64,000 nt of DNA, taken from positions 4,928,001-4,992,000 of the forward strand of contig OZ240248.1 of NCBI GenBank assembly GCA_965198235.1. Reading direction: 5' to 3'. Origin of the DNA: Candidatus Poribacteria bacterium (GTDB lineage Bacteria > Poribacteria > WGA-4E > WGA-3G). Shown in pieces: positions 1 through 64,000 of the stretch (its first letter is position 1; each line of letters begins with the position of its first letter). A program made the translations under genes and the position numbers. Under the pieces are notes generated by a model. It worked only from the letters and a program-made list of their open reading frames with translations, had not been told where the DNA came from and made no database searches.

Positions 1-16
1 CTTTGCTTTTCTCACA

Positions 17-1339
17 GTGACAATTAGCGGGTGCGGGCCAGGCGGCATTAACATTATTCCCCTCGGTGCTAAACTCCAGAACGCAGACACTGCGTTTGAC
101 GAGGCGGAAACCATAGAGGTGCAAGATGATGACCCGGAAAGGATGGAAAAGAAGCGCCAGAGGCGGCAGGAACTTTACGATAGAGCGATAGCACTCTATT
201 CAGAGGTCATTGAACGCGATACGAAAGGGAAATGGGCACAGCGTGCACATTACCAGATCGCCAAAGTCTATAAGCGCCGCTATGATTGGGATAAAGCGGT
301 TGAGCATTATCAAACTATTGTTGCGTTAGATCCCACCGGATATTACGCAAGCGAAGCAAAAAGAGGTACGGCGAATATTCGAAAGAACCGCGAGGTCATT
401 AAGGCAAAGCGGGCTGAATACCAAAACTATAAAGCGATTTACGATGATTCGCCAACAGATGAGACCTTTAATATCGCTGCAGAGGCACTCTACGAGGTCG
501 CTCGTGCTTATGAAAGCTTAGAGAATTATAACGAATCCATCCGCAATTACGGGCGAATGGTCGAAGAGTTTCCTGAGCATCCGAAAGCTTCGCAGGCGCA
601 ATTCCAGATTGGTAGCGTCTATTTTTACACCCTTTTCGACTATCGAGGTGGCTGGCCCGCTTTTGTCGGAGTTACCGAGAAGTTTCCAGATTCTTACGAA
701 GCTTCGCAGGCTGGAACACTTCTGAAGCAGACGAATGAAATCCTGGTAGAGATTAGTTTTCTAATAGATGAAATTGATAAGTTCCGCAACAAGAAAGCAG
801 TCGAATACCGAAAGACTGGACGGAAAATTACGCCTGCTGATATGTGGGTAATGGGATATAGCGACCAGGTCGTTCAGAATTTCCAGCAGATTGCGGGTAA
901 CTGGGAGAAGCTTCGCAACTTCCCCCGTGCTATTAACGCCTACAAGACGTTGGCGAGAGACCTGTCGCATAAAAAATTTGCCTCCGCAGATGCTCTGTAT
1001 CGTACCGGCACCCTTTATCAACAAAATGGTGAGTACGAGCGTGCGATCGAGGCATATAACAATCTGTTTACGAACGCACCAGAGTCTGTATGGCGAAACG
1101 AAGCCGTTTACCAACAAGCGGTTTGCTATCGTTCCATCCGTGAATTCGGATCTGCTTATGAAGGGTTCAAAGCCTATATGAGCATTACAAAGGGAGATAC
1201 ACCCTACCTTCGCGAAGCAGAGCAGATTGTCCGTCAGTATGAACTTGATCAGGACGAAGACGGATACAAGTTCTACGAGGAACAAGAAGCCGGAACATCC
1301 GACCAGGATGCTGACTCTCATCCCGGCATGGGCAGCTAA
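17..1339 (+). CDS. TPR-repeat (lipo)protein, BamD/CpoB-like; probably 5'-truncated by the window edge
   Basis: Multiple TPR units (AHYQIAKVY, ALYEVARAY, AQFQIGSVY, ALYRTGTLY, AVYQQAVCY); lipobox-like ISGC at the N-terminus; acidic DQDEDG tail. Confidence 0.75.
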   Translation: MTISGCGPGGINIIPLGAKLQNADTAFDEAETIEVQDDDPERMEKKRQRRQELYDRAIALYSEVIERDTKGKWAQRAHYQIAKVYKRRYDWDKAVEHYQTIVALDPTGYYASEAKRGTANIRKNREVIKAKRAEYQNYKAIYDDSPTDETFNIAAEALYEVARAYESLENYNESIRNYGRMVEEFPEHPKASQAQFQIGSVYFYTLFDYRGGWPAFVGVTEKFPDSYEASQAGTLLKQTNEILVEISFLIDEIDKFRNKKAVEYRKTGRKITPADMWVMGYSDQVVQNFQQIAGNWEKLRNFPRAINAYKTLARDLSHKKFASADALYRTGTLYQQNGEYERAIEAYNNLFTNAPESVWRNEAVYQQAVCYRSIREFGSAYEGFKAYMSITKGDTPYLREAEQIVRQYELDQDEDGYKFYEEQEAGTSDQDADSHPGMGS

Positions 1340-1612
1340 TTCCAATTTTAGGGAAACCACCTTTCTATACCTCGGTTTCCCTATGCCGCTTTGGTAGAAG
1401 TGTGATCGGTCGTGTGCTGTAGGGCGAGGTTTTGTGCTTTTTCATCGTTCATAAATGCATGAAGATGGATGGCATGAGGACTTGCCCCTACATACACTAA
1501 CCGACATCGCGCTTTAGAGGCTTATTTAAAACCTGCCCTGCAAGTAGGAAATTATTATGTTTACTGCAATGTTTATGGAACGAGCAGGGACTGAGCAGGG
1601 GACCGTCTCGTA

Positions 1613-2434
1613 TTAGATAAACAGTTGAACTCGAGAACGTTCCTCCGGTGGTAAGTGGCTGAAAACCTTTTGTCGGATAATTTCCGGCGTATAACGACGG
1701 GAGAAGTGGATTAGGACGATATGTTCGCTCTCAACATCTGCCAAAATTGAGGGTAACATCTCAAGATGTAGATGCATTGTCCGCTTCGCACGCACCCGAT
1801 GCTCCGGTAGGATGAATGTGCATTCGCAAATCAGGACTTTGCACTGTTTGAGCAATGGATGTGCATCAAGTGGGATACTCCTCGTATCCCCTAAGTAGGC
1901 GATTAAGGGCAATTGCACCTCTGTCGTTATCTCGACCCCTGAATGTTTCAGTTCCGCGATGTCACGCCCTGGCAAATGCTGAAACTCTGGTTTTAGTTTA
2001 TTGCGCACCTCACAAATCAAATAAGAAACAGCCGGGACACTGTGATCGCTTGGCAAAATGTGTGCCACTAAATTTTGCCGAAACGGAATCACATCACCTA
2101 CCTGAACCGGTGTGATTTGATACGCCCAACTCCTGCCGGTATCCAACGCGGAGATCCTATCAAGAATGTGCATCAGTTGCTTAGACCCGCTCCAGGGGAC
2201 GTAGATGTTCCCCGGGGGTATGCCAGCAAGCCAGCGTTGACTGATGTAGATAGGTAATCCGAAGTAGTGATCGAGGTGGAAATGGGAAATGAAAACGTTG
2301 CCGATGCCGATAAAATTCATCGGACATCTGCCTAAATCGAAAACGAGATCCAGTTCTTTTACTCGAATATAAGTTGCAACGGCGGAACTCGATTTTCCCT
2401 CAAGTGTTAAATTACCACAATGCAATAGTGCCAT
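1613..2434 (-). CDS. MBL-fold metallo-hydrolase, RNase Z-like
   Basis: SHFHLDH motif, HSVP, YLGDT, ECTF, HLH and IHFSRRY motifs typical of tRNase Z. Confidence 0.8.
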   Translation of the reverse strand: MALLHCGNLTLEGKSSSAVATYIRVKELDLVFDLGRCPMNFIGIGNVFISHFHLDHYFGLPIYISQRWLAGIPPGNIYVPWSGSKQLMHILDRISALDTGRSWAYQITPVQVGDVIPFRQNLVAHILPSDHSVPAVSYLICEVRNKLKPEFQHLPGRDIAELKHSGVEITTEVQLPLIAYLGDTRSIPLDAHPLLKQCKVLICECTFILPEHRVRAKRTMHLHLEMLPSILADVESEHIVLIHFSRRYTPEIIRQKVFSHLPPEERSRVQLFI

Positions 2435-2670
2435 ATTGAATAGTTTTGACCATCAACTCGTGCCTTTGAAAGATGTAGAAGACGAGTTGATGGTTAAAGT
2501 CGTCAGTTATTAGTTGTCAGAAGAATAGACATCAGTCATCAGTTATCGGTTTTCAGTGCCTTAGCGAAGTACGGGTATCGACTCATCAGTTCCTCTGTTC
2601 TTGCCAAGCACTGGCAACTGACGACTGATAACCGATAACTAACTATTCACGTCTTACGAAAGGACAAGAA

Positions 2671-3528
2671 ATGCGTATCGGAATTATTGGCGGCAGCGGT
2701 TTTTATCAGATGGAAGGCTTAACAAACATCGAAGAAATCACGGTCGAAAGCCCGTTCGGCAAACCGAGCGATGCCCTTATTCTGGGCAACCTTGATGGGA
2801 AGCCCGTTGTTTTCCTACCGCGGCACGGCGTTGGTCACCGGATCCTTCCTTCTGAGATTAATGTCCGCGCTAATATTTATGCCCTAAAATCGTTAGGCGT
2901 AGAATGGCTCATTGCTGTCAGTGCTGTCGGGAGCCTCAAACAAAAAATTGAACCCCGCCATTTCGTTGTACCGGATCAACTCTATGACCACACCAAGCAC
3001 CGGGAGTCAACCTTTTTCGGTGGTGGCATTGCCGCACACATTAGCCTTGCACACCCCTTCTGTTCAATCCTGAGCGACTTTTTATACACCGCTACCACCG
3101 ATGTCGGCGCAACCGCTCATAACGGCGGCACCTATATCTGTATGGAAGGACCAGCGTTTTCAACGCAAGCAGAATCGAACGTATATCGGACCCTCGGATT
3201 TGACATTATCGGGATGACCGCAGCACAGGAAGCCAAATTAGCACGCGAAGCAGAAATCTGCTATGCTGTCCTCGCATGCTCTACCGATTATGATTGCTGG
3301 CACCCTGAACACGACCACGTTACCACCGAGATGATTCTTGACAATGTCCATGCCAATGTGGAGGCTTCTAAAAAGATCGTAAGAAGTGCTGTTGCCAAAA
3401 TTCCAGAGGGAGAACGGAGCTGTGCCTGTTCAACCGCCCTTCAATACGCACTCGCCACCCAACCAGACAAGATACCAACGGCTAAGCGGCACGAATTAAA
3501 ACTCCTTTTGGATAAGTACTTGACGTAA
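2671..3528 (+). CDS. mtnP: S-methyl-5'-thioadenosine phosphorylase
   Basis: IGIIGGSG, FLPRHG, EGPAFST, IGMT and TDYDCW motifs. Confidence 0.93.
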   Translation: MRIGIIGGSGFYQMEGLTNIEEITVESPFGKPSDALILGNLDGKPVVFLPRHGVGHRILPSEINVRANIYALKSLGVEWLIAVSAVGSLKQKIEPRHFVVPDQLYDHTKHRESTFFGGGIAAHISLAHPFCSILSDFLYTATTDVGATAHNGGTYICMEGPAFSTQAESNVYRTLGFDIIGMTAAQEAKLAREAEICYAVLACSTDYDCWHPEHDHVTTEMILDNVHANVEASKKIVRSAVAKIPEGERSCACSTALQYALATQPDKIPTAKRHELKLLLDKYLT

Positions 3529-4857
3529 CGTCTCAAAAATTCTGTCCGCCTCCGCTTCTGTCAGAATCAGCGGTGGTGCGATGAAAATGATATTTTCCGG
3601 TTCGTCGACAGCATGTCCAATTTTCCCGACGATAATCCCCCCTTTATCAAAGTCTCGCAATTGACCCACGATTCGGTTAGTTGTCGCTGTTTCCAGATGA
3701 GTGCCATCGGCTTGGACAAGTTCCACCGCTATCATCAGTCCTTTGCCACGGACATCACCGACAATGGGTACGTTGCGCAATGTTTCTAATTTCGAGAGCA
3801 GATACGCACCTACCTTTTCCGAATTTTCCCAGAGACGTTCCTTTTGAAGAATTTCAAGGTTCGCAATACCAGCGGCACATGCCACTGGATGTCCGCCGTA
3901 GGTGCAGACTTGAGCGAATTCCCTGTTTTCATCGGATTCGCCGAGGAATGCGTTAAAGACCGCTGTTGAGGCGACACATGCCCCGAGGGGTAGATAACCA
4001 CTCGTCAACCCCTTTGCCAGTGTAATAAGGTCAGGCTGTACGTCCCAATGCTCACACGCGAACATCTTTCCGGTGCGTCCAAAGCCGGTGATCACCTCAT
4101 CGAGAATGAGGAGCAAGCCGTAATCGTCACAGATTTGCCTCAATTTCGGGAGATATTCATCTGGCGGGACAATCACACCACCACCACCGATGATGGGCTC
4201 AGCAATGACACCAATCACGGTTTCGGGTCCCTCCGACTGGATTATCCGTTCAATTTCATCAGCGCACGCGATACTGCAAGAAGAAACGTCTAAGCCGAGT
4301 GGACATCGATAGCAGTAGGGCGGATGTGCATGGGGAAAACCCGGAACGAGTGGTTCAAAAGCCTTCCGTCTGCGTGCCTGTCCTGTCGCTGACAGTGCGC
4401 CATATGTAAACCCGTGATAACCACGATACCGACTGATGATCTTGTAGCGATTCTCGCCCGGATAGGTTTGTCTGCCGTACTGCCGTGCCATTTTGATGGC
4501 GGTCTCATTTGCCTCCGAACCGCTGTTGCAGAAATAGACATGATTCAAATCACCCGGAAGACATGCAGCGAGTTGCTCGGCTAATATCGTGGCAGGGACA
4601 TTAATCTGCGAGTGTGGATAGTAAGGCAACTGCTGTATCTGGGCATAGACTGCGTCTGCAATCTCCTGCCTTCCATAACCGACATTGACGTTCCAGAGTG
4701 CCGAGTACGCATCTAAGTACTCGCGTCCTTCTACATCTATAAGGGTTGTCCCGTGTGCCGATTCAAAAACGGCTAACGCCGTTTCTTCAAGGCGTTGATG
4801 CTGAAACAGAGGATGCCACACGTGTGCCTTATCGGTTTTTCTATAATCTATCGTCAT
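3496..4857 (-). CDS. Class III PLP-dependent aminotransferase (omega-amine/BioA-like)
   Basis: SGSEANE, YHGFT, DEVITGFGRTG and AKGLTSGY (PLP lysine); start chosen at MTIDY, while the ORF track extends to 4956. Confidence 0.88.
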   Translation of the reverse strand: MTIDYRKTDKAHVWHPLFQHQRLEETALAVFESAHGTTLIDVEGREYLDAYSALWNVNVGYGRQEIADAVYAQIQQLPYYPHSQINVPATILAEQLAACLPGDLNHVYFCNSGSEANETAIKMARQYGRQTYPGENRYKIISRYRGYHGFTYGALSATGQARRRKAFEPLVPGFPHAHPPYCYRCPLGLDVSSCSIACADEIERIIQSEGPETVIGVIAEPIIGGGGVIVPPDEYLPKLRQICDDYGLLLILDEVITGFGRTGKMFACEHWDVQPDLITLAKGLTSGYLPLGACVASTAVFNAFLGESDENREFAQVCTYGGHPVACAAGIANLEILQKERLWENSEKVGAYLLSKLETLRNVPIVGDVRGKGLMIAVELVQADGTHLETATTNRIVGQLRDFDKGGIIVGKIGHAVDEPENIIFIAPPLILTEAEADRIFETLRQVLIQKEF

Positions 4858-5003
4858 ATTTTTTCCTATGGTCATTGGCTGTCGGCTATCAGGGCGTTCG
4901 CTACGCTCACTTTCAGCATGCTTCGCAGTGAGAATAGGGATTTGTGGCGTTTGCAATCGTTTTTACTGCCATAAACATCTCTTTACTGAAAACTCATAGC
5001 CAC

Positions 5004-6713
5004 CTACATAGATGTCGGGGCAGAGATGCCTAAAAGCGTTAGCCCGTTTTTCAACACTCTTTGCACGCTCTGTATCAGAATGAGTCGTGCGTACGTTTTT
5101 TCCATGTCTGTCGGATCAAGGACCCGGTGTTGATTATAGTACGGATGAAAAATTCCTGCGAGTTCGTGCAGGTAATGCACAATGCGATGTGCTTCCCGTG
5201 CCTCTGCGCTCAAAAGCACGGCTGATGGGAATTCGGCTAATTTCCGGATCAATTCGTGTTCCATCGGCTCTGTGAGTCGATTTAGAGAGACTGCTTCAAT
5301 AGATTTAGGTGTAATTCCCTGATCATCTCCCTGCTCGAAGATGCTACAGCACCGTGCATGGGCATATTGGATGTAGAAGACAGGGTTTTCGCTGGCATGC
5401 GTGACTGCCAATTCCATATTGAAGTCGAGATGGGTGTTGTTGGCACGCATGAGGAAGAAATAGCGAGCGACATCCACCGCAAATTGTTCGCCGACGGTCT
5501 CTGCGAGGTCATCAATGAGATCATCAAGGGTAAGAAACTGTCCTCGACGTTTTGACATATCTGACCGCTTGCCTTCTGCATCGACGAGGTTCACCCGTTG
5601 GATGATAAAGATTTCGAGCCAGTCGTCAGGTAGACCGAGCGCTTTCACAAAGTTTTTAAGGTGAGTGATGTGTCCTTGGTGATCCGGTCCGAGGAGATTG
5701 ATGACTTTAGTGAAGCCCCGGTCGAACTTATCGCGATGATAGGCGGCATCTGGCACGAAATAGGTATATTCGCCGTTGCTTTTTATGACGACGCAATCCT
5801 TGTCGTCACCAAAATCCGTCATCCGGAACCATGTTGCCCCTTCCGCTTCGTAGAGATATGTCTTCTCGCGGAACAGTTCAATAATTTCCTCCGGTTTCCC
5901 AGTCTCTCGGATCGCTTTTTCACTGGACCAGACATCGAAATCAACACCAAAACGTTCTAAAGATTTTTTTTGTTGTGCCAAGATGTGGGTAATGCCTTTG
6001 TCCCGGAAAACTGCCACCCGTTCTTCTGTCTCAAGTTGAAGATGGACATCACCTTCTGTATCAGCGATAACTTGAGCGAACTCCCGAAGATATTCTCCTT
6101 GATAGCCTCCCTCTGGAATTTCTAATCCCTCTTCACCGAGTGCTTGCCGGTAACGGACATCTATTGATTCGCCGAGGCGTTCGACCTGTCCACCGGCATC
6201 GTTGACGTAATACTCCCGGACTGCGTTGTAGCCTATGGCATTTAAGAGATTGACGAGGGTATCCCCGACTGCTGCTGCGCGCCCACTGACGATGTTAAGT
6301 GGTCCCGTAGGATTGGCACTGACAAACTCAATCTGAAGGTGTTTCCCTTCTCCTTTGTTGCAGGTTCCGTATGCTTCCTGCATCGTAGCGATTGTCTGGA
6401 GTGTGTCGTAGAGCCAATTATCGGCAAGGTGAATATTGATGAAACCAGCACCGGCAATATCAATTTGGCGGATGGTTGGATGGGCATCGAGATTGATGTG
6501 TGTGACAATTATCTCGGCTATTTTGCGGGGTGCCATCCGTGCCTGTTTCGCGAGTCCGAGGGCAATCGGAGTGGCGACATCCCCGTGTTCGGGCGTTTTG
6601 GTCGGTGAGAACGGGATCTTTGGCACTTCGGGTATAGTGAGTTCCCCGGCGGCAACAGCGGCGTGGATTGCGCTTTCTATAATATCGTAGATTTCTGCTT
6701 TAATTGTATCCAT
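5004..6713 (-). CDS. argS: Arginine--tRNA ligase
   Basis: EFVSANPTGPL, EYYVNDAG, MSKRRG and YIQYAHAR motifs. Confidence 0.96.
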   Translation of the reverse strand: MDTIKAEIYDIIESAIHAAVAAGELTIPEVPKIPFSPTKTPEHGDVATPIALGLAKQARMAPRKIAEIIVTHINLDAHPTIRQIDIAGAGFINIHLADNWLYDTLQTIATMQEAYGTCNKGEGKHLQIEFVSANPTGPLNIVSGRAAAVGDTLVNLLNAIGYNAVREYYVNDAGGQVERLGESIDVRYRQALGEEGLEIPEGGYQGEYLREFAQVIADTEGDVHLQLETEERVAVFRDKGITHILAQQKKSLERFGVDFDVWSSEKAIRETGKPEEIIELFREKTYLYEAEGATWFRMTDFGDDKDCVVIKSNGEYTYFVPDAAYHRDKFDRGFTKVINLLGPDHQGHITHLKNFVKALGLPDDWLEIFIIQRVNLVDAEGKRSDMSKRRGQFLTLDDLIDDLAETVGEQFAVDVARYFFLMRANNTHLDFNMELAVTHASENPVFYIQYAHARCCSIFEQGDDQGITPKSIEAVSLNRLTEPMEHELIRKLAEFPSAVLLSAEAREAHRIVHYLHELAGIFHPYYNQHRVLDPTDMEKTYARLILIQSVQRVLKNGLTLLGISAPTSM

Positions 6714-6781
6714 ATAAGCAAGTTCAAATTATATATTCGTCAATTTTTGTTGTGAGATTGAGCGTTTTGCCTAACAACAGA

Positions 6782-6810
6782 ATTATATCACAATAGGAAG
6801 TATATGTCAA
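6782..6810 (-). promoter_or_regulatory. sigma70-type promoter of argS
   Basis: Minus strand TTGACA-17 nt-TATAAT with an extended -10 TG. Confidence 0.7.
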
Positions 6811-7112
6811 ACATTCCTTTGGAGGTGTTAGGCTCATTTATGGCAAATTTTAGAAAGATGTAGCCATTTCAATGTGTGCGGTCTAACAAACGCCTCTCCT
6901 CCGCTAGCGAGGTGTTTTTGATAGGGTGTTTCCCCTAGTAACCTCGCCCTTCGCTACTGTATCGGTAATTGTAAAATCTACCCTAAATAGTTGATGGTGT
7001 GTCAGGATACTTCCAATTTACCAGGGTGCGTAAAGTTTTTGGCATTAACCCTTCCGTTTCTCTTGTGGAGGGTCTAACCCGATTTACCCGTGGATTTGAC
7101 ACGAGGGCTCCC

Positions 7113-7159
7113 AAAAATCCGCGAAATCCGTGTCATCCGCGACAATTCGCGATTCAGAC
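7113..7159. repeat. Dispersed AATCCG-periodic repeat
   Basis: Reverse complement matches about 48127-48172 (gtctgaatc..attgtcgcggatgacacggatt.cgcggatttt) with few mismatches. Confidence 0.75.
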
Positions 7160-7308
7160 GAAAAAATAACGTATCACCCAAGGAACACCCCACAGCCCTG
7201 CTTTTTGACAAAATATTTACACATTCAATTTGCCACTTGCCTTTTAAAGATAAGGTGTTTATACTGTAAGTGGAGACCTCACGAATCCAATAGAAAGGGA
7301 GTGGAACA

Positions 7309-8124
7309 ATGCGAGTACTCATCATGTCGGATATGGAAGGTGTCAGTGGTATCGTCGTGTGGGAACAGGTGAGCGGCGGTGCGGCGATGTTTGAGGAAGG
7401 ACGACACCTCTACACGGAGGAGATTAACGCCGCCGTGCGCGGTGCGAAAGCCGCAGGGGCGACAGAGATTGTCGTCGTAGATTGCCACGGGGCAGGACAA
7501 GGGTGGACCTTTAATTCGCTCATTCCCGATAAAATCCACCCGGATTGCGAGTGGGTAGCACACCATGGATGGGGACGCTACGAAGATATGTGGAAGGACG
7601 GTTGTGACGCGTGCTTGCTCATCGGTATGCATGCCCGCAATGGCACGCCTGCTGGGGTGTTGTGCCATACGATTTCCAGCGCGCAATACCGAAATCTTTG
7701 GTTCAATGACGACCTTGTTGGTGAGACTGGAGTGAACGCCGCACTCAACGGATGCTATGGTGTGCCAGTTGCACTGGTTACAGGCGATGCGGCAGTCTGC
7801 CGAGAAGCCAAAGAACTCCTCGGCGACGCACTGCCTACAGTCGCTGTTAAACAAGGACTCAGCCGGTTTAGTGCGCGACAACTTCCGCCGGTACGTGCCC
7901 GCCAATTGATTGAGGACGCAGCAAGAGACGCACTCACGGATTTAACTCGTGTTAAGCCTTATGTCCCTGATACCCCGACGACAATCAAAATTGAACTCTC
8001 AAGTGTGGATAAACTCGCAGAATTCAAAGGACGACCGGGGGTTGAGATAACAGGTCCTGTTACCGTTGAAAGCCGGGCAAAAGATTGGCTGACGGCATGG
8101 AACCAATTCTGGCCCTATGTCTAA
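7309..8124 (+). CDS. M55 family D-aminopeptidase (DppA-like)
   Basis: SDMEG, VDCHG, GMHAR, HTIS, GETG and VTGD motifs. Confidence 0.9.
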   Translation: MRVLIMSDMEGVSGIVVWEQVSGGAAMFEEGRHLYTEEINAAVRGAKAAGATEIVVVDCHGAGQGWTFNSLIPDKIHPDCEWVAHHGWGRYEDMWKDGCDACLLIGMHARNGTPAGVLCHTISSAQYRNLWFNDDLVGETGVNAALNGCYGVPVALVTGDAAVCREAKELLGDALPTVAVKQGLSRFSARQLPPVRARQLIEDAARDALTDLTRVKPYVPDTPTTIKIELSSVDKLAEFKGRPGVEITGPVTVESRAKDWLTAWNQFWPYV

Positions 8125-8543
8125 GATTCGTCAAGAACATCAAGCGGATCACCAGCGGCATCTGCACGTTCTAAAATTTCGACTTCGTAGCCATCCGGAT
8201 CGGTGATGAATGCCATTTTCATTCCACCTGATGTGAATTGTTTGTGCCATTCATCGGGCCAAATTTCCAGTCCTGCTTTCTCTAACCCGTCGCAAAATTC
8301 GACAATGTCTGGGACACCGATGGCGAAGTGCATCAGATCCTCTTGAACCTGAAGTTCAAAATCGGGTGAATAGGTTAATTCTAATGTATGTGCATTGCCC
8401 GGGAGTTCAAGATGGACGATCTGGTTGCCCGCTGGAGATTTATCGCTCCGACTGAGAACTTTGAACCCTAAGTGATCGCAATACCAATTGATGGAACCGT
8501 CAAGGTCGCTGACGCGAACCCGCGTATGTAAAAAAACTGCCAT
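8121..8543 (-). CDS. VOC/glyoxalase I family protein
   Basis: HTRVRV, LELT, HFAIGV and DPDGYEVE metal-ligand motifs. Confidence 0.85.
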   Translation of the reverse strand: MAVFLHTRVRVSDLDGSINWYCDHLGFKVLSRSDKSPAGNQIVHLELPGNAHTLELTYSPDFELQVQEDLMHFAIGVPDIVEFCDGLEKAGLEIWPDEWHKQFTSGGMKMAFITDPDGYEVEILERADAAGDPLDVLDES

Positions 8544-8691
8544 GTGAGTCTCCTTTGTAAGCGTTATGAAGACATAATAACATACTCAATGGATTTTGGC
8601 AAGGTATCGACAGCATTTTTAGGAATGGTTTTGTCGTTGAAAATAGGTGTCAGGTTGTATATAATACACCTAAACAAAAAAGGAGAATCCC

Positions 8692-8904
8692 ATGGACCAT
8701 ATTTATACTGCACTCATCCAACAACGTGGCGAGTGGTGGATCGGACGGATCCAAGAAATCCCGAGTGTGAATTGCCAAGAGAGAACACGCGACGAATTAT
8801 TGGATACGCTGAAAATCACGCTCAGCGAAATGCTGGAAATCAACCGAGAGGAAGCCATCAACCTTGTTGAAAATGGATATCAGGCGGTTACAATCCAACT
8901 ATGA
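8692..8904 (+). CDS. hicB: HicB-family antitoxin (short, RNase H-like fold only)
   Basis: YTALI..EIPSVNCQERTRDELL pattern; ATGA overlap with hicA. Confidence 0.8.
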   Translation: MDHIYTALIQQRGEWWIGRIQEIPSVNCQERTRDELLDTLKITLSEMLEINREEAINLVENGYQAVTIQL

Positions 8905-9086
8905 AACGCCGGAGGCTGATTAGACATCTCAGGAGGCATGGCTGTTGTTTGATTCGCGAAGGGAGAAAGCACGCTATATGGGGAAATCCTGTCATGAATA
9001 CTAAAACTCCTGTCCCTCGTCATACCGAGATTGATAATCAACTTGCTGCAGAAATCTGTAAACAGTTAGGGATCCCACCCCTATAA
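8901..9086 (+). CDS. hicA: HicA-family toxin (mRNA interferase)
   Basis: LIREGRKH..W.N...TPVPRH.EI..ICKQLG. Confidence 0.85.
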   Translation: MKRRRLIRHLRRHGCCLIREGRKHAIWGNPVMNTKTPVPRHTEIDNQLAAEICKQLGIPPL

Positions 9087-9117
9087 TTGAAAAATCTGTG
9101 CCTAACGCGGAGAAAAA

Positions 9118-10497
9118 ATGCCCCGAAAAACCGATAGACCGAACGTTCTCTTTATCATGTCAGATCAGCATCGATACGATTATCTGGAGACTGACGAGAA
9201 TGCGCCTACCGCACTCAATACCCCAAGCTTACGACGCTTAGCGGAAGCGGGCGTGAGTTTCCCAAACTGCACAGTGAATGCACCTGTCTGTGCGCCGTCA
9301 CGTATCGCTCTTGCATCGGGATTGCAACCTTCACGAGTGGGGGCAGTAGATAATGGAAGTTTCCTACCGGCCACCGTGCCGACCTACTATCAGCAACTTC
9401 GCGACTACGGCTATCGCGTCGGATGTGTCGGTAAACTCGATCTTGCCAAGCCCGATGGCTATAATGGACGTTACGGCGACCGACCTCGTACCTATAGTTG
9501 GGGGTTCACACATCCTGAAGAGTGTGAAGGCAAAATGCATGCTGGAAGTTCACCAACACCTATCGGTCCTTATACGCACTACCTTCAGGAGAAAGGGGCA
9601 CTCAAAGCGTTCCACGAAGATTATCAGAAACGCAGTAGCGGCGGTTGGATTAAAGGCGGTTCTCACGATTCTGTCCTCTCGACAGAAGATTTCGCCGATA
9701 CTTATATCGGCAGACGGGCAACGGAATTTATTGAGAACATCCCTGATGATTTTCCATGGCATCTGTTCGTGAGTTTCGTTGGACCGCATGATCCGTTCGA
9801 TCCGCCTACGGAGTATGGGGACAAGTATCGGAATGCAGAGATGCCTCCGGCTATCGTTAGCGATATGGAAAGGAAGCCTGAATGGGTGAAACGGCGCGTC
9901 GTCGATATCAGTCCTGAGGAGATTACTGTAACACGTCAACAGTACTGCGCTGCGACGGAACTCATTGATGACCAAATCGGAGAAATGCTTCGCGTACTTG
10001 AACAACGTGGGATGCTCGACAATACCTATATCATTTATTCAAGTGACCACGGAGAAATGCTTGGTGACCACGGGCTTTACACCAAAAGTGTCGCGTATGA
10101 AGCGTCGCTCAGAGTCCCACTTCTCGTCGCCGGACCCGGCATTGCGGGAAACCAGATTTCGGAGAGTTTGGTCGAGTTGATTGATCTGAATCCGACGATA
10201 TGTGAATTAGTGGGTGTGCCTGTGTTACCGCGTATTGACGCGAGGTCTATTGCACCTATTCTTCGTGGTGAAACTGAAACGCACCGCACCGAAACCGTGA
10301 GTGCCCTCCGAAACTTCCGTTGTATTCGGACGGCAACGCATAAACTCATCGAAAACTACAGCGATGTGACGGAGCTATACGATTTAGAGAACGATCCGTG
10401 CGAACTCCGCAACATCGCCGAGTCGGAACGTGAAATCGCTCGGACACTCAGTGGGCGTTTGGCGAGGCGGTTCCGCTCAGAGTTGAGCACGGATTGA
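9118..10497 (+). CDS. Sulfatase (formylglycine-dependent, choline-sulfatase-like)
   Basis: PNVLFIMSDQHR, CAPSR (CxPxR), PHDPF, SDHGEMLGDHG and ELYDL motifs. Confidence 0.92.
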   Translation: MPRKTDRPNVLFIMSDQHRYDYLETDENAPTALNTPSLRRLAEAGVSFPNCTVNAPVCAPSRIALASGLQPSRVGAVDNGSFLPATVPTYYQQLRDYGYRVGCVGKLDLAKPDGYNGRYGDRPRTYSWGFTHPEECEGKMHAGSSPTPIGPYTHYLQEKGALKAFHEDYQKRSSGGWIKGGSHDSVLSTEDFADTYIGRRATEFIENIPDDFPWHLFVSFVGPHDPFDPPTEYGDKYRNAEMPPAIVSDMERKPEWVKRRVVDISPEEITVTRQQYCAATELIDDQIGEMLRVLEQRGMLDNTYIIYSSDHGEMLGDHGLYTKSVAYEASLRVPLLVAGPGIAGNQISESLVELIDLNPTICELVGVPVLPRIDARSIAPILRGETETHRTETVSALRNFRCIRTATHKLIENYSDVTELYDLENDPCELRNIAESEREIARTLSGRLARRFRSELSTD

Positions 10498-10507
10498 ATA
10501 AATTCAA

Positions 10508-11698
10508 ATGGATACAAACCTGACTTATGACGCGAAGCGTGCGTACCACCACATTACGCAACTCGCTTTCCCGAGGCTGGTGGGCAGCACGGGTGAATCA
10601 AAGGCGCAGGACTACATCGTTCAGCAATTTGCGGGGTTAGGGCTGGATGTCTCACGAGAATCCTTTTCTTTTACAAAATTCCCCGCGGAGGTATTACCTC
10701 GTCTCCTGTGTAGTCTTTTCGTTCCGGTAGTCCTCTCTGTCCCTTGGCTCGGTGACCGGTTTCCGATACTTGTATGCCTTGCCTGTCTACTCAGCCTCTC
10801 TGTAGCATTGCTTTTTACGCAGTGGCAGAAACGGTTTGAAGGGTTGTATGATGTCGGCAGAACGCATCATTCGGAAAACATTGTTGCAACGAACGGTAGG
10901 AAACCCAATGATAGTCCCCCGGCGTTGCTGTTTGTCGCACATTACGACTCCAAGTCACAGGTGTTACCGATCGCTGTTCGGGCTGCGGCTTACGGCATAG
11001 CGATTGTTGGGCTTATTGCATTGACAACTGTAATGGTGATTGAGGTCGCCACCTTTGCTTGGTTCCCCGATTACATTACCCTCGTCTGGTCACCCGATTC
11101 CATTGTCTGGAGTGTCGCCGGTGTTACTACTTTTTGCCTGCTACTTTTACAAATCAATTTCACACAGAACCTTTCTCCTGGGGGTTTTGATAATGCCTCT
11201 GGCGTTGGTGTTATGCTTGAAGTAGCGGGCGTAGTGATGGCGCGTGGTGAAAAAAAATCTGTTACGTTCCTTGCCGCTGGTGCGGAAGAATACGGTATGT
11301 GCGGTGCGTTACGCTATATCCAAGCACACACTCGCGAATATGACCGAGATCGCACCTACGTTATTAACTTAGATGGGCTCGGCGTTGGGAACGCCGTTAG
11401 CGTCGTCACGCGCTATGGAATCCCGCCGGTTCGCACGGCATATATGTTAGCTGAGATGTTCCGAACATCGGGTAAAGCACTTGACACACAGGTTTCGGAG
11501 CGTTATTTGCCGATCGGTGTCGGGTTAGACAGCATTCCGATTGCAAGCCATGGATTTGAAACAGTTACGTTGACGGCGGGAGATGTGGGAAGTGTCGCTT
11601 TAAAAGTCCATTCAAAGCAGGATAGATGCGACCTGCTCGATACGGAAAGTCTACAACAGATGGGTGAGTTAATTGTCAATGTCGTTGAACGCATATAA
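10508..11698 (+). CDS. M28 family peptidase with membrane-spanning insertions
   Basis: AHYDSK, DNASG, AEEYG, NLDG and C-terminal His; four hydrophobic segments. Confidence 0.82.
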   Translation: MDTNLTYDAKRAYHHITQLAFPRLVGSTGESKAQDYIVQQFAGLGLDVSRESFSFTKFPAEVLPRLLCSLFVPVVLSVPWLGDRFPILVCLACLLSLSVALLFTQWQKRFEGLYDVGRTHHSENIVATNGRKPNDSPPALLFVAHYDSKSQVLPIAVRAAAYGIAIVGLIALTTVMVIEVATFAWFPDYITLVWSPDSIVWSVAGVTTFCLLLLQINFTQNLSPGGFDNASGVGVMLEVAGVVMARGEKKSVTFLAAGAEEYGMCGALRYIQAHTREYDRDRTYVINLDGLGVGNAVSVVTRYGIPPVRTAYMLAEMFRTSGKALDTQVSERYLPIGVGLDSIPIASHGFETVTLTAGDVGSVALKVHSKQDRCDLLDTESLQQMGELIVNVVERI

Positions 11699-12338
11699 AA
11701 ATCCACTTCCAGTCACAGGGGTCATCCTCGCGGGTGGTAAGAGTCGACGGATGGGAGAGAATAAGGCGTTGATGCAACTCGGAGACGATTCGCTCATCGA
11801 ACACGTTATCCGCTGTATGCGCCTTATCACGGACGAACTTCTGCTTGTCACCAATAGCCCTACTGAATATGCACACCTCGGTGTGTCGATGCACGGCGAT
11901 ATTCTCCCCGGCACTGGCGCGTTGGGAGGCATCTATACCGGTTTGACGCGTGCTTCGTATGATATTGTACTCTGTGCTGCGTGCGATAGTCCGTTTTTAG
12001 AGTCGAAACTACTCACCTATCTTGTCTCTGCTCTGGGAGCATATGATGCAGTGATGCCTTATACCTATAAGGAAATCAACGCCTATAGCGACGATACACA
12101 GATAACACTCCAGACGTTGTGTGCAGCCTATTCTAAACGCTGTCTATCTATTATTGAGTTGATGTTACGGGACTCCGAGTTGCGCGTCCATGCCCTACAG
12201 GAACGCGCACACATAAAGCGTGTTTCACCTGAAGTCTGGCGGGAGTTTGACTCGGAGGGCATGTCCTTTTTCAATATCAACACGCCTGAAGACTTTGAGA
12301 GAGCAAATTCCTATATGAGATCCCAAGCTGCGTGTTAA
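11673..12338 (+). CDS. mobA: Molybdenum cofactor guanylyltransferase
   Basis: LAGGKSRRMG.NKA, ACDSP and FFNINTPED motifs. Confidence 0.92.
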   Translation: MSMSLNAYKNPLPVTGVILAGGKSRRMGENKALMQLGDDSLIEHVIRCMRLITDELLLVTNSPTEYAHLGVSMHGDILPGTGALGGIYTGLTRASYDIVLCAACDSPFLESKLLTYLVSALGAYDAVMPYTYKEINAYSDDTQITLQTLCAAYSKRCLSIIELMLRDSELRVHALQERAHIKRVSPEVWREFDSEGMSFFNINTPEDFERANSYMRSQAAC

Positions 12339-12562
12339 GTCTGTCTTACACTTTCCCTGAGTCGTGCGCGCTTGTGTTTAGATTTCGATGTCCTTTACGT
12401 TCTCAGAAATCTGAATTTTCGTTTTAAACCTTTTCGCTGAAAACTCCTCTCTTTATAACTGAAATTTAATTAGTTAGAGTTGCAAAATTACGAATATGCA
12501 ACCTTCTTCCCTATAATATGTGTCACGTGTCACAAGGTAATGTTGTTGATTGGAGGGGACGC

Positions 12563-12835
12563 ATGAAAAACGATGATGCGAAATGGATTGAACGCATCTT
12601 GGCAGGCGATAAAGCGGGGGAAAGCGTAATCATTAAGTCGTTAGCAACAGCGGAGGATGCTGTTTATGGAGCGAATGATGACGGCATCTATCACTTAAAA
12701 AAGGAAACAGGGACTTGGGAACAAATTGTGCCTGAAATTCCAGATGCGATAACTTCTCTCGTTGTTGATGGAGATACCTTTTACGTTGGTACGGAACATC
12801 GTGGTGTGCTCCGTCTTGAACGTGCCAATCAGTAG
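12563..12835 (+). pseudogene. Internally deleted ECF sigma-70/beta-propeller gene remnant
   Basis: GGAGG RBS, then MKNDDAKWIERILAGD (ECF sigma N-terminus) joined directly to the last propeller blades (..GIYHL..WEQ..SLVVDGDTFYVGTEHRGVLR). Confidence 0.55.
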
Positions 12836-12902
12836 ACGTGTACGCTTGTAGCAGATGCTATCTAAAGTGATAGGGAACGAAATGCATATAGAGGTATGAT
12901 TA

Positions 12903-14414
12903 ATGCTAACAACACTCATCCGCCGAGAACTCCTCGACAACCTAATGACGTTTCGATTTGCGGTAGCTGTTTTTATTATGCTGTTGCTTGTGGTTGCCAA
13001 TACCGTTGTGCTTATTAAGGATTATGAGCAGCGTTTGGCAAGCCATAACGCTGCTGTCAAAGGGCATCAGCGGCAGCTTCAGGAGAAAAAAACGTATTCC
13101 GCAGGGACAGAGAAATTATTTGTCGACCGGCCTCCGAACCCAGTAAGCATTTTCAATGTTGGGTTCGATAAGCAACTCGGAAATCAGATTCGGGTATCAC
13201 ATACTTATGTGCCATCGCTGTGGGATGCCGGAATGCATGGGTCGGATAATCCGTTTATGGATATGTTCGCCTCCATGGATATTGTTTTTATCTTTGAGGT
13301 GATCCTGAGTTTGTTAGCACTGATTTTTGCCTACGATACCCTCGCGGGTGAATACGAGCGTGGCACATTACGTCTGGTCTTGACATCGCACGTCCATCGC
13401 GGGCATATCCTATTTGCGAAGTACATCAGTGCAATGCTCTGCCTACTCGCGCCATTGCTAATGAGCCTGCTTCTCGCAGTCATTTTGCTGACGACGACCT
13501 CCTCCATTTCTCTGAACGCCGATGATTTTTTACGGATCGGCGGGATTATTTTAACAACCGTTGTGTATCTTTCTATATTCTATCTCATCGGGCTGCTGAT
13601 TTCGGCGGCGACGCGTCGAACACGTACCGCCTTGATGCTCTCCATGTTCGTGTGGGGGTTTTTAGTCCTTGTCTATCCGAATATGATTCTTGCCGTGGTC
13701 CCGCAACCGGATGCACCGCAGGCACGCCGTGCATCCGCCTTTAATCAAATTGAACAGATATGGGAGGAATTTGACAGAAATCGGAAACACTTCCTCGCCA
13801 CTGACGCTTTTCCTGGCGAAGATTGGCATTTTAAAATTATGGGATCTGGGTGGTACGGTGCATATCTTTGGGGTAGCCCCAGACACCTATACTATATCTA
13901 CGAAAGCAGAATGGAGGCTAATAGCCTTGGCGAGGGATCTGAACCCAAGGTTCCACACGCCCAGAATTACTTCGGTTTCCTCGGTCCCCACGTTATTGGG
14001 ACAGCGGACCAAACGTGGTTTATCCGAAAACCTGCACTGGAAGACATCTTCATTCAACCCGCAAATGTGGAGCGACTCTGGCTAAAACTCTCGCCTGTGG
14101 GGCTGTATGACACCGCAACACAAGCCTGGGCTGGCACCGACTTGCTCGGTGTCAGAGATTTTTTCAAGGCTGCGAGACGATACAGACAGCACGTGATTGA
14201 CTATTTCTATGATGAAGAGGTGTTCAGATCTCGACAGTGGTTTTCTTCGGACAAAGGTGCCGCAGATTGGAGCAATCTACCACAGTTCTCTTTTCAAAGG
14301 GTCAATGCGAATACAAATGCAAAGCGAGCGTTACCGGACGTATGTTTACTGCTCATGATTAATATAGTTCTGTTCATCATAATATTTCTGATTTTCATCA
14401 AAAGTGAAGTGTAG
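12903..14414 (+). CDS. ABC-2 type transporter permease with a large extracytoplasmic loop
   Basis: LIRRELLD, AYDTLAGEYERGTLRL and AKY motifs; about 6 TM segments. Confidence 0.85.
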   Translation: MLTTLIRRELLDNLMTFRFAVAVFIMLLLVVANTVVLIKDYEQRLASHNAAVKGHQRQLQEKKTYSAGTEKLFVDRPPNPVSIFNVGFDKQLGNQIRVSHTYVPSLWDAGMHGSDNPFMDMFASMDIVFIFEVILSLLALIFAYDTLAGEYERGTLRLVLTSHVHRGHILFAKYISAMLCLLAPLLMSLLLAVILLTTTSSISLNADDFLRIGGIILTTVVYLSIFYLIGLLISAATRRTRTALMLSMFVWGFLVLVYPNMILAVVPQPDAPQARRASAFNQIEQIWEEFDRNRKHFLATDAFPGEDWHFKIMGSGWYGAYLWGSPRHLYYIYESRMEANSLGEGSEPKVPHAQNYFGFLGPHVIGTADQTWFIRKPALEDIFIQPANVERLWLKLSPVGLYDTATQAWAGTDLLGVRDFFKAARRYRQHVIDYFYDEEVFRSRQWFSSDKGAADWSNLPQFSFQRVNANTNAKRALPDVCLLLMINIVLFIIIFLIFIKSEV

Positions 14415-14697
14415 AGTGGCAGTCAGCGGTCAGGTCGCTGCGCTTTCAGCGATCAGTTAAGAAACATATATGGCGATTGCTCGTGTGCTTACTACCGCAA
14501 ACTGCTGATTACCGACTGCCCTTACGAATATGGCACAACCGCTCTTTGCTGAAGGCTGATTACTGACGGTTTTCGACAGCCCTTCTGCCGATAAACGTGT
14601 CGAATGAAGGTAAGCCCGACCAACGGGCGGGCTGGATCTACGAAGGAAATCGTTTTTTCATAGATCTCCTGAACGAACCGCAAGGAACATTAAAAGC

Positions 14698-16125
14698 ATG
14701 ATTTGGCATATCACTAAACGCGAACTTTACGATAACCTCAATAGCCTCCGATTTGCCTTGGCAACGGTGTTGTTGCTCGGTTTGATGCTGACCAACGCGA
14801 TTGTGCATCTCCGGGAACACCCGAAGCGCGTCCAGAACTATCACAATGCCATCAACAGATATCAGAATCGCTTAGCCTCTCATGCCGAGGACAGTTTGTA
14901 CAAACTCGCGGAGCAAGGACCCGGATACCTACACAAGAAACCATCCGACCTCCGTTTCTGTGCAGAGGGCGGCGAGACCTTTTTGCCAAGCAATGTGGAA
15001 GGAGGTTACAGCCGTTGGGGGGAGGGAGGTGAACCGCGTTTAGAAAGTTTTTGGATACTGGCATATCATTCGGCTACCCCCGATCTACATAACGTCCGCC
15101 CAAATGTCACCAAAGTGGATTGGGGTTTTATCATCGGCTACGTCTTAAGTCTCATCGCGCTCCTATTTACCTTCGATTCGATTTCCTACGAGCGCGAGCA
15201 AGGCACACTGCGATTGACGCTCGCGAATTCGATTCCGCGGCACACCGTCCTGATTGGCAAGTTTTTAGGGGCATTAATCAGTATAAACATTCCGTTTACA
15301 CTTGCCGTCTTGGTGAACCTCTTAGTAATTTCCACGTCGAGCGATGTACACCTCGATGCGGAGGCTTGGGGACGTTTAGGTCTCATTTTCTTTATTACGC
15401 TCTTGTATATAAGTCTATTTCTCGCATTGGGACTGCTCGTGTCGGCACGTGTGCAACGGAGTGCGGTGAGTCTTGTGATACTTCTATTGGTTTGGGTCAC
15501 CTTTGTCGTTTTTATGCCCAGTACGCTCGTTTCGATTGCGGGACGTTCCACACCGCCAAAGTCTGCTCTCGGATTTTCTGAACGCAGTGCCCAACTTGAG
15601 GAGGAACTTGAGCGCGAATACTACACGCTTCGGTATGGTTCAAATAAGAGTTTAACCCAAATCCAAACATTACAAGTGGCAGGCGAGTACGTCACTAAAG
15701 ATGCAGCAGGGCAGGAACGCCTGCACGAAGAACGCCTAAAACAGCGAATTTCTCAGGTCCGTCGGGCGCGTGCAATCACCCAAATTTCGCCTGTCACCAT
15801 TTTCCAGCACCTCCTTGAATCCTTTGCCGGAACGGGGTTTGAGCGGCATTTGCAATTTTTAGAAAACGTTCAATCTTACGCCCAAGAATTTCGAGTTTTC
15901 ATTGTTGACACTGATCAAGCCGATCCCGAGAGCCTCCATATCTCTGGGGTTCGTGAGGGGATGTCACAGAAGCCTGTCCCTCCAGCGGCGATTCCGAAAT
16001 TTGAAGATACCTTGAGTCTCAGCAAGGATTTCAACACAGCGGCAGTCGATCTTTTGTTGCTCACGCTGTTTATCATAGTCCTTCTATCGGGAGCGTATCT
16101 CGCTTTTGTGCGAGTTGAGATATGA
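14698..16125 (+). CDS. ABC-2 type transporter permease (paralog of 12903..14414)
   Basis: ITKRELYD, FDSISYEREQGTLRL and GKF motifs. Confidence 0.85.
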   Translation: MIWHITKRELYDNLNSLRFALATVLLLGLMLTNAIVHLREHPKRVQNYHNAINRYQNRLASHAEDSLYKLAEQGPGYLHKKPSDLRFCAEGGETFLPSNVEGGYSRWGEGGEPRLESFWILAYHSATPDLHNVRPNVTKVDWGFIIGYVLSLIALLFTFDSISYEREQGTLRLTLANSIPRHTVLIGKFLGALISINIPFTLAVLVNLLVISTSSDVHLDAEAWGRLGLIFFITLLYISLFLALGLLVSARVQRSAVSLVILLLVWVTFVVFMPSTLVSIAGRSTPPKSALGFSERSAQLEEELEREYYTLRYGSNKSLTQIQTLQVAGEYVTKDAAGQERLHEERLKQRISQVRRARAITQISPVTIFQHLLESFAGTGFERHLQFLENVQSYAQEFRVFIVDTDQADPESLHISGVREGMSQKPVPPAAIPKFEDTLSLSKDFNTAAVDLLLLTLFIIVLLSGAYLAFVRVEI

Positions 16126-16356
16126 TACAAATTGCCTATTCCAGAATTTCTTAATGTCCTGTTCTTTACTGCTGCACAGTTATCCTTTCTCAAATGCGAT
16201 CTCAAATAAGAACTCTTTTGACTCTTTTCGTTAAATCTGCTATCATTTTTGCAATTGATGTGGTGACGCGCGGTTAAGAGTATTTTCATCAGTTCCCAAA
16301 CCATTATTTAGCCAAAACCCTCTTATTTTTGGCTAATCTCCCAAAAGGAGTTTATC

Positions 16357-17151
16357 ATGAAAAGAGTTTTTGTGATTTTCGCGGTGACTGGTATACTCAT
16401 CAGTTTTGCACTGTGTAGTAAAGCCAATCCGCCGGACGGATTAGTGCTGCATCTGAGTTTTGACAAAAATACCATTGATGGCGATACCGTAAAAGATCAG
16501 TCTGAAGAAGGTAATGATGGAACGATTAACGGTTCCGCAAAGATGGCCGCAGGAAAGCATGGCGAAGCGTTGGAGTTTGATGGCAAGGATGACTTTGTCG
16601 AAGTACCACTGGAAGATTCGATTACCTTTTCCACTGGCGATTCATTAACAGTTCAAGTGTGGATAAAAACAGATGATGAGCCGCCAAAGAACGATGGGAT
16701 TGTCGGGAATTATCGTCCGGGCACTGACGCGGTTTGGATACTCTCTGTCAGCGGTGACAACCCTGCGACGCGTGGCAAGATGGCCTTTAGTGTCCGGGAT
16801 AAGGGACGTGCGAATAGTGCTGGGATAACTTCGCCGGACTTCCTGAACGATGACAAATGGCATGTCCTCGCTGGTGTCCGAGACCAAAAAGCAAAAAAGA
16901 TCCGATTCTATGTGGATGACAAGTTGATTGATGAAGTTGATGACAACACAAAGGACATTAACAGCGGGCAGTCGATTTGGGTGGGAGAGCACCTGAATCG
17001 ATTTTACAAGGGGTTGATTGATGAAGTGAAGGTGTGGAATCGTCCGTTGACCGCTGAGGAACTTAAACAGTCGCAACTGCAACCGTCTCCAGTTGATGCC
17101 TCCGGAAAGTTGACGACCGTATGGGGAGCGATCAAAACAGCGTACCGATAA
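16357..17151 (+). CDS. Secreted LamG/ConA-like jellyroll protein
   Basis: Signal peptide; ALEFDG, WHVLAGV and FYKGLIDEVKVWNRPL; C-terminal VDASGKLTTVWGAIK. Confidence 0.85.
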   Translation: MKRVFVIFAVTGILISFALCSKANPPDGLVLHLSFDKNTIDGDTVKDQSEEGNDGTINGSAKMAAGKHGEALEFDGKDDFVEVPLEDSITFSTGDSLTVQVWIKTDDEPPKNDGIVGNYRPGTDAVWILSVSGDNPATRGKMAFSVRDKGRANSAGITSPDFLNDDKWHVLAGVRDQKAKKIRFYVDDKLIDEVDDNTKDINSGQSIWVGEHLNRFYKGLIDEVKVWNRPLTAEELKQSQLQPSPVDASGKLTTVWGAIKTAYR

Positions 17152-17156
17152 TACCG

Positions 17157-19436
17157 CTAAAAATTAAGCTTGTACAGAAACTTCACGTTCCGCCCCGGTT
17201 CCGGCATTACCGCTTTGATGAGGGACAGGTGTTCACGGTATGCTGTATCAAAGAGGTTCTCAATCTCGAAAACCAGTGTATTTTCAAGTTGCCACCACGA
17301 GAAATTGAGATAACCGCCCACATCATGGACAAGGTATCCATCCGTGGGTTCCTCGAATTTGCCGAGACGGGTTTGACTCCCCGCAAAACGGGAGGTAACG
17401 TGGAAATGGAAAGGGGAGGGTGTATAGCTGAAGACGAATTTACCGTTCAGAGGGGGAATGCGTTCCAATGGTTTACCGTTGGCTTCAACCGTTCCGTTGA
17501 CGTAACTCATATTGAGCTGTAGGTGAAAGTGCGGTAAGACTTCGCCGTCAATCCGGACCTCTGCACCATTCATTACAACATCCTGTCCGGTATATTGGTA
17601 AATCCACAACCATCCGGCGGTGCCACTTCCCCACTCTTTTTTTCCAGTATTGGTCGGCGTGAGATAGCCGTGTATATGGTTCTGGAAGAGGGTGAGGTTT
17701 AGATTGAATCTGTCTATTGCGTAGCGTCCAAACGCTTCGATACCGTACCCATCCTCAGGTTCCAGTGCCACATTACCTATTTCGTACGAGTAGGCTGCGA
17801 GATGCGGTCCATCGCTGAAAAGTTCCTCAATACCGGGGGCGCGAAATGTTTTCATTATAGTACTGCCGGTACTCAACCTGTCTGTCCAATGATAAATTCC
17901 AGATGCGGCACCCGATACGCCGTTAAAGTCGCGCTGTTGCACCCTTCCGGCTCGGATGACTGTGCCATCATCACTAAACGGTTCTGCCCGTCTAATGTCG
18001 TAGCGGATTGCGCCTTGTAAGGTGAGACGGTCGAAATCTCGCTGATTCAGATAGAAACCCGCGAGAGCAAACTCACGTGTATGGGGTGTCCAGTAAAACC
18101 CGCCTGTGGCATGATCGCGATACTCACCCCAAACACCCATGATGGCGTTGTCTAACACATGAGCCATCGCCGAGAAGTTGTAGGTTAGCACGCCGAATTC
18201 CACCCCGAGCGTGCCGTTTGACTCTAACTCTTGATGTTGGTAACTGGTGTGGACTGTTTGGAGTTTAACTTTATCAATCCATGGACGATTGAAACGATAT
18301 TCCATCTGTCCTTCGTAGCGTTGCCTGTCCAGTGCGATGTTAACACCGCTGATATGTCCTTCAGGGGAACCGGGGATGCCGTAATCTGAACGGTAGCTGC
18401 CACCTGAGACACCAATGTAACCCCAATCTTTGATGAATGATGCGCCTGTTGAAAAATTGACGTTGGAGAGGCTGGTATTTTCCAATGTTCCAATTGGTGT
18501 TTGTGTATCTGTGGCAAGTCGACGGTTCCATTCGAGTTTCCCCGCAAACGGGCCGAATGGTACAACAAAACCTGTTGTTGCTGTCCATCCGGAATTTACA
18601 GATTCGCCTTGGAACGTTAGATTTATATCAGGATGCTTTGGTAGAACTTCGGGAATGTTGTTACGTTTAACGTTGATAACGCCGCCCAATGTGCTTGAGC
18701 CATAAATGAGTGCTCCGGGACCACGCGTAATTTCAACACCTTCAGCAGTCGTTGGGTCAATTGATACGGCATGGTCGGCACTGGATGCGGATTTATCACC
18801 TGTCCGCTCACCGTTTTCAAGAATGAGTAGCCTATCACCCCCCAATCCCCGAATGATGGGGCGCGCGGCTGCCCGCCCCATCGTCCGTTGTGAGATGCCG
18901 GTTTCATCTGACAACGTATCTGCCAACGTCATACCCAATTTCCTTTGGAGTTCTGCGTCCTGCAGTGCTAAATCAGTTGTTTTCTCAAATTTCGCGAGAT
19001 CTCCGGTTGCATCAGACACCCTAATTGTTTCTAATTGATACACTAACACCTTCAATTCGGTCTGGACATAAGGGGTGGATGCGTTGACATCAATCACCTG
19101 TTCAAGCTGCTGATAGTCGGCTTTCGTGAATTGAAGCGTCTGCTTGCCTTCTGGCACGGTATCGAGTTGAAACTGGCCGTTTTCGTCAGTACGGGTACTC
19201 TTCTCAAGTCCAGCGATATAGACGACAACCCCCACAAGTCGGGAGCGACTCTGGGTGTCGATGACCTCCCCGTGCAGTGTGTGTGTTGGAACTTGATCGC
19301 TCTGAGCATCGTTTGTATCACAGCACAGAAACACAATTCCCATCGCTGCAAATAGGTAAATGCACTTAAAAAATGCACCTACCAGAGAAGATTTAGACAG
19401 AAAGGCACAAATACCTGACTGCTCAATAACTCGCAT
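17157..19436 (-). CDS. TonB-dependent receptor, probably metal uptake (ZnuD-like)
   Basis: Carboxypeptidase-regulatory-like N-domain, plug RPIIRG, ASSSADHA, ELFSDGPHLA, ENLFD..Y..H, GRN and terminal Phe. Confidence 0.9.
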   Translation of the reverse strand: MRVIEQSGICAFLSKSSLVGAFFKCIYLFAAMGIVFLCCDTNDAQSDQVPTHTLHGEVIDTQSRSRLVGVVVYIAGLEKSTRTDENGQFQLDTVPEGKQTLQFTKADYQQLEQVIDVNASTPYVQTELKVLVYQLETIRVSDATGDLAKFEKTTDLALQDAELQRKLGMTLADTLSDETGISQRTMGRAAARPIIRGLGGDRLLILENGERTGDKSASSADHAVSIDPTTAEGVEITRGPGALIYGSSTLGGVINVKRNNIPEVLPKHPDINLTFQGESVNSGWTATTGFVVPFGPFAGKLEWNRRLATDTQTPIGTLENTSLSNVNFSTGASFIKDWGYIGVSGGSYRSDYGIPGSPEGHISGVNIALDRQRYEGQMEYRFNRPWIDKVKLQTVHTSYQHQELESNGTLGVEFGVLTYNFSAMAHVLDNAIMGVWGEYRDHATGGFYWTPHTREFALAGFYLNQRDFDRLTLQGAIRYDIRRAEPFSDDGTVIRAGRVQQRDFNGVSGAASGIYHWTDRLSTGSTIMKTFRAPGIEELFSDGPHLAAYSYEIGNVALEPEDGYGIEAFGRYAIDRFNLNLTLFQNHIHGYLTPTNTGKKEWGSGTAGWLWIYQYTGQDVVMNGAEVRIDGEVLPHFHLQLNMSYVNGTVEANGKPLERIPPLNGKFVFSYTPSPFHFHVTSRFAGSQTRLGKFEEPTDGYLVHDVGGYLNFSWWQLENTLVFEIENLFDTAYREHLSLIKAVMPEPGRNVKFLYKLNF

Positions 19437-19448
19437 GGAGGTCCCTCC

Positions 19449-20039
19449 TTATTGGACAGTTACCGGTATCAGAAGTGCCGCCGTGAAATCGGGATGATCC
19501 CCGTGAAGAAGTTGGAGTCTGATTTTCGTTGTCCCTATTTTCAGACCAACGACTTCAAACCGCCACTGCTCTTCTTCACCGTGTTCGTCGTTTCCGTGTT
19601 CGTCTTCGGCGTGTCCCTCTCCATCTTCAGACAGATGGATGTCAATAATGGCGGGATCGTAATCCGACAAGCCCAAGCTGAAGGTCTCCTCTTCGTCATG
19701 TCCATGTTCGTCTTCCTCCTCTTCGCCAACGTGGATTTCTGTACCGCTCGCGTCAAGAAATACGACATGGACCTCAATCTCTTTACCCGCTCCAACGGTG
19801 AGACCGCCGCTATCGGTGCCTTGAAACTGACGATAAACCTCCGATCCGTCAACTTCTAAGGCAAAGCCATCAGCGTCCGCATGAAGTTGTGTCTCTTCTT
19901 CCTCCTGAGCGTGATTATCAACAATAGGGTTATCATCTTCACCACAACCCCCAACAAAGGAGAAGATGGCAACAAAGCTTAGTAACATTAATCGAGAAAT
20001 GGTAACAGAAAAATCGTGCCCAAAAAAGTGCGCAAACAT
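19449..20039 (-). CDS. His/acidic-rich lipoprotein, putative metal-binding partner of the TBDR
   Basis: Lipobox VGGC; DEHGHDEEE, GHAEDEHGNDEHG and LHGDHPDF; 12 nt upstream of the TBDR start. Confidence 0.75.
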   Translation of the reverse strand: MFAHFFGHDFSVTISRLMLLSFVAIFSFVGGCGEDDNPIVDNHAQEEEETQLHADADGFALEVDGSEVYRQFQGTDSGGLTVGAGKEIEVHVVFLDASGTEIHVGEEEEDEHGHDEEETFSLGLSDYDPAIIDIHLSEDGEGHAEDEHGNDEHGEEEQWRFEVVGLKIGTTKIRLQLLHGDHPDFTAALLIPVTVQ

Positions 20040-20323
20040 TGTATTCTCCTATTTATCTGATGACACACGGCGTGTGCCTATTACTTTGTAAAACGAATTG
20101 CTCTTAATAGATGGCATGCACGCGAACGGTCTAAAACGCACATTAGCATGCCGTGGTATCTCATGCATTTTTAGGCAATAGGGATCTCATAGGTTCCCGA
20201 AAGAGATACCATTCATACAGAGTCGGGTCTTGCAAAGCAGCGGTGTGCAAAGGGAGGGCGAGTGTAGGTACTCCCAAACCCTTTGGACAACATAGCAATA
20301 TAAAATAGAAACAGATTTTGCCT

Positions 20324-20662
20324 TCAAGCAAAATCTGGAAGTTCATTGGAGAATACAGGTGGGGCACGACTCCGCGTGTTCGCGGTGAGTCTTAAAGGAA
20401 GAAAAACGGTTTCATAAAGCGGAAGTGGCGTACTCGGAAGGAACGGAGAGGCGAGTGCAAAGGACGCAACTTCACCTCCGACGTGCTGACTGTTATAGAA
20501 ACAGGCTGTACAGATATCCGCAGAGTGGGAGTGTTCAGTATGACCGTGCGTTAGTGCGTTGACACTCAGCAACGCAACATAACAACATAAAATTATTAAA
20601 ATGCCGGTTTTCAAACCACGCCCAAATGTAAGCGTGTTCGGGAAGGTCATACCGTTTCTCAT
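20324..20662 (-). CDS. DUF2946/CruR-like leader protein with CxxC and RAPP motifs
   Basis: Hydrophobic signal/TM segment, HGHTEHSH, CTAC, Pro-rich linker and RSRAPP near the C-terminus; start could be 20662 or 20650. Confidence 0.75.
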   Translation of the reverse strand: MRNGMTFPNTLTFGRGLKTGILIILCCYVALLSVNALTHGHTEHSHSADICTACFYNSQHVGGEVASFALASPFLPSTPLPLYETVFLPLRLTANTRSRAPPVFSNELPDFA

Positions 20663-20680
20663 AACCCATGCCTGTGTTAA

Positions 20681-20703
20681 TATTGAAGATAAGATTTCCA
20701 ATA
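20681..20703. promoter_or_regulatory. Palindromic operator, Fur/Zur-family-like
   Basis: TATTGAAGAT-AAG-ATTTCCAATA, a 10-3-10 imperfect inverted repeat (8/10 pairs) just downstream of the -10 box. Confidence 0.5.
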
Positions 20704-20715
20704 AACTTGCGATAA

Positions 20716-20744
20716 ATTATATCATACGATTGTGTCAATGTCAA
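20716..20744 (-). promoter_or_regulatory. Consensus sigma70 promoter of the leader-lipoprotein-TBDR operon
   Basis: Minus strand TTGACA(20744-39)-17 nt-TATAAT(20721-16) with an extended TG. Confidence 0.75.
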
Positions 20745-20902
20745 ATAAACTTGAAAAGATGCTATCGGCTTTCAGAAACCAATACCCTCTTCCCATAGGA
20801 GCGAGTGTTTTTGCTTGGGGTGTTTTTGCTTGGGGTTTTTGATAGGGGTCTTTGCTTGGGCGTTTCTGCGGATTTCTGCGGATTTCCCCATGCTCGCGAT
20901 TC

Positions 20903-20965
20903 TTACTGACGGCTGACCGCTGACTGCTATTCTTACTGACAACTGATAACTGATAACTGATAACT
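20903..20965. repeat. Heptamer (CTGAYAR-like) intergenic repeat family
   Basis: ctgacaa-ctgataa x3; related arrays near 2500-2640, 14420-14580, 27780, 30845 and 35180-35290. Confidence 0.65.
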
Positions 20966-21047
20966 TCTGGAAAAAGATCGGCTTGCACTTATCGGTGTAA
21001 TGCTTTATGATATTGGATATGAGACTATGCAAAGGAGACAACATTAG

Positions 21048-22250
21048 ATGCTAAGTGTTGAAGAAGCCCGCCAACAGATGCTAAATACCATTCCGGTTTT
21101 ACCCACGGAGAAGCGGGAAATTCTAAGTTGTGCGGGCTACGTTCTCGCAGAGGCACTGCACGCCGAAGAAAACATTCCTCCGTTCGACAATTCAGCAATG
21201 GATGGGTATGCGGTTCGCGCAGCGGATGTTCAGAATGCTTCCGAAGCGAAGCCTGCTGTTCTTTCGATTGTGGAGACGATCGCCGCGGGATATGCCCCAA
21301 CAAAACGGGTTGCGACCGGGCAAGCGTCGCGTATCATGACCGGTGCAATGATGCCTGAAGGTGCCGATGCGGTCGTGATGCAAGAGGTGACCCAGCGGGA
21401 TGGGGATGAAGTCAAGATTTTTGAGGGTATTGACAAAACTGGGAACGTCCGTTTCACAGGTGAGAGTGTCGCGGAGGGGCAACAGGTAATGGGAAAAGGG
21501 AAATACCTACGTCCGCCGGAAGTTTCAATGCTTGCCTCTCTTAATTGCCCAGAGGTTACAGTCTATCGCAAGCCTACCGTTGCGATTGTCTCGACAGGTG
21601 ACGAACTCACGCCACTCGGTGAACCGCTTGAACCGGGAAAAATTCGAGATAGCAACCGTTACGGTCTCTATGCACAGGTCGAGGAAGCAGGAGGCATACC
21701 GATTGATATGGGTATTGCGCCTGATGATGAAGCAGAAACAGAGCGTATCTTTCGGGCAGCACTCGCGAAGGCTGATGCTCTGATTACAAGCGGTGGTGTT
21801 TCGGTAGGGGAGCACGACGTAGTCAAAAGTGTATTGGCGAGATTGGGAGAGATTAACTTCTGGCGCGTCGCGATGAAGCCCGGAAAACCGCAGGCATACG
21901 GCATTTCGGACGGAAAACCTATTTTTGGATTGCCGGGCAATCCGGTCTCTTCGCTCGTTGTGTTTGAGCTCTTTGTACGACCTGCGCTTCTCAAAATGGC
22001 GGGACATACAGAACTGTTGCGTCCGACCTTCAAAGCCACTTTAGCTGAACCCGTTACCAATAGAGACGGACGTGTTAATTATATGCGCGCAATTCTCAAA
22101 GAGTCTAATGGAGATTACACTGCCGAAACGACAGGACCACAGGGTTCAGGAATCCTACATTCACTCGTTTTGGCAAACGGCTTAATCACGATTCCAGCTG
22201 GTGCGACGTTAGGTGCCGGAGAAACAGTGGATGCCCAATTTCTGTTCTAA
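21048..22250 (+). CDS. moeA: Molybdopterin molybdotransferase
   Basis: PPFDNSAMDGYA, IMTGA, STGDEL, TSGGVSVG, KPGKP and GLPGNPVS motifs. Confidence 0.96.
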   Translation: MLSVEEARQQMLNTIPVLPTEKREILSCAGYVLAEALHAEENIPPFDNSAMDGYAVRAADVQNASEAKPAVLSIVETIAAGYAPTKRVATGQASRIMTGAMMPEGADAVVMQEVTQRDGDEVKIFEGIDKTGNVRFTGESVAEGQQVMGKGKYLRPPEVSMLASLNCPEVTVYRKPTVAIVSTGDELTPLGEPLEPGKIRDSNRYGLYAQVEEAGGIPIDMGIAPDDEAETERIFRAALAKADALITSGGVSVGEHDVVKSVLARLGEINFWRVAMKPGKPQAYGISDGKPIFGLPGNPVSSLVVFELFVRPALLKMAGHTELLRPTFKATLAEPVTNRDGRVNYMRAILKESNGDYTAETTGPQGSGILHSLVLANGLITIPAGATLGAGETVDAQFLF

Positions 22251-22259
22251 ACGTAATGT

Positions 22260-23120
22260 GTGAAGGAGTGTCCTATGATTATAGATACCCATGTTCACGT
22301 CTGGGAAATCGATCCCCCGAAGTACCCTGTCGGTCCAACTGCGCCGAGTTGGAATTCCTATCCAGATGAACCCGGTACTGCCGATGAACTTTTAGCAGAG
22401 ATGGACGCGCACGGCGTAGACTGGACAGTGCTCGTGCAGACCAGTTGGTCCACTTGGGATAACGGCTATATCGCGGATTCGGTAGAACGTTTTCCTGATC
22501 GGTTTATCGGACACGGATTAATCGATCCACAAGATCCGAACAATGCCGAGCAAGTCCGCTATTGGATAAAGGAGAGAGGTTTAGTAGGTTTCCGCTTCCA
22601 TCCGATGTACTATCCGGATGAAAAGATATTGCTTACTCGACAGAACGGTCCGATGTGGGAAGAGATCGCAGCGTTGGATGCCATCATCCAATTTCACTTA
22701 CGCGCTGAGTTTGCGGATCAGGTTGCTGATATTGCACAACGGCACCCCCATCTGAGACTTATTGTTGACCATATAGGTTACCCCCAGGTAGATGCCGAAG
22801 AAGCGGCGTTTCAACCCATCGTGGAACTCGCACGCTATGACAACGTCCACTTGAAACTATCGGATGTCGCTGGACGTTCGCGCCAAGAGTTTCCTTACCC
22901 AGACGTGCATCCGTTTATTGAGAAGTTGCTATCGGTTTTCGGTGCGGAGCGGACGGTATGGGGGACAGGCTACCCCGGTCACCACAGACAAAAGCACAAC
23001 TGGCCCTCTTTAGCGCAGGAACTCCAACTCATTCGGGTAGGGCTTCCGTTCCTGACAGATAACGATCGGGAACGCATCTTGGGTGGGACTGCCGCGGAGA
23101 TATGGAATTTAGCAACATAG
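22260..23120 (+). CDS. Amidohydrolase_2 family protein
   Basis: IDTHVH, VDHIG, KLS and WGTGYP; the start may be the ATG at 22275. Confidence 0.85.
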   Translation: MKECPMIIDTHVHVWEIDPPKYPVGPTAPSWNSYPDEPGTADELLAEMDAHGVDWTVLVQTSWSTWDNGYIADSVERFPDRFIGHGLIDPQDPNNAEQVRYWIKERGLVGFRFHPMYYPDEKILLTRQNGPMWEEIAALDAIIQFHLRAEFADQVADIAQRHPHLRLIVDHIGYPQVDAEEAAFQPIVELARYDNVHLKLSDVAGRSRQEFPYPDVHPFIEKLLSVFGAERTVWGTGYPGHHRQKHNWPSLAQELQLIRVGLPFLTDNDRERILGGTAAEIWNLAT

Positions 23121-23390
23121 AATCCTGTTACGTAGAAACTACCCCTATTGAGACCAGACTATCATGGCAACAATTGCAACATGATGGAGTGAGATGGATT
23201 ATCGCGATTCAGGAGAATCGGGGCATCCACTGTTCTTCTTACACGGCACTGGACATTTGCCTTTTTCCGTTCTTGAAAATTTCAGACGCTTGTGATATAC
23301 TATTCAAATCAGTTCGGGTGGGACTACCATGAATCGGCCCCTCACTCCATTCCTGTCACCCTCCCACCATAATCCGCAGAGGAGCGTTTT

Positions 23391-23657
23391 ATGTCAGATC
23401 AAAATAGTCTTGATATATTTGAACTTAAGGAAGATGCTATTCGTCTTCAAGCAAGAATGGAAGAAGTCGATAAAGTTGAATCACGCCTCAGTAACCGGAT
23501 TCAGGAAGTAAAAAACGACCTCAAAGGTGATATTCAAGGTGCCAAGAAGGATATCCATGACAGAATAACTCGATTAGAAACACGCTTGCAGTGGTCTGTA
23601 ACTGTAGCAATAGGTGTCACAGGCATCGTTGTTGCTATAATCGTTAAATTTGTATAG
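23391..23657 (+). CDS. Small coiled-coil protein with a C-terminal TM helix (CCDC90/XhlA-like)
   Basis: GAGGAG RBS; heptad-rich body followed by WSVTVAIGVTGIVVAII. Confidence 0.6.
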   Translation: MSDQNSLDIFELKEDAIRLQARMEEVDKVESRLSNRIQEVKNDLKGDIQGAKKDIHDRITRLETRLQWSVTVAIGVTGIVVAIIVKFV

Positions 23658-23677
23658 TTGGAAAACGGAGATTTACC

Positions 23678-23980
23678 ATGTCAGAAAAACCACAAGGGTT
23701 GCATATATATACACCAACTCGTCTGGAATGGCTTGCAGTGATGTTAAATACGCTTTTTCAGTACGACAATCTCTCATCCGATGGATTCATGTTGTATTAT
23801 ATGGGCTTAAAAGATGGAGAGACTATCCGAATAGTCGTCAGGTATGATGCGAACGTGAATAAATCTCTCATGGAGCAGAAGATTAGGGTCGCCAGAGAAG
23901 CTATTTCAAGATATGCTAAAAATTATGGATGGGAATCATGGATTAAGACTGAAGTAGATATTGAGGAACTCAATCAGTAA
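23678..23980 (+). CDS. Hypothetical protein
   Basis: GGAG RBS, 100 aa, 20 nt after the preceding gene; AT-rich. Confidence 0.55.
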   Translation: MSEKPQGLHIYTPTRLEWLAVMLNTLFQYDNLSSDGFMLYYMGLKDGETIRIVVRYDANVNKSLMEQKIRVAREAISRYAKNYGWESWIKTEVDIEELNQ

Positions 23981-24094
23981 TCAAAGTAAGAGGTATAATG
24001 CCTCACGAAATACGTTGGATTTCACGAGTTCCATTCAATCTACTGACTGGGTACCCTTTGAGGGCACCCAGATACACTCTTTTTCAAAGACTCG

Positions 24095-24934
24095 CTAAGC
24101 TTGTGGAATCTCGACCGGCAGATCCAGCCGGTCTCCCCACTCTTTCCATGAGCCTATGTAGTTGCTCACTTTTGGATAACCCAAGAGCCGCAACGCCAAA
24201 TAGGCTTGGGAAGAGCGGTAGCCCCCCTGTCAGTAGCACATAACCTGTTTGTCGGGTGTAATACCAACGGCTTCATACATCTCCCGGAGTTCGTCAGCAG
24301 GTTTGAAAGCCCCCACTTCGTCAAGATTATTAAGCCATTCAATGTGAATAGAGCTGGGAATAGCACCTGCCCGCTCTGCGCGGGCGACCCTACCGTAGTG
24401 TTCGTCGTCGGTGCGCGTATCAAGCGGGATAAAGTCGCTTCGGTTTAACAGGACGCGAATCACATCAGCATCCATGTGTATATCGTGTTGAGCATTTATC
24501 GGAAAAGGTGGTACCTCCGGTGGTTCAGCCCCCGCTGTACTAATAGGTCCATCTGCCGATAGCCATGCCTTGAAACCACCATCTAATAAACGGGTTTCTG
24601 GATGCCCTAAGTATTCGCAAAACCAAAACCCTCGCGAGGCGCGCGTTCCCGATATGTCTTCATACCATACAATCGGTTTACTCGGATCAAGACCGCGTTG
24701 CTGAAACAGGTATGCTATCATCCACATAAAGGCATCATACGTCTCTTTCCGAGTGTCAATAAGGCTTAAACCGAACAAATCTAAATGAAGAGCACCGGGG
24801 ATGTGTCCTCGAATATATTCATAAGTCGGTCGCGTATCGACGATGCAGAACGTTTGATCGTCGAGTGTGCCTTTCAATTCCTCAGCAGAGATAACCAGTT
24901 GTGGATTTTCGTACCCTTTGTAGGTTTCCATCAT
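24095..24934 (-). CDS. Tandem-domain rhodanese/sulfurtransferase (SseA/TST-like) with in-frame TGA at the catalytic position; putative selenoprotein, 279 aa
   Basis: HIPGA and DTR motifs; read-through of TGA 24232-24230 gives [49 protein letters not shown], then TAG at 24097-24095. Confidence 0.88.
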
Positions 24935-24984
24935 TAGCTAACTCCTTCCGAATTTTTTGTAGAATGCATTTGCTGTGCTGCGTT

Positions 24985-26358
24985 CTACGCTACTTTAGGT
25001 TTCTTTTTAACAATTTTTATTGCCTTCCACCTTCCAGTACTGTACCAAAACCACATCGCTATGCCTTGCACAACGTTTGAGAGGGCGATCCCTAACCAAA
25101 CGCCATTGAGTCCGATGAAGTGCGAAAGTAGAATCACGAGTCCCAAACCGATGACTACCTGTGCCGCAAGTGTAATCACCATTGGAGAGAAGGTGTCTCC
25201 GGCACCGTTGAGTGCTCTTCCCAAGATGAGCGAAAAGGCGATGAATCCGAACGTCGGGGACAGAAATTGTAGATAAACGATACCGATCTCAACAACACCC
25301 GTTTCCGGTGTAAAAATCCGGATGAATGTCTGTGGAAAAAGGAAGAAAACTGCGCCGATGACTGCCATGATCGCAGCACCTAAAAGGTTCGCCACTCGTG
25401 TTGAGCTCTCAGCGCGTTCTATCTGATTCGCACCTAAATTCTGGCCGACTAAGGGAACAACTGCGTTTGCGATGCCGAAACCGGGATTCATTACCATAAT
25501 CCGCAGCCGCATACAAATCGTATACGCCGCAACGACGGTCTTCCCGTAAGGTCCGATTACCCACAGAAAACCGAGTCTCGAAATATGCCGCCAAAACCCT
25601 TGCATAGAACTGTAAACGCCGAGCCTTAAAATGTCAAGCATTTCCACGAGGTCTACCTGATACCGAACGCTTCGAAATGAAACAGGTGCACGTCCACTCC
25701 AACAGAGATAAAGTAGGATAATTACGCTCGCGCCGCGCCCGATAAGCGTCGCATACGCGGAACCTGCTACCCCCAGTTTTGGAAACCCCCATAAACCAAA
25801 AATCAATAACGGATCAAGAACAATGTTAATCAGCGTTGAGAAAATCAGCACGATCATTGGGGTGATTGTGTCCCCGCCGGCGCGAAAGACAGAACCGAGG
25901 GTCATCGAAACGAACATTGTACTAATACCGGCGAGAATGATATGCATGTAAGTGGTGCCGAGCCTTAAGACCTCTGGATCTACCATTCTGACGGCGAGTA
26001 AACCTTGCTCAGCTAACGGATAGCCGACGAGGGTTACACCGATGGAGAAAAAAACAGCTAACAGCACTGACTGCATGGCGATGTGCTCAGCTTGTGCGAG
26101 GTTCCTTGCTCCGAGGTACTGTGCCACCATAATCCCGGCTCCTGTTGAAATGCCAAGCGAGAAAACCCCGATTAATCGGATTAAGTTTCCGCTCACTCCG
26201 ACAGCCGCTATCGCGCCAGCACCGAGCCTTCCAACGAAAATCATATCGACAATGTTGAATGCCTCTTGAAGCATGTAGCTGAGTATTATCGGTCCTGACA
26301 GCCGTAACAGGTGTCTTAGGGGACTCCCTCGGGTCAAATCTCCCCGTGTTTTTTTCAT
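24985..26358 (-). CDS. MATE family efflux transporter
   Basis: DMIFVGRLG, RAGGDT.TPM, NIVLDPLLIFG and GQNLGA; true start MKKTRG at 26358, because the ORF-track extension lies inside the IS end. Confidence 0.92.
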   Translation of the reverse strand: MKKTRGDLTRGSPLRHLLRLSGPIILSYMLQEAFNIVDMIFVGRLGAGAIAAVGVSGNLIRLIGVFSLGISTGAGIMVAQYLGARNLAQAEHIAMQSVLLAVFFSIGVTLVGYPLAEQGLLAVRMVDPEVLRLGTTYMHIILAGISTMFVSMTLGSVFRAGGDTITPMIVLIFSTLINIVLDPLLIFGLWGFPKLGVAGSAYATLIGRGASVIILLYLCWSGRAPVSFRSVRYQVDLVEMLDILRLGVYSSMQGFWRHISRLGFLWVIGPYGKTVVAAYTICMRLRIMVMNPGFGIANAVVPLVGQNLGANQIERAESSTRVANLLGAAIMAVIGAVFFLFPQTFIRIFTPETGVVEIGIVYLQFLSPTFGFIAFSLILGRALNGAGDTFSPMVITLAAQVVIGLGLVILLSHFIGLNGVWLGIALSNVVQGIAMWFWYSTGRWKAIKIVKKKPKVA

Positions 26359-26386
26359 CAAAATCTTCGGATTGGAAACCCCGAAT

Positions 26387-27412
26387 TCATTCGGGGGAGG
26401 AAAACCCACTCCTGTTGTTGAAATTCAGACGCGTCAGCACTCTAAAATCAGAGGGTTTCGCATTTTGGCAAAGACGGGGTTTCCCTGACAAAGAATACAA
26501 GGAAATCCCTTGCTTTCCAAAACCAGCAATACGGGTGAGACCATACTTACTGTGTCTCACAAGAGTGTTTTTTATCAAACGACTCCAAGTCGTCCCACCA
26601 TAACGGGGTCTTTCGCCACCTTGCTGTGAGTTCTGACGATGCAGTTGACGTCTGACAATCGGTATCGGTGAAATGCACAGTAAATGCCGGTTGTCTACAA
26701 TAGGTGCACCCCCAACAGTCTCATATGCCAGACACCAACTGTCAACACAATGCGCAGCAAATGTTTCAGAAAGCTTCTTGGAAGATTTCTTCAAACCGAG
26801 GCTCTCACGAATCGCTTTCGTCTGCCATCCCCGGAGTATCAACAACTCCCACCGCTTCTGAATCTCAGCGTAGAACCACTGCTTGCCCACTTCTAACGGA
26901 CTAAAGGACTGATTCCACTTTTTCGCATGTGCTATCGTGCGTGCTTTGATATCCTCAACACAAATATGGGTGATAGGAAACATCTTCGAGAACCAGTCAA
27001 GGATCCGAAGTTTCCACTCCCATCTCACACGTGTTCCCGCAGGAACTCGCTCTCTGTTGGCAAGTCTATTGGGGCGACTTTTGCGGTTCGGACACTTTCG
27101 AGAACGTCTACCTCTCCGCAACTCACGACGCTTCTCGAGCTTCTGACTGACTTTATTATGGGCATCTGCCTGCACATTCAGATACGTATGTGCTTGACTT
27201 TTGACAGTAAAACCTTCTTTCTTACTACCGGGATCTACCCCAACGACGATTTCTTGTTTGTAATCCTTAGACGGATCCACATTCAGCCGCACACAGAAGA
27301 CACCGTTTTTCCAAAAAGGTGTCGCTTTTCCTGATTTTATCCACTTCCCCGCGCGCTGTGGCGTTGTCGGCATCAGTGGATTTTGGTATTTATCGACGAC
27401 CATAACAAACAT
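26387..27412 (-). CDS. isrB: IsrB RNA-guided nickase (RRXRR/PLMP domain, split RuvC, no HNH), 341 aa
   Basis: PLMP; RuvC-I VGVDPG; Arg-rich bridge helix RRELRRGRRSR; RuvC-II CVEDI; RuvC-III HCVD; no HNH between RuvC-II and RuvC-III. Confidence 0.88.
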   Translation of the reverse strand: MFVMVVDKYQNPLMPTTPQRAGKWIKSGKATPFWKNGVFCVRLNVDPSKDYKQEIVVGVDPGSKKEGFTVKSQAHTYLNVQADAHNKVSQKLEKRRELRRGRRSRKCPNRKSRPNRLANRERVPAGTRVRWEWKLRILDWFSKMFPITHICVEDIKARTIAHAKKWNQSFSPLEVGKQWFYAEIQKRWELLILRGWQTKAIRESLGLKKSSKKLSETFAAHCVDSWCLAYETVGGAPIVDNRHLLCISPIPIVRRQLHRQNSQQGGERPRYGGTTWSRLIKNTLVRHSKYGLTRIAGFGKQGISLYSLSGKPRLCQNAKPSDFRVLTRLNFNNRSGFSSPE

Positions 27413-27620
27413 GGTTTGTAAGTTCCCTTTCGGGTTGTATATTGCCCCATCCAGATCACGGTATCCGAGAGGAATCAGACTTGGGGAGCATCCGAAACGT
27501 CGTGCTGGCTGCCACGCCAAGATACTGCGATATTTTACTGTAGAAAACTGTTTTGTCCTATGCAGGGAACGTTTGGCTACGCTATGCATAAGCCCCCGAC
27601 TTCAGTCGGGGGTAGTTGAC
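27413..27620 (-). ncRNA. omegaRNA scaffold (HEARO-like); guide expected from the flank at about 27621-27640
   Basis: About 200 nt of non-coding sequence between the element end and the isrB start, opening with a GC-rich hairpin; this is the canonical position for IscB/IsrB omegaRNA. Confidence 0.7.
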
Positions 27621-27729
27621 ATCTTTGATGTTTTGGCTGTTTGGTCGTGCCGTTTCAATCCCTTTCCGCCTTAATTTGCTTATCGAATCGAAGTTTGATA
27701 AACCCTACAATCCGATACGTCTTGACTTC

Positions 27730-27758
27730 ACTATAGCAGAATTCCGGTCGGCTGTCAA
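27730..27758 (-). promoter_or_regulatory. sigma70 promoter reading into guide/omegaRNA-isrB-MATE
   Basis: Minus strand TTGACA-17 nt-TATAGT with an extended TG. Confidence 0.6.
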
Positions 27759-27849
27759 GCGAAATCGCATCTGCTCTAACTGCTGATCACTGACACCTGA
27801 ATGTTAATTGCTGAAAACTGAATACTTTTCATTTTTAGTCGTTTTTTGT

Positions 27850-27879
27850 TTGACAGAATCCATGTAAACCTGTTATAAT
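27850..27879 (+). promoter_or_regulatory. sigma70 promoter of the LamG gene
   Basis: TTGACA-18 nt-TATAAT with TG, followed by AGGAGG RBS. Confidence 0.6.
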
Positions 27880-27906
27880 GTTTCATATTTTTTCAGGAGG
27901 CAAAAC

Positions 27907-28695
27907 ATGAAGAACGCAATATTGACTTGCAAAATCTCATTCTATGGGATTGTGTGTTTTTTGGTAGCACTGACCATGTTATTTACACCGTTCGTCTCGG
28001 CAGATCTTGGAGACGGTCTTATCCTACATCATTCTTACGATGAGGGGGAAGGCACGCTCGCTGCAGACGCGAGCGGTAACGGACACGATGGTGAAATTTC
28101 CAATCCGGATTGGGTGGACGGACAGATTGGGAAGGCTCTCCGGTTTGGCGGCGACGGCAGCGACGTGTTCGTCACTGTTGAAAGCACGGATGTCTTGAAC
28201 GTGAACGAATGTACATTTGCGGCATGGATTAACGCCGACCACTGGAACGGCACGCGTCAGATTGTTGGTAAATCCGTTCACGGTGGGTGTGCGGGTAGAA
28301 CGCAATACGGTCTATTCAGCGAAGGTGGGGTTTTCAAACTTCGTTTTGAAACCGAAGGTGGCAGAGCCGACATCGCAACCGATCTTCCACCGACAGGTGA
28401 GTGGATTCACGTTGCTTTTACTAACGATGGCGAAACCGCAACAATCTACATCAACACCGAAGCGGTCGAGGAAGGCGAAGTGCCGGGTGAGCTCAAAGCC
28501 AACGACGATCCGTGGCGGATCGGGCAGGATTGTGAACGCCTCAACTATGTCTTCGCGGGCGTGATAGACGAGGTTTCTCTCTGGAGCCGTGCTTTGAGTG
28601 CTGACGAGATTGGTATGGCATCAGAATTGGGTGTGCCTGTTGATCCTCGAGCGAAATTAGCCACCACTTGGAGCAACATCAAAATTGCTCATTAA
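27907..28695 (+). CDS. Secreted LamG/ConA-like protein (paralog A)
   Basis: Signal peptide, GKALRF, WIHVAFT and GVIDEVSLW; C-terminal VDPRAKLATTWSNIK. Confidence 0.87.
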   Translation: MKNAILTCKISFYGIVCFLVALTMLFTPFVSADLGDGLILHHSYDEGEGTLAADASGNGHDGEISNPDWVDGQIGKALRFGGDGSDVFVTVESTDVLNVNECTFAAWINADHWNGTRQIVGKSVHGGCAGRTQYGLFSEGGVFKLRFETEGGRADIATDLPPTGEWIHVAFTNDGETATIYINTEAVEEGEVPGELKANDDPWRIGQDCERLNYVFAGVIDEVSLWSRALSADEIGMASELGVPVDPRAKLATTWSNIKIAH

Positions 28696-28795
28696 AACAT
28701 CGTAGGCGCGCTTCCCAAGCGCGCCTATCCCTTTCCCTATCCTGCCTGAGTTCACACCTACTCGCGAGACAATATAACAAACAGCGGAGAAATAA

Positions 28796-30703
28796 ATGTT
28801 TTGGGAACAGATAAAAAGACACTGCGATGCCGGGTCTGCACACCAATTCCTCCTCCACTTTAATGTCCAAGACTTGCTACATGACGATGTTTACGGCTAC
28901 TTGCCGACTACGGAATATCTCATGGAGCAACTCAGTGTGTTGGGTTGTGAACTCGTCCTGGGATATAACACATCACAAGGCATTCATTTGCCTAACATTG
29001 GGCGGTGGCGAGCGACCCAAAAAATGCTGGACATTGTTCCGAAGTACGAGAAAACCGGTGTCTTTCATTTCCAGAGTATAGCGACATGGCTTCAGACGCT
29101 TCGGCGTTTTCAGGAAGCAGAAGATGCAAATCTCGTTGAGCATGAGATAGATCCGCTGGTCGCACGCCGAAGAATTAATGCCACTTTGGCGTTCGATAAA
29201 CCGCATGAAGACCCGTTCATGCATATAGATCCTGCCCCGTCGGAGGAGTTGCAAGAGAGATTGAACCATCTTTTGCGGCAAGACAGAGCGAGGATTGGAC
29301 TGGTTATCAACTTTTTGGAACAACTTGCACCAAACGATCCTTCGCTGAGTAGTGCCTCTAACGATGACCTGCAACGCTTTTTTAATCAGATGCAAAATTG
29401 GGCATCCGACTTGGAGATCCGAAAACGCAGACACATTATTTTGCTTCTCACTCATAACACCTTTGATATCCATCCCAATCTCACGGTGAATCCAGAGATT
29501 CCTCTGATAGAAATTCCATTCCCAGACTATGACCAACGCCACCATTTTATTGAATATCTCCACGACATTTCGGATCCCCCGTCGCAAATGCGGGCAAGCC
29601 TCGGAAACGAACGCGACAGAGAGTCCCTTGCCCGCGAGACGATAGGGCTGAACCTCTTCGGCATTCACGATGTTGTGAAACAGGCGGAGTCTACACAACA
29701 GAAGACGGGTGGTGAACCGCTTGTGAGATACCAACGTGAGAGCATTAAGACTTTCAGCCACGGAGTCCTTGAACTCGGTGAAACCTACACGAATGCCTCT
29801 GCTGATGGGTGGTATGCGATGTGGACAATTAAGGATATTGCGGACGGAATGAGACATCGGGATCTACGGCGCGTGCCACGAGGTATGCTTTTCCTGGGTC
29901 CTCCGGGCACTGGTAAGATCTACGCGGCGAAGTTACTCGCAGGTGAAGCGAACATGACGTTCGTCCAACTCCGCTACGCCAGTCAGGTCGGCGAGGTAAC
30001 CGTAAATATCAATGAGAATGGGAACACCTATGAGCGGAATCTAAATGCCGCCATCAATTTCATCCGCGGTATTTCACCAACGGTTGTTTTTATTGATGAA
30101 ATTGAACAGGCATCGCCACGGACCGCAACGCATCCAGAAGAACAGCAGCCGTTCCCACAGAGCCTCGTGAATGCTATCAGCGATCCATCTTTGCACGGGA
30201 GAGTGATATGGGTGGGAGCCTCAAGCCGTCCAGACCTGATGCCGCAGATTTTTCGACGATATGGCATTTTCGACACCAAATTAATCATGCTACCGCCAAT
30301 TGCTGAAGGTAGAATAGAAATTTTAAAGATATTCTGTCAAGGACAAGCCCCCGACCAACTCAACTTCCGGGCACTTGTCGGAGATTCAGCAACGGATGGG
30401 TTGACTTCGCGAGACCTGTTTATGATTGTTCAACGCGCAAATAACATCGCACGGCGCGATCAACGTGAAACCCTCACAGATGCCGATCTCCATCAGGCAT
30501 TGGATGACTTCATATCCGACTACTCACCAGAAATGCAGCTTTTCATGGGATTGTTAGCTTTACGAGAGGCGAATTCCCGTATCATGATCCCAGACGGACT
30601 GTTGCCGCCATATCAAGAATTTGTGGATGGCAATCGGATTGATAAAACAGGAATTAATAGACGTTTAATGGAACTGAGCAATCAACTCGGCTTAAACGCT
30701 TGA
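28796..30703 (+). CDS. AAA+ ATPase with a long N-terminal region
   Basis: RGMLFLGPPGTGK, VVFIDEIE, ASSRPD, FRRYGIFD and R.EILKI. Confidence 0.82.
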   Translation: MFWEQIKRHCDAGSAHQFLLHFNVQDLLHDDVYGYLPTTEYLMEQLSVLGCELVLGYNTSQGIHLPNIGRWRATQKMLDIVPKYEKTGVFHFQSIATWLQTLRRFQEAEDANLVEHEIDPLVARRRINATLAFDKPHEDPFMHIDPAPSEELQERLNHLLRQDRARIGLVINFLEQLAPNDPSLSSASNDDLQRFFNQMQNWASDLEIRKRRHIILLLTHNTFDIHPNLTVNPEIPLIEIPFPDYDQRHHFIEYLHDISDPPSQMRASLGNERDRESLARETIGLNLFGIHDVVKQAESTQQKTGGEPLVRYQRESIKTFSHGVLELGETYTNASADGWYAMWTIKDIADGMRHRDLRRVPRGMLFLGPPGTGKIYAAKLLAGEANMTFVQLRYASQVGEVTVNINENGNTYERNLNAAINFIRGISPTVVFIDEIEQASPRTATHPEEQQPFPQSLVNAISDPSLHGRVIWVGASSRPDLMPQIFRRYGIFDTKLIMLPPIAEGRIEILKIFCQGQAPDQLNFRALVGDSATDGLTSRDLFMIVQRANNIARRDQRETLTDADLHQALDDFISDYSPEMQLFMGLLALREANSRIMIPDGLLPPYQEFVDGNRIDKTGINRRLMELSNQLGLNA

Positions 30704-30924
30704 TCCCTACAACTCTCCCATTTCCCCGCTGTAGGGGCGATCTTCAAATCCATTCGCTGTCGGCTTTCAGGGCGGGGGCTACACCACCTCTCAGTCATCA
30801 GGGTGCGACAGATATAATTCACTTCTAATTTTAACAGTCTTTTCTGCTGACTGCTGATTGCTGACCGCTTTCTTGTAGGAGGGATCTCCGAATCCCGACT
30901 CCTTCTTCGCTCTTTTATTTTTTC

Positions 30925-30953
30925 TTGACGGATGTTTTCCCGTTTGCTATAAT
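30925..30953 (+). promoter_or_regulatory. sigma70 promoter of LamG paralog B
   Basis: TTGACG-17 nt-TATAAT with an extended TG, followed by GGAGG RBS. Confidence 0.6.
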
Positions 30954-30986
30954 ATCTTAATCTTTACCTATAGGGAGGAAAATCTG

Positions 30987-31763
30987 ATGAAACTGGCTAT
31001 TTGTTTATCTATCACACTACTTTTAGTGGTGACACCCTTCGCTATGTCTGTTGGTCCAGAGGAATTTCTGGACGGCTTGGTGGTATACCATCCTTATGAT
31101 GAAGGAAAAGGTGCCGAAGCGGAAGACCTTAGCGGAAACAAACATAACGGTGAAATTGACAATCCGAAATGGGTTAAGGGGAAATTCGGAATGGCGTTGG
31201 AATTCGGTGGTGAAGGCAGCGATGTTTTTGTCACTGTCGAAAGCACTCCCAAACTGAACGTGGATGAAATGACGTTCATGGCGTGGGTCAACGCTAATAG
31301 TTGGAACGGCACACGCCAGATTGTCGGTAAATCCGTTCACGGTGGATGTGGCGGTAGAGTCCAATACGGTCTGTTCAGTGAAGGTGGGACTTTTAAACTC
31401 CGTTTTGAAACCGAAGCAGGTCGCAATGATATTTCAACAGATCTGCCTGACACCGAGAAATTTATCCATATTGCTTTCACCAACGATACCAAGAAAGGTA
31501 AGATCTACATCGATGGCAAAGAAGAAGTTGAAGGGGATGTCCCCGGTAAACTCAAAGGCAACGACGATCCGTGGCGGATTGGACAGGATTGCGAACGTCT
31601 TCAGTATGTTTTCGATGGGATTATCGACGAGGTCCGTCTCTGGAATCGTGCCCTGAGCGAGGATGAGATCAATACGTTCATGGAACAAGGTGTGGATGCG
31701 CTCGCTGTTGAAGCGACTGGGAAACTTTCAACTACCTGGGGTCGCCTGAAAGCAGGACGTTAA
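30987..31763 (+). CDS. Secreted LamG/ConA-like protein (paralog B)
   Basis: Long identical blocks with 27907..28695; C-terminal VEATGKLSTTWGRLK. Confidence 0.87.
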   Translation: MKLAICLSITLLLVVTPFAMSVGPEEFLDGLVVYHPYDEGKGAEAEDLSGNKHNGEIDNPKWVKGKFGMALEFGGEGSDVFVTVESTPKLNVDEMTFMAWVNANSWNGTRQIVGKSVHGGCGGRVQYGLFSEGGTFKLRFETEAGRNDISTDLPDTEKFIHIAFTNDTKKGKIYIDGKEEVEGDVPGKLKGNDDPWRIGQDCERLQYVFDGIIDEVRLWNRALSEDEINTFMEQGVDALAVEATGKLSTTWGRLKAGR

Positions 31764-31839
31764 GGTAGGCTTAAGGTCGAAATTTGCAAGATGATTTTTA
31801 CTGGCGAGGTTTCCGAACCTCGCCCTATCAATTAAAAAA

Positions 31840-32613
31840 ATGCCCGAAATTTCAAAAACAACTCCATGTAGAAATTGCGATGCGCAGCTTGTGGCAGAGA
31901 CATTCGCCAAAAACCTAAAGGTCTGCCCACACTGCGATTACCATCACTATATGAGTGCTCATGAGCGACTCAACCTCATCATAGATGCGGACAGTTTTAA
32001 GGAACACGATGCGAACCTTTACTCTATTGATTCGCTGGAATTCCCAGAATATCCGGAAAAACTGGAGAGGGATGTGGCAAAGACAGGGCTCAGATCCGAG
32101 ATGCTCTCCGGCATAGCCAATGTCGGTGGTTATCCGACTGCTATTGCGATTGGCGATGTCGGATTTATAGGCGGCACATGTGGCTCTGTCATCGGCGAAA
32201 AGGTTACCCGATGTATTGAGCGCGCCCTTGAGAACAGGTTGCCTTTGGTGATCGTCTCCGTGAGTGGTGGGATGCGAATGCAAGAAGGCACGCTTGCCTT
32301 GATGCAGATGGCGAAAACTGCCGCCGCTTGTGCTGAGTATGCTAAGTCGGGGGTCCTTTATATTTCCATTGTCACCGATCCAACGTTTGGCGGAGCGACC
32401 GCCAGTTATACTTCACTCGGCGATGTGATTGTTGCTGAGCCGGGTGCGCGGATCGGCTTCGCGGGTCCGTTAGCCGTTGCCAGCCTCCGTGAGGAACTTC
32501 CCGAAAACTTTCAGAAAGCAGAATCGTTGCTGGAACATGGATTCATTGACTCGATCGTTCACCGCGCCGATATGCGTCAGATGCTTATAAACCTGATTGC
32601 CTTCGCCGCCTAA
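31840..32613 (+). CDS. accD: Acetyl-CoA carboxylase carboxyltransferase beta subunit
   Basis: Zn finger CxxC..CxxC, SGGMRMQEG, PTFGG and EPGARIGFAG. Confidence 0.93.
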   Translation: MPEISKTTPCRNCDAQLVAETFAKNLKVCPHCDYHHYMSAHERLNLIIDADSFKEHDANLYSIDSLEFPEYPEKLERDVAKTGLRSEMLSGIANVGGYPTAIAIGDVGFIGGTCGSVIGEKVTRCIERALENRLPLVIVSVSGGMRMQEGTLALMQMAKTAAACAEYAKSGVLYISIVTDPTFGGATASYTSLGDVIVAEPGARIGFAGPLAVASLREELPENFQKAESLLEHGFIDSIVHRADMRQMLINLIAFAA

Positions 32614-32891
32614 TGTATGGACCTGTCTTCTCTCTTTTTCCCCATCGAAAAAATAGAACTTGTGCCTTATACCGCAAATGGACTGATGAACGGGACATGA
32701 AACCGTTAATAACTATGGACGTTAATAGAGATGTGTAATTATGACATAATTGCGTGGTGTAAAAAATCCGCGTGCGTCTAACGATCTTACACATTTCGCC
32801 TTTGACGAGAGTTGCTAATACTGCATCGAAAACCGAGTATATCATATCGGTGCCCTTAGCAATTTGAATATACACAAAATAGGAATTAAAC

Positions 32892-35177
32892 ATGCCAAAG
32901 TCACTCGTCGTTGTTGAATCGCCGGCGAAAGCGAAAACTATCAAAAAGATTTTAGGTAGGGATTACATTGTTGAATCCTCCGTTGGCCATATCCGCGACC
33001 TCCCACCGAAGGAGCTCGGTGTCGATATTGAGAATGCCTTTGCCCCCAAATATGTCTTGATTCGGGGAAAAGGGAAGGTCGTGAAATCCCTCCAAAGCGA
33101 AGCGCGTAAGGTTGATAATATCTATCTTGCAGCAGATCCAGATCGCGAAGGTGAAGCTATCTGTTGGCATCTTTTTGAGGAACTCAAAAAGACAAAGAAG
33201 CCCATCCACCGGATAACCTACAACGAAGTCACCAAAAACGCAATTTTAGAAGCAATCCAAAAACCGGGCGATATTGATATGGCACTCGTTGATGCGCAAC
33301 AGGCGCGGCGCGTCTTGGATAGGCTCGTTGGATACCAGATTAGCCCTATTTTGTGGCGTAGTGTCAAACCGGGTCTCAGCGCTGGGAGAGTTCAATCCGT
33401 CGCAGTACGACTTATTTGTGAGCGTGAAGCAGAAATTGAGGCGTTTAAACCAGAAGAATACTGGACGCTCACAGCAACATTGACACCGACCAAGATTCAG
33501 CATATCTTCCCCGCAAAGTTACATAAAATTGGGAAAAAGAAGGGCGAAATTAATAACTACGGGTTCCGTATAGACGCAGCGCGTGCCAAAGAACTCGCTG
33601 CAGACGCAAAGACACAGACATTTCTCGTTGAAAAAGTCCAAAAGCGGGAACGGAAACAGAAGCCTGTACCACCGTTTATCACGAGTACCTTACAACAGGA
33701 AGCGTCTCGGAAACTCCGTTTTGTTGCCAAGAGGACGATGCTTATTGCCCAGCAACTCTACGAGGGACTGGAGATTGGCAGCGAGGGATCAATCGGACTC
33801 ATTACCTACATGCGTACCGATTCGACACGGGTTGCCCAAGAAGCACTCCAGGCAGCGAGAGCGTACATTAAAACAACGTTTGGTGATGAATATTTACCCA
33901 ATCGTGCCGTTAATTACCGGAGTAAAAGAGGGGCGCAAGACGCACACGAAGCAATTCGTCCCACCGTGCCGTTGCGAACTCCCACAGACTTGAAGCCGTA
34001 TTTGAGTAATGATCAGCTTCGACTTTATGAACTCATTTGGATGCGGTTTATAGCGAGTCAGATGAATCCAGCTATTTTTGATGGGACAACAATTGATATC
34101 CAAGCAGGCACTTATCTCTTCCGCGCCACCGGTTCAGTCATGAAGTTTCAAGGGTTCAGACGCGTCTATATGGAGGGTAAAGATGACCCTGCTGCCGATG
34201 AGCGTGGATCAGACGAAGAGGATGTCAACTTACCCAATGTTAAAGAAGGGGATACACTCGATCTACGTAAATTAGAACCGAAACAGCATTCTACGCAACC
34301 CCCCCCTCGTTACGGTGAAGCCACGCTTGTCAAAATGCTGGAAGCGAAAGAGATTGGACGTCCGAGTACCTACGCCTCTATTCTGTCAACGGTTCAGGAC
34401 AGAGGATATGTAACCAAAGAACGCGGCAGGCTTCTGCCTACAGATGTTGGAAGGCTCGTTAACGAACTCCTGAAACATGGATTTCCCAACATCGTTGACG
34501 TTGAATTCACAGCAAGAATGGAGGATCAGCTTGATGTCATTGCTGATGGCAAAATTAAGTGGGTAGAGGCGTTAGGGCAGTTTTATCCCGCATTCCAAAC
34601 TGCGCTCAAGGAAGCCCCGGATAGGATGTACGAAGCCCGAAAGGCGATGGAAGAGCAATCGGACGAAAAGTGTGAAAAGTGTGGCGGAAATATGATTGTC
34701 AAATGGGGGAGATATGGGCGGTTTCTGGGCTGTGCCAATTATCCAGAATGTCAGAGTATCAAGCGTTTAACGACCACAGATGACGCTCCTACTGCGGAAC
34801 CGGAGCCGACCGATACTGCGTGTGAAAAGTGTGGTGAACCGATGGTTGTCAGAGTAAGTCGCGCCGGTGCAAAATTTTTGTCGTGTAGTGGATACCCAAA
34901 ATGCAAAAATGCGAAGCCGATTCCAATGGGGATTGACTGTCCGGAGCCTGATTGTGATGGCTACCTTGGTGAACGCCGTAGCCGACGTGGAAAGGTCTTT
35001 TATGGCTGCAGCAACTATCCGAAGTGTGAGTTCTCGACGTGGGATAAACCTGTGCCAGAGCCTTGTCCGAAATGCAGTGCGCCGCTTCTCGTTGAGAAGA
35101 CGGAAAAGGCAAAAGGGAGTGAAGTCGCAACCACGCGTCTTGCCTGTCACAGATCAGAGTGTGACTATACAAAATAG
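32892..35177 (+). CDS. topA: DNA topoisomerase I
   Basis: VESPAKAK, DPDREGE, SAGRVQS, ITYMRTDS and AHEAIRP; three C-terminal Zn ribbons. Confidence 0.97.
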   Translation: MPKSLVVVESPAKAKTIKKILGRDYIVESSVGHIRDLPPKELGVDIENAFAPKYVLIRGKGKVVKSLQSEARKVDNIYLAADPDREGEAICWHLFEELKKTKKPIHRITYNEVTKNAILEAIQKPGDIDMALVDAQQARRVLDRLVGYQISPILWRSVKPGLSAGRVQSVAVRLICEREAEIEAFKPEEYWTLTATLTPTKIQHIFPAKLHKIGKKKGEINNYGFRIDAARAKELAADAKTQTFLVEKVQKRERKQKPVPPFITSTLQQEASRKLRFVAKRTMLIAQQLYEGLEIGSEGSIGLITYMRTDSTRVAQEALQAARAYIKTTFGDEYLPNRAVNYRSKRGAQDAHEAIRPTVPLRTPTDLKPYLSNDQLRLYELIWMRFIASQMNPAIFDGTTIDIQAGTYLFRATGSVMKFQGFRRVYMEGKDDPAADERGSDEEDVNLPNVKEGDTLDLRKLEPKQHSTQPPPRYGEATLVKMLEAKEIGRPSTYASILSTVQDRGYVTKERGRLLPTDVGRLVNELLKHGFPNIVDVEFTARMEDQLDVIADGKIKWVEALGQFYPAFQTALKEAPDRMYEARKAMEEQSDEKCEKCGGNMIVKWGRYGRFLGCANYPECQSIKRLTTTDDAPTAEPEPTDTACEKCGEPMVVRVSRAGAKFLSCSGYPKCKNAKPIPMGIDCPEPDCDGYLGERRSRRGKVFYGCSNYPKCEFSTWDKPVPEPCPKCSAPLLVEKTEKAKGSEVATTRLACHRSECDYTK

Positions 35178-35299
35178 CCATCGGCAGTCAGCAGTCGGCA
35201 GTCAGCAGAAATAGCCGATAGTCAGTCAATACGCCGAAAGCCGATGGTTTCCGATAACTATTCTTACTGACGGCTGAAAGCCGACAGCCATAAAAAAAA

Positions 35300-35947
35300 A
35301 TGATACAGTTGCACCAGGTTAGTTTCAGTTATGGAGAACTTAGCGTGCTTGAGAAGGTGAGCCTTCGCGTGGAGCGCGGTGAATTTGTGTTTCTCGTTGG
35401 TCCAAGTGGTTCTGGCAAGACAACACTATTGAGGCTGTTATATGCTGATTTAGACCCAATAGGCGGTGATCTGAGTGTAGTTGGACAACAACTTGCGAGG
35501 TTGGACAAAGTCAGTCTACCCTACTTTCGGCAGAAGATAGGGCTCGTCTTTCAAGATTTCAAGTTCTTAGAAAACAAGACAGTTCGAGAAAATTTGGCAC
35601 TGCCACAGCGACTGATAGGGACTCCAACGCAGTTGATTAAGGAAAATGTCGATAAACTCCTGAATCAGATGGGGTTATATCACCATCACAATGCGCTCCC
35701 ATCAGAAATATCTGGCAACGAGCGACGACGCCTTTCTATAACGAGAGCAATTATCAACAACCCTTTGTTACTGCTTGCGGATGCTCCCACAGAAGGCTTA
35801 GATTTGCGCCTTTCGCTTGAGGTGATGGCACTTCTTGATGCGCTTAACTTTCAGGGGATGACTATTTTCGTCTCCACGAGCGACCGAACCCTCGCCGAGA
35901 AATGTAATAAGCGGATTATTGAACTACGGGATGGCGGCATCCATTGA
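35300..35947 (+). CDS. ftsE: FtsE-like ABC ATPase with degenerate motifs
   Basis: GPSGSGKTT, PYFRQKIGLVFQDF; adjacent to ftsX; Walker B reads LADAPT and the signature reads ISGNE. Confidence 0.8.
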   Translation: MIQLHQVSFSYGELSVLEKVSLRVERGEFVFLVGPSGSGKTTLLRLLYADLDPIGGDLSVVGQQLARLDKVSLPYFRQKIGLVFQDFKFLENKTVRENLALPQRLIGTPTQLIKENVDKLLNQMGLYHHHNALPSEISGNERRRLSITRAIINNPLLLLADAPTEGLDLRLSLEVMALLDALNFQGMTIFVSTSDRTLAEKCNKRIIELRDGGIH

Positions 35948-36044
35948 GTGCGTGTGTCGCCGCGTCTTTAAATTGTTAGGCAAGGCTTCTGCGCCGTACT
36001 ATGGTTCGTTCCCACTGTCGCGAGTGTAAAAAAACACACGAAAA

Positions 36045-36902
36045 ATGCGTTATCACCTTAAGAATGCCATATCCCATATAGCCCGTGCCGGCAGTGCAAG
36101 TGTGATGAGTTTCTTTGGCATCGGTTTCATCACTGTTTTACTTGCTACTTTACTGTTGAACCATTCATTTATATTACAGCAGTCTGAGTTTAAAAGCCAT
36201 GCCCCTACCCTTATCGCGTTTCTAAAAGATACTGTTGATGAGTCAGCCGGACGCACCTTGGTGAGCCAGATAGAAAAAAATGGACAGGTGCTCGCCGTCA
36301 ATTATGCTTCAAAGGCAGAAAGCCTCGCCCGCGGTGAGACCCAGTTCCAGGATTTGGGTATCCTCATTAAAGAGGCATTCGCGGAGACCAGAGGCGTAAA
36401 CCCATTTCCGGCATCCCTCAAAATTTATGTAGACGAAGACTTGATAACGCGTAAAACTTTAGAGCAGATTGTGTTGGGCATTAAAGCGCACAGCGAAATT
36501 GAGGATGTGCTCTTGACGGGGCAGGGTCAGTTGAAGGATCGTTTACGCGATTCAGAGCGTACGACTTTCATCGCCATCGGAATAGCAGTTGTCGTTATCT
36601 GGTTCATTATCGGTTCTGTTATTAACAAAACAGCGATTGCCCGCACAGAGGAGATAGCCCTCATGAAACTCCTCGGCATGTCCCGCCATTATCTCTTCGC
36701 TCCTTTTGTTATTCATGGGCTTTTCCTTGGCAGTTTTGGCGCATTGTGTGGACTTGGCTGCTTTTACGGAATGTTTTATATATTCAAATCTCAATTAGGG
36801 GCGGTCGATTTCCTTACGATCTATCAGTCTATTCTGATTGTTGTCGGTGAAATGATAGTTGGGCTCCTTGCCGGTTTTGTCGCGCAACGGAAGTTTGCGT
36901 AG
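36045..36902 (+). CDS. ftsX: FtsX-like permease
   Basis: TM1, periplasmic domain with NPFPAS, R.EEIALMKLLG, three C-terminal TMs. Confidence 0.8.
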   Translation: MRYHLKNAISHIARAGSASVMSFFGIGFITVLLATLLLNHSFILQQSEFKSHAPTLIAFLKDTVDESAGRTLVSQIEKNGQVLAVNYASKAESLARGETQFQDLGILIKEAFAETRGVNPFPASLKIYVDEDLITRKTLEQIVLGIKAHSEIEDVLLTGQGQLKDRLRDSERTTFIAIGIAVVVIWFIIGSVINKTAIARTEEIALMKLLGMSRHYLFAPFVIHGLFLGSFGALCGLGCFYGMFYIFKSQLGAVDFLTIYQSILIVVGEMIVGLLAGFVAQRKFA

Positions 36903-37008
36903 CAGTCCACACCTATCACACAAGCGCAACCAACGGGCTCGCTGGATATACGGAACGGAACACCTTTGGCTCTTATACCCTAACCGAACCGCAAGGAAAA
37001 TTAAAAAG

Positions 37009-38901
37009 ATGACAAATCGTGAGATCAGTGCTGTGTTCAGAGCCATCGGATCTCTTTTACAAATCCGCGGTGATGATGCATTTCGTGCGCGAATTTATGA
37101 ACGGGCAGCCGATATAATTGAAGAATTCCCCGATGAATTGGTTTCCAAAGATTCCCAACAAAGCACATCGGGTTATAATAGGGAAGCAGTAGAAAGACTC
37201 CGAGCTACACCCGGCATTGGGAAAGCCATTGAAGACAAGACCGTTGAAATGTTGGAAACCGGACGCTGCAAATTCTATGATGAACTCACCGCAGAAATGG
37301 GAACAGAGATTCTTGAATTGCTCAATCTCCGGGGGGTTGGTGTAAAAACCGTTGGAAGATTCTATCGGGAACTCGGGATCAGGAATCTTGAGGATCTCCG
37401 AGTATTGATTGAAAGCGGACAGATAAGGAACATGAAGGGCATCGGACGGAAAACGCTCCAGATGATAACTGAGAGTTTGGCGTTTCAGGCAGAACAAAGG
37501 AACAAACGTCCGCTATGGCGAATTTTACCCACTGCCGAAGACATTTCCGATCATCTGACGCTATTGATAGATGGCGGCTGGATAAAACGCTACCAATTTA
37601 CAGGTGATTTACGGCGGCATGAAGAGGTTTGTCAAAGTGTAGAGTTGATTGTTGAATGCGAAGATGAAGGAACGTTTCAGTTTGAAAGCGGCATCGTGCC
37701 TGCGCCGCTACAATCAATTCTTGAGCCCCTAAACGCTATTAAAACGACGCAGACCCAGATTGTTTTCAAAACGGACAGTCAGATTCAGTACGTATATGAC
37801 AGCGACAGCCCCAACTTTAATAAAAGACTCATTGAAAAAAGTCCGCGCGAACCGACAGGCGATGTGCGCGACACGCTACCCGTAATTCAATTCTATATTG
37901 ACAGAGATTTTCCGGTATCTGTCTATCTATGTACTGCTGCCACCTACGAAGCGACTCTTTTCTTGACAACCGCGACAGACGCGCACATTGACGCGCTTTC
38001 TGATAACAGTTTTCTGAATCCGACCGGCTTTTGGCATGAAACGCGCGATATGACGGAAGCAGGAATTTATGAAAAACTCGGGATCTCCTATATTCCATCA
38101 GAACTTCGACAGGACAGTGCTTCGATTGAAGCCGCTAAAGAGGGTACTTTGCCAAAACTCGTTGAGTTTACCGATTTACGAGGGGACTTACACGCACATA
38201 CCGATTGGAGTGACGGACGGCATACGCTCCAAGATATGGTGGCGGCGGCGAAAGCAGAGAGGCTTGAGTACTTCGCTATCACTGACCATTCTGTCTCGTC
38301 TACCGTTGCAAATGGTTTAGATCGAGAACGACTTCTGGAACAGATGGCGCGAGTTCGTGAATTGGATGCAAAGGTTGAGGGTATCACAGTCCTCGCAGGT
38401 TCCGAGGTAGATATTCGACGGTACGGCGAGCTGGATTATCCCGATGAAGTTTTAGAACAACTCGATATTGTCGTCGCAAGCGTTCACAGCCATTTCACGC
38501 TAACCGAAGCGGAGATGACTCGGCGCATCGTTCGCGCGATCGAAAATCCGTTTGTCAACATCATCGGTCATCCGACGGGTAGAATGCTCGGACGTAGGCC
38601 GATGTATCCTCTGAATCTTGAGGAGATTATTGAAGCCGCCGCAGAGAATAAGACGGTTTTAGAAATTAACGGCTCGCCGAACCGATTGGATCTCGACCCT
38701 GAATTTGTGCGCATGGCAAAAAAAGCAGGTGTGCTATTGGCAGTCAACACGGATGCGCATGCCATCGGGCAACTCGCGCACCGTCAATCTGGATTAAATG
38801 TTGCCCGTCGCGGGTGGTTGACGAAAACCGAAGTCATCAACACATATACCTTAGAAGAATTGCGCGAGAAATGTTTTTTTAATTTAGCGCCAAGCGTGTA
38901 A
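37009..38901 (+). CDS. polX: DNA polymerase X / PHP-domain protein
   Basis: HhH motifs PGIGK, GVGVKT and GIGRKT; PHP motifs DLHAHTDWSDG, TDHS, HPTGR and NTDAH; start at MTNREI after the AAGGA RBS. Confidence 0.9.
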   Translation: MTNREISAVFRAIGSLLQIRGDDAFRARIYERAADIIEEFPDELVSKDSQQSTSGYNREAVERLRATPGIGKAIEDKTVEMLETGRCKFYDELTAEMGTEILELLNLRGVGVKTVGRFYRELGIRNLEDLRVLIESGQIRNMKGIGRKTLQMITESLAFQAEQRNKRPLWRILPTAEDISDHLTLLIDGGWIKRYQFTGDLRRHEEVCQSVELIVECEDEGTFQFESGIVPAPLQSILEPLNAIKTTQTQIVFKTDSQIQYVYDSDSPNFNKRLIEKSPREPTGDVRDTLPVIQFYIDRDFPVSVYLCTAATYEATLFLTTATDAHIDALSDNSFLNPTGFWHETRDMTEAGIYEKLGISYIPSELRQDSASIEAAKEGTLPKLVEFTDLRGDLHAHTDWSDGRHTLQDMVAAAKAERLEYFAITDHSVSSTVANGLDRERLLEQMARVRELDAKVEGITVLAGSEVDIRRYGELDYPDEVLEQLDIVVASVHSHFTLTEAEMTRRIVRAIENPFVNIIGHPTGRMLGRRPMYPLNLEEIIEAAAENKTVLEINGSPNRLDLDPEFVRMAKKAGVLLAVNTDAHAIGQLAHRQSGLNVARRGWLTKTEVINTYTLEELREKCFFNLAPSV

Positions 38902-39023
38902 TCAGTATCTTTAGCCAATCACGGGTGTCTTATAAAATCCGCAATGCTGCCGTTGTTGCATTGCTACTGGCTTTGTTGAATAAGAAGAAATAGGACGCGC
39001 TCGTGAAAGGCACACCTACGTTG

Positions 39024-40982
39024 TTATTCTAAAGCCACAAGTTGGGTCAAATGCCAATTTGGATCCTCTAACGCCTCGTAAACGACACCACCCTCCACGT
39101 TGTTAGGCATCGGAAGCCCCAATAGATAACAGAGCGTAGGCGTGACATCAACAACGCGGACCTGCCGCTGCAACGCAACCCCTTGTCGGACCCCGGCACC
39201 CGATAGAATAAATGTAGAGTGCTGCCCGCCGATACCGAAACTCACGGAGGGCAATTGCTTGCCGTGCGCACCATCGAACTCCGGTCGAAGTGCATAGACG
39301 ACATCGCCGACTAAATCGCTGTGTAAATTAAACATCTCTGCATCTGCCCGCGTCACGGCTAACGTAAAGGGGTGTCGTCCGGTCTCTTCGTCCTTGTAAG
39401 TATGCAATGCTGCGATAAGTTCACGTTGCGTTGCTTCATAGTCTTCAGGGGCAACGATTCCATTCGGTTCGCGTCCCGCTAAGTTGATGAAGATATGCAC
39501 TAATCCGACATTGACTGCCCGTGTTTTTGTCCAGTCTATCGCCCCGTTTCCGTCTTTAACGATGAATCCTGTTTCTTCCAGTACCTCTTCAATGTCAACG
39601 GCGCGGAATTGGTTAGGCGTGCCGCCGTGGTCGGAACAGACGAGAACAACGGTATCTTCATCCGCTTGTTCCATCAGTTGCCCAATCATCCGATCTACAG
39701 ATTCATACGTCCGTCGCAAACCCTCAAGACACCGGTGCATTGTCTCTGGTGCTGCGCCGCTGATTTCATCTGCTTGGCTGAGGAAGAAATGGCTGGCGTA
39801 GTCCGGGGCATGGCTTTCCACCATTAGAACATCCCAGTCGTTGTTTTTTGCGAGGTGAGTTGCAACATCGGCGAGACGTTGGTGGTGGTATTCAAGTACC
39901 TCAAAATAGGTATCATCATCCATTTGTCCAAGCGCATCGCGAGCCGGATTTTGAAGGAATGAACCGATTTCAGTGTCAATCGTGGTGGCGATTGTATCTG
40001 GAACCGTGTACCCTTCTCTCGGCCAAATTTGTGGGACGAAGAGTTCAAAAGCGTCCGCTGTTTCGGTGAGCGTCACGAGTTTCATTCGGACGTAACCTTC
40101 CACTTCAGTCGCATCAATTTCAAACGTATCCAGCCACCACTCGCTCCATTCACCGGGACCCAGATCTGCAACGGAGTCGTCTCCAGATCTGCTCCGACAG
40201 ATTCGCACTCGGTCATAGCCGTTATCACCAGAGGCATAAATCAATCCATAAAATGGTTTTGGAATACGTGTTTCATCAGAGGCTTCATCTCTGGAATAGA
40301 TTGAAGGCATTACATCTTCTCTGCCACGCGCCAAAGGTCGGACGGTAAGTTCAACCTCCCGCACGGGTTCTGTGGAGTCAGGCAGAGCATCCCATTCTCC
40401 ATTCTCAACCGATTCAATAGTGACTGGATCAATGTGTTGAACGCCCTGTAGCGCGCTCGGATCGAGGGTCTCAGGATCGCGCTGTCCGCCGATAGGGCGC
40501 GCTGCCCATTTTCCTGCGACAAAGAGATGATACCCAGCAACCTGATGGTGGTTCGAGACCCCAGGTCCTGTTCCTTCGACCTGAATACCAGTCTTGACGG
40601 TGGGGGGCCAAGACATTTCCCATTTCACCAAAATCGGTTTTCCACCGACTCGTTCCACGAGATTCCAGAGGTATTCGGATTGACACAAACCTGTATTAAT
40701 ACCCCATACCGATTTGTCGAGACGTTCTCCGACAGCACGGATGTTAAAATCCATAACCTTATGTGTGCCGGGCCATGAGCCGGTAGAGAGCGCAGTCCAG
40801 CCTGGCGGGGTCAGTGTCGGGAATACTCCAATCATCGGTCGGTAAACGCCTGTTTGGGCTAACTTCGCCATATTCGGAGTATGTCCCCAATCAATCATGT
40901 TCTTGACCAGTTCCATGCTTGCGCCATCCATCCCGATAATGATTGCACGTTTCGCAGGAGCACTTTGAGTGCGTTTTGCCAT
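39024..40982 (-). CDS. Alkaline phosphatase superfamily nucleotide pyrophosphatase/phosphodiesterase
   Basis: IIGMDGA, PTLTPPGW..LSTG, SDHG and VDVTPT; AGGAG RBS before MAKRT. Confidence 0.87.
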   Translation of the reverse strand: MAKRTQSAPAKRAIIIGMDGASMELVKNMIDWGHTPNMAKLAQTGVYRPMIGVFPTLTPPGWTALSTGSWPGTHKVMDFNIRAVGERLDKSVWGINTGLCQSEYLWNLVERVGGKPILVKWEMSWPPTVKTGIQVEGTGPGVSNHHQVAGYHLFVAGKWAARPIGGQRDPETLDPSALQGVQHIDPVTIESVENGEWDALPDSTEPVREVELTVRPLARGREDVMPSIYSRDEASDETRIPKPFYGLIYASGDNGYDRVRICRSRSGDDSVADLGPGEWSEWWLDTFEIDATEVEGYVRMKLVTLTETADAFELFVPQIWPREGYTVPDTIATTIDTEIGSFLQNPARDALGQMDDDTYFEVLEYHHQRLADVATHLAKNNDWDVLMVESHAPDYASHFFLSQADEISGAAPETMHRCLEGLRRTYESVDRMIGQLMEQADEDTVVLVCSDHGGTPNQFRAVDIEEVLEETGFIVKDGNGAIDWTKTRAVNVGLVHIFINLAGREPNGIVAPEDYEATQRELIAALHTYKDEETGRHPFTLAVTRADAEMFNLHSDLVGDVVYALRPEFDGAHGKQLPSVSFGIGGQHSTFILSGAGVRQGVALQRQVRVVDVTPTLCYLLGLPMPNNVEGGVVYEALEDPNWHLTQLVALE

Positions 40983-41001
40983 AAGATCTTCTCCTTGTTT
41001 G

Positions 41002-42507
41002 TTAAGGAACACGCTGGATATAGATGTCGTAATCTTGTCCGCGCGCGTCGCTCCAAACGACGATAGCCGCGCCACCCTCTGTAGACACAGCTTGCGGCGT
41101 AATTTGTTCTTTGGGGGCATGACAGACAGGGATACCGTTGATTTCCCAAAGTGGCTTTCCATCGGCATCAAGCCGTTGCGCGTAAATTGCATCCTCGGTC
41201 GAATCACCGAAATCTTCGCGATAATCCAGCCAATAGACGACAGTTTCTCCTACCTCACCAGTAGGCACGATTTGAGGGAGACGTTGAACCCCTGCTCCAG
41301 TGCAGACAGGCATACCGCCCTTTTGGAACTGTGCATTTTCGTCGTTCCACAACGCCTCGCCATTTCCGTTGATACGTTGGGCATAGATGTCAGCGAAAAT
41401 ATCCCGTTCGTCCCACCATGCAGCGATAAAACCACCGCTCCCGTCGGGAACACAGGACGGCTGTTGTTGGTTGGCATGCAGTTCGCAGATTGGGATACCG
41501 TCCTTTTCCCATAACGCGTTTCCTTCAGCGGTTATGCGCTGCGCGTAGAGTTGCGCGGTCATATAAAAATTCGGGTCATTACGGTAGTCCGACCAGACGA
41601 AGAACACACCGCCGTTTGCATCGCTGACAGCAAACGGAGCACCTTGGTTGCCGGTTGCTGTACAGACGGAAACTGGACTATTTTCTGCATCATCAACCGA
41701 ATTCCACATAGGACTACCATCTGCTGACAACCGTTGCGCGAAAATGTTCCAATCCGGAGTGCTGATGTCCCACCATGCGAAAATAGCACCGCCTTGCCCA
41801 TCGGCGATTAGAACCGGGTCATACTGATCACCATCGCCACTGTAGACGGGTACACCGTTCGTTTCCCATAGTGGTTTTCCGGTGCTGTCGATCCTTTGGG
41901 CATAAATATCTTGATTTCCGTTCCGCCAATCCTCCCACACAACGATTACGCCACCTTTACCGTCAGCGATAGCGTTTAAATCGTCTTGCAACGTTGGATG
42001 CGTACAGACCGGTGTCCCTTCGGGGTCCCACACTTTGTTTCCATTTGCGTCAATGCGTTGTGCGTAACTGTCCTGATTCCCGTGGCGCGTGTCACCCCAA
42101 ACGAGAATGACACCCCCTTCGCTATCGCTGACAATTAGGGGCCAACTTTGCGAGGAGGGCAGGTCGCAGATTGGGATACCGTTTGCCTCCCAATGAATGT
42201 CACCTGTTGCGCTGATCCGCTGCGCGAAAATATCACGATTCGCGTGTCGGGCATCACTCCACGCGACGATAGCCCCACCTTGCCCGTCGGTAACGAGGAC
42301 AGGAAAGTGTTGTTCGTTCTGCGCTGTGCATAACGGAAGATTTTCTGTCGCGGAGGAGGACCATTCCGCGCTTGCTGTATTTATTACAGTAAACACAGAA
42401 AGGATCGTGAGAGCGAGGCATATCCGGGATTTCAGAAGAGATCTACGGTTTGAGATATAGCACGGGGTGCCGACAGTCTCCCGTATATGCTGAAGAAGGT
42501 AATACAT
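41002..42507 (-). CDS. Secreted repeat (probable beta-propeller) protein
   Basis: About 8 repeats of Q..P..V.DG.GG.I..W.D.R...DIYAQRI...G...W..NG.P.C; signal peptide near the N-terminus. Confidence 0.75.
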   Translation of the reverse strand: MYYLLQHIRETVGTPCYISNRRSLLKSRICLALTILSVFTVINTASAEWSSSATENLPLCTAQNEQHFPVLVTDGQGGAIVAWSDARHANRDIFAQRISATGDIHWEANGIPICDLPSSQSWPLIVSDSEGGVILVWGDTRHGNQDSYAQRIDANGNKVWDPEGTPVCTHPTLQDDLNAIADGKGGVIVVWEDWRNGNQDIYAQRIDSTGKPLWETNGVPVYSGDGDQYDPVLIADGQGGAIFAWWDISTPDWNIFAQRLSADGSPMWNSVDDAENSPVSVCTATGNQGAPFAVSDANGGVFFVWSDYRNDPNFYMTAQLYAQRITAEGNALWEKDGIPICELHANQQQPSCVPDGSGGFIAAWWDERDIFADIYAQRINGNGEALWNDENAQFQKGGMPVCTGAGVQRLPQIVPTGEVGETVVYWLDYREDFGDSTEDAIYAQRLDADGKPLWEINGIPVCHAPKEQITPQAVSTEGGAAIVVWSDARGQDYDIYIQRVP

Positions 42508-42512
42508 TTTTT

Positions 42513-42698
42513 TATAGTAAAATCCACAATTACTTGGACATTACGAGGAGGCGAGGATACTTAGGGGAAATCCGCAGAAATCCGCAGAAATCCGCAGAAA
42601 CACCCTATCAAAAACACCCCTATCAAAAACACCTCGCCAGCGGTGGTGGTGGGTTCGTTCACTGAACAACTGTCTACATATTTTCGGGCTTTACTATA
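42513..42698. mobile_element. MITE-like element with TA termini
   Basis: Imperfect 28-bp TIR (TATAGTAAAATCCACAATTACTTGGACA / TGTCTACATATTTTCGGGCTTTACTATA); internal GAAATCCGCA x3 and CCCTATCAAAAACACC x2. Confidence 0.6.
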
Positions 42699-42863
42699 AT
42701 TATGGACTCCTGGGCTGCCTTCCAAATGTCCAGCAAAGACAAATTATACCATTTAAGGCATAATTTCATTTCAGGCAGGTTCCTGGTCTTCCCAGATGGA
42801 TATTCTAAAGTTGTGCCCTAAAATAGAAAAGAGAAAACGTTCAGACCTCGGAGGCAGTTGGGA

Positions 42864-42906
42864 TTCACCGGAAACCATCGTGGAACGTAGTGGAACGATG
42901 ACCAGA
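42864..42906. repeat. Dispersed REP-like repeat (TTCACC.GAAACCATCGTG.AACGTAGTGGAACGATG.CCAGA)
   Basis: Near-identical copies at 53872-53914 and 58478-58520 (reverse); partial copies near 56595, 58400, 58570 and 59691. Confidence 0.8.
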
Positions 42907-42930
42907 GGCTCATAGTTAAAAAATTTGGAT

Positions 42931-44604
42931 TTAGATGAGCAGTTCGTCTCCAATTGGGAAGAATTGGTCGGCAATTTGTTGTAGATCCATGGAGGTGTTG
43001 TGTTCAAAAGCGACAACCTCCACCCGTTTGTCTTGTTGCTTGATGAGCTCGGCAAGCGGACAAAAGTCGCCATCACCGCTTGCCAAAATGACGACATCCA
43101 GTGAGCCGAGCATTGAAACGACATCCACTGCAATGCCGACATCCCAGTCACCCTTTGCAGACCCGTCGCCGCGCAAACGTAAGTCTTTACTCTTAATCGT
43201 ATAACCGTTGTGTTCAAGCAGGGACAGGAAACTGGATTGGTTGATTTCGGGTATCTGGACGACATAGGCATAGGCTACCATGAGATACCGTGGTCCAACT
43301 ATCAAATCGAGGAGTTTGATATAGTCGACTCTGCGTCCAAAACGATCTTTGGCGGCGTAAAACATATTTTGAACATCAACGAACACACCGACACGGGGTT
43401 GCTCAGTCGTTAAGTTGTAGGGACTTTGACCTCCGGCGATTTCCTGCGTATCCAGATAAGCGAGAGTTTGACGAATTTGATTCAACGCGCCACGTGCAGC
43501 CTGATGGCAGTTTTCCAGAATATCGAAGTGGCTGTCAAGAGTCGTTTGAAAGTCTTCGAGTCCTTGATGCCCTTTGTAGACTGCCTCCTCAACCAACTTG
43601 AGATCGGTAGTGAAGGTCTCCTTGGCTGCCTTAATTTGTTCATATTCTCTCAGTTGTTCTGCCATCCGTTCTTTTTCAACGAGGAGGTGTTCATGTTCCG
43701 CGGCAAGTTGTTGTAGTTCGGTGGTGTCTTCAATATATTGTGCTATCTGTTCACGAAGTATGTGGTTTTCCTGTTCAAGCGCCTTCAATCGTTTTTCGTT
43801 TCCATGATTTTCCTCCGCTTTCGTTTTTAATCCCTTGTTTTCCTCTAATAGAAAAGCACGTTGTTGATCTAATCGGCTATGTTTTTGCTCAAGCGAGGTA
43901 TAGTCTGCTTTAGAGTCTGCCAATTGCCGTTCAAGGTGCTCGATTTCCTGGACAGGTGCCTCCGACTGTTGTAGTTCGCTTTCTGTGTCGTAAGCGTATT
44001 GAGAGCCAATGCTTTCCAATTGATCGATACTATGGAAGTTTCCGCTCCCATTTGTATATGCCACTTCTATAGATTCGTATGTTGTGTTAAGGAGTTTGTA
44101 GCCGTGCTCAACAACTGCGGTTCGTTGGTCGGTGAGAAGTGCCCAGACGACTTCGCCAAAATCGCCGCCTTCTATGAGGACATCAGACGTTTTGAAAAAC
44201 GTTTCGATTTCGGAGATTTCCATATACCCGACTCGGGAGATCGCAGCCTGCGCCTTTTCAGTAAGAAATTGGCTGACTAACGTGTTGACTTCGGAAGTCA
44301 CACGATCACGATCATCGTGATGGTGTGCCTCCGACGAAGTTTCCGGATTTTTTAGTTCAGGTTTTGCTGTGCCAACGACACCCAAAAACACATCGGCTAA
44401 ATTTACGAGTAATTCTCGCCTTGATAAGGCGTACAGCCGGTCCACATCGAGGACGATGCCGGTAGAGGCACTCAATTGAAAGATCTCTCTTTCATCTAAA
44501 AGTAAGTCGAGAAACCACGTGAGTTGGTCCCGCTGTATATGTAATCTTAAATTTGAGCTTAACATTATTATACTCCGATTTCTCACAGCAAGTTTTGATT
44601 TCAA
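42931..44604 (-). CDS. NYN (LabA/DUF88, PIN-like) domain protein with an N-terminal coiled coil
   Basis: VFVDVQN, KGDWDVGIAVD, SGDGDF and L...AD.F; long heptad region; the start may be 44565. Confidence 0.85.
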   Translation of the reverse strand: MKSKLAVRNRSIIMLSSNLRLHIQRDQLTWFLDLLLDEREIFQLSASTGIVLDVDRLYALSRRELLVNLADVFLGVVGTAKPELKNPETSSEAHHHDDRDRVTSEVNTLVSQFLTEKAQAAISRVGYMEISEIETFFKTSDVLIEGGDFGEVVWALLTDQRTAVVEHGYKLLNTTYESIEVAYTNGSGNFHSIDQLESIGSQYAYDTESELQQSEAPVQEIEHLERQLADSKADYTSLEQKHSRLDQQRAFLLEENKGLKTKAEENHGNEKRLKALEQENHILREQIAQYIEDTTELQQLAAEHEHLLVEKERMAEQLREYEQIKAAKETFTTDLKLVEEAVYKGHQGLEDFQTTLDSHFDILENCHQAARGALNQIRQTLAYLDTQEIAGGQSPYNLTTEQPRVGVFVDVQNMFYAAKDRFGRRVDYIKLLDLIVGPRYLMVAYAYVVQIPEINQSSFLSLLEHNGYTIKSKDLRLRGDGSAKGDWDVGIAVDVVSMLGSLDVVILASGDGDFCPLAELIKQQDKRVEVVAFEHNTSMDLQQIADQFFPIGDELLI

Positions 44605-44624
44605 GCTGCGCTGAAAATGGTAAG

Positions 44625-45932
44625 TTAAATTTTAATAATTTTTTCCTGTCCTTTCTTCACACTGCGCGTTGCGTTGCGTGTGTCAACAACCAGTTGGGCA
44701 TGCTCGACGAGCCAGTCGTAGTCTATAGCACCGTGATCGGTTAGGATGACAACACAATCAACACTTTCTACCAGATCTACTGTTAGAGGTTCTGAGTGAT
44801 AGGTTTCTCTATCATCAAGAGACAGGTTTTTTATATAGGGGTCATGATATAGGAATTCTGCTTTTTTGTCAAGAATTAAACGAATTACTTCGAGTGCAGG
44901 CGATTCTCGAATGTCTCCGATGTCCTTTTTATAAGCGACACCTAAGATTAATAATTTTGCTCCATTCAGTGGTTTACGTTGAAGGTTCAGGGCGTGGATG
45001 ATTTTGTCTAACACGTATTTCGGCATTTCACTGTTAATTTCGGTAGCGAGTTCAATAAATCGAGCGTGGTACTGATACATCTGTGCCTTCCAAGAGAGAT
45101 AGTGCGGGTCAATTGGAATACAGTGTCCACCGAGCCCAGGACCTGGATAGAACGGCATAAATCCGAACGGTTTTGTAGCAGCCGCGTCAATGATTTCCCA
45201 CACGTCCAGATCCATCCTATCACAGATAAGTGCGACCTCATTAATTAAGCCGATGTTGACACTCCGAAACGTGTTTTCTAAGAGTTTCACCATTTCCGCC
45301 GTTTGGGGTGAAGATACTGTGTGTGTTTTACTGATGAACTGTGCGTAGAAGGTTTTCGCGATGTGGGTGCATTGCGGCGTAACACCCCCGATAATTTTAG
45401 GGGTATTTGTCATGAAGTAGGTACTATTTCCCGGCTCAATCCGTTCCGGTGAGTAGGCGAGATAGAAATCGCTTCCTACCTGTTTGGTATTGGGATGGGT
45501 GTTAAGTTTTGGCAGCACGACTTCTTCGGTGGTGCCGGGGTAGGTGGTGCTTTCGAGGATAATCAGTTGTTCGGGATGGAGGTATTGCGCAACTTGCTGG
45601 ACTGCAGCGATGATAAACTGCATGTCGGGAGTTCGGTTTTCACCCAAAGGGGTCGGCACACAGATATTAACTGTGTCCAATTCTCGGAGCACAGAAAAGT
45701 CTGTTGTTATCTGAATCTGCCCGGATGTAATAAGCGGTGCGAGCACTGCGTCGGCGACATCAGGGACATCGGAGATACCCTGTTTCAATCGCTCTATTTT
45801 TTCTGAACAGATATCGATGCCTGTAACTCGGAATCCCACACTCGCAATCGCAACCGCAAGCGGCAGTCCGACATATCCAAGCCCGATAACACCAGCGCGA
45901 GCTGTCCGGGTTTCTATCTTTTCAAGAATCAT
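44625..45932 (-). CDS. Nucleotide-sugar (UDP-GlcNAc/GalNAc) 6-dehydrogenase, WbpA-like
   Basis: GLGYVGLP, CVPTP, ESTTYPGTT, KLLENTFR and GGHCIP. Confidence 0.92.
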   Translation of the reverse strand: MILEKIETRTARAGVIGLGYVGLPLAVAIASVGFRVTGIDICSEKIERLKQGISDVPDVADAVLAPLITSGQIQITTDFSVLRELDTVNICVPTPLGENRTPDMQFIIAAVQQVAQYLHPEQLIILESTTYPGTTEEVVLPKLNTHPNTKQVGSDFYLAYSPERIEPGNSTYFMTNTPKIIGGVTPQCTHIAKTFYAQFISKTHTVSSPQTAEMVKLLENTFRSVNIGLINEVALICDRMDLDVWEIIDAAATKPFGFMPFYPGPGLGGHCIPIDPHYLSWKAQMYQYHARFIELATEINSEMPKYVLDKIIHALNLQRKPLNGAKLLILGVAYKKDIGDIRESPALEVIRLILDKKAEFLYHDPYIKNLSLDDRETYHSEPLTVDLVESVDCVVILTDHGAIDYDWLVEHAQLVVDTRNATRSVKKGQEKIIKI

Positions 45933-46055
45933 TCTTTTAATTTTACCTTGCGGTTCGGTCAGGTAAGTTGGAGATGTGGCGATCTTCCCCGTAGAACTGA
46001 AGAAATACCCAAGCAAAAACCCCTCCACTACGCTACGGGCTACAATTTCAGTTTT

Positions 46056-46637
46056 TCATTCTTTTAATTTCCTGAGCCAGCGCGTTGCTGTGTAAAGATT
46101 TGTGAAGATTTTATCGGGACGGTGTCCATTCTTATCCGCACGCCGACAAGGTTTCATGTTAATGTAGTGGTAATAACTCTCCTGTCCAAGTCCTGTTAAA
46201 ACGAGAAACGTTGTGGTGCCAACACGTCGTCCTGCTTCAATATCTGTGGTCCAATCACCAATCAAATAGGCAGTTGACAGTTCAATGTTATGTTCACGTG
46301 CAGCACGTAGTAACATACCAGGCTTCGGTTTTCGACACTCGCACCCTGCATCGGGATGGTGTGGACAGTAGTAAACAGCATCAATTCTTCCACCTGCTTT
46401 GCTGATTTCGGCAACCATTTGCGAGTGGATATCCGTCAAATTTTCCTCTGAATAGAGTCCTCTCCCGATTCCTGCTTGATTGGTTACTACAATAATTCGA
46501 TAACCATTTTCTGATAATTCTCGGATTGCTTTCCGGGCATTCGGAATGAAGGTGAATTCCGCCCATTTCCGGACATAGCCTTTATTAGGTGGATTCCGGT
46601 TGATAACGCCATCCCGATCCAGAAAAATAGTCTTCAT
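46056..46637 (-). CDS. gmhB: D-glycero-D-manno-heptose 1,7-bisphosphate phosphatase
   Basis: FLDRDGVIN, VTNQAG and CPH..C.CRKPKPGM. Confidence 0.9.
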   Translation of the reverse strand: MKTIFLDRDGVINRNPPNKGYVRKWAEFTFIPNARKAIRELSENGYRIIVVTNQAGIGRGLYSEENLTDIHSQMVAEISKAGGRIDAVYYCPHHPDAGCECRKPKPGMLLRAAREHNIELSTAYLIGDWTTDIEAGRRVGTTTFLVLTGLGQESYYHYINMKPCRRADKNGHRPDKIFTNLYTATRWLRKLKE

Positions 46638-46648
46638 TTTTACTTTCC

Positions 46649-47686
46649 TTACAATCCGGGAACAGAGGCTGCAGTCTCAATAACGTTCAGCAGTTCCTTT
46701 GGTGTGACGGTCGCGCACCCCATCTTACCGACGGCAATCCCGCCCGCGAGGTTAGACAGCATAGCAGCACTACGAAATTCAGCGTCCGCCGCGAGCGCAA
46801 GCGTGAAAGCGGCGACAACCGTGTCCCCTGCGCCTGTAACATCTGTCACGAGGTCTGAATACGGTGGGAGGTGTTCTACTTCTACAGTCCTGTCCGCATT
46901 ACGTTGAAACAGAGACATCCCTTTTGCATCGCGGGTGATTAGCAACGCCTTGAGGGATAACCGGTTCAGAATTTCTTCACCGACAGCAACCAGATCGGAC
47001 ACATCCACGATTTCTTCATGGACAGCGGCACTTGCCTCCTTGTGGTTCGGCGTAACGGCGGTTACACCTTCATAGTGCCAGAAGTTGTTTTGCTTCGGAT
47101 CGACGATAATTGGGATACCGTAAGACTCAGCGTGTTTCATAACACTCTTAATAAGTTGGGCAGTAACTACCCCTTTATCGTAATCAGCGAAGATAATTGC
47201 GTCGCTTGTTGGCAATTGAGAAGCGACAGTGTCCAGTAGGTGTCCCCGTATTTGAGGAGAGATCTCCTGTTTGGATTCCCTGTCAATGCGGAGCAAATGA
47301 TGCCCCGAATCCCGTTCCCGATCTGCGAAGTTCGTAGCGGCACGGGCAATGACACGTGTTTTTGTGCTTGTCGGTCGCTGAGGGTCAGTATAGACCCCGG
47401 TAGTAACGAGATTCATATCGGTTAGCATCCGGACTAACTTTTCGCCTTCCCTGTCCTCACCGATGACACCGACCAAAACCGCGTTGCCGCCTAAGCTTGC
47501 GACGTTCTGGGCGACATTCGCCGCACCACCACATCCGACCTTCTCTGTCGTCGTCTCAAACACTGGAACAGGGGCTTCGGGCGAAATTCGCTTCACATCC
47601 CCCCAGATATATGTGTCTAGGATGACATCACCGATAATCACTACCCGCTTACCTTGAAGTTGTTCAAAAACGGCTTTTAAGTTCAC
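46649..47686 (-). CDS. rfaE1: D-glycero-beta-D-manno-heptose-7-phosphate kinase (stand-alone HldA/RfaE1)
   Basis: RISPEAPVP, GGAANVA, DYDKG, VDPK, TPN and DVTGAGD. Confidence 0.9.
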   Translation of the reverse strand: MNLKAVFEQLQGKRVVIIGDVILDTYIWGDVKRISPEAPVPVFETTTEKVGCGGAANVAQNVASLGGNAVLVGVIGEDREGEKLVRMLTDMNLVTTGVYTDPQRPTSTKTRVIARAATNFADRERDSGHHLLRIDRESKQEISPQIRGHLLDTVASQLPTSDAIIFADYDKGVVTAQLIKSVMKHAESYGIPIIVDPKQNNFWHYEGVTAVTPNHKEASAAVHEEIVDVSDLVAVGEEILNRLSLKALLITRDAKGMSLFQRNADRTVEVEHLPPYSDLVTDVTGAGDTVVAAFTLALAADAEFRSAAMLSNLAGGIAVGKMGCATVTPKELLNVIETAASVPGL

Positions 47687-48673
47687 AACATTATATTAGC
47701 ATAAATCTGCAGGTTAAAGCAACAAACATTCTTGGCAGAGCAGGATCATTGGGTTTTCCTGTAGGAGGGATCTCCGAATCCCGACTTATTTGGTAGCATC
47801 GACAGAAAACTGAATGGCTATAGCAACGCCTCTCTTCATCAGTGAACAATTCCGAAAAAGAATCGCGCGTTTCATAGTTTTCATAGCAAAATCAGAAAAT
47901 TTCGGATTTTAGAAAAGGCTTTAAACACACACTATGACTGGATTCTGATCAGTTTTCGCCAAAGATTTCTTTCACACCTGCTATGAAATTTTTACAAGCA
48001 AGGAGAGACATCATTCCTCGTGCGGTGTGTGATGCTACGTTCTTACATGTGAAATTCCCCAATATTAACATATTAGAAAATTATACCAATCAAAAAGAAA
48101 GGTGTCAGGGTTTGGGGACGTATATTGTCTGAATCACGGATTGTCGCGGATGACACGGATTACGCGGATTTTCATTGGTTTCTGTCAGTAATCATTGTCA
48201 GAATCAGGATTTACAGGATTAAAGGATTTATGGGATAAAAGGGAGGTTTTGATGGTTTCCCTGTGCTGCCGATAGACACGATTCACGGAGGCTTCACGGA
48301 GAATTTTCTAAAGTCAAGCGGTACGTGGGTTCGTGAAACGCAACATATCCTTTCTCCGTGAAAACACGAAATGATAAATTATATTTAACGAAATATCTCA
48401 CTTAAATCCCGCGTCCGTCCACCTTGGTGGATGCGGTTTTCCAAACGCCTGAATCACTCTCAGTGCCTCACTCTTTTCGGTTAGCGTTTGCTACCTCGCC
48501 TTCTTTTGACACCGAAATTTGATACACATAATACAGATGACAATTAGTAACATTTTTTGAAGGAGACCTAACTGTCTTGCAACTAAAGTGGAAAATGAAG
48601 TCAGTAGAAGCCAGCAGGAATATCATCCAAATTATCCAAACTTCAGTAAAAATAAGGCGGATACTCAATTATT

Positions 48674-48946
48674 ATGTTCAGGGCTTTTGCAAAAGGCATT
48701 GGTGTACTCATCTTACTCATAGGCTTTATAGGGTGTGGAGATGCCGAAAAAGTAGGTCCGGTTCCACCTGGAGACTTCCTTGAAATTAATAAAGTCTTAG
48801 ACCAGTGGCGGCAAGGTTATGAGACGGAAGATGTTAACTCTTATATGGGTACTTTCTGGGGAGACGGTTTTCTTTATGTCTCTGATTGGGGGACAGATGG
48901 AGATAAGACGGACGATTTGGAGTTTGATGACATTATTTTAATATAA
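48674..48946 (+). pseudogene. Probably truncated lipoprotein (NTF2/SnoaL-like start)
   Basis: Lipobox FIGC; 'INKVLDQWRQGYETED...YMGTF' helix; ends abruptly in AT-rich sequence next to a MITE. Confidence 0.5.
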
Positions 48947-48969
48947 TTAATAAACGCCTATACCAGCGT

Positions 48970-49112
48970 CAGGACTATTTAGTTTTCGGTTCCGATCTTA
49001 GTTTTCGTTCACAGATGTTAAGGTTTTCGCGCAATATCGCGAGCACAGCTCGCTCCTACAGCGGAAAAATGTTCACACATATAAAGTAAATATGTAAAAC
49101 TAAATGACCCTG
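48970..49112. mobile_element. 143-bp MITE with CAGG...CCTG termini and a 10-bp target-site duplication
   Basis: TIR CAGGACTATTTAGTTTT / AAAACTAAATGACCCTG; perfect ATACCAGCGT direct repeat at 48960-69 and 49113-22. Confidence 0.85.
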
Positions 49113-49250
49113 ATACCAGCGTGGTTTTCCCTTGCATTTCGGGCGACTACCTGATAAAATATTCAGCGGTGTGAAGAAATAACAAAGTACCTGCTTCTGA
49201 AAACCAACACAATGACAAAATCTCCTAAAAAGGATTGATAGTGAATTTCC

Positions 49251-50510
49251 ATGAACAAATCTGCTTTACGAAATCAGTTTTTTGATGGAGTATGCGCCAA
49301 ATGTATTAGCAGCCCAAAACTTTCTCTAAAAAGATTTATACTACTTTTGCTGAGTGTGTTACAACTTAGTCTTTCCGGACTTATTTCCGCTGCGGATTCC
49401 CCCACCGAAAATCCGACTATCGGAAACCCAGAGGCTACACCGAAAGATCCAAAACCCACGGAATTATCTACATATAAATTGCAAGTTGGTGACAGTTTTG
49501 TTGTCACCGTGGACGGCTACCCTGAATATAGCAAAGAGCGAGTCCCTGTGCCGGTTCAACAAGATGGCTATGTCTCTTATCCGCTGATTGGGCTCATCAA
49601 GGCAGCGACTCTCACGGTTTCTGAACTCGAAGCGCAGATGCAGTCCGCTTTTTCAAAGCATCTCCCGACAGCGCGCGTGTTTGTAACGCTCATGAAGCCG
49701 AAACGGACGATTCTTGTGTTCGGTGCTGTCCAGCTTCGCGCACGTGGGAACCTCCATGTGTTTGAAGTCGGGCAGGTGTATCTCCTTCAGGCACTCGCAT
49801 CCGCTGGAATCAACTATGAAGCTGCAGATCTTACGGACATTTCTATCTGGCGGGATGGGAAACTCTATAAAAAGATTGATTACCTTCAGCTCATCGGCGC
49901 AGGTGGTCCCGATGTCCCGTTGAAGGATCATGATACTATCTTTGTTCCGTCTGTCTTTCAGCAAAGACCGGTGCGTGTCATAGGTGCGGTGGTAGCCCCG
50001 GGTGTTTATCCCATAACCGCACCGCAGGTGCCGGCAAGTCAGGTATTGAAAATCGCGGGAGGTTCCAGAACTGATTTCGCAGACTTGCACAAATCAGAAA
50101 TCATCACCAGTAAAGAGCGCATTTTAGTCGATCTCGCTGCAGAGAATATTGAGACAACAATGGGACCCGGAGATACGTTGTATGTCCCGTTGGCGGAAGC
50201 GAAAATTAGTGTTACGGGGGCTGTCGAGAAACCGGGGCAATACGTGATTACTGAACCGGTGCTGCTCGGTCAAGCCATTGCGATGGCAGGTGGGTTCAAC
50301 GAGGAGAGGGCGAATCCCAAAAAATGCTTACTCACGCGGGCAGATGGGACAGAGAAAGAACTGAACTTCGATCAGATGCACTCGGGCGTTTACTTGAACC
50401 CGAAGGATCAGCTCAGAGTCCGTGAAAGAACACGTTTAGATTGGCGAGTCATCACCTTCGCAACATCTTTTGTGAACTTGCTTGTCACAGTCCTGCTCAG
50501 ATACAATTAA
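49251..50510 (+). CDS. Polysaccharide export protein (Wza/Poly_export + SLBB domains)
   Basis: YKLQVGD, DGYVSYPLIG and repeated V.GAV..PG.Y...AGG SLBB units. Confidence 0.85.
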   Translation: MNKSALRNQFFDGVCAKCISSPKLSLKRFILLLLSVLQLSLSGLISAADSPTENPTIGNPEATPKDPKPTELSTYKLQVGDSFVVTVDGYPEYSKERVPVPVQQDGYVSYPLIGLIKAATLTVSELEAQMQSAFSKHLPTARVFVTLMKPKRTILVFGAVQLRARGNLHVFEVGQVYLLQALASAGINYEAADLTDISIWRDGKLYKKIDYLQLIGAGGPDVPLKDHDTIFVPSVFQQRPVRVIGAVVAPGVYPITAPQVPASQVLKIAGGSRTDFADLHKSEIITSKERILVDLAAENIETTMGPGDTLYVPLAEAKISVTGAVEKPGQYVITEPVLLGQAIAMAGGFNEERANPKKCLLTRADGTEKELNFDQMHSGVYLNPKDQLRVRERTRLDWRVITFATSFVNLLVTVLLRYN

Positions 50511-50580
50511 TTTTGGGTCCTATGCGGCTGCAAAACACACCTACGAGGCATGAAAATAAGAAAACATAACGAGGTTAGAG

Positions 50581-52941
50581 ATGCCAGAGCCAACCGATAG
50601 GCACTTTGAAGAAATCAGAGAAATTCGATTATCAGACTATTTTTGGATCCTTTTTCGGAATAAATGGAGCGTCCTTCTCATTTTTTTCCTTTCCGTTTTC
50701 GTGGCGTTTCTCATAACCGACCTCACCCAGCCGGTTTACCCATCTGAAACAACCCTTCGAGTCTTAGACGGTCAACCAACTTCTTCGCTACTTTCGCAGT
50801 TGCCGCTACCTGGATTATTAGGCGGTCCATCTTTGGGTGCTTACGCGGCGCAGATACAATCGCGAGATCTCGTGATTGCACCGGCTATCCGTCGACTCAG
50901 AGAGGAAGGACTACTCGATCCATTGCCGGTTCATCGTGGGTGGGTTATCGTGTGGTTTGCGGATTTGTTGAATATTACACTTGCTCAGGATGCGACGGAA
51001 CAGGGCGAACTCACCCTCACTGAGTGGGAAGATTTCTTCGTCAAAACGCTTATTGACGAGGAGTTAAAGGTTGAAGAAACACCCGACGGAAGTGTAATTA
51101 CTGTTACTGTGACACAGCGGACACCGGAACGGGCACAGAACATAGCCAACAAAATTGGGGCTGTGTTTCAAGCGGCTGTCGAAGCGGAAGCCGCTGAAAA
51201 AATGCAGTGGTGGGAAAAGCCGCTCCCACAGACGATGTTGAATCAGACAAGGGATAGCCTCACGAAAGCTGAAGAGGCGTTCTTTAAATTTCAGCAAGAG
51301 TACCCGGAAATTACCTTGAATGCAGAGGGCGGAACACAAGCTCAAATCATTTTGGCACTTCAAGTGAAAGAAAATGAATTGATAGATCTCTTGGTGAGTG
51401 CTGAATTTAGACTGGGGATCTATCAGGCAGAGTTGGGGAACTTGTCACAGAATGTCGTTTCAGAAACAATTGCGCGGAACCCTTCGCATTCCAAACTGCA
51501 AGATAGTTTAAACGAGTATGAAATCGACCGGGCAGAACTTCTTGGCAAGTATGATGAAACGCATCCTGAAGTGGCGGCGATTGATGAAAAAATTAGAGAG
51601 ACAAGAACACGGCTTGATAAAGAAGAGAAAGAGATAAAGAGTACAACCGCTTCCTACAATCCGCTCCATCAGGCACTCACAGAAAAGGTGAATGAGGCGG
51701 AAGCAGCCATTGTCAGCCTAAAGAGACAGAAGGAAGAGGTCGCTGCCAAAATCGCTGCGCACCTTGAGAAACTCGGCAGCTGGTCCCCGACGCAATTGCA
51801 GTTTTATCGACTCAAACGGAATGTCGAAATTTATAACACACAAGTACTGGCTTTAGAAGCGAAGATGCGGGAGGCGGAAATTTTCGCACAGGCACGCACA
51901 GAGAGTATCAAAGTTTTAGATATGGCACGGGCACCCGAAGAACCGTTGAAGCCTCGCCTGAAACTGAATCTCGCTTTGGGTGCTATGGCAGGTATGCTGC
52001 TGGGCTTTACATTCGCTGTAGCGAAAAATTACTTCGACGATACATATCTCCGTTTAGAAGATGCAGTGCGTCAATTGGACGCACTGCCCGAATCGCCAAG
52101 TTTCCTTGGCGTACTTCCGTCCATCAAGAAGCGCAATACGTACCGACTTCCGCTAATTGTTCACGATGCTCCGCAATCAAGGTCGGCTGAGGCGTTTCGT
52201 GTCCTACAAGCGAAGCTGCCGTTTTTGAATCCAGGGGCACCCGTGAGAACAATTCTTGTTACAAGTGCTACTCGGGGCGAAGGGAAAAGCACGATCTCTT
52301 CAAATCTTGCCGTTGCTCTTGCGCAAAGGGGAAGTAGAGTATTATTAATTGATGCCGATATGCGCCGTCCCTCGCAGCACAACACTTTTCCGGGAGAGCA
52401 ACTGCCTCAAGCAGAAGGTGCAGTGGAGACATCTGACGCTGAATTTCCTATCGCGCACGTTGGGGCACGTAAACCTGGGTTGAGTGAAGCCCTTATCCAT
52501 TTAAACTCAGAAAATGGAGACGACATCCTCCAGGCAACAGTCAAGCAAACCGATATTCCTAATTTGCATCTCGTCCCGAGTGGCACTGTGCCACCAAATC
52601 CAATTGAACTTCTCAACTCGGAAATGATGACAGATTGGTTGGAACTTGCAAAATCGGAGTACGATGTGATTGTGATCGACTCGCCGCCGGTCCGTGCTGT
52701 TGCCGATCCGATGATTTTGGCAAACATCGTTGATGCCATCGTCTATGTGTTTGACATTACGAGGACCCGACGATTTGATATACTTACTGGAGTCCGACAT
52801 TTGACAGAAGCCTTTCCGATGAAAGGTATCGGTGTGCTTTGCAACATGATCAATCCGAGGCACGCCAAGTCCTATGGTTATTACAGTCGCCACGGCAACT
52901 ACTATGGGCTCGTAGATGAGGACAGCGAAACCGAATCATAA
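50581..52941 (+). CDS. wzc: Polysaccharide co-polymerase / BY-kinase (Wzc/GumC)
   Basis: Two TMs with a coiled coil; GEGKST, IDADMRRP and IDSPP; Tyr cluster YGYYSRHGNYY. Confidence 0.9.
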   Translation: MPEPTDRHFEEIREIRLSDYFWILFRNKWSVLLIFFLSVFVAFLITDLTQPVYPSETTLRVLDGQPTSSLLSQLPLPGLLGGPSLGAYAAQIQSRDLVIAPAIRRLREEGLLDPLPVHRGWVIVWFADLLNITLAQDATEQGELTLTEWEDFFVKTLIDEELKVEETPDGSVITVTVTQRTPERAQNIANKIGAVFQAAVEAEAAEKMQWWEKPLPQTMLNQTRDSLTKAEEAFFKFQQEYPEITLNAEGGTQAQIILALQVKENELIDLLVSAEFRLGIYQAELGNLSQNVVSETIARNPSHSKLQDSLNEYEIDRAELLGKYDETHPEVAAIDEKIRETRTRLDKEEKEIKSTTASYNPLHQALTEKVNEAEAAIVSLKRQKEEVAAKIAAHLEKLGSWSPTQLQFYRLKRNVEIYNTQVLALEAKMREAEIFAQARTESIKVLDMARAPEEPLKPRLKLNLALGAMAGMLLGFTFAVAKNYFDDTYLRLEDAVRQLDALPESPSFLGVLPSIKKRNTYRLPLIVHDAPQSRSAEAFRVLQAKLPFLNPGAPVRTILVTSATRGEGKSTISSNLAVALAQRGSRVLLIDADMRRPSQHNTFPGEQLPQAEGAVETSDAEFPIAHVGARKPGLSEALIHLNSENGDDILQATVKQTDIPNLHLVPSGTVPPNPIELLNSEMMTDWLELAKSEYDVIVIDSPPVRAVADPMILANIVDAIVYVFDITRTRRFDILTGVRHLTEAFPMKGIGVLCNMINPRHAKSYGYYSRHGNYYGLVDEDSETES

Positions 52942-52989
52942 GTGAAAGGGATTTATAAGGAGAGGGTTCGCAGCACCGTTCCCAGAAGC

Positions 52990-53832
52990 CTACGATTGCA
53001 TCTTTCCTAAACTCGCAGGTGGACGTGATGTCCCTACCAACCCTGCAAGGACAACCATTGTTAAGATATACGGCAAACTGTTTAACAATTGTACTGGAAT
53101 GTCCCATCGGTTCGCGAGTTCCAAAGCAGTGGCAAATCCGAAGAGGAAGCATGCTGCGATGCCGCTCAATGGACGCCAATTTCCGAAGATGATAGCCGCG
53201 AGTGCGAGATAGCCACGTCCTGCTGTCATCCCTTTTGTGAAATAATGAACCTCAGATGCTAAAAAACAGCCGCCGATTCCTGCCAAGATGCCGCTTAGCA
53301 CAACCCCGATATATTGCCATTTCGCCCGACTCAGGCTGAGTGCTGCAAGTGCCTCTGTTGATTCACCCGCTGCACGCAATCGCAAACCCCACGGGGTTTT
53401 AAACAGGAGGATGTGACTCGCCACCATCAACACCGGCAGCACGTAGACGACGAAACTGTACGAACCGATAAATGGCACCTTCCAGTGCGGAAGACCGCCT
53501 ACTTGTTCAGTAGCCGGTAGGAGGTATTCTGTAATTCCTAACGCTAAGATGTTGATACCGACACCTGTGACGATCTGTTCCGCGTGAAAAGTAACCGTTG
53601 CGATAGCGTGTAGTAGGGCTAATAGTAACCCAAAGCCCACCCCTACGAGCAATCCGATCCATACTGAACCCGAAGCCTGTGTCCCGATAACATAACCGAA
53701 AGCCCCAATGAGCATCATACCTTCAAGAGCGAGGTTAATGACCCCGGCGCGCTCCGAATAAATCCCGCCGAGTGCGGCGAACCCCAGCGGTGTCGCCATT
53801 CGCAAAGTACTTGGAATCAGTTCAAAAATCAT
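52990..53832 (-). CDS. Nucleoside/sugar ABC permease (YufQ/NupC-like)
   Basis: SERAGVINLALEG, GLRLRAAGE and GRGYLALAA. Confidence 0.88.
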   Translation of the reverse strand: MIFELIPSTLRMATPLGFAALGGIYSERAGVINLALEGMMLIGAFGYVIGTQASGSVWIGLLVGVGFGLLLALLHAIATVTFHAEQIVTGVGINILALGITEYLLPATEQVGGLPHWKVPFIGSYSFVVYVLPVLMVASHILLFKTPWGLRLRAAGESTEALAALSLSRAKWQYIGVVLSGILAGIGGCFLASEVHYFTKGMTAGRGYLALAAIIFGNWRPLSGIAACFLFGFATALELANRWDIPVQLLNSLPYILTMVVLAGLVGTSRPPASLGKMQS

Positions 53833-53916
53833 AATATTTCATAGTGAGGTCATCAGCACATAAGGGTAGATTTCACCAGAAACCATCGTGAAACGTAGTG
53901 GAACGATGACCAGATT

Positions 53917-55038
53917 CTAATCGTTAGAAAATCGTGAGATGCTTTCTATGCTAACTAACCAGATAATTAGCATGCCTTGACCTGCAAGAAATAAACCGCG
54001 CGGGATTCCCAGCAGAATGTCGATATCCAAGGCGACCTTGTTCAGCAATCCGAACAGAATAGCTGCAGCCAAAATGCCGAAAGAATTGTTTTTGCCCAAA
54101 AGTGCAACTGCAATTCCGGTGAATCCCCACCCGGATGAGAAATTATCCAAAAACCGGTGGCGGTATCCCATGACCTCAGCCACACCTGCTAATCCGGCGA
54201 CCGAACCGCTCAATGCCATCACCCATATAGTCACTGTGCTGGGGTTTATCCCGCCGTAAGCAGCAGCATCTCGCGCATTGCCTACCAAGCGAAGTTCATA
54301 TCCCCAACGGGTATATGTTAAGAAGATATAACAACATACAGTACACCCACAAGCGAGCAGGAAGCTCACGTTTAGCGGATTGCTCCGTGGAAGAACGGGG
54401 AGCAAAGATGCCAATCTTGGGAGCCGTGCCGCTTCATGAATCTGTTGTGTTTGTGGAATCATCTGACCCGGTTCTTGGTAGACGGACGTAACAAGGTAGT
54501 TCATGAGAGCGAATGCAATGAAGTTCATCATAATGGTGTTGATAACTTCATGGGCACCGTATCTCGCCTTTAAGAATCCCGGGATCGCACCCCATCCAGC
54601 ACCGGCAATCATTGCACCACCTATACAGAAAGGGATCAGCAGAAAAGGGGGAAGGTCCAGGTGTATGCCTATCCACGCGGCAGCGAACGCTGCGATATAG
54701 AGTTGCCCTTCGCAACCGATATTAAACAGTCCGCTTTTGTAGCCGATAGCAACAGCGAGTCCTGTAAATATAAGTGGAGTTGCGTTAAACAGGACATAGC
54801 CGAAATCGTCAAAACTTGAGAACCCACTCACAAGGATAACACTATAGAATTCCAATGGATCCTGCCCGCGTATCTGAAGCACAAGCCCACACAAAAGAAA
54901 AAATCCAGCAAGCGCAAGGAGTGACGGTATAAAATTAACGAACAAATGTTTGGCTTGGGATGCTCTGTTCCGCAACAGGGAGGCGAACACTTTTTGAATA
55001 TTCAAGGTTTTCTTGATGTCTCTACTGAAATTTGACAA
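53917..55038 (-). CDS. Nucleoside/sugar ABC permease (YufP/NupB-like)
   Basis: GLFNIGCEGQ, HEVINTIMMN and GFTGIAVALLG; start uncertain. Confidence 0.88.
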   Translation of the reverse strand: MSNFSRDIKKTLNIQKVFASLLRNRASQAKHLFVNFIPSLLALAGFFLLCGLVLQIRGQDPLEFYSVILVSGFSSFDDFGYVLFNATPLIFTGLAVAIGYKSGLFNIGCEGQLYIAAFAAAWIGIHLDLPPFLLIPFCIGGAMIAGAGWGAIPGFLKARYGAHEVINTIMMNFIAFALMNYLVTSVYQEPGQMIPQTQQIHEAARLPRLASLLPVLPRSNPLNVSFLLACGCTVCCYIFLTYTRWGYELRLVGNARDAAAYGGINPSTVTIWVMALSGSVAGLAGVAEVMGYRHRFLDNFSSGWGFTGIAVALLGKNNSFGILAAAILFGLLNKVALDIDILLGIPRGLFLAGQGMLIIWLVSIESISRFSND

Positions 55039-55159
55039 AAAGCCTCAAAACATGTTATTATACGTGATATTAAGTCTATCAGCAACATACCCGTTAGTAT
55101 AGCACAGATGTCGGATTAAAACAATTCACCGGTTAAAAGAAAGGCAGCAACGATTCCCC

Positions 55160-56575
55160 ATGCAGAGAAACAGAGCGAAACTTTCTCATCTTGAAAATGA
55201 AATCACCCCAACCGATCTTCCTGCTGTTTTAGGTGGAACACCAGTCTTTGAAAAAACGCCTGATGCACCCTATCCGAAGTTGGAACAGTGGAGCCAGATG
55301 ACAGAAGAAGAGGCTCAGGTTGTTTACGAAATGACGCTTCGGAACGAACTCTCTGGCGTATCCCCGACTGTTCAAGAATTTGAGCGAACTTGGCGTGAAC
55401 GCCACCAGACCCGATTTGCATTGAGTCTTACCAACGGTACAGCGGCACTACACAGCGCAATGTTTGGACTGGGTGTCGGTCCGGGTGATGAAGTTATCTG
55501 TCCGACCTATACGTGGATGGGATCAATTACACCAGCGTTGACGCTAATGGCAAAGCCTGTTTTCTGTGAAGTGGATCCGAGGACATTGTTAATTGATGTT
55601 GCTGATGTTCGACAGTGTATTACACCCCGAACCAAGGCAATTGTGGCGGTGCATCTGTGGGGCAATGTGTGTGACATGGATGCCCTCATGACACTCAGTG
55701 CAGAGACAGGCGTGCCGGTCATAGAGGATTGTTCTCACGCACATGGTGCCTCTTACAAAGGTGTACCATGTGGCAGCATCGGACAGGCAGGTGCGTGGAG
55801 TTTGCAAGGCAGTAAACCCATTAGTGGTGGCGAAGGTGGAATGCTTGCTACCAACGATGTAGCAGTTTTTGAGAGGGCTTGTCTACTCGGACAAGTCAAT
55901 CGTCCTGCTAACGTTGTCGGAGAAACAGTAGAAGGACTGCGCTATACGCATCTCCCGCCGATGGGGCTTGGTGTTAAATTTCGTGCACATCCGCTTGCTA
56001 TCGGTATTGCTTCGGTGCAGCTGAAGAAACTTGATAAACTCAATGCAAACCGCCGTGCCTTTATACAGGAAATCTCCGACGGGTTGCGGGAGATTGCGGG
56101 TGTTTCTCCTATTGAAACCTATGAAGGTGTTGAGTCAGCCGGATTTTTTGGATTTCCTATCCACTATCACGAGGACGAGATGCATGGGCTGCCGGCACCT
56201 GTGTTCGCTGACACCCTCCGAAAAGAGGGGGTTTTGGCAAATAACAATCCGTACCCACTTGTCGTTGGCGATGGTGTGCCTGTATTTTCAGGGAGCATGC
56301 CGACAAATAGCAATCCGTATCCACTTCTACATACCTTACCGCTCTTCACACACGGACTTGATATGTACATGGACGGTCGCGGTGCCCTCTGCACCAATGA
56401 TATGGGTGGAGAGTTTGAAACCTATGCGCCAGGGGATTTGCCTGTGACTGAAAAAGCTTGTTCGCAGCTTATATTTTTACCGTTGTTGACAGAACCCGTA
56501 ACAGGTGCCGTGTCGGGAATTTTGGATGCTATTCGCAAAGTCTCTTTACACAGCCATCTGATAAATGGTCTCTAA
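55160..56575 (+). CDS. DegT/DnrJ/EryC1/StrS aminotransferase
   Basis: NGTAALH, GPGDEVI, IEDCSHAHGA and SLQGSK.ISGGEGG. Confidence 0.9.
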   Translation: MQRNRAKLSHLENEITPTDLPAVLGGTPVFEKTPDAPYPKLEQWSQMTEEEAQVVYEMTLRNELSGVSPTVQEFERTWRERHQTRFALSLTNGTAALHSAMFGLGVGPGDEVICPTYTWMGSITPALTLMAKPVFCEVDPRTLLIDVADVRQCITPRTKAIVAVHLWGNVCDMDALMTLSAETGVPVIEDCSHAHGASYKGVPCGSIGQAGAWSLQGSKPISGGEGGMLATNDVAVFERACLLGQVNRPANVVGETVEGLRYTHLPPMGLGVKFRAHPLAIGIASVQLKKLDKLNANRRAFIQEISDGLREIAGVSPIETYEGVESAGFFGFPIHYHEDEMHGLPAPVFADTLRKEGVLANNNPYPLVVGDGVPVFSGSMPTNSNPYPLLHTLPLFTHGLDMYMDGRGALCTNDMGGEFETYAPGDLPVTEKACSQLIFLPLLTEPVTGAVSGILDAIRKVSLHSHLINGL

Positions 56576-56715
56576 CGATTGCTCCTGGGCACTGTTCCAC
56601 TACGTTTCGCAGTGGTTTTTGGTTAACCCGCTCCAGGTGCTCAAAGGGTTCCTGACCTTGCCGGTTACCATCGTGGAATGTAATAGAACGATGCTCATAT
56701 TCAATAAATTAAAAT

Positions 56716-58380
56716 ATGCCAACGGAATTTTCAGCTCGAACTCGCGCCCAGAATATAGAAATCTTCAAGACTGAACCGTTAGATGTTTTAGTTATCGGTG
56801 GTGGTATCGTCGGTGCGGGTTTAATCCGGGACCTTGCGCTCAACGGTGGCATCAAAGCGGGCTTGATTGAACAAGGCGATTTTGCAAATGGAACGAGTAG
56901 TGCTACCTCACAACTCGTCCATGGTGGATTTCGCTATCTGCTCAAGCGCGATATTGAACTCGTCAAAAAGGCACGTCGGGAGCGTGAAATCCTCCGCCGG
57001 ATCGCGCCGAATCTCATCAAACCGATCCCGTTAGCACTTCTTTGCTACAAAGGCGATCCGTATCCGTTGACAGGCATGCAACTCGCTGCGCATTACTACA
57101 ATTGTCTCTCTAAAACAGATGAAAAGGAGAAGTCAATAGCGATTCGCGATGTACGAAAGATACAGCATCTTGTCGGACCTATTGCCACAAATGCCTTAAA
57201 GGGGTGTGTCCTTTTATGGGATAGCACTGTTGACGATGCGCGATTGACACTCGCAACACTCAAAGATGCCCATCGACACGGGGCTATTGTTGCAAACTAC
57301 GTACGTTTTCATGATTTTGTCGTTCAATCGGAGACTGTTAATGCCAAGAACCGGATGTACAGGATAGTCGCTGAGGATGTTATTACCGGACAGCGTTTTG
57401 AGATTTCGGCTCGGAAAATAGTATCCGCAACGGGACCCTGGAGCGATCATGTATGGCGTAAAGATCCGAGTTACGACGGGACATCGCGCTTGTTGATGGA
57501 AAACGCGAAAGGCATCCATCTCCTCTTACCGCGCTGTGGAAAAGCGGACGACGCTGGTACTTACGGTCTGATAACCTTCACGCAGATGGAAAAGCAGCAT
57601 AGACGGAACCCGCGAGTTATTTTTATTCTACCTGGTGCCCATAATACCTCCATTGTTGGTACCACTGAAACAACACCAGAAGAGGAATTGGCATCAGTCC
57701 GCCCATCAGCGAATGAGGTGACGTATCTGCTCTCGGAAGCCCAGCGAATTTTCCCGAAAAAAACGCTCAATCGAGATGCCATTATCGCTGCCTATGCTGG
57801 TACCCGTCCGCTCATCGCATCAAATCGACATCTACGAGGGTTCGCAAGAACCGGTTTTGTTTCGAGGGAGCATTTGATTACAGAGAGCCCAAGCGGGATA
57901 ATGTATCTCTATGGTGGAAAACTCACCACACACCGCCAGATGGCGGAAGAGACCGTGAACCACCTTGCCGCATTTCTAAACGTCCCCCGCTCCTGTAAGA
58001 CTGCCACTTATCCATTGCCGAATGCAGCTGGGGAGGCATCGGGTGCTGATGCGGAGCGTCTCGTTAAGCGATATGGCGAAGGGTATAGCACGATTCAAAA
58101 ATTCATCACCGAGGATGCGACGCTTGGGGAGCCAGTAACACCATCTCTTCCGTTCACGAAAGCTGAACTTCTCTATGCATATTGGGGTGAAATGGCGATC
58201 ACGCTTGAGGATCTCCTCTGGCGACGCACCCGAATCGGTTGGACACCGGGTCAAGGTGTCGATATAGCCCCCAAAATAGCACAATTCTTGGGTGAGAAAA
58301 ACAATTGGAATGATACCAGAATCGCAGCAGAGGTCGAGACATATCGTGAACGTATCCGTTGGTTAAATTTTAATTTTTAA
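56716..58380 (+). CDS. glpD: FAD-dependent glycerol-3-phosphate dehydrogenase/oxidase
   Basis: IGGGIVG, GTSS.TSQLVHGGFRYL, DDARL, GTTE, SREH, GGKLTT and RRTR. Confidence 0.88.
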   Translation: MPTEFSARTRAQNIEIFKTEPLDVLVIGGGIVGAGLIRDLALNGGIKAGLIEQGDFANGTSSATSQLVHGGFRYLLKRDIELVKKARREREILRRIAPNLIKPIPLALLCYKGDPYPLTGMQLAAHYYNCLSKTDEKEKSIAIRDVRKIQHLVGPIATNALKGCVLLWDSTVDDARLTLATLKDAHRHGAIVANYVRFHDFVVQSETVNAKNRMYRIVAEDVITGQRFEISARKIVSATGPWSDHVWRKDPSYDGTSRLLMENAKGIHLLLPRCGKADDAGTYGLITFTQMEKQHRRNPRVIFILPGAHNTSIVGTTETTPEEELASVRPSANEVTYLLSEAQRIFPKKTLNRDAIIAAYAGTRPLIASNRHLRGFARTGFVSREHLITESPSGIMYLYGGKLTTHRQMAEETVNHLAAFLNVPRSCKTATYPLPNAAGEASGADAERLVKRYGEGYSTIQKFITEDATLGEPVTPSLPFTKAELLYAYWGEMAITLEDLLWRRTRIGWTPGQGVDIAPKIAQFLGEKNNWNDTRIAAEVETYRERIRWLNFNF

Positions 58381-58625
58381 ATAATGCACACCTGGATGCA
58401 GTTCCACTTCGTTTCACTGCGGTTTTCGGTGAATTCCAACCTGATTCAGGTGCTGAAAGGTTTTTTAACTTATTAAATCTGAGCATCGTTCCACTACGTT
58501 CCACGATGGTTCCTGGAGAAGTCGAGAACTTGCTTTAGGTTTTAAAAGGTTAATAACTTTAACGGAACCCTGTGCGAAACGAAGTGGAGCACAGCTCAGA
58601 TTCCAATAGCTAGAAAATTAGAAAA

Positions 58626-59618
58626 ATGGAAGTTTATCGTTGGGAAGACAGGAAATTTGGGAAACTTGAACCTTTGCGTTTTGGCGAGGAACGCGACTTC
58701 GAGGATCTACTCGAAAAGGATGCAACGCTGGTCCTTGGTGAACCTCTTTGCGTTATCAGCAGGCAACCACCTCTTAGCACATCAAAACAGAAGATTGATC
58801 TGCTCGCGCTCGACAGACAGGGCAATTGTGTGATTATTGAACTCAAGCGTGGAAAACCCTCTCGGACAGCAATCACACAAATTTTAGAGTATGCCGCTGG
58901 GATTTCTCAACTTTCTTTTATAGAGTTGGAGACACTCGCGTATCGCTGGTGCCAACAACAGGGTAAAGAGTTTTCCTCCCTTACTGCCCTACACAGTGAA
59001 TTCTTTGGATATGAACCCGGCGATATTCGCAAGTCGGCATTCAATCAAAGACAGCGGTTGGTGCTGGTTTCCGAGGGAGTAGACGCTCGCGTCTTAGAGG
59101 TCGCAGAATATCTACGGGCTCTGGGGCTTGATCTCACCTATATCTCTTATTTTTCCTACCACGCCCCTGATGAAATCTTGGTCGCAACCGAGACCGTTCT
59201 GGGTGGGAAACTCGTCAAAGAGGAAGAGCGAAGTTATGGACACACCACTCAGCAATTTATGACCCTCGTATTGTTCATTGAGATGCTACAGGAGAATGAG
59301 GAACTCTCGCAAATTGCCCATGAATTTTTGGAATATATCGAGGCGTGTGGGGCGACGCTTCGACCTCGCATCGCGAAACTCAGGATGACTTTCGGGGGGC
59401 ACTGGTGGCTCGACACGTATCCCTCAAGAAGGGCGACCCACTTCCGGGTTGATGTCCACGGCGACTTCACACCGCTCCATATTGTTGAGTGCAGAGCCAA
59501 TTTGCCCAATGTAACAGTCAAGAATTTCGGTATCTCTTTTAACATCGCTTCCAAAGCCCATCTTGACTATGCGATTGAGATTTTTGAACGCGTCCGGAAC
59601 TCTATCCTATCTGCATAG
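58626..59618 (+). CDS. NucS/DUF91-like PD-(D/E)XK endonuclease
   Basis: E..FED.L, IDLLALD..G..VIIELKR and QILEYA. Confidence 0.75.
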   Translation: MEVYRWEDRKFGKLEPLRFGEERDFEDLLEKDATLVLGEPLCVISRQPPLSTSKQKIDLLALDRQGNCVIIELKRGKPSRTAITQILEYAAGISQLSFIELETLAYRWCQQQGKEFSSLTALHSEFFGYEPGDIRKSAFNQRQRLVLVSEGVDARVLEVAEYLRALGLDLTYISYFSYHAPDEILVATETVLGGKLVKEEERSYGHTTQQFMTLVLFIEMLQENEELSQIAHEFLEYIEACGATLRPRIAKLRMTFGGHWWLDTYPSRRATHFRVDVHGDFTPLHIVECRANLPNVTVKNFGISFNIASKAHLDYAIEIFERVRNSILSA

Positions 59619-59726
59619 TTCAAAAATCAGAGGGCCCCGACAACGGATGCACCTATTTAAAAAGCGTACATATCCTTAATCGCGTTGGACTTCACGGAAA
59701 ACCATCGTGAAACGAAATAGTTAAAA

Positions 59727-60749
59727 ATGCGTTTTGCCCACCCTGAATTTCTCCATCTTTTATGGATAGTGCTACCCTTGATACTGTTGCTTCTCTCTGG
59801 ATTACAACAGAAACGCAAAGCACTACAGCGATTCTACAGCAATGTGGACCCGGCACACCTGCAGCGACACAAGGTTCAAGCGGGATTGTTGCTGCTGAGT
59901 TATTTCCTCTTGACGCTTGCAATCGCGCGTCCGCAGTGGGGTGCCAAACCTGAACCCGTTGCGGAACGATTAGATGTTATGCTCGCATTGGATATTTCGA
60001 CCAGTATGCTCGCGGAAGATGAAGAATCCCTTCGACGACTGACCCACGCGAAAGAGGTTATGTTTTCACTATTAGAGGCGCTTAAAGGCGACCGGGTCGG
60101 ATTACTCTACTTTGCTGAAGCGAGTTTCGTGGTATGTCCTTTGACAAGCGACACTCCCACCCTCAGAGAATTCTTGGAGGCGGTAACTGCCGAAACACTG
60201 ACTCACAGCGGGACCCGTATCCGAAACGCTATTGAGACAGCGACCGCTCGACTCAGTTCAAACCAGAACAATACAACAGCAATAGATACCGATTTCGGGG
60301 GGCAAAAGGTCCTGATTCTTTTTACAGATGGGGAGGACCATGGTGAAGAGACGATTGAGGCAGCAAGAACTGCGACTCAGAAGGGGGTGCATATCTATTG
60401 TGTCGGTATTGGGAACGCTATCCAATCTGTACCTATTCCGCTTCCGCGGGACACGACTACGGAAACTGCCCCCTACAAGCGCGATGCCAACGGACAACTC
60501 GTACTAACGGCGTTGGATGAAACTCGTCTGCAAGAAATTGCCGAAGCAGGGAACGGTAGCTACTATCATGCGAATACGGGGATTGTCCAGTTAGCGGAGG
60601 ACTTAGCACGACTCGAAAAACAGAAGTTCAGGATCCGCTCAGATGGCGAATATCAGGAACGGTTTCAATTATTTGTAGTTGGGGCGTTAATTCTGCTTAT
60701 CTGTGAAGTGTTGCACTTTGCGGTATGGTCTCGCGAGCTGCGTCCTTAG
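59727..60749 (+). CDS. VWA domain membrane protein (BatB-like)
   Basis: MRFAHP, ARPQWG, MIDAS DISTSM, PLTSD, FTDGED and YQERFQ. Confidence 0.87.
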   Translation: MRFAHPEFLHLLWIVLPLILLLLSGLQQKRKALQRFYSNVDPAHLQRHKVQAGLLLLSYFLLTLAIARPQWGAKPEPVAERLDVMLALDISTSMLAEDEESLRRLTHAKEVMFSLLEALKGDRVGLLYFAEASFVVCPLTSDTPTLREFLEAVTAETLTHSGTRIRNAIETATARLSSNQNNTTAIDTDFGGQKVLILFTDGEDHGEETIEAARTATQKGVHIYCVGIGNAIQSVPIPLPRDTTTETAPYKRDANGQLVLTALDETRLQEIAEAGNGSYYHANTGIVQLAEDLARLEKQKFRIRSDGEYQERFQLFVVGALILLICEVLHFAVWSRELRP

Positions 60750-60795
60750 AAAAACTGCTGTATGCCAAGTCGTATACGTTCTCACATATTTGATA

Positions 60796-61794
60796 TTACG
60801 CTTTTTTGAGCGTTAATCCACCTGGACGGAAACGCATTAAGAGGATAAGGATAATCCCAAAAATAAGATAGCGTGCGTTACCAAATTGGTATGGGATGAT
60901 GAAGCCGGGTCGCAGAACTTCTCCTAATGATCCGAGAATCGCTGCGCCTATCATTGCGCCTCTTATACTTCCCATACCGCCGAGAACTACCATACAGAGG
61001 ATGAGAATCGACTCCCAAAATTCAAAGAATGGGGCACTGATGTTAACCTGAAATTGTGCGATGAAACCGCCGCCTAACCCGCCGATTGCCGCGCTCACGG
61101 CAAACGCCAATGATTTATAGCGACTGACATTGATGCCCATACTTTCTGCTGCTTGTTCATCTTCACGAATAGCGACCCATGCTCTACCCACGCGAGAATA
61201 TTGCAGTCGATAGGCGATAAAGACGACCAGGAGTAGCAGGATAAGAATATGGTAATAATTGTGCCAATTCTGGTTGAACACTATTCCGAAAAGAGTAGGA
61301 GACGGAATATCACGAAGTTGTCCGTTCGGTGCCCCAATCAACCACTGTTCGTTTTTCACGATACGGAAGAGCAGCTCAGCAAACCCAAAGGTGACAATCG
61401 CAAAGTAATCTCCTGTAAGCCGCAAAGTGGGTGCTCCGCGTAATAATCCCCACAATGCACCATTTAACACGGCGAGGGGGAGGGCAATCCAGTAGGTAAC
61501 TCCAAGTCGAGCCATCAGTAATCCGACCGTATAGCCACCGATAAGATAGAAACCAACGTAGCCCAGATCGAGCAGTCCAGTGAATCCACATACAATATTG
61601 AGTCCGACTGCGAGGAGCATGTAGAGATATGCCCGAACAATAATTCGTAGCATATAATCTCCACTCGGAAGGCCAAGATAGATGTCATACCCTGACAAGA
61701 AAAGGGCTATCGCATCTATAGCATACATCAACAGGGGTAGAAAGCAGACAAATAAACCAAAGATGATATTTTTCGGTGTTAATTTATTTTTCAT
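60796..61794 (-). CDS. livM: Branched-chain amino acid ABC permease
   Basis: GLNIVCG..GLLDLGY, LRLTGDYFAIVT and GRAWVAIREDE. Confidence 0.92.
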   Translation of the reverse strand: MKNKLTPKNIIFGLFVCFLPLLMYAIDAIALFLSGYDIYLGLPSGDYMLRIIVRAYLYMLLAVGLNIVCGFTGLLDLGYVGFYLIGGYTVGLLMARLGVTYWIALPLAVLNGALWGLLRGAPTLRLTGDYFAIVTFGFAELLFRIVKNEQWLIGAPNGQLRDIPSPTLFGIVFNQNWHNYYHILILLLLVVFIAYRLQYSRVGRAWVAIREDEQAAESMGINVSRYKSLAFAVSAAIGGLGGGFIAQFQVNISAPFFEFWESILILCMVVLGGMGSIRGAMIGAAILGSLGEVLRPGFIIPYQFGNARYLIFGIILILLMRFRPGGLTLKKA

Positions 61795-61795
61795 A

Positions 61796-62692
61796 CTAAG
61801 CTCGGTTTCCCGTTGATTTTCCGAACAATCCGGATGGACGAATAACGATCACTGCGATCATGATAATATAGGCAATCGCTAATCGGTACCCTGAGGAGAT
61901 ATATCCGGCTCCAAACACTTCGGCGATTCCGATTATGATGCCGCCGAGCATTGCTCCTGTAACGTTACCTATGCCGCCGAGAACAGCCGCGGCAAAAGCC
62001 GCTACCCCTTTATAGTAGCCCATTGTTGGCGTAACCACTTCGCGTAAACCAACCATTACACCCGCAATTGCCCCTAAAGCAGAACCGATAATAAACGTTA
62101 TAGCAATTACTCGGTTTGTCCTTATCCCCATCAGATTTGCTGCAACCGGATTTTGTGCGCAAGCCCGCATCGCTTTCCCGATTTTGGTCAGGTAAATTAA
62201 CCTGTTTAGGGCAATCATTAAAACCAGTGCCAACAGGATAATAAACACATCCCGATAAGGTAAGGCGGCACCCCCCGGGAGTAGGATCGCGTTTTGACTG
62301 AGAAAGATAGTCGGGAGGGCTTCGGTAGGAAATTGACGTGGACGGGCTGACCAAATCATTCGAGCGAGGTTTTGCAGGGCAAGTGACATACCTATTGCTG
62401 TAATTAACGCCGACAAACGCGGTGCGTTCCGTAGGGGTCGGTAGGCTACCAAGTCAATCAGCATCCCTAACATCCCACATAGAACCATACTCAGTGGCAA
62501 CGCTATCCAAAACGGTATACCGAAGACTGTTATAAGCATGAGTGCGATATAAGCACCGAACATGAAAATTTCGCCATGTGCGAAGTTGATCAGTTGGATA
62601 ATACCATAAACCATGGTATAGCCGACGGCGATGACTGCATAGATGCCGCCAAGCACCAATCCGTTAATAATTTGCTCTAAAAATTGCGCCAT
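61796..62692 (-). CDS. livH: Branched-chain amino acid ABC permease
   Basis: INFAHGE, GKAMRA and AAVLGGIG. Confidence 0.93.
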   Translation of the reverse strand: MAQFLEQIINGLVLGGIYAVIAVGYTMVYGIIQLINFAHGEIFMFGAYIALMLITVFGIPFWIALPLSMVLCGMLGMLIDLVAYRPLRNAPRLSALITAIGMSLALQNLARMIWSARPRQFPTEALPTIFLSQNAILLPGGAALPYRDVFIILLALVLMIALNRLIYLTKIGKAMRACAQNPVAANLMGIRTNRVIAITFIIGSALGAIAGVMVGLREVVTPTMGYYKGVAAFAAAVLGGIGNVTGAMLGGIIIGIAEVFGAGYISSGYRLAIAYIIMIAVIVIRPSGLFGKSTGNRA

Positions 62693-62787
62693 AATTATTT
62701 TCTTCGGGTATTAGTTTTGTAGAGAGGGCTCTGGTGCCCTCTCATCCGTATTCTATGTGGCTGTAAGAGGGAAAATCTGTTTCAAAA

Positions 62788-63996
62788 TTAATCTAAATCG
62801 AGTAGTTGTTGATCAGCTGCAACAAATTGTCCATCTTTCACAACCTTCACATAAGCCGGTTTATTAACTGTATCACCATTTATATCAAAATAGGTTAACC
62901 CCGTAACCCCTTTGTAGCCTTCTGTGGGCGTGTCCAAGGATGCCAAATGATCACGGATAGCTTTCCGGTTGTCTGCAACGGATGCCTCTGGACTGTAAGT
63001 TTTTCCGATCGTTTCCGCAATCATTCCAACTGCATCATACGTCAAAGCAGCCCACGTGTCGGGTGCCACACCGTGAAGTGCTTCAAAATTAGCTGCCATC
63101 TGTTGTGCGTCTTCCCCTGCTGCCCCAAACGTAAAAGGCGTTGTGAGATAAGTCCCCTCTGCGGAGGAGCCTGCAATTATGAGGAAATCTGGTGAGTCCA
63201 CGCCATCCGCTCCGAAAAACTGTGCTGTGATTCCAGTTTCACGTGCCTGTTTAACAATGAGACCCGCTTCAGCGTAGAGCCCGGAGATAAAAATAGCGTC
63301 TGGGTTTTTGGCTTTAATGCTGGTGAGTTGTGCCTTGAAATCAGTATTGTCTCTCTCATACGCTTCTGAAGCGACGAGGTTAAGTTCTATTTTTTCGGCT
63401 TCTGCGACGAATGCGTTTCTTAAACCGCGCCCATAATCGTCGTTATCAAAAAAAACGGCAACCGATTGAAGATCCGTCAAGACCTTATCAATATATTGGG
63501 CGATGAATTTTCCCTGAAAATCGTCTCTATACAAATTACGGAAAGTCCAGTCGCTCCCCTCACAAACGTTTACAGCCGTTGAGCCAGGAGAAAGTTCGAC
63601 AATACCCGCGCGTTGGTAAATCGGTTTACCGGCTAACGAGCAGGTACTGTTAAAGTGTCCAACGACTGCAAGGATTTGTAAATTACTAGCGATGCGTTCT
63701 GCCACGAGGCTTGCTTCTGATCCTTTGCCGGCATCATCCTCAAAAAGCAGCGTCAACTTCATACCGTTGATTCCACCAGCTTCATTAATCTCTTTTTCTC
63801 GGAGTTCAGCACCGCGTTTGATCATTTCCCCGAATGCTGCTGCGTTCCCCGTAAAGGGAGCTGCTACAGCGACTCTGAGTTCTCTCTGAGATTCCTGTTT
63901 GTCTTTGCTCGCAGGCTGACATCCCCAAGTGGATATAAGTCCCACTATCAATAATATAATAAGCCAATTTCTCATTTTATTATATACTCCTTTCAT
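62788..63996 (-). CDS. livK: Branched-chain amino acid ABC substrate-binding lipoprotein
   Basis: Lipobox WGC; GGING, VVGHFNS, DDYGRGL, DFKAQL and YDAV. Confidence 0.88.
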   Translation of the reverse strand: MKGVYNKMRNWLIILLIVGLISTWGCQPASKDKQESQRELRVAVAAPFTGNAAAFGEMIKRGAELREKEINEAGGINGMKLTLLFEDDAGKGSEASLVAERIASNLQILAVVGHFNSTCSLAGKPIYQRAGIVELSPGSTAVNVCEGSDWTFRNLYRDDFQGKFIAQYIDKVLTDLQSVAVFFDNDDYGRGLRNAFVAEAEKIELNLVASEAYERDNTDFKAQLTSIKAKNPDAIFISGLYAEAGLIVKQARETGITAQFFGADGVDSPDFLIIAGSSAEGTYLTTPFTFGAAGEDAQQMAANFEALHGVAPDTWAALTYDAVGMIAETIGKTYSPEASVADNRKAIRDHLASLDTPTEGYKGVTGLTYFDINGDTVNKPAYVKVVKDGQFVAADQQLLDLD

Positions 63997-64000
63997 TATA

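Follow-up and report, generated by a model that had tools for sequence, protein, structure and literature searches.

The locus lies on the minus strand of a 64,000-nt stretch of DNA (the window) from the genome of a sponge symbiont, Candidatus Poribacteria, and all coordinates are positions within that window. The list of open reading frames gives an ORF of 234 amino acids (24230..24934, minus strand) that ends in ...KQVMCY and is followed by a TGA at 24232-24230. Read through this TGA, the frame continues for 44 sense codons to a TAG at 24097-24095, and the predicted product is a protein of 279 amino acids with selenocysteine (Sec) as residue 235, U235, directly after MCY. The features of the gene and of its mRNA are collected in Table 1. 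In the window, no Rfam family was found at gathering thresholds and no tRNA was found by ARAGORN.

Table 1. Features at the locus and the evidence on which each was placed
Feature	Position	Strand	Basis and remarks
Predicted full-length two-domain rhodanese selenoprotein gene, 279 aa + TAG	24095..24934	-	read-through, Pfam, PDB 1e0c alignment
In-frame UGA, predicted U235, catalytic-Cys column, loop U-QGGYRS	24230..24232	-	read-through, ortholog columns, 1e0c
H0, proximal hairpin GA.AGGGNGG-NUA-CCGCUCUUC	24210..24231	-	RNAalifold, pairing counts; includes G and A of the UGA
P1, 5' strand, CCGCUCUU	24211..24218	-	covariation counts; starts 11 nt after the UGA, codons Y239-S242
66-nt domain inside P1, irregular stem	24145..24210	-	details vary between lineages; contains the CCCAAG/CUUGGG stem
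P1, 3' strand, AAGAGUGG	24137..24144	-	covariation counts; codons K264-W266
P2, proposed SelB-binding SECIS hairpin GACCGGC-UGGAUCU-GCCGGUC	24113..24133	-	loop 24126-24120
True stop, TAG	24095..24097	-	sequence, read-through

The rhodanese and its relatives

The 279-residue protein matches the Pfam family Rhodanese in two stretches, with 122.5 bits. Its best solved relative is RhdA of Azotobacter vinelandii, a tandem-domain thiosulfate:cyanide sulfurtransferase, and the two align over residues 12-276 against 8-271 (PDB 1e0c, E 1.7e-38). In both, the N-terminal rhodanese domain is of the inactive and the C-terminal one of the active type, and the N-terminal domain of our protein has no Cys at the corresponding stretch of the alignment. 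The HMMER alignment places U235 on the Cys of the HCQTHHRS loop of RhdA, Cys230, which we take to be the catalytic residue. The C-terminal loop, U-QGGY-R-S, fits the pattern C-X4-R-[ST] of tandem-domain rhodaneses of the RhdA/SseA type with Sec for Cys, and differs from RhdA in having QGGYR for QTHHR and C-Y-U for T-H-C. There is also a Cys two residues before the Sec, Cys233, which gives a C-x-U motif within C-Y-U-Q-G-G-Y-R-S. The score against the equivalog model of 3-mercaptopyruvate sulfurtransferase (NCBIfam NF008557) is 96.4 bits against a curated cut-off of 250, and the protein should therefore not be filed as SseA/3-MST.

Sec-containing rhodaneses were, as the original prediction stated, already known. 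A rhodanese-related sulfurtransferase (COG2897) was identified as a selenoprotein family in the Sargasso Sea in 2005, and a 2026 review lists a "rhodanese form 4, UxxG" with the motif U-x-x-G in PF00581, as far as the accessible parts of the two papers go (PMC1088965, PMC13188914). The same motif is found in the PF00581 domain here (U235-Q-G-G238). The COG2897 selenoproteins are likewise two-domain proteins with UGA at the catalytic Cys and U-x-x-G, and their Cys homologues are widespread, according to the same parts of these papers (PMC1088965, PMC13188914); the likeness to the published examples (AACY01016424, MCY3690685.1) is drawn at the level of motif and description. The review's example accession was absent among the eight protein clusters that we looked up. 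Poribacteria and sponges have no occurrence in the accessible text of PMC1088965 and PMC13188914, and a distant SECIS is absent from it as well. The C-x-U motif (C233-Y234-U235) is shared with NCBIfam NF041203, rhodanese_LYCAU ("form 3", CxU), but the match is weak, 35.3 bits and far below the cut-off of 115, and that family is single-domain and about 126 aa long.

Conservation of the UGA and the selenocysteine machinery

In a survey of 41 genomes, the ortholog had one TGA in 36 and no stop in four, and one genome had no ortholog. The TGA stands in the same column in all 36 TGA-bearing orthologs, where the four orthologs of a sister family have TGT or TGC, so that Cys and TGA alternate in this column, a check that the original prediction had proposed; the Cys forms are one uninterrupted ORF across it. 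The same column holds TGA in 80 of 80 further loci and in 41 metagenome contigs. Within the phylum, an ortholog was found in 155 of 176 genomes, with one TGA in 150 of 150 among the matches listed. Three families of Poribacteria and divergent relatives from metagenomes have kept the UGA and the frame behind it, and every locus that was read has this frame open. Neither an error of sequencing or assembly nor a nonsense mutation private to one genome would recur in the same column of so many independent assemblies, and both can be set aside altogether. The predicted position of the TGA, at the catalytic Cys of the C-terminal loop, is borne out both by the 1e0c alignment and by the 36 and 80 orthologous loci, an agreement well past anything that chance would give.

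The gene callers and the public databases read the TGA as a stop, which it normally is in this genome (it ends 488 of 2293 long ORFs). It might then be a true stop that yields a 234-aa protein devoid of the catalytic loop, with the downstream frame kept for an RNA element or a small ORF. We find this scarcely credible. Over the 41 codons after the TGA, dN is 0.044-0.067 and dS 0.54-1.49 in four pairs of Sec forms, and a dN/dS of about 0.04-0.10 means purifying selection on a peptide that makes up the active-site loop and the C-terminal helix of a rhodanese and that can be aligned with rhodaneses of solved structure as far as residue 276. The sister family encodes Cys at the column in a single unbroken ORF, and the ORF list has no start codon after the TGA in this frame. 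The conserved continuation of 44 codons is thus as the original prediction had it, and so is its view that standard annotation would truncate a Sec-containing sulfurtransferase: the public entries for Poribacteria that we looked up are 231-259 aa long and are named "rhodanese-like", "sulfurtransferase" or "hypothetical".

The genome also carries the Sec machinery, which speaks against a true stop and which the original prediction had proposed to look for. The gene for tRNA-Sec scores 78 bits (cut-off 47), is called SeC(tca) by ARAGORN and adjoins selB (348 bits); selA (592 bits) and selD (360 bits), the latter with one in-frame TGA and hence itself Sec-containing, are found in the same genome, and all four lie above their curated cut-offs. 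At least ten of the other candidate selenoprotein genes are borne out by a match to a Pfam or TIGR domain that spans the TGA. Two candidates are probably false, one with no Pfam match and one with an HD domain placed after the TGA. In a further candidate, the match to DUF4159 does not span the TGA. Of the two coding-potential filters for TGA-interrupted ORFs, the first missed selD and the second the rhodanese itself, and the candidate lists are for this reason incomplete.

In some systems Cys can enter at Sec codons when selenium is scarce, and the sequence alone is compatible with a UGA that is read through without selenium, be it by a near-cognate tRNA for Trp or Cys or by insertion of Cys where Sec would be expected; the enzyme would then be full-length but no selenoenzyme. 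This is very improbable, we think. The UGA falls exactly on the catalytic Cys, it has been kept as TGA, and not TGG or TGY, in more than 150 genomes in spite of easy mutation, and it is accompanied by a conserved, Sec-specific RNA element with a loop similar to those of the genome's SECIS elements. From these comparisons, the gene almost certainly encodes a real selenoprotein, in which UGA-encoded Sec replaces the catalytic Cys of a tandem-domain RhdA-like rhodanese. A Se-S (or Se-Se) adduct on the enzyme presumably replaces the Cys persulfide.

In the gene neighbourhood of 120 loci, no functional partner recurs stably. MatE is the upstream gene in 100 of them, all from one family (f1), and serS takes its place in three loci of other families; MoeA was found in 72 loci and an amidohydrolase in 62.

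RNA structures downstream of the UGA

Two stretches of the gene have conspicuously conserved synonymous sites, codons 234-246 and 264-273, when compared with the gene mean of 0.46. Two structures are predicted here: a long-range helix, P1, of 8 bp (24218-24211 with 24144-24137), which closes off 82 nt, and a hairpin, P2, which starts 3 nt after P1. Counted linearly P2 is 103 nt past the UGA, but leaving out the 82-nt P1 domain brings the distance down to 21 nt. In the 3' strand of P1 the synonymous sites hardly vary (K264 is AAA in 96/97 and E265 GAG in 84/98), and they are fixed in P2 (CGG 97/97, CTG 98/98, CCG 98/98). Both elements have compensatory changes. In P1, the pair 24215/24140 is CG in 75, UA in 14 and UG in three of 92 sequences and is never unpaired; by Fitch parsimony, the pair of alignment columns 24-99 has changed seven times, with U-A in four clades. 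In P2, the pair 24131/24115 is CG in 77 and UA in 15 sequences, and the pair of columns 108-124 has changed twice by the same measure. The energy of P2 is -13.1 kcal/mol.

When the structure is applied to the 92 orthologous sequences, which are related and hence not independent, 93.3% of the cells are paired as compared with 31.5-47.3% when it is slid along the alignment, a comparison in which the structure is favoured since it was derived from the window sequence. The window's own copy of this RNA segment folds with -53.2 kcal/mol (z -2.91), and one of 200 shuffled sequences did equally well. Four Sec forms of other families have the same P1 and P2 fold (z -1.9 to -3.6), and four Cys forms have z-scores of -0.3 to -1.3 and are without it; P1 and P2 are absent from the Cys forms. 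A separate metagenome set of 33 distinct sequences, 26 of which align over most of the length of the protein and are 46-97% identical to it, gave P1 and P2 de novo in RNAalifold, with four pairs changed on both sides and 96.4% of the cells paired against 37.0-53.1% when slid. The search pattern for this set (alignment columns 4-26) prescribed some positions in the 5' strand of P1, whose invariance is then due to the pattern, but it left free columns 24 and 27, which covary, as well as the 3' strand of P1 and all of P2. Two metagenome sequences (L177 and L204) have two P2 pairs broken in this register; by eye, a shifted hairpin is possible. Taken together, the alignments make it very probable that both P1 and P2 are genuine and conserved elements of RNA structure.

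The domain of 66 nt inside P1 is less well defined. The synonymous sites of its apical loop are not conserved, and column 34 pairs with column 54 (68/92) about as well as with column 87 (51/92). The original prediction had named two hairpins, one beginning 2 nt after the UGA and the other this CCCAAG...CUUGGG stem, as candidate SECIS structures. Both do exist in the window, but neither is the conserved element, and their loops and spacing do not fit the bacterial SECIS (bSECIS) model. The first, GGGGGGC-UACC-GCUCUUC, is a window-specific variant of H0 and is not kept across the orthologs, with two of its seven pairs present in just 6/92 and 31/92 sequences. The CCCAAG...CUUGGG stem survives in part: its five tested pairs are paired in 64-92 of the 92 sequences and one has changed on both sides.

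In the bSECIS model of Zhang and Gladyshev, as given in the accessible part of the review, the apical loop is 3-9 nt and the upper stem 4-16 bp, one of the first two loop positions is G, mostly followed by G or U, and 16-37 nt separate the UGA from the apical loop (PMC13188914). The stem of P2 has 7 bp, or 6-9 bp in other sequences, and its loop has 7 nt, UGGAUYU in 90 of 92 sequences, with the G where the model has it. It is alike in this to the canonical bacterial SECIS of the E. coli fdhF type, with 7-bp stem, 7-nt loop and a second-position G followed by G, and loops with GGA, GGU and GGUC, close to its GGAU, occur in the genome's other selenoprotein genes. What sets P2 apart is the 103 nt to the UGA, outside 16-37 nt, and the covarying long-range helix that encloses the intervening 82 nt. 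None of the 92 distinct sequences has a hairpin that fits rules i and ii of the model at 16-37 nt after the UGA, and 91 of the 92 have one at a spacing of at least 95 nt. By comparison, of the 18 other candidate selenoprotein genes in the genome, 14 have a hairpin with a GG(A/U) loop at a spacing of 18-33. Our hairpin descriptor requires contiguous stems and missed the other four of these 18, so that a bulged canonical SECIS may escape it. A loose genome-wide regular expression for GGAU-loop hairpins gave 206 matches and was uninformative.

It could be argued that the gene does encode a selenoprotein but that its working SECIS is H0, and that P1 and P2 serve mRNA stability, translational pausing or regulation. 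H0 is the consensus hairpin of RNAalifold on a short alignment, 98.3% of its cells are paired in the 92 sequences, and a synonymous site that P1 does not explain is fixed (Q236 is CAG in 97/98). Against this, no pair of H0 has changed on both sides in these sequences, the H0 of the window has a G-G mismatch at a pair that is missing in 13/92, and the constraint on Q236 is not general, as the metagenome set has CAA or CAG there. H0 also lies only 8 nt after the UGA, not 16-37 nt as in the bSECIS model, and by ribosome footprint data it would be inside the mRNA channel with the UGA in the A site. The covariation of P1 and P2, and their restriction to the Sec forms, would furthermore be left unexplained, and we consider H0 an unlikely SECIS. 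One and the same stretch serves as the 3' arm of H0 and as the 5' strand of P1, and H0 and P1 are therefore mutually exclusive.

The proposed tethered SECIS

We think with good confidence, from the comparative data, that the best explanation as a whole is a Sec-rhodanese with P1 and P2, in which P2 would act as a tethered SECIS. As to the mechanism in itself, we lean towards P2 being a site for SelB that is tethered by P1. SelB would bind P2 as its SECIS hairpin, and P1 would bring P2 to the mRNA entrance of the ribosome while the UGA occupies the A site, which would make the effective spacing 21 nt, like that of the other selenoprotein genes of the genome. The distal placement may be explained by the codons after the UGA, which encode the active-site loop and a helix and would preclude a local SECIS. 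The approaching ribosome could melt H0 and free its 3' arm, whereupon P1 would form.

Whether P1 and P2 represent a new class of bacterial SECIS, split or tethered, with the hairpin about 100 nt downstream and delivered by a long-range helix, is a proposal for which we would put the chances as even. In such a class, P1 may form only once the ribosome melts the competing H0 at the UGA. There is a likeness to the SECIS elements in archaeal and eukaryotic 3'-UTRs, but of working only, in that a distant signal frees the Sec-adjacent codons from RNA constraints; P2 is instead within the coding sequence, is of the bacterial hairpin type, and is apparently tethered by base pairing and not by adaptor proteins. 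No natural distant or long-range bacterial SECIS was found in a literature search of incomplete coverage, in the parts of the sources accessible to us. Su, Li and Gladyshev reportedly described, in 2005, a 3'-UTR SECIS in E. coli, a possible precedent, by engineering, for a bacterial SECIS at a distance.

The enzyme family is thus already known as a selenoprotein family, and the new part is the RNA architecture, a distant hairpin with a long-range helix. According to the accessible part of the BSepDB paper, a canonical SECIS is present in 87.4% of its bacterial selenoprotein entries, with the rest left unexplained; P1 and P2 offer an architecture, supported by covariation, for one such non-canonical case, and one that is testable with mutants of P1 and P2. 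Gene finders that rely on a SECIS 16-37 nt downstream would miss P2. If the new class is true, it would account for some of the bacterial selenoprotein genes without a canonical SECIS, roughly one in eight, and bacterial SelB would act from a distance, a plausible intermediate toward the 3'-UTR elements.

For the symbionts themselves, the truncated database entries leave an enzyme conserved in about 150 species of sponge symbionts on record with its catalytic loop missing. The Sec-rhodanese would exceed the Cys form in reactivity as a carrier of sulfur or selenium, and since the genome carries many predicted selenoproteins, selenium use seems to be a prominent feature of their biology.

Selenocysteine in an RhdA-like rhodanese

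The rhodanese gene (minus strand) had been predicted to carry selenocysteine (Sec) at its catalytic cysteine, and the alignments agree. Reading through the TGA gives a protein with two Rhodanese stretches (Pfam, 122.5 bits), and its nearest solved structure is RhdA of Azotobacter vinelandii (1e0c, E 1.7e-38). In that alignment the Sec residue, U235, falls on the Cys of the loop HCQTHHRS, Cys230, which we take to be the catalytic residue, and the N-terminal domain has no Cys at the corresponding place, like the inactive domain of tandem rhodaneses. The top NCBIfam match is 3-mercaptopyruvate sulfurtransferase, but at 96 bits it stays below the equivalog cut-off of 250; by homology the enzyme is an RhdA-like sulfurtransferase. 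Two residues ahead of Sec (C-Y-U) stands Cys233, found in 95 of 98 Sec forms (orthologs with the TGA) and also in the Cys forms (C-Y-C), with Pro at its position in several divergent metagenome forms; a selenenylsulfide between Sec and Cys233 is a possibility. The genome also has a second two-domain rhodanese (G000:C1:732631-733458, minus strand), 30% identical and free of any stop, which is likewise found in most relatives; it is a Cys paralogue and may be an ordinary SseA-type enzyme.

The genome (5.17 Mb, 2 contigs) encodes the full Sec machinery, all four of the genes that the original prediction called for: selA (592 bits), selB (348 bits), selD (360 bits, itself with one in-frame TGA) and a tRNA-Sec gene (78 bits, SeC(tca) according to ARAGORN), which selB adjoins on the same strand (G000:C1:3673008-3675162). 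Elsewhere in this genome TGA is an ordinary stop and ends 488 of the 2293 stop-to-stop ORFs that reach 300 codons. Among this genome and 40 relatives, an ortholog with one TGA (65-100% identity) is present in 36 and a stop-free one (55-57%) in four genomes of family f4, one of the families f1-f11 of the phylum, and none was found in the remaining one. The TGA column is identical in 36 of 36 ([C/S]-Y-TGA-QGGYRSS), and in the four genes of f4 this column holds TGT or TGC (C-Y-C-QGGYRSA), which is the expected alternation of Cys and TGA. The TGA is also present in all of the best 80 of 118 relatives in a species-representative genome collection. Across the phylum an ortholog (E<=1e-60) occurs in 155 of 176 genomes (f1 110/111, f2 11/11, f3 27/29, f4 6/7, f5-f11 0/17), with one TGA in all 150 matches listed; six further matches lie outside that list. 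When the window is compared with four Sec forms from other families over the 41 codons downstream of the TGA, dN is 0.044-0.067 and dS 0.54-1.49, so the frame is conserved. The shared TGA column together with dN far below dS excludes, or makes very unlikely, that the TGA is a true stop, an error of sequencing or a nonsense mutation private to this genome. The rhodanese is a genuine selenoprotein and a member of a known family.

Sec-containing rhodaneses were indeed already on record: the Sargasso Sea selenoproteome includes a 'rhodanese-related sulfurtransferase, COG2897' with 3 genes (PMC1088965), and a 2026 review distinguishes five forms of rhodanese selenoprotein, among them 'form 4 (rhodanese-related sulfurtransferase), UxxG', with no occurrence there of the terms Poribacteria or sponge (PMC13188914). 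Public annotation systematically truncates the protein, as foreseen. In a collection of 5.8 billion proteins, the matches listed at 62% identity or more are 212-259 aa long (76-84% query coverage), and full-length proteins appear among the matches listed only at 61% or less; eight such clusters are named 'rhodanese-like domain-containing protein', 'sulfurtransferase' or 'hypothetical protein' by NCBI.

The neighbours give no firm clue to the function of the enzyme. A MatE transporter lies upstream of the rhodanese in family f1 only, and serS is directly upstream on the same strand in loci of f2, f3 and f4, the f4 one being a Cys form; in two of these three loci the two genes abut or overlap. 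SerRS charges tRNA-Sec, and the link of serS to the rhodanese is suggestive, although the adjacency may be inherited gene order. The RRXRR ORF, which shares 23 nt with the start of the MatE gene, was found in none of 120 orthologous loci compared and therefore looks like a recent mobile insertion. Roughly 1 kb between the rhodanese stop and an amidohydrolase gene (window 23121-24094) holds two small ORFs, without a convincing family match and present in one of the 120 loci, that of this genome itself. A putative 11-bp hairpin lies 24 nt 3' of the rhodanese TAG and has no U-tract behind it.

Coordinates of the features (window positions unless a locus is named)
Feature	Position	Strand	Detail
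Rhodanese ORF	ATG 24934 to TGA 24232-24230	minus	ends ...KQVMCY
Read-through product	TAG 24097-24095	minus	279 residues; U235, then 44 sense codons
Proximal hairpin H0	24231-24210	minus	includes G and A of UGA; register related to GGGGGGC-UACC-GCUCUUC
Spacer	11 nt 3' of UGA	minus	window fold
Long-range helix P1	24218-24211 with 24144-24137	minus	CCGCUCUU with AAGAGUGG; fold; encloses irregular 66-nt stem
Linker P1-P2	3 nt	minus	window fold
Hairpin P2	24133-24113	minus	GACCGGC-UGGAUCU-GCCGGUC; window fold
11-bp hairpin	24047-24071	minus	CUGGGUGCCCU-CAA-AGGGUACCCAG; read from sequence
Small ORFs	23391-23657, 23678-23980	plus	
RRXRR ORF	26387-27589	minus	400 aa; Pfam PF14239, 109.5 bits
serS	L043:3-1451, L051:2328-3614, L055:192-1478	same as rhodanese	
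TGA of five paralogs	G000:C1; L146 5038327, L143 1799320, L150 2837715, L148 5044898	plus	
	G000:C1; L157 1266554	minus	

Conserved RNA structure downstream of the UGA

Among 98 distinct Sec-form coding sequences, synonymous codon diversity averages 0.46 over 249 codons, with two cold spots. In codons 234-246, Y234 is TAC in 98/98, Q236 CAG in 97/98, Y239 TAC in 98/98 and S241 TCT in 98/98; in codons 264-273, K264 is AAA in 96/97, R269 CGG in 97/97, L270 CTG in 98/98, D271 GAT in 97/98 and P273 CCG in 98/98. The same synonymous sites vary freely in the four Cys forms. Starting at the UGA, a stretch of 126 nt folds at -53.2 kcal/mol (z -2.91, one of 200 shuffles as stable, centroid identical to the MFE) into a long-range helix, P1, followed by a hairpin, P2. 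The apical loop of the domain inside P1 is without synonymous constraint (diversity 0.35-0.70, codons 251-254).

In 92 distinct sequences 93.3% of cells are paired, against 31.5-47.3% with slid partners. Pair 24-99 of P1 is CG in 75, UA in 14 and UG in 3, and pair 108-124 of P2 is CG in 77 and UA in 15, neither being unpaired in any sequence. By Fitch parsimony, on a tree of the gene part upstream of the TGA, the former changed 7 times, with U-A in four separate clades, and the latter twice. Both helices recur in single-sequence folds of four f2/f3 Sec forms (z -1.9 to -3.6), and they do not form in those of the four Cys forms (z -0.3 to -1.3).

Scanning a metagenome collection for a 23-letter pattern that surrounds the UGA yielded 45 loci, with a rhodanese C-terminus after the TGA in 41 and unrelated sequence in 4. 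At least 126 nt downstream were present in 38, 33 of them distinct; the 26 that align over most of their length share 46-97% identity with the window protein, so that some stand further from it than the f4 Cys forms. RNAalifold predicts P1 and P2 de novo from these 33, and 96.4% of the P1 and P2 cells are paired against 37.0-53.1% slid, invariance in columns 4-26 being, degenerate letters excepted, a product of the scan pattern. Four pairs changed on both sides: 24-99 (CG 25, UA 7, other 1), 27-96 (UA 21, CG 7, UG 2, other 3), 108-124 (UA 17, CG 16) and 109-123 (CG 26, AU 5, other 2). Paired synonymous changes account for several of them, e.g. Arg CGG to AGG with Pro CCG to CCU; in L177 and L204 two P2 pairs are broken in the tested register. 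UGA, frame, P1 and P2 are shown to be conserved together.

The two hairpins first proposed as SECIS candidates both exist in the window sequence. GGGGGGC-UACC-GCUCUUC is specific to the window, with two of its pairs kept in just 6 and 31 of the 92 sequences. CCCAAG/CUUGGG, inside the P1 domain, is kept in part (64-92 of 92 paired per pair, one covarying pair), and another pairing of its bases scores about equally. The proximal hairpin at the UGA, H0, has 98.3% of cells paired and no pair changed on both sides; since P1 uses the 3' arm of H0 as its 5' strand, the two are mutually exclusive.

A proposed distant SECIS element

Selenoproteins are numerous in this genome. When it was scanned for coding ORFs interrupted by TGA, nine of the candidates had the TGA inside a Pfam domain: two AhpC/TSA proteins, formate dehydrogenase alpha, a UGSC-family protein, a thioredoxin-dockerin protein, a tandem peroxiredoxin with two Sec codons (1107086 and 1106636) and two HMA proteins (GMT-U-GAC); selD is a tenth, by TIGR family match. 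Selenoprotein candidates stand on G000:C1 at loci L144, L149, L152-L156 and L158-L161, and a WD40/PSCyt1 protein has a C-terminal Sec-HMA domain (NCBIfam). Five paralogous ORFs of 513-580 aa have an in-frame TGA in the motif D-[DE]-[SA]-C-U-x-x-G-K-x-L-R-A and a hairpin at a spacing of 23-24 nt, whose loop is GGUC in three of them and AGGUGA or AGUU in one each of the remaining two. Their TGA-bearing part has no Pfam or NCBIfam match, one has a C-terminal Redoxin domain, and they may be an undescribed selenoprotein family.

In the candidates with a domain across the TGA the UGA is followed by a hairpin with the loop GGA, GGU, GGUC or GGUCU. A descriptor that asks for 5 or more contiguous pairs, a 3-9 nt loop beginning N?G[G/U] and dG <= -4 finds one in 14 of 18 candidate genes, 18-33 nt from UGA to loop. 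Within 150 nt the sole such hairpin of the rhodanese is P2, at 103 nt and -13.1 kcal/mol; 3000 random 150-nt genome stretches hold 0.036 hairpins of dG <= -8 each. Under the published rules i and ii, which are looser and ask for 4 pairs and a G among the first two nucleotides of the loop, none of the 92 rhodanese sequences has a hairpin at 16-37 nt and 91 have one at 95 nt or more. If the 82 nt that P1 closes are skipped, the spacing becomes 11 + 3 + 7 = 21 nt, within the range of the other selenoprotein genes of this genome.

An 11-nt spacing is required in E. coli fdhF. Downstream of its A site a ribosome covers about 12-15 nt of mRNA, and SelB binds the SECIS loop at its flipped G and U. 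We hypothesize that an approaching ribosome would melt H0, releasing CCGCUCUU for P1, that P1 would put P2 at the mRNA entrance while the UGA is in the A site, and that P2 would be the SelB site. A possible reason for this arrangement is that the codons behind the UGA specify the active-site loop and the helix next to it. In the published bSECIS model the distance from the UGA to the loop is 16-37 nt, with unexplained exceptions admitted (PMC13188914); canonical SECIS elements are given for 87.4% of BSepDB entries (PMC13326102), and the literature searched, as far as its text was available, showed no natural distant bacterial SECIS. That the recoding signal of the rhodanese departs from the standard bacterial model is, judged from comparative sequence evidence, well supported.

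Follow-up and report, generated by a model that had tools for sequence, protein, structure and literature searches.

The 64,000-nt stretch of Candidatus Poribacteria GCA_965198235.1 analysed here (contig OZ240248.1, positions 4,928,001-4,992,000; hereafter the window, to whose positions all coordinates below refer) originates from the genome of a sponge symbiont and contains a gene for a MATE efflux transporter that is separated from its own 5' UTR by 1262 bp of other DNA. This raises the question of which kind of element is lodged there, whether it still works, and why it sits directly in front of a host start codon. A first-pass annotation made from the sequence had proposed an intact IsrB-omegaRNA element with readable ends, guide and TAM. 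The locus comprises the following features:

24985-26358, minus strand: downstream host gene, MATE efflux transporter (MatE, E 4e-59; 457 aa with the ATG at 26358 as start)
26355-26358, minus strand: predicted TAM and TnpA target ATGA (plus strand TCAT), followed by A at 26354
26359-27620, minus strand (isrB): whole IsrB element, 1262 bp, delimited by empty sites in relatives and the shared homology limits of 42 copies
26359-26378, plus strand: LE terminal segment CAAAATCTTCGGATTGGAAA, 20 nt, after TCAT, extending from the boundary to the LE hairpin
26379-26396, plus strand: LE hairpin CCCCGAA-TTCA-TTCGGGG, 7-bp stem, loop TTCA
26387-27412, minus strand: isrB coding sequence, 341 aa, starts MFVMVVDKYQNPLMP
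isrB product, N-terminal half: PLMP 12-15, RuvC-I D60, Arg-rich bridge helix at about 86-105 (RRELRRGRRSR), RuvC-II E153
isrB product, C-terminal half: RuvC-III H221/D224, putative C-terminal domain at about 270-333
27413-27620, minus strand: omegaRNA scaffold, 5' end at 27620 (GUCAACUACCCCC...); Rfam match ends at 27418
27593-27612, plus strand: RE hairpin CCCCCGAC-TTCA-GTCGGGGG, 8-bp stem, loop TTCA
27593-27620: RE, consisting of the RE hairpin and an 8-nt tail TAGTTGAC; read on the minus strand, it forms stem-loop 1 of the omegaRNA
27621-27640, minus strand: predicted guide ACAGCCAAAACATCAAAGAT, host DNA just beyond RE, native MATE 5' UTR
27758-27730, minus strand: candidate host promoter TTGACA-17-TATAGT, TG-extended (consensus scan, 11 of 12 matches)

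The DNA at 26359-27620 is a non-autonomous IS200/IS605-type element carrying isrB and an omegaRNA, the limits of which can be read from relatives lacking it. In a DNA search of 40 relatives (query 25400-28700), the match to the MATE gene stops exactly at 26358 and the right-flank match resumes at about 27813-27843, with 103-645 nt separating both matches. All six same-genus genomes read at the MATE locus (G006, G018, G024, G004, G012 and G020) miss the element. The flanks abut precisely in four of them (G006, G020, G004 and G018), 26358 being joined to 27621 and the plus strand reading TTTTTYTCAT followed by [A/G]TCTTTG[A/C]TG or a close variant; in G012 and G024, the sequence past TCAT has diverged. 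The junction implied by the first-pass annotation, with the guide on one side of the element and an ATGA(A) TAM on the other, is thereby found to the letter in four of six relatives. Neither the first nor the last base of the element is identical to the base facing it across the junction, which makes the boundary unambiguous, and comparison with the empty sites reveals no target duplication. Homology among the 42 copies of the family likewise starts at 27620 (G/TTCA) and ends at 26359. An alternative target ATCAA/TTGAT with a boundary 3-4 nt further in, obtained from the alignment of paralogues alone, was refuted by the empty sites. The insertion point lies between the MATE 5' UTR and the MATE start codon, i.e., 3' of TCAT on the plus strand, which on the strand of the gene is the position immediately preceding ATGA.

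If the plus strand of the window is taken as the top strand of the IS, LE lies left, RE right and isrB on the bottom strand. Typical traits of IS200/IS605 elements are present, namely (i) subterminal hairpins in LE and RE and (ii) insertion at the 3' side of a short target, which is not duplicated. The two matching GC hairpins at the ends, already recognized in the first-pass annotation, were read at 26379-26396 and 27593-27612; their loops are identical and their stems nearly so. Across the family, LE and RE hairpins agree in sequence within each IsrB copy and differ from copy to copy. The isrB stop codon TGA (26389-26387, minus strand) is located inside the LE hairpin loop, 28 nt ahead of the MATE ATG.

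A profile search of the genome for Y1_Tnp revealed no tnpA within the element or the 64-kb window, as had been stated previously for the element, and six matches elsewhere, the nearest about 160 kb away. These comprise three IS605-type tnpA-tnpB pairs, two of which are 99 % identical over 1848 bp, and three solitary IS200/RAYT-like genes. The flanks of the 122 IsrB-family loci were also devoid of tnpA throughout. An autonomous form would carry its own Y1 TnpA; the present element has none and is non-autonomous. Its mobilisation in trans by the IS605 TnpA of the genome is a conjecture, since the IS605 hairpins differ in sequence and their target is TTAT rather than TCAT.

The 341-aa product of isrB matches Pfam RRXRR (PF14239; E 1.6e-31, residues 3-157), and the Pfam search retrieved no family besides RRXRR and no HNH. 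The closest solved relative is DtIsrB of Desulfovirgula thermocuniculi (PDB 8DMB; E 3.3e-32, residues 7-276), whose DPG, TED and HAND motifs align with DPG, VED and HCVD of the present protein. The NCBIfam model for IscB (guided_IscB) covers positions 1-157 of 314 only, with 93.5 bits compared to a cut-off of 175, and the gap from E153 to H221 amounts to 67 residues. Due to the absence of an HNH domain, the distance of just 67 residues between E153 and H221, and the restriction of the IscB match to the N-terminal half, the protein is classified as IsrB and not IscB. This agrees with the first-pass annotation, as does the retention of the RuvC residues: no substitution of D60, E153, H221 or D224 occurs in any of the 39 intact copies, and L13, M14 and P15 of the PLMP motif are likewise invariant in 39 copies. 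The AlphaFold model computed from the 39-member family alignment (mean pLDDT 61, RuvC core below 50) is too poor for residue-level claims; Foldseek ranks 8DMB first (E 6e-15) and IscB structures next, which is weak support for the fold given the poor model. In the case of the beta-rich C-terminus (274-333), pLDDT reaches 76-84, and the whole-chain Foldseek alignment to 8DMB yields a TM of 0.38-0.40 only. A 400-aa reading from an upstream ATG was rejected, as it crosses the conserved RNA and is unsupported by the family alignment.

The upstream non-coding RNA, previously estimated at about 200 nt, corresponds to the conserved stretch 27413-27620, i.e., to about 205 nt of scaffold when counted to the isrB ATG, the last scaffold hairpin of which overlaps the isrB ribosome-binding site. 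The hit of an omegaRNA covariance model expected in the first-pass annotation was obtained in extent but not in strength: Rfam HEARO matches 27418-27620 (minus strand) over the full model, but its score of 25.4 bits (E 0.015) is far below the gathering score of 83. Further evidence is provided by an alignment of 42 copies, six from the source genome and 36 distributed over 24 genomes of the same genus. Similarity starts in all 42 at the RE base (27620), with unrelated sequences upstream. RNAalifold predicts 35 pairs from this alignment, 21 of them with compensatory changes. With a seven-helix model including a HEARO-type pseudoknot, 95.8 % of cells are paired (83.9 % in shuffles) and change on both sides is observed in 23 of 40 pairs; the covariation score amounts to 0.358 as compared to 0.153 in shuffled alignments (reached by 0 of 500) and 0.046-0.061 with slid partners. 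Helix 1, formed by the RE hairpin, displays compensatory change in seven of eight pairs. The predicted omegaRNA is real judging from the covariation across the 42 copies, which is stronger evidence than the HEARO match. Two other Rfam matches, to Acido-Lenti-1 over the RE hairpin (25.1 bits, threshold 37) and to CRISPR-DR56 (21 bits, threshold 35; E 0.85), are considered to be due to chance or by-products.

The 42 copies include 39 intact and three broken ones. Between the copy at 26359-27620 and its closest copies, dN/dS is 0.10-0.16, and the IsrB family is evidently under purifying selection. Further copies in the same genome, a search for which was proposed in the first-pass annotation, do exist: the source genome harbours six full-length copies with 63-76 % amino acid identity to the one studied here (one of the six with an internal TGA), plus fragments, and no near-identical sister copy (best 76 %). 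A scan of a species-level genome collection yielded 261 relatives, the best 80 of which are all from Candidatus Poribacteria MAGs. The earlier view of a poorly sampled lineage does not hold, as Candidatus Poribacteria is now represented by many MAGs, all carrying the IsrB family; as far as these genomes reveal, the family is large and diverse in sponge-symbiotic Poribacteria. The closest copies among the matches listed (84-88 % amino acid identity) occupy other loci in other genomes, one of them in a genome (G014) whose MATE site is empty. Two genomes have at least one further insertion site in common, with the same 20-nt flank at loci L047/L104 and L103. Apparently, the copies fit vertically inherited lineages with occasional relocation.

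As the flanks in the four empty-site genomes abut at the predicted junction, guide and TAM can be read from nature: the natural empty site consists of the guide-match followed by ATGA, the ATG of which is the MATE start codon. The guide length of 20 nt is assumed from DtIsrB. Within the genome, the guide sequence occurs at one place only (up to two mismatches allowed over its 20 nt), where the element rather than a TAM comes next; the sole predicted target of the guide is the excised or empty site. By genomic inference, the TAM is ATGA in 77 and GTGA in 8 of 85 evaluated copies. This is in line with the earlier remark that ATGA fits the NTGA-type TAMs of IsrB proteins, and DtIsrB is active on an ATGA TAM according to Hirano et al. 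2022 (PMC9581776).

The coincidence of TAM and start codon extends to other members of the family. In a first set of copies, ATGA follows the element in 38 of 41 with a recognisable LE, in 30 of these 41 the ATG is the first codon of an ORF with 56 codons or more, and 20 of the 41 additionally have a Shine-Dalgarno-like motif located 4-17 nt upstream of the junction. Pooling of the first set with 80 Poribacteria loci resulted in 122 loci, from which 13 duplicates, 13 loci without RE motif or enough flank and 11 without LE-NTGA under the applied pattern (including copies that end before ATAA/ATAT) were excluded; 85 copies were evaluated, 82 of them with plausible element length. In 59 of the 82 copies, NTGA is located directly on the ATG/GTG of a co-oriented host ORF of at least 56 codons; 37 of the 82 have the Shine-Dalgarno-like motif in addition. 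The proportion becomes 59 of 93 if the 11 pattern failures are scored as misses. In the source genome alone and with a crude gene model, 23.2 % of non-interrupting [A/G]TGA sites open an ORF of at least 56 codons; under the same one-genome, crude model, 9.5 % of such sites coincide with a modelled start. Comparison of 59/82 with the expected 23 % gives a binomial p of about 1e-20, a value which ignores relatedness and depends on the crude gene model and the one-genome null.

We consider, with slightly less than even confidence, that the Poribacteria IsrB family may use the NTGA TAM as a start-codon address, most copies being placed between the Shine-Dalgarno region and the ATG/GTG (followed by A) of a co-oriented host gene. 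If so, (i) the promoter and 5' UTR of the host gene would supply both transcription and guide, (ii) the ribosome-binding region of the host would become guide sequence, and (iii) the isrB stop codon in the LE hairpin loop may permit re-initiation on the host gene. Such an address would represent a sequence-encoded answer to the need of IscB and IsrB for outside transcription, and could account for the use of NTGA as TAM in this clade. A simple explanation would be that a co-oriented, transcribed, non-coding site is needed and that the start codon is the commonest NTGA in short 5' UTRs. The literature matches listed contained no published description of start-codon docking or of an IsrB from Poribacteria; nearest is the orientation bias, together with a proposed retention at transcribed sites, described by Meers et al. 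(bioRxiv 10.1101/2023.03.14.532601). Should the placement prove robust to proper gene calls and phylogenetic correction, it would sharpen this published idea of IscB-type persistence at transcribed sites.

The candidate promoter at 27758-27730 is located about 100 nt upstream of the guide, and the stretch containing it is kept in all six empty-site relatives; most simply, it is likely the native MATE promoter. From there, transcription could proceed through a leader of about 100 nt into guide, scaffold, isrB and MATE. The RNA data consist of contigs only, from four sponge metatranscriptome runs of one study, with DNA carry-over being possible. Contig depth is 0-13 over the isrB ORF and 290-2170 over the omegaRNA core (27391-27532). 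All deep contigs over 27391-27532 have A in place of G at 27499 and depart from the window sequence to either side, and are therefore attributed to other IsrB copies. None of the four runs provided RNA contigs over promoter and leader (27675-28000). Two error-free contigs (26329-26416 and 26329-26471) span the LE junction with 30 MATE-side letters, the criterion being 31. Overall, the contigs suggest a high abundance of the family's omegaRNAs in RNA libraries, those detected being attributed to copies other than that at 26359-27620.

Taken as a whole, the locus is very likely best explained by an intact, non-autonomous ISC1-type IsrB-omegaRNA element that would act as a homing nickase system. 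Transcription would start at the host MATE promoter and run through guide, scaffold, isrB and MATE, and trimming of the transcript would yield a guide-bearing omegaRNA bound by IsrB. TnpA acting in trans would excise the element and leave a rejoined site composed of guide-match and ATGA; candidate sources of TnpA are the three IS605 tnpA-tnpB pairs mentioned above, with LE and RE of similar build. The IsrB RNP would recognise this rejoined donor site and, as predicted by homology, nick the non-target strand; the nick may then favour restorative homing, in which recombination with a sister copy restores the element. As long as the element is in place, no genomic target should be available. According to PMC13565253, restorative homing was shown for TnpB and IscB, and nicking alone for IsrB.

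Co-option by the host of a fixed, immobile IsrB, either in an operon with the downstream gene or for an RNA-guided host function, is unlikely. Copies that are old and divergent (63-76 % amino acid identity within the genome) yet under purifying selection would suit such a role, but none of the 39 intact copies has lost any of the four RuvC catalytic residues, while exapted TldR relatives are described as nuclease-dead (PMC13565253). The lack of tnpA beside any of the 122 loci would point in the same direction as the divergence; however, the hairpins of both ends have been preserved and vary in concert within a given copy, which is a requirement of transposition alone. Similarly, the insertion site shared by L047/L104 and L103 and the position of 59 of 82 copies directly on a co-oriented host start codon would be compatible with fixation, but the copy studied here is absent from the locus in all six related genomes, its closest relatives reside at other loci, and its guide has no genomic target while the element is present.

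Even more improbable is a decaying relic, with an ORF open by chance and a protein or RNA that no longer works. The low dN/dS (0.10-0.16), the invariant catalytic and PLMP motifs, the compensatory changes maintaining the RNA helices and the intactness of both element ends all argue against it, even though the Rfam HEARO score is well under threshold, the scaffold falls short of the 262 nt of DtIsrB by about 55 nt, and three of 42 copies are broken. The assignment of the RNA contigs over the omegaRNA core to other copies could be taken as a sign of decay; however, the same contigs place related cores at very high depth in four metatranscriptome runs.

The IS605 tnpA-tnpB pairs found elsewhere in the source genome (G000:C1 near 119838, 4381488 and 4792784) resemble the IsrB element in (i) an LE consisting of target, CAAA..CTTC[CG]G, spacer and hairpin, (ii) an RE consisting of hairpin and 8-10-nt tail, and (iii) their TTTA hairpin loop, which most IsrB copies also possess. 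They differ in carrying tnpA and tnpB and no isrB, in their target TTAT, in other stem sequences and in the nuclease gene being on the top strand.

Shared with IscB/HEARO systems (OgeuIscB, 7UTN/7XHT; GstIscB of Meers et al. 2023) are the RE-bounded omegaRNA upstream of the ORF with an outside guide, the non-autonomous nature, the need for an outside promoter and a homologous N-terminal half (guided_IscB 1-157). For IscB, Meers et al. (bioRxiv 10.1101/2023.03.14.532601) likewise describe an omegaRNA bounded by RE, a guide outside the element and transcription starting outside the IS. In contrast to IscB, the Poribacteria IsrB lacks HNH, and a nick rather than a double-strand break is therefore expected.

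DtIsrB, the closest solved relative, has in common with the present protein PLMP, a split RuvC with Arg-rich bridge helix, the absence of HNH, probably a C-terminal domain, and a length of about 340-350 aa. In both, the omegaRNA scaffold opens with GUCAAC, and next comes a GC hairpin whose loop reads UGAA (DtIsrB sequence from PMC9581776); both have an NTGA-type TAM, that of the Poribacteria family being read from genomes. Differences are the identity of only about 26 % (structural alignment), the origin from Poribacteria, the activity of the present protein being a predicted one, and the scaffold length (about 205 nt versus 262 nt in the same source). With its 341 aa and its scaffold of about 205 nt, the Poribacteria system represents a compact IsrB predicted to be functional, whose guide, TAM and ends are fixed by natural empty sites and not by prediction; the element at 26359-27620 is hence a clean candidate for a nicking assay.

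Finally, the ISC1 group (Kapitonov, Makarova and Koonin 2015, as summarised in PMC13565253) comprises IS200/IS605-related elements that encode a Cas9-like protein without HNH and are mostly devoid of a transposase. The Poribacteria element displays the same traits with no difference found, and is best classified as a member of the ISC1 group, i.e., as a new example of a kind already known.

A co-oriented host open reading frame of at least 56 codons directly adjoins, with its ATG or GTG, 59 of the 82 evaluable IsrB elements among loci L001–L006 and L025–L140 (26355–26358 in the window copy), compared with a like-for-like expectation of 23 % computed in the source genome. In 37 of these 59 cases, the guide region also contains a Shine-Dalgarno-like motif. 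The TAM adjoining the left end (LE) is GTGA in place of ATGA in a subgroup of copies (L056, L087, L096, L111, L121, L122 and L135), and several of these GTGs are the start of a host gene, e.g., those of isocitrate dehydrogenase-like and TrpD-like N-termini. A more distant IsrB subfamily (63–68 % amino acid identity), comprising L008 (source genome contig C1, 4527979–4528248), L070 and L131, possesses a longer 3' region and a terminus reading ...GAAGAATT(T)G followed by ATAA or ATAT; its TAM may differ from that of the rest of the family.

The loop of the LE hairpin (26379–26396) contains the isrB stop codon, which is TGA in the window copy and TAA in copies with the loop CTAAAG. In the window copy, this stop precedes the host start codon by 28 nt, an arrangement that may permit translational coupling with the host gene. 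The stems of the LE hairpin and of the right end (RE) hairpin (27593–27612) are near-identical within one copy but differ among copies, a pattern shared by L002–L004 and L025–L060; therefore, both ends change together. An additional small hairpin is inserted at columns 99–134 of alignment A1 in the omegaRNAs of L030 (omegaRNA at 249–486) and L040 (omegaRNA at 294–515), and within the LE hairpin loop in L038, L075, L076, L078 and L084.

The omegaRNA core (27391–27532) is matched by contigs from four sponge metatranscriptome runs at word depths of 290–2170, compared with 0–13 for the isrB ORF. These contigs show a G>A difference at 27499 and derive from other copies rather than from that of the window. 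One RNA-library contig of run X3 matches the start of the MATE gene as far as 26358, beyond which it reads ATTTTTGG, as does the empty site of the same-genus genome G020. Therefore, an insertion-free relative is present in the same sponge samples.

Elsewhere on contig C1 of the source genome, two IS605 tnpA-tnpB elements (L010, 4381488–4381841; L011, 4792784–4793137) share 99 % identity across 1848 bp, pointing to recent transposition; TTAT adjoins the LE of each. A solitary Y1 transposase gene (L013, near 606918) is preceded by an array of ~61-nt repeats spaced at 121 nt, which is similar in appearance to the REP elements beside RAYT genes.
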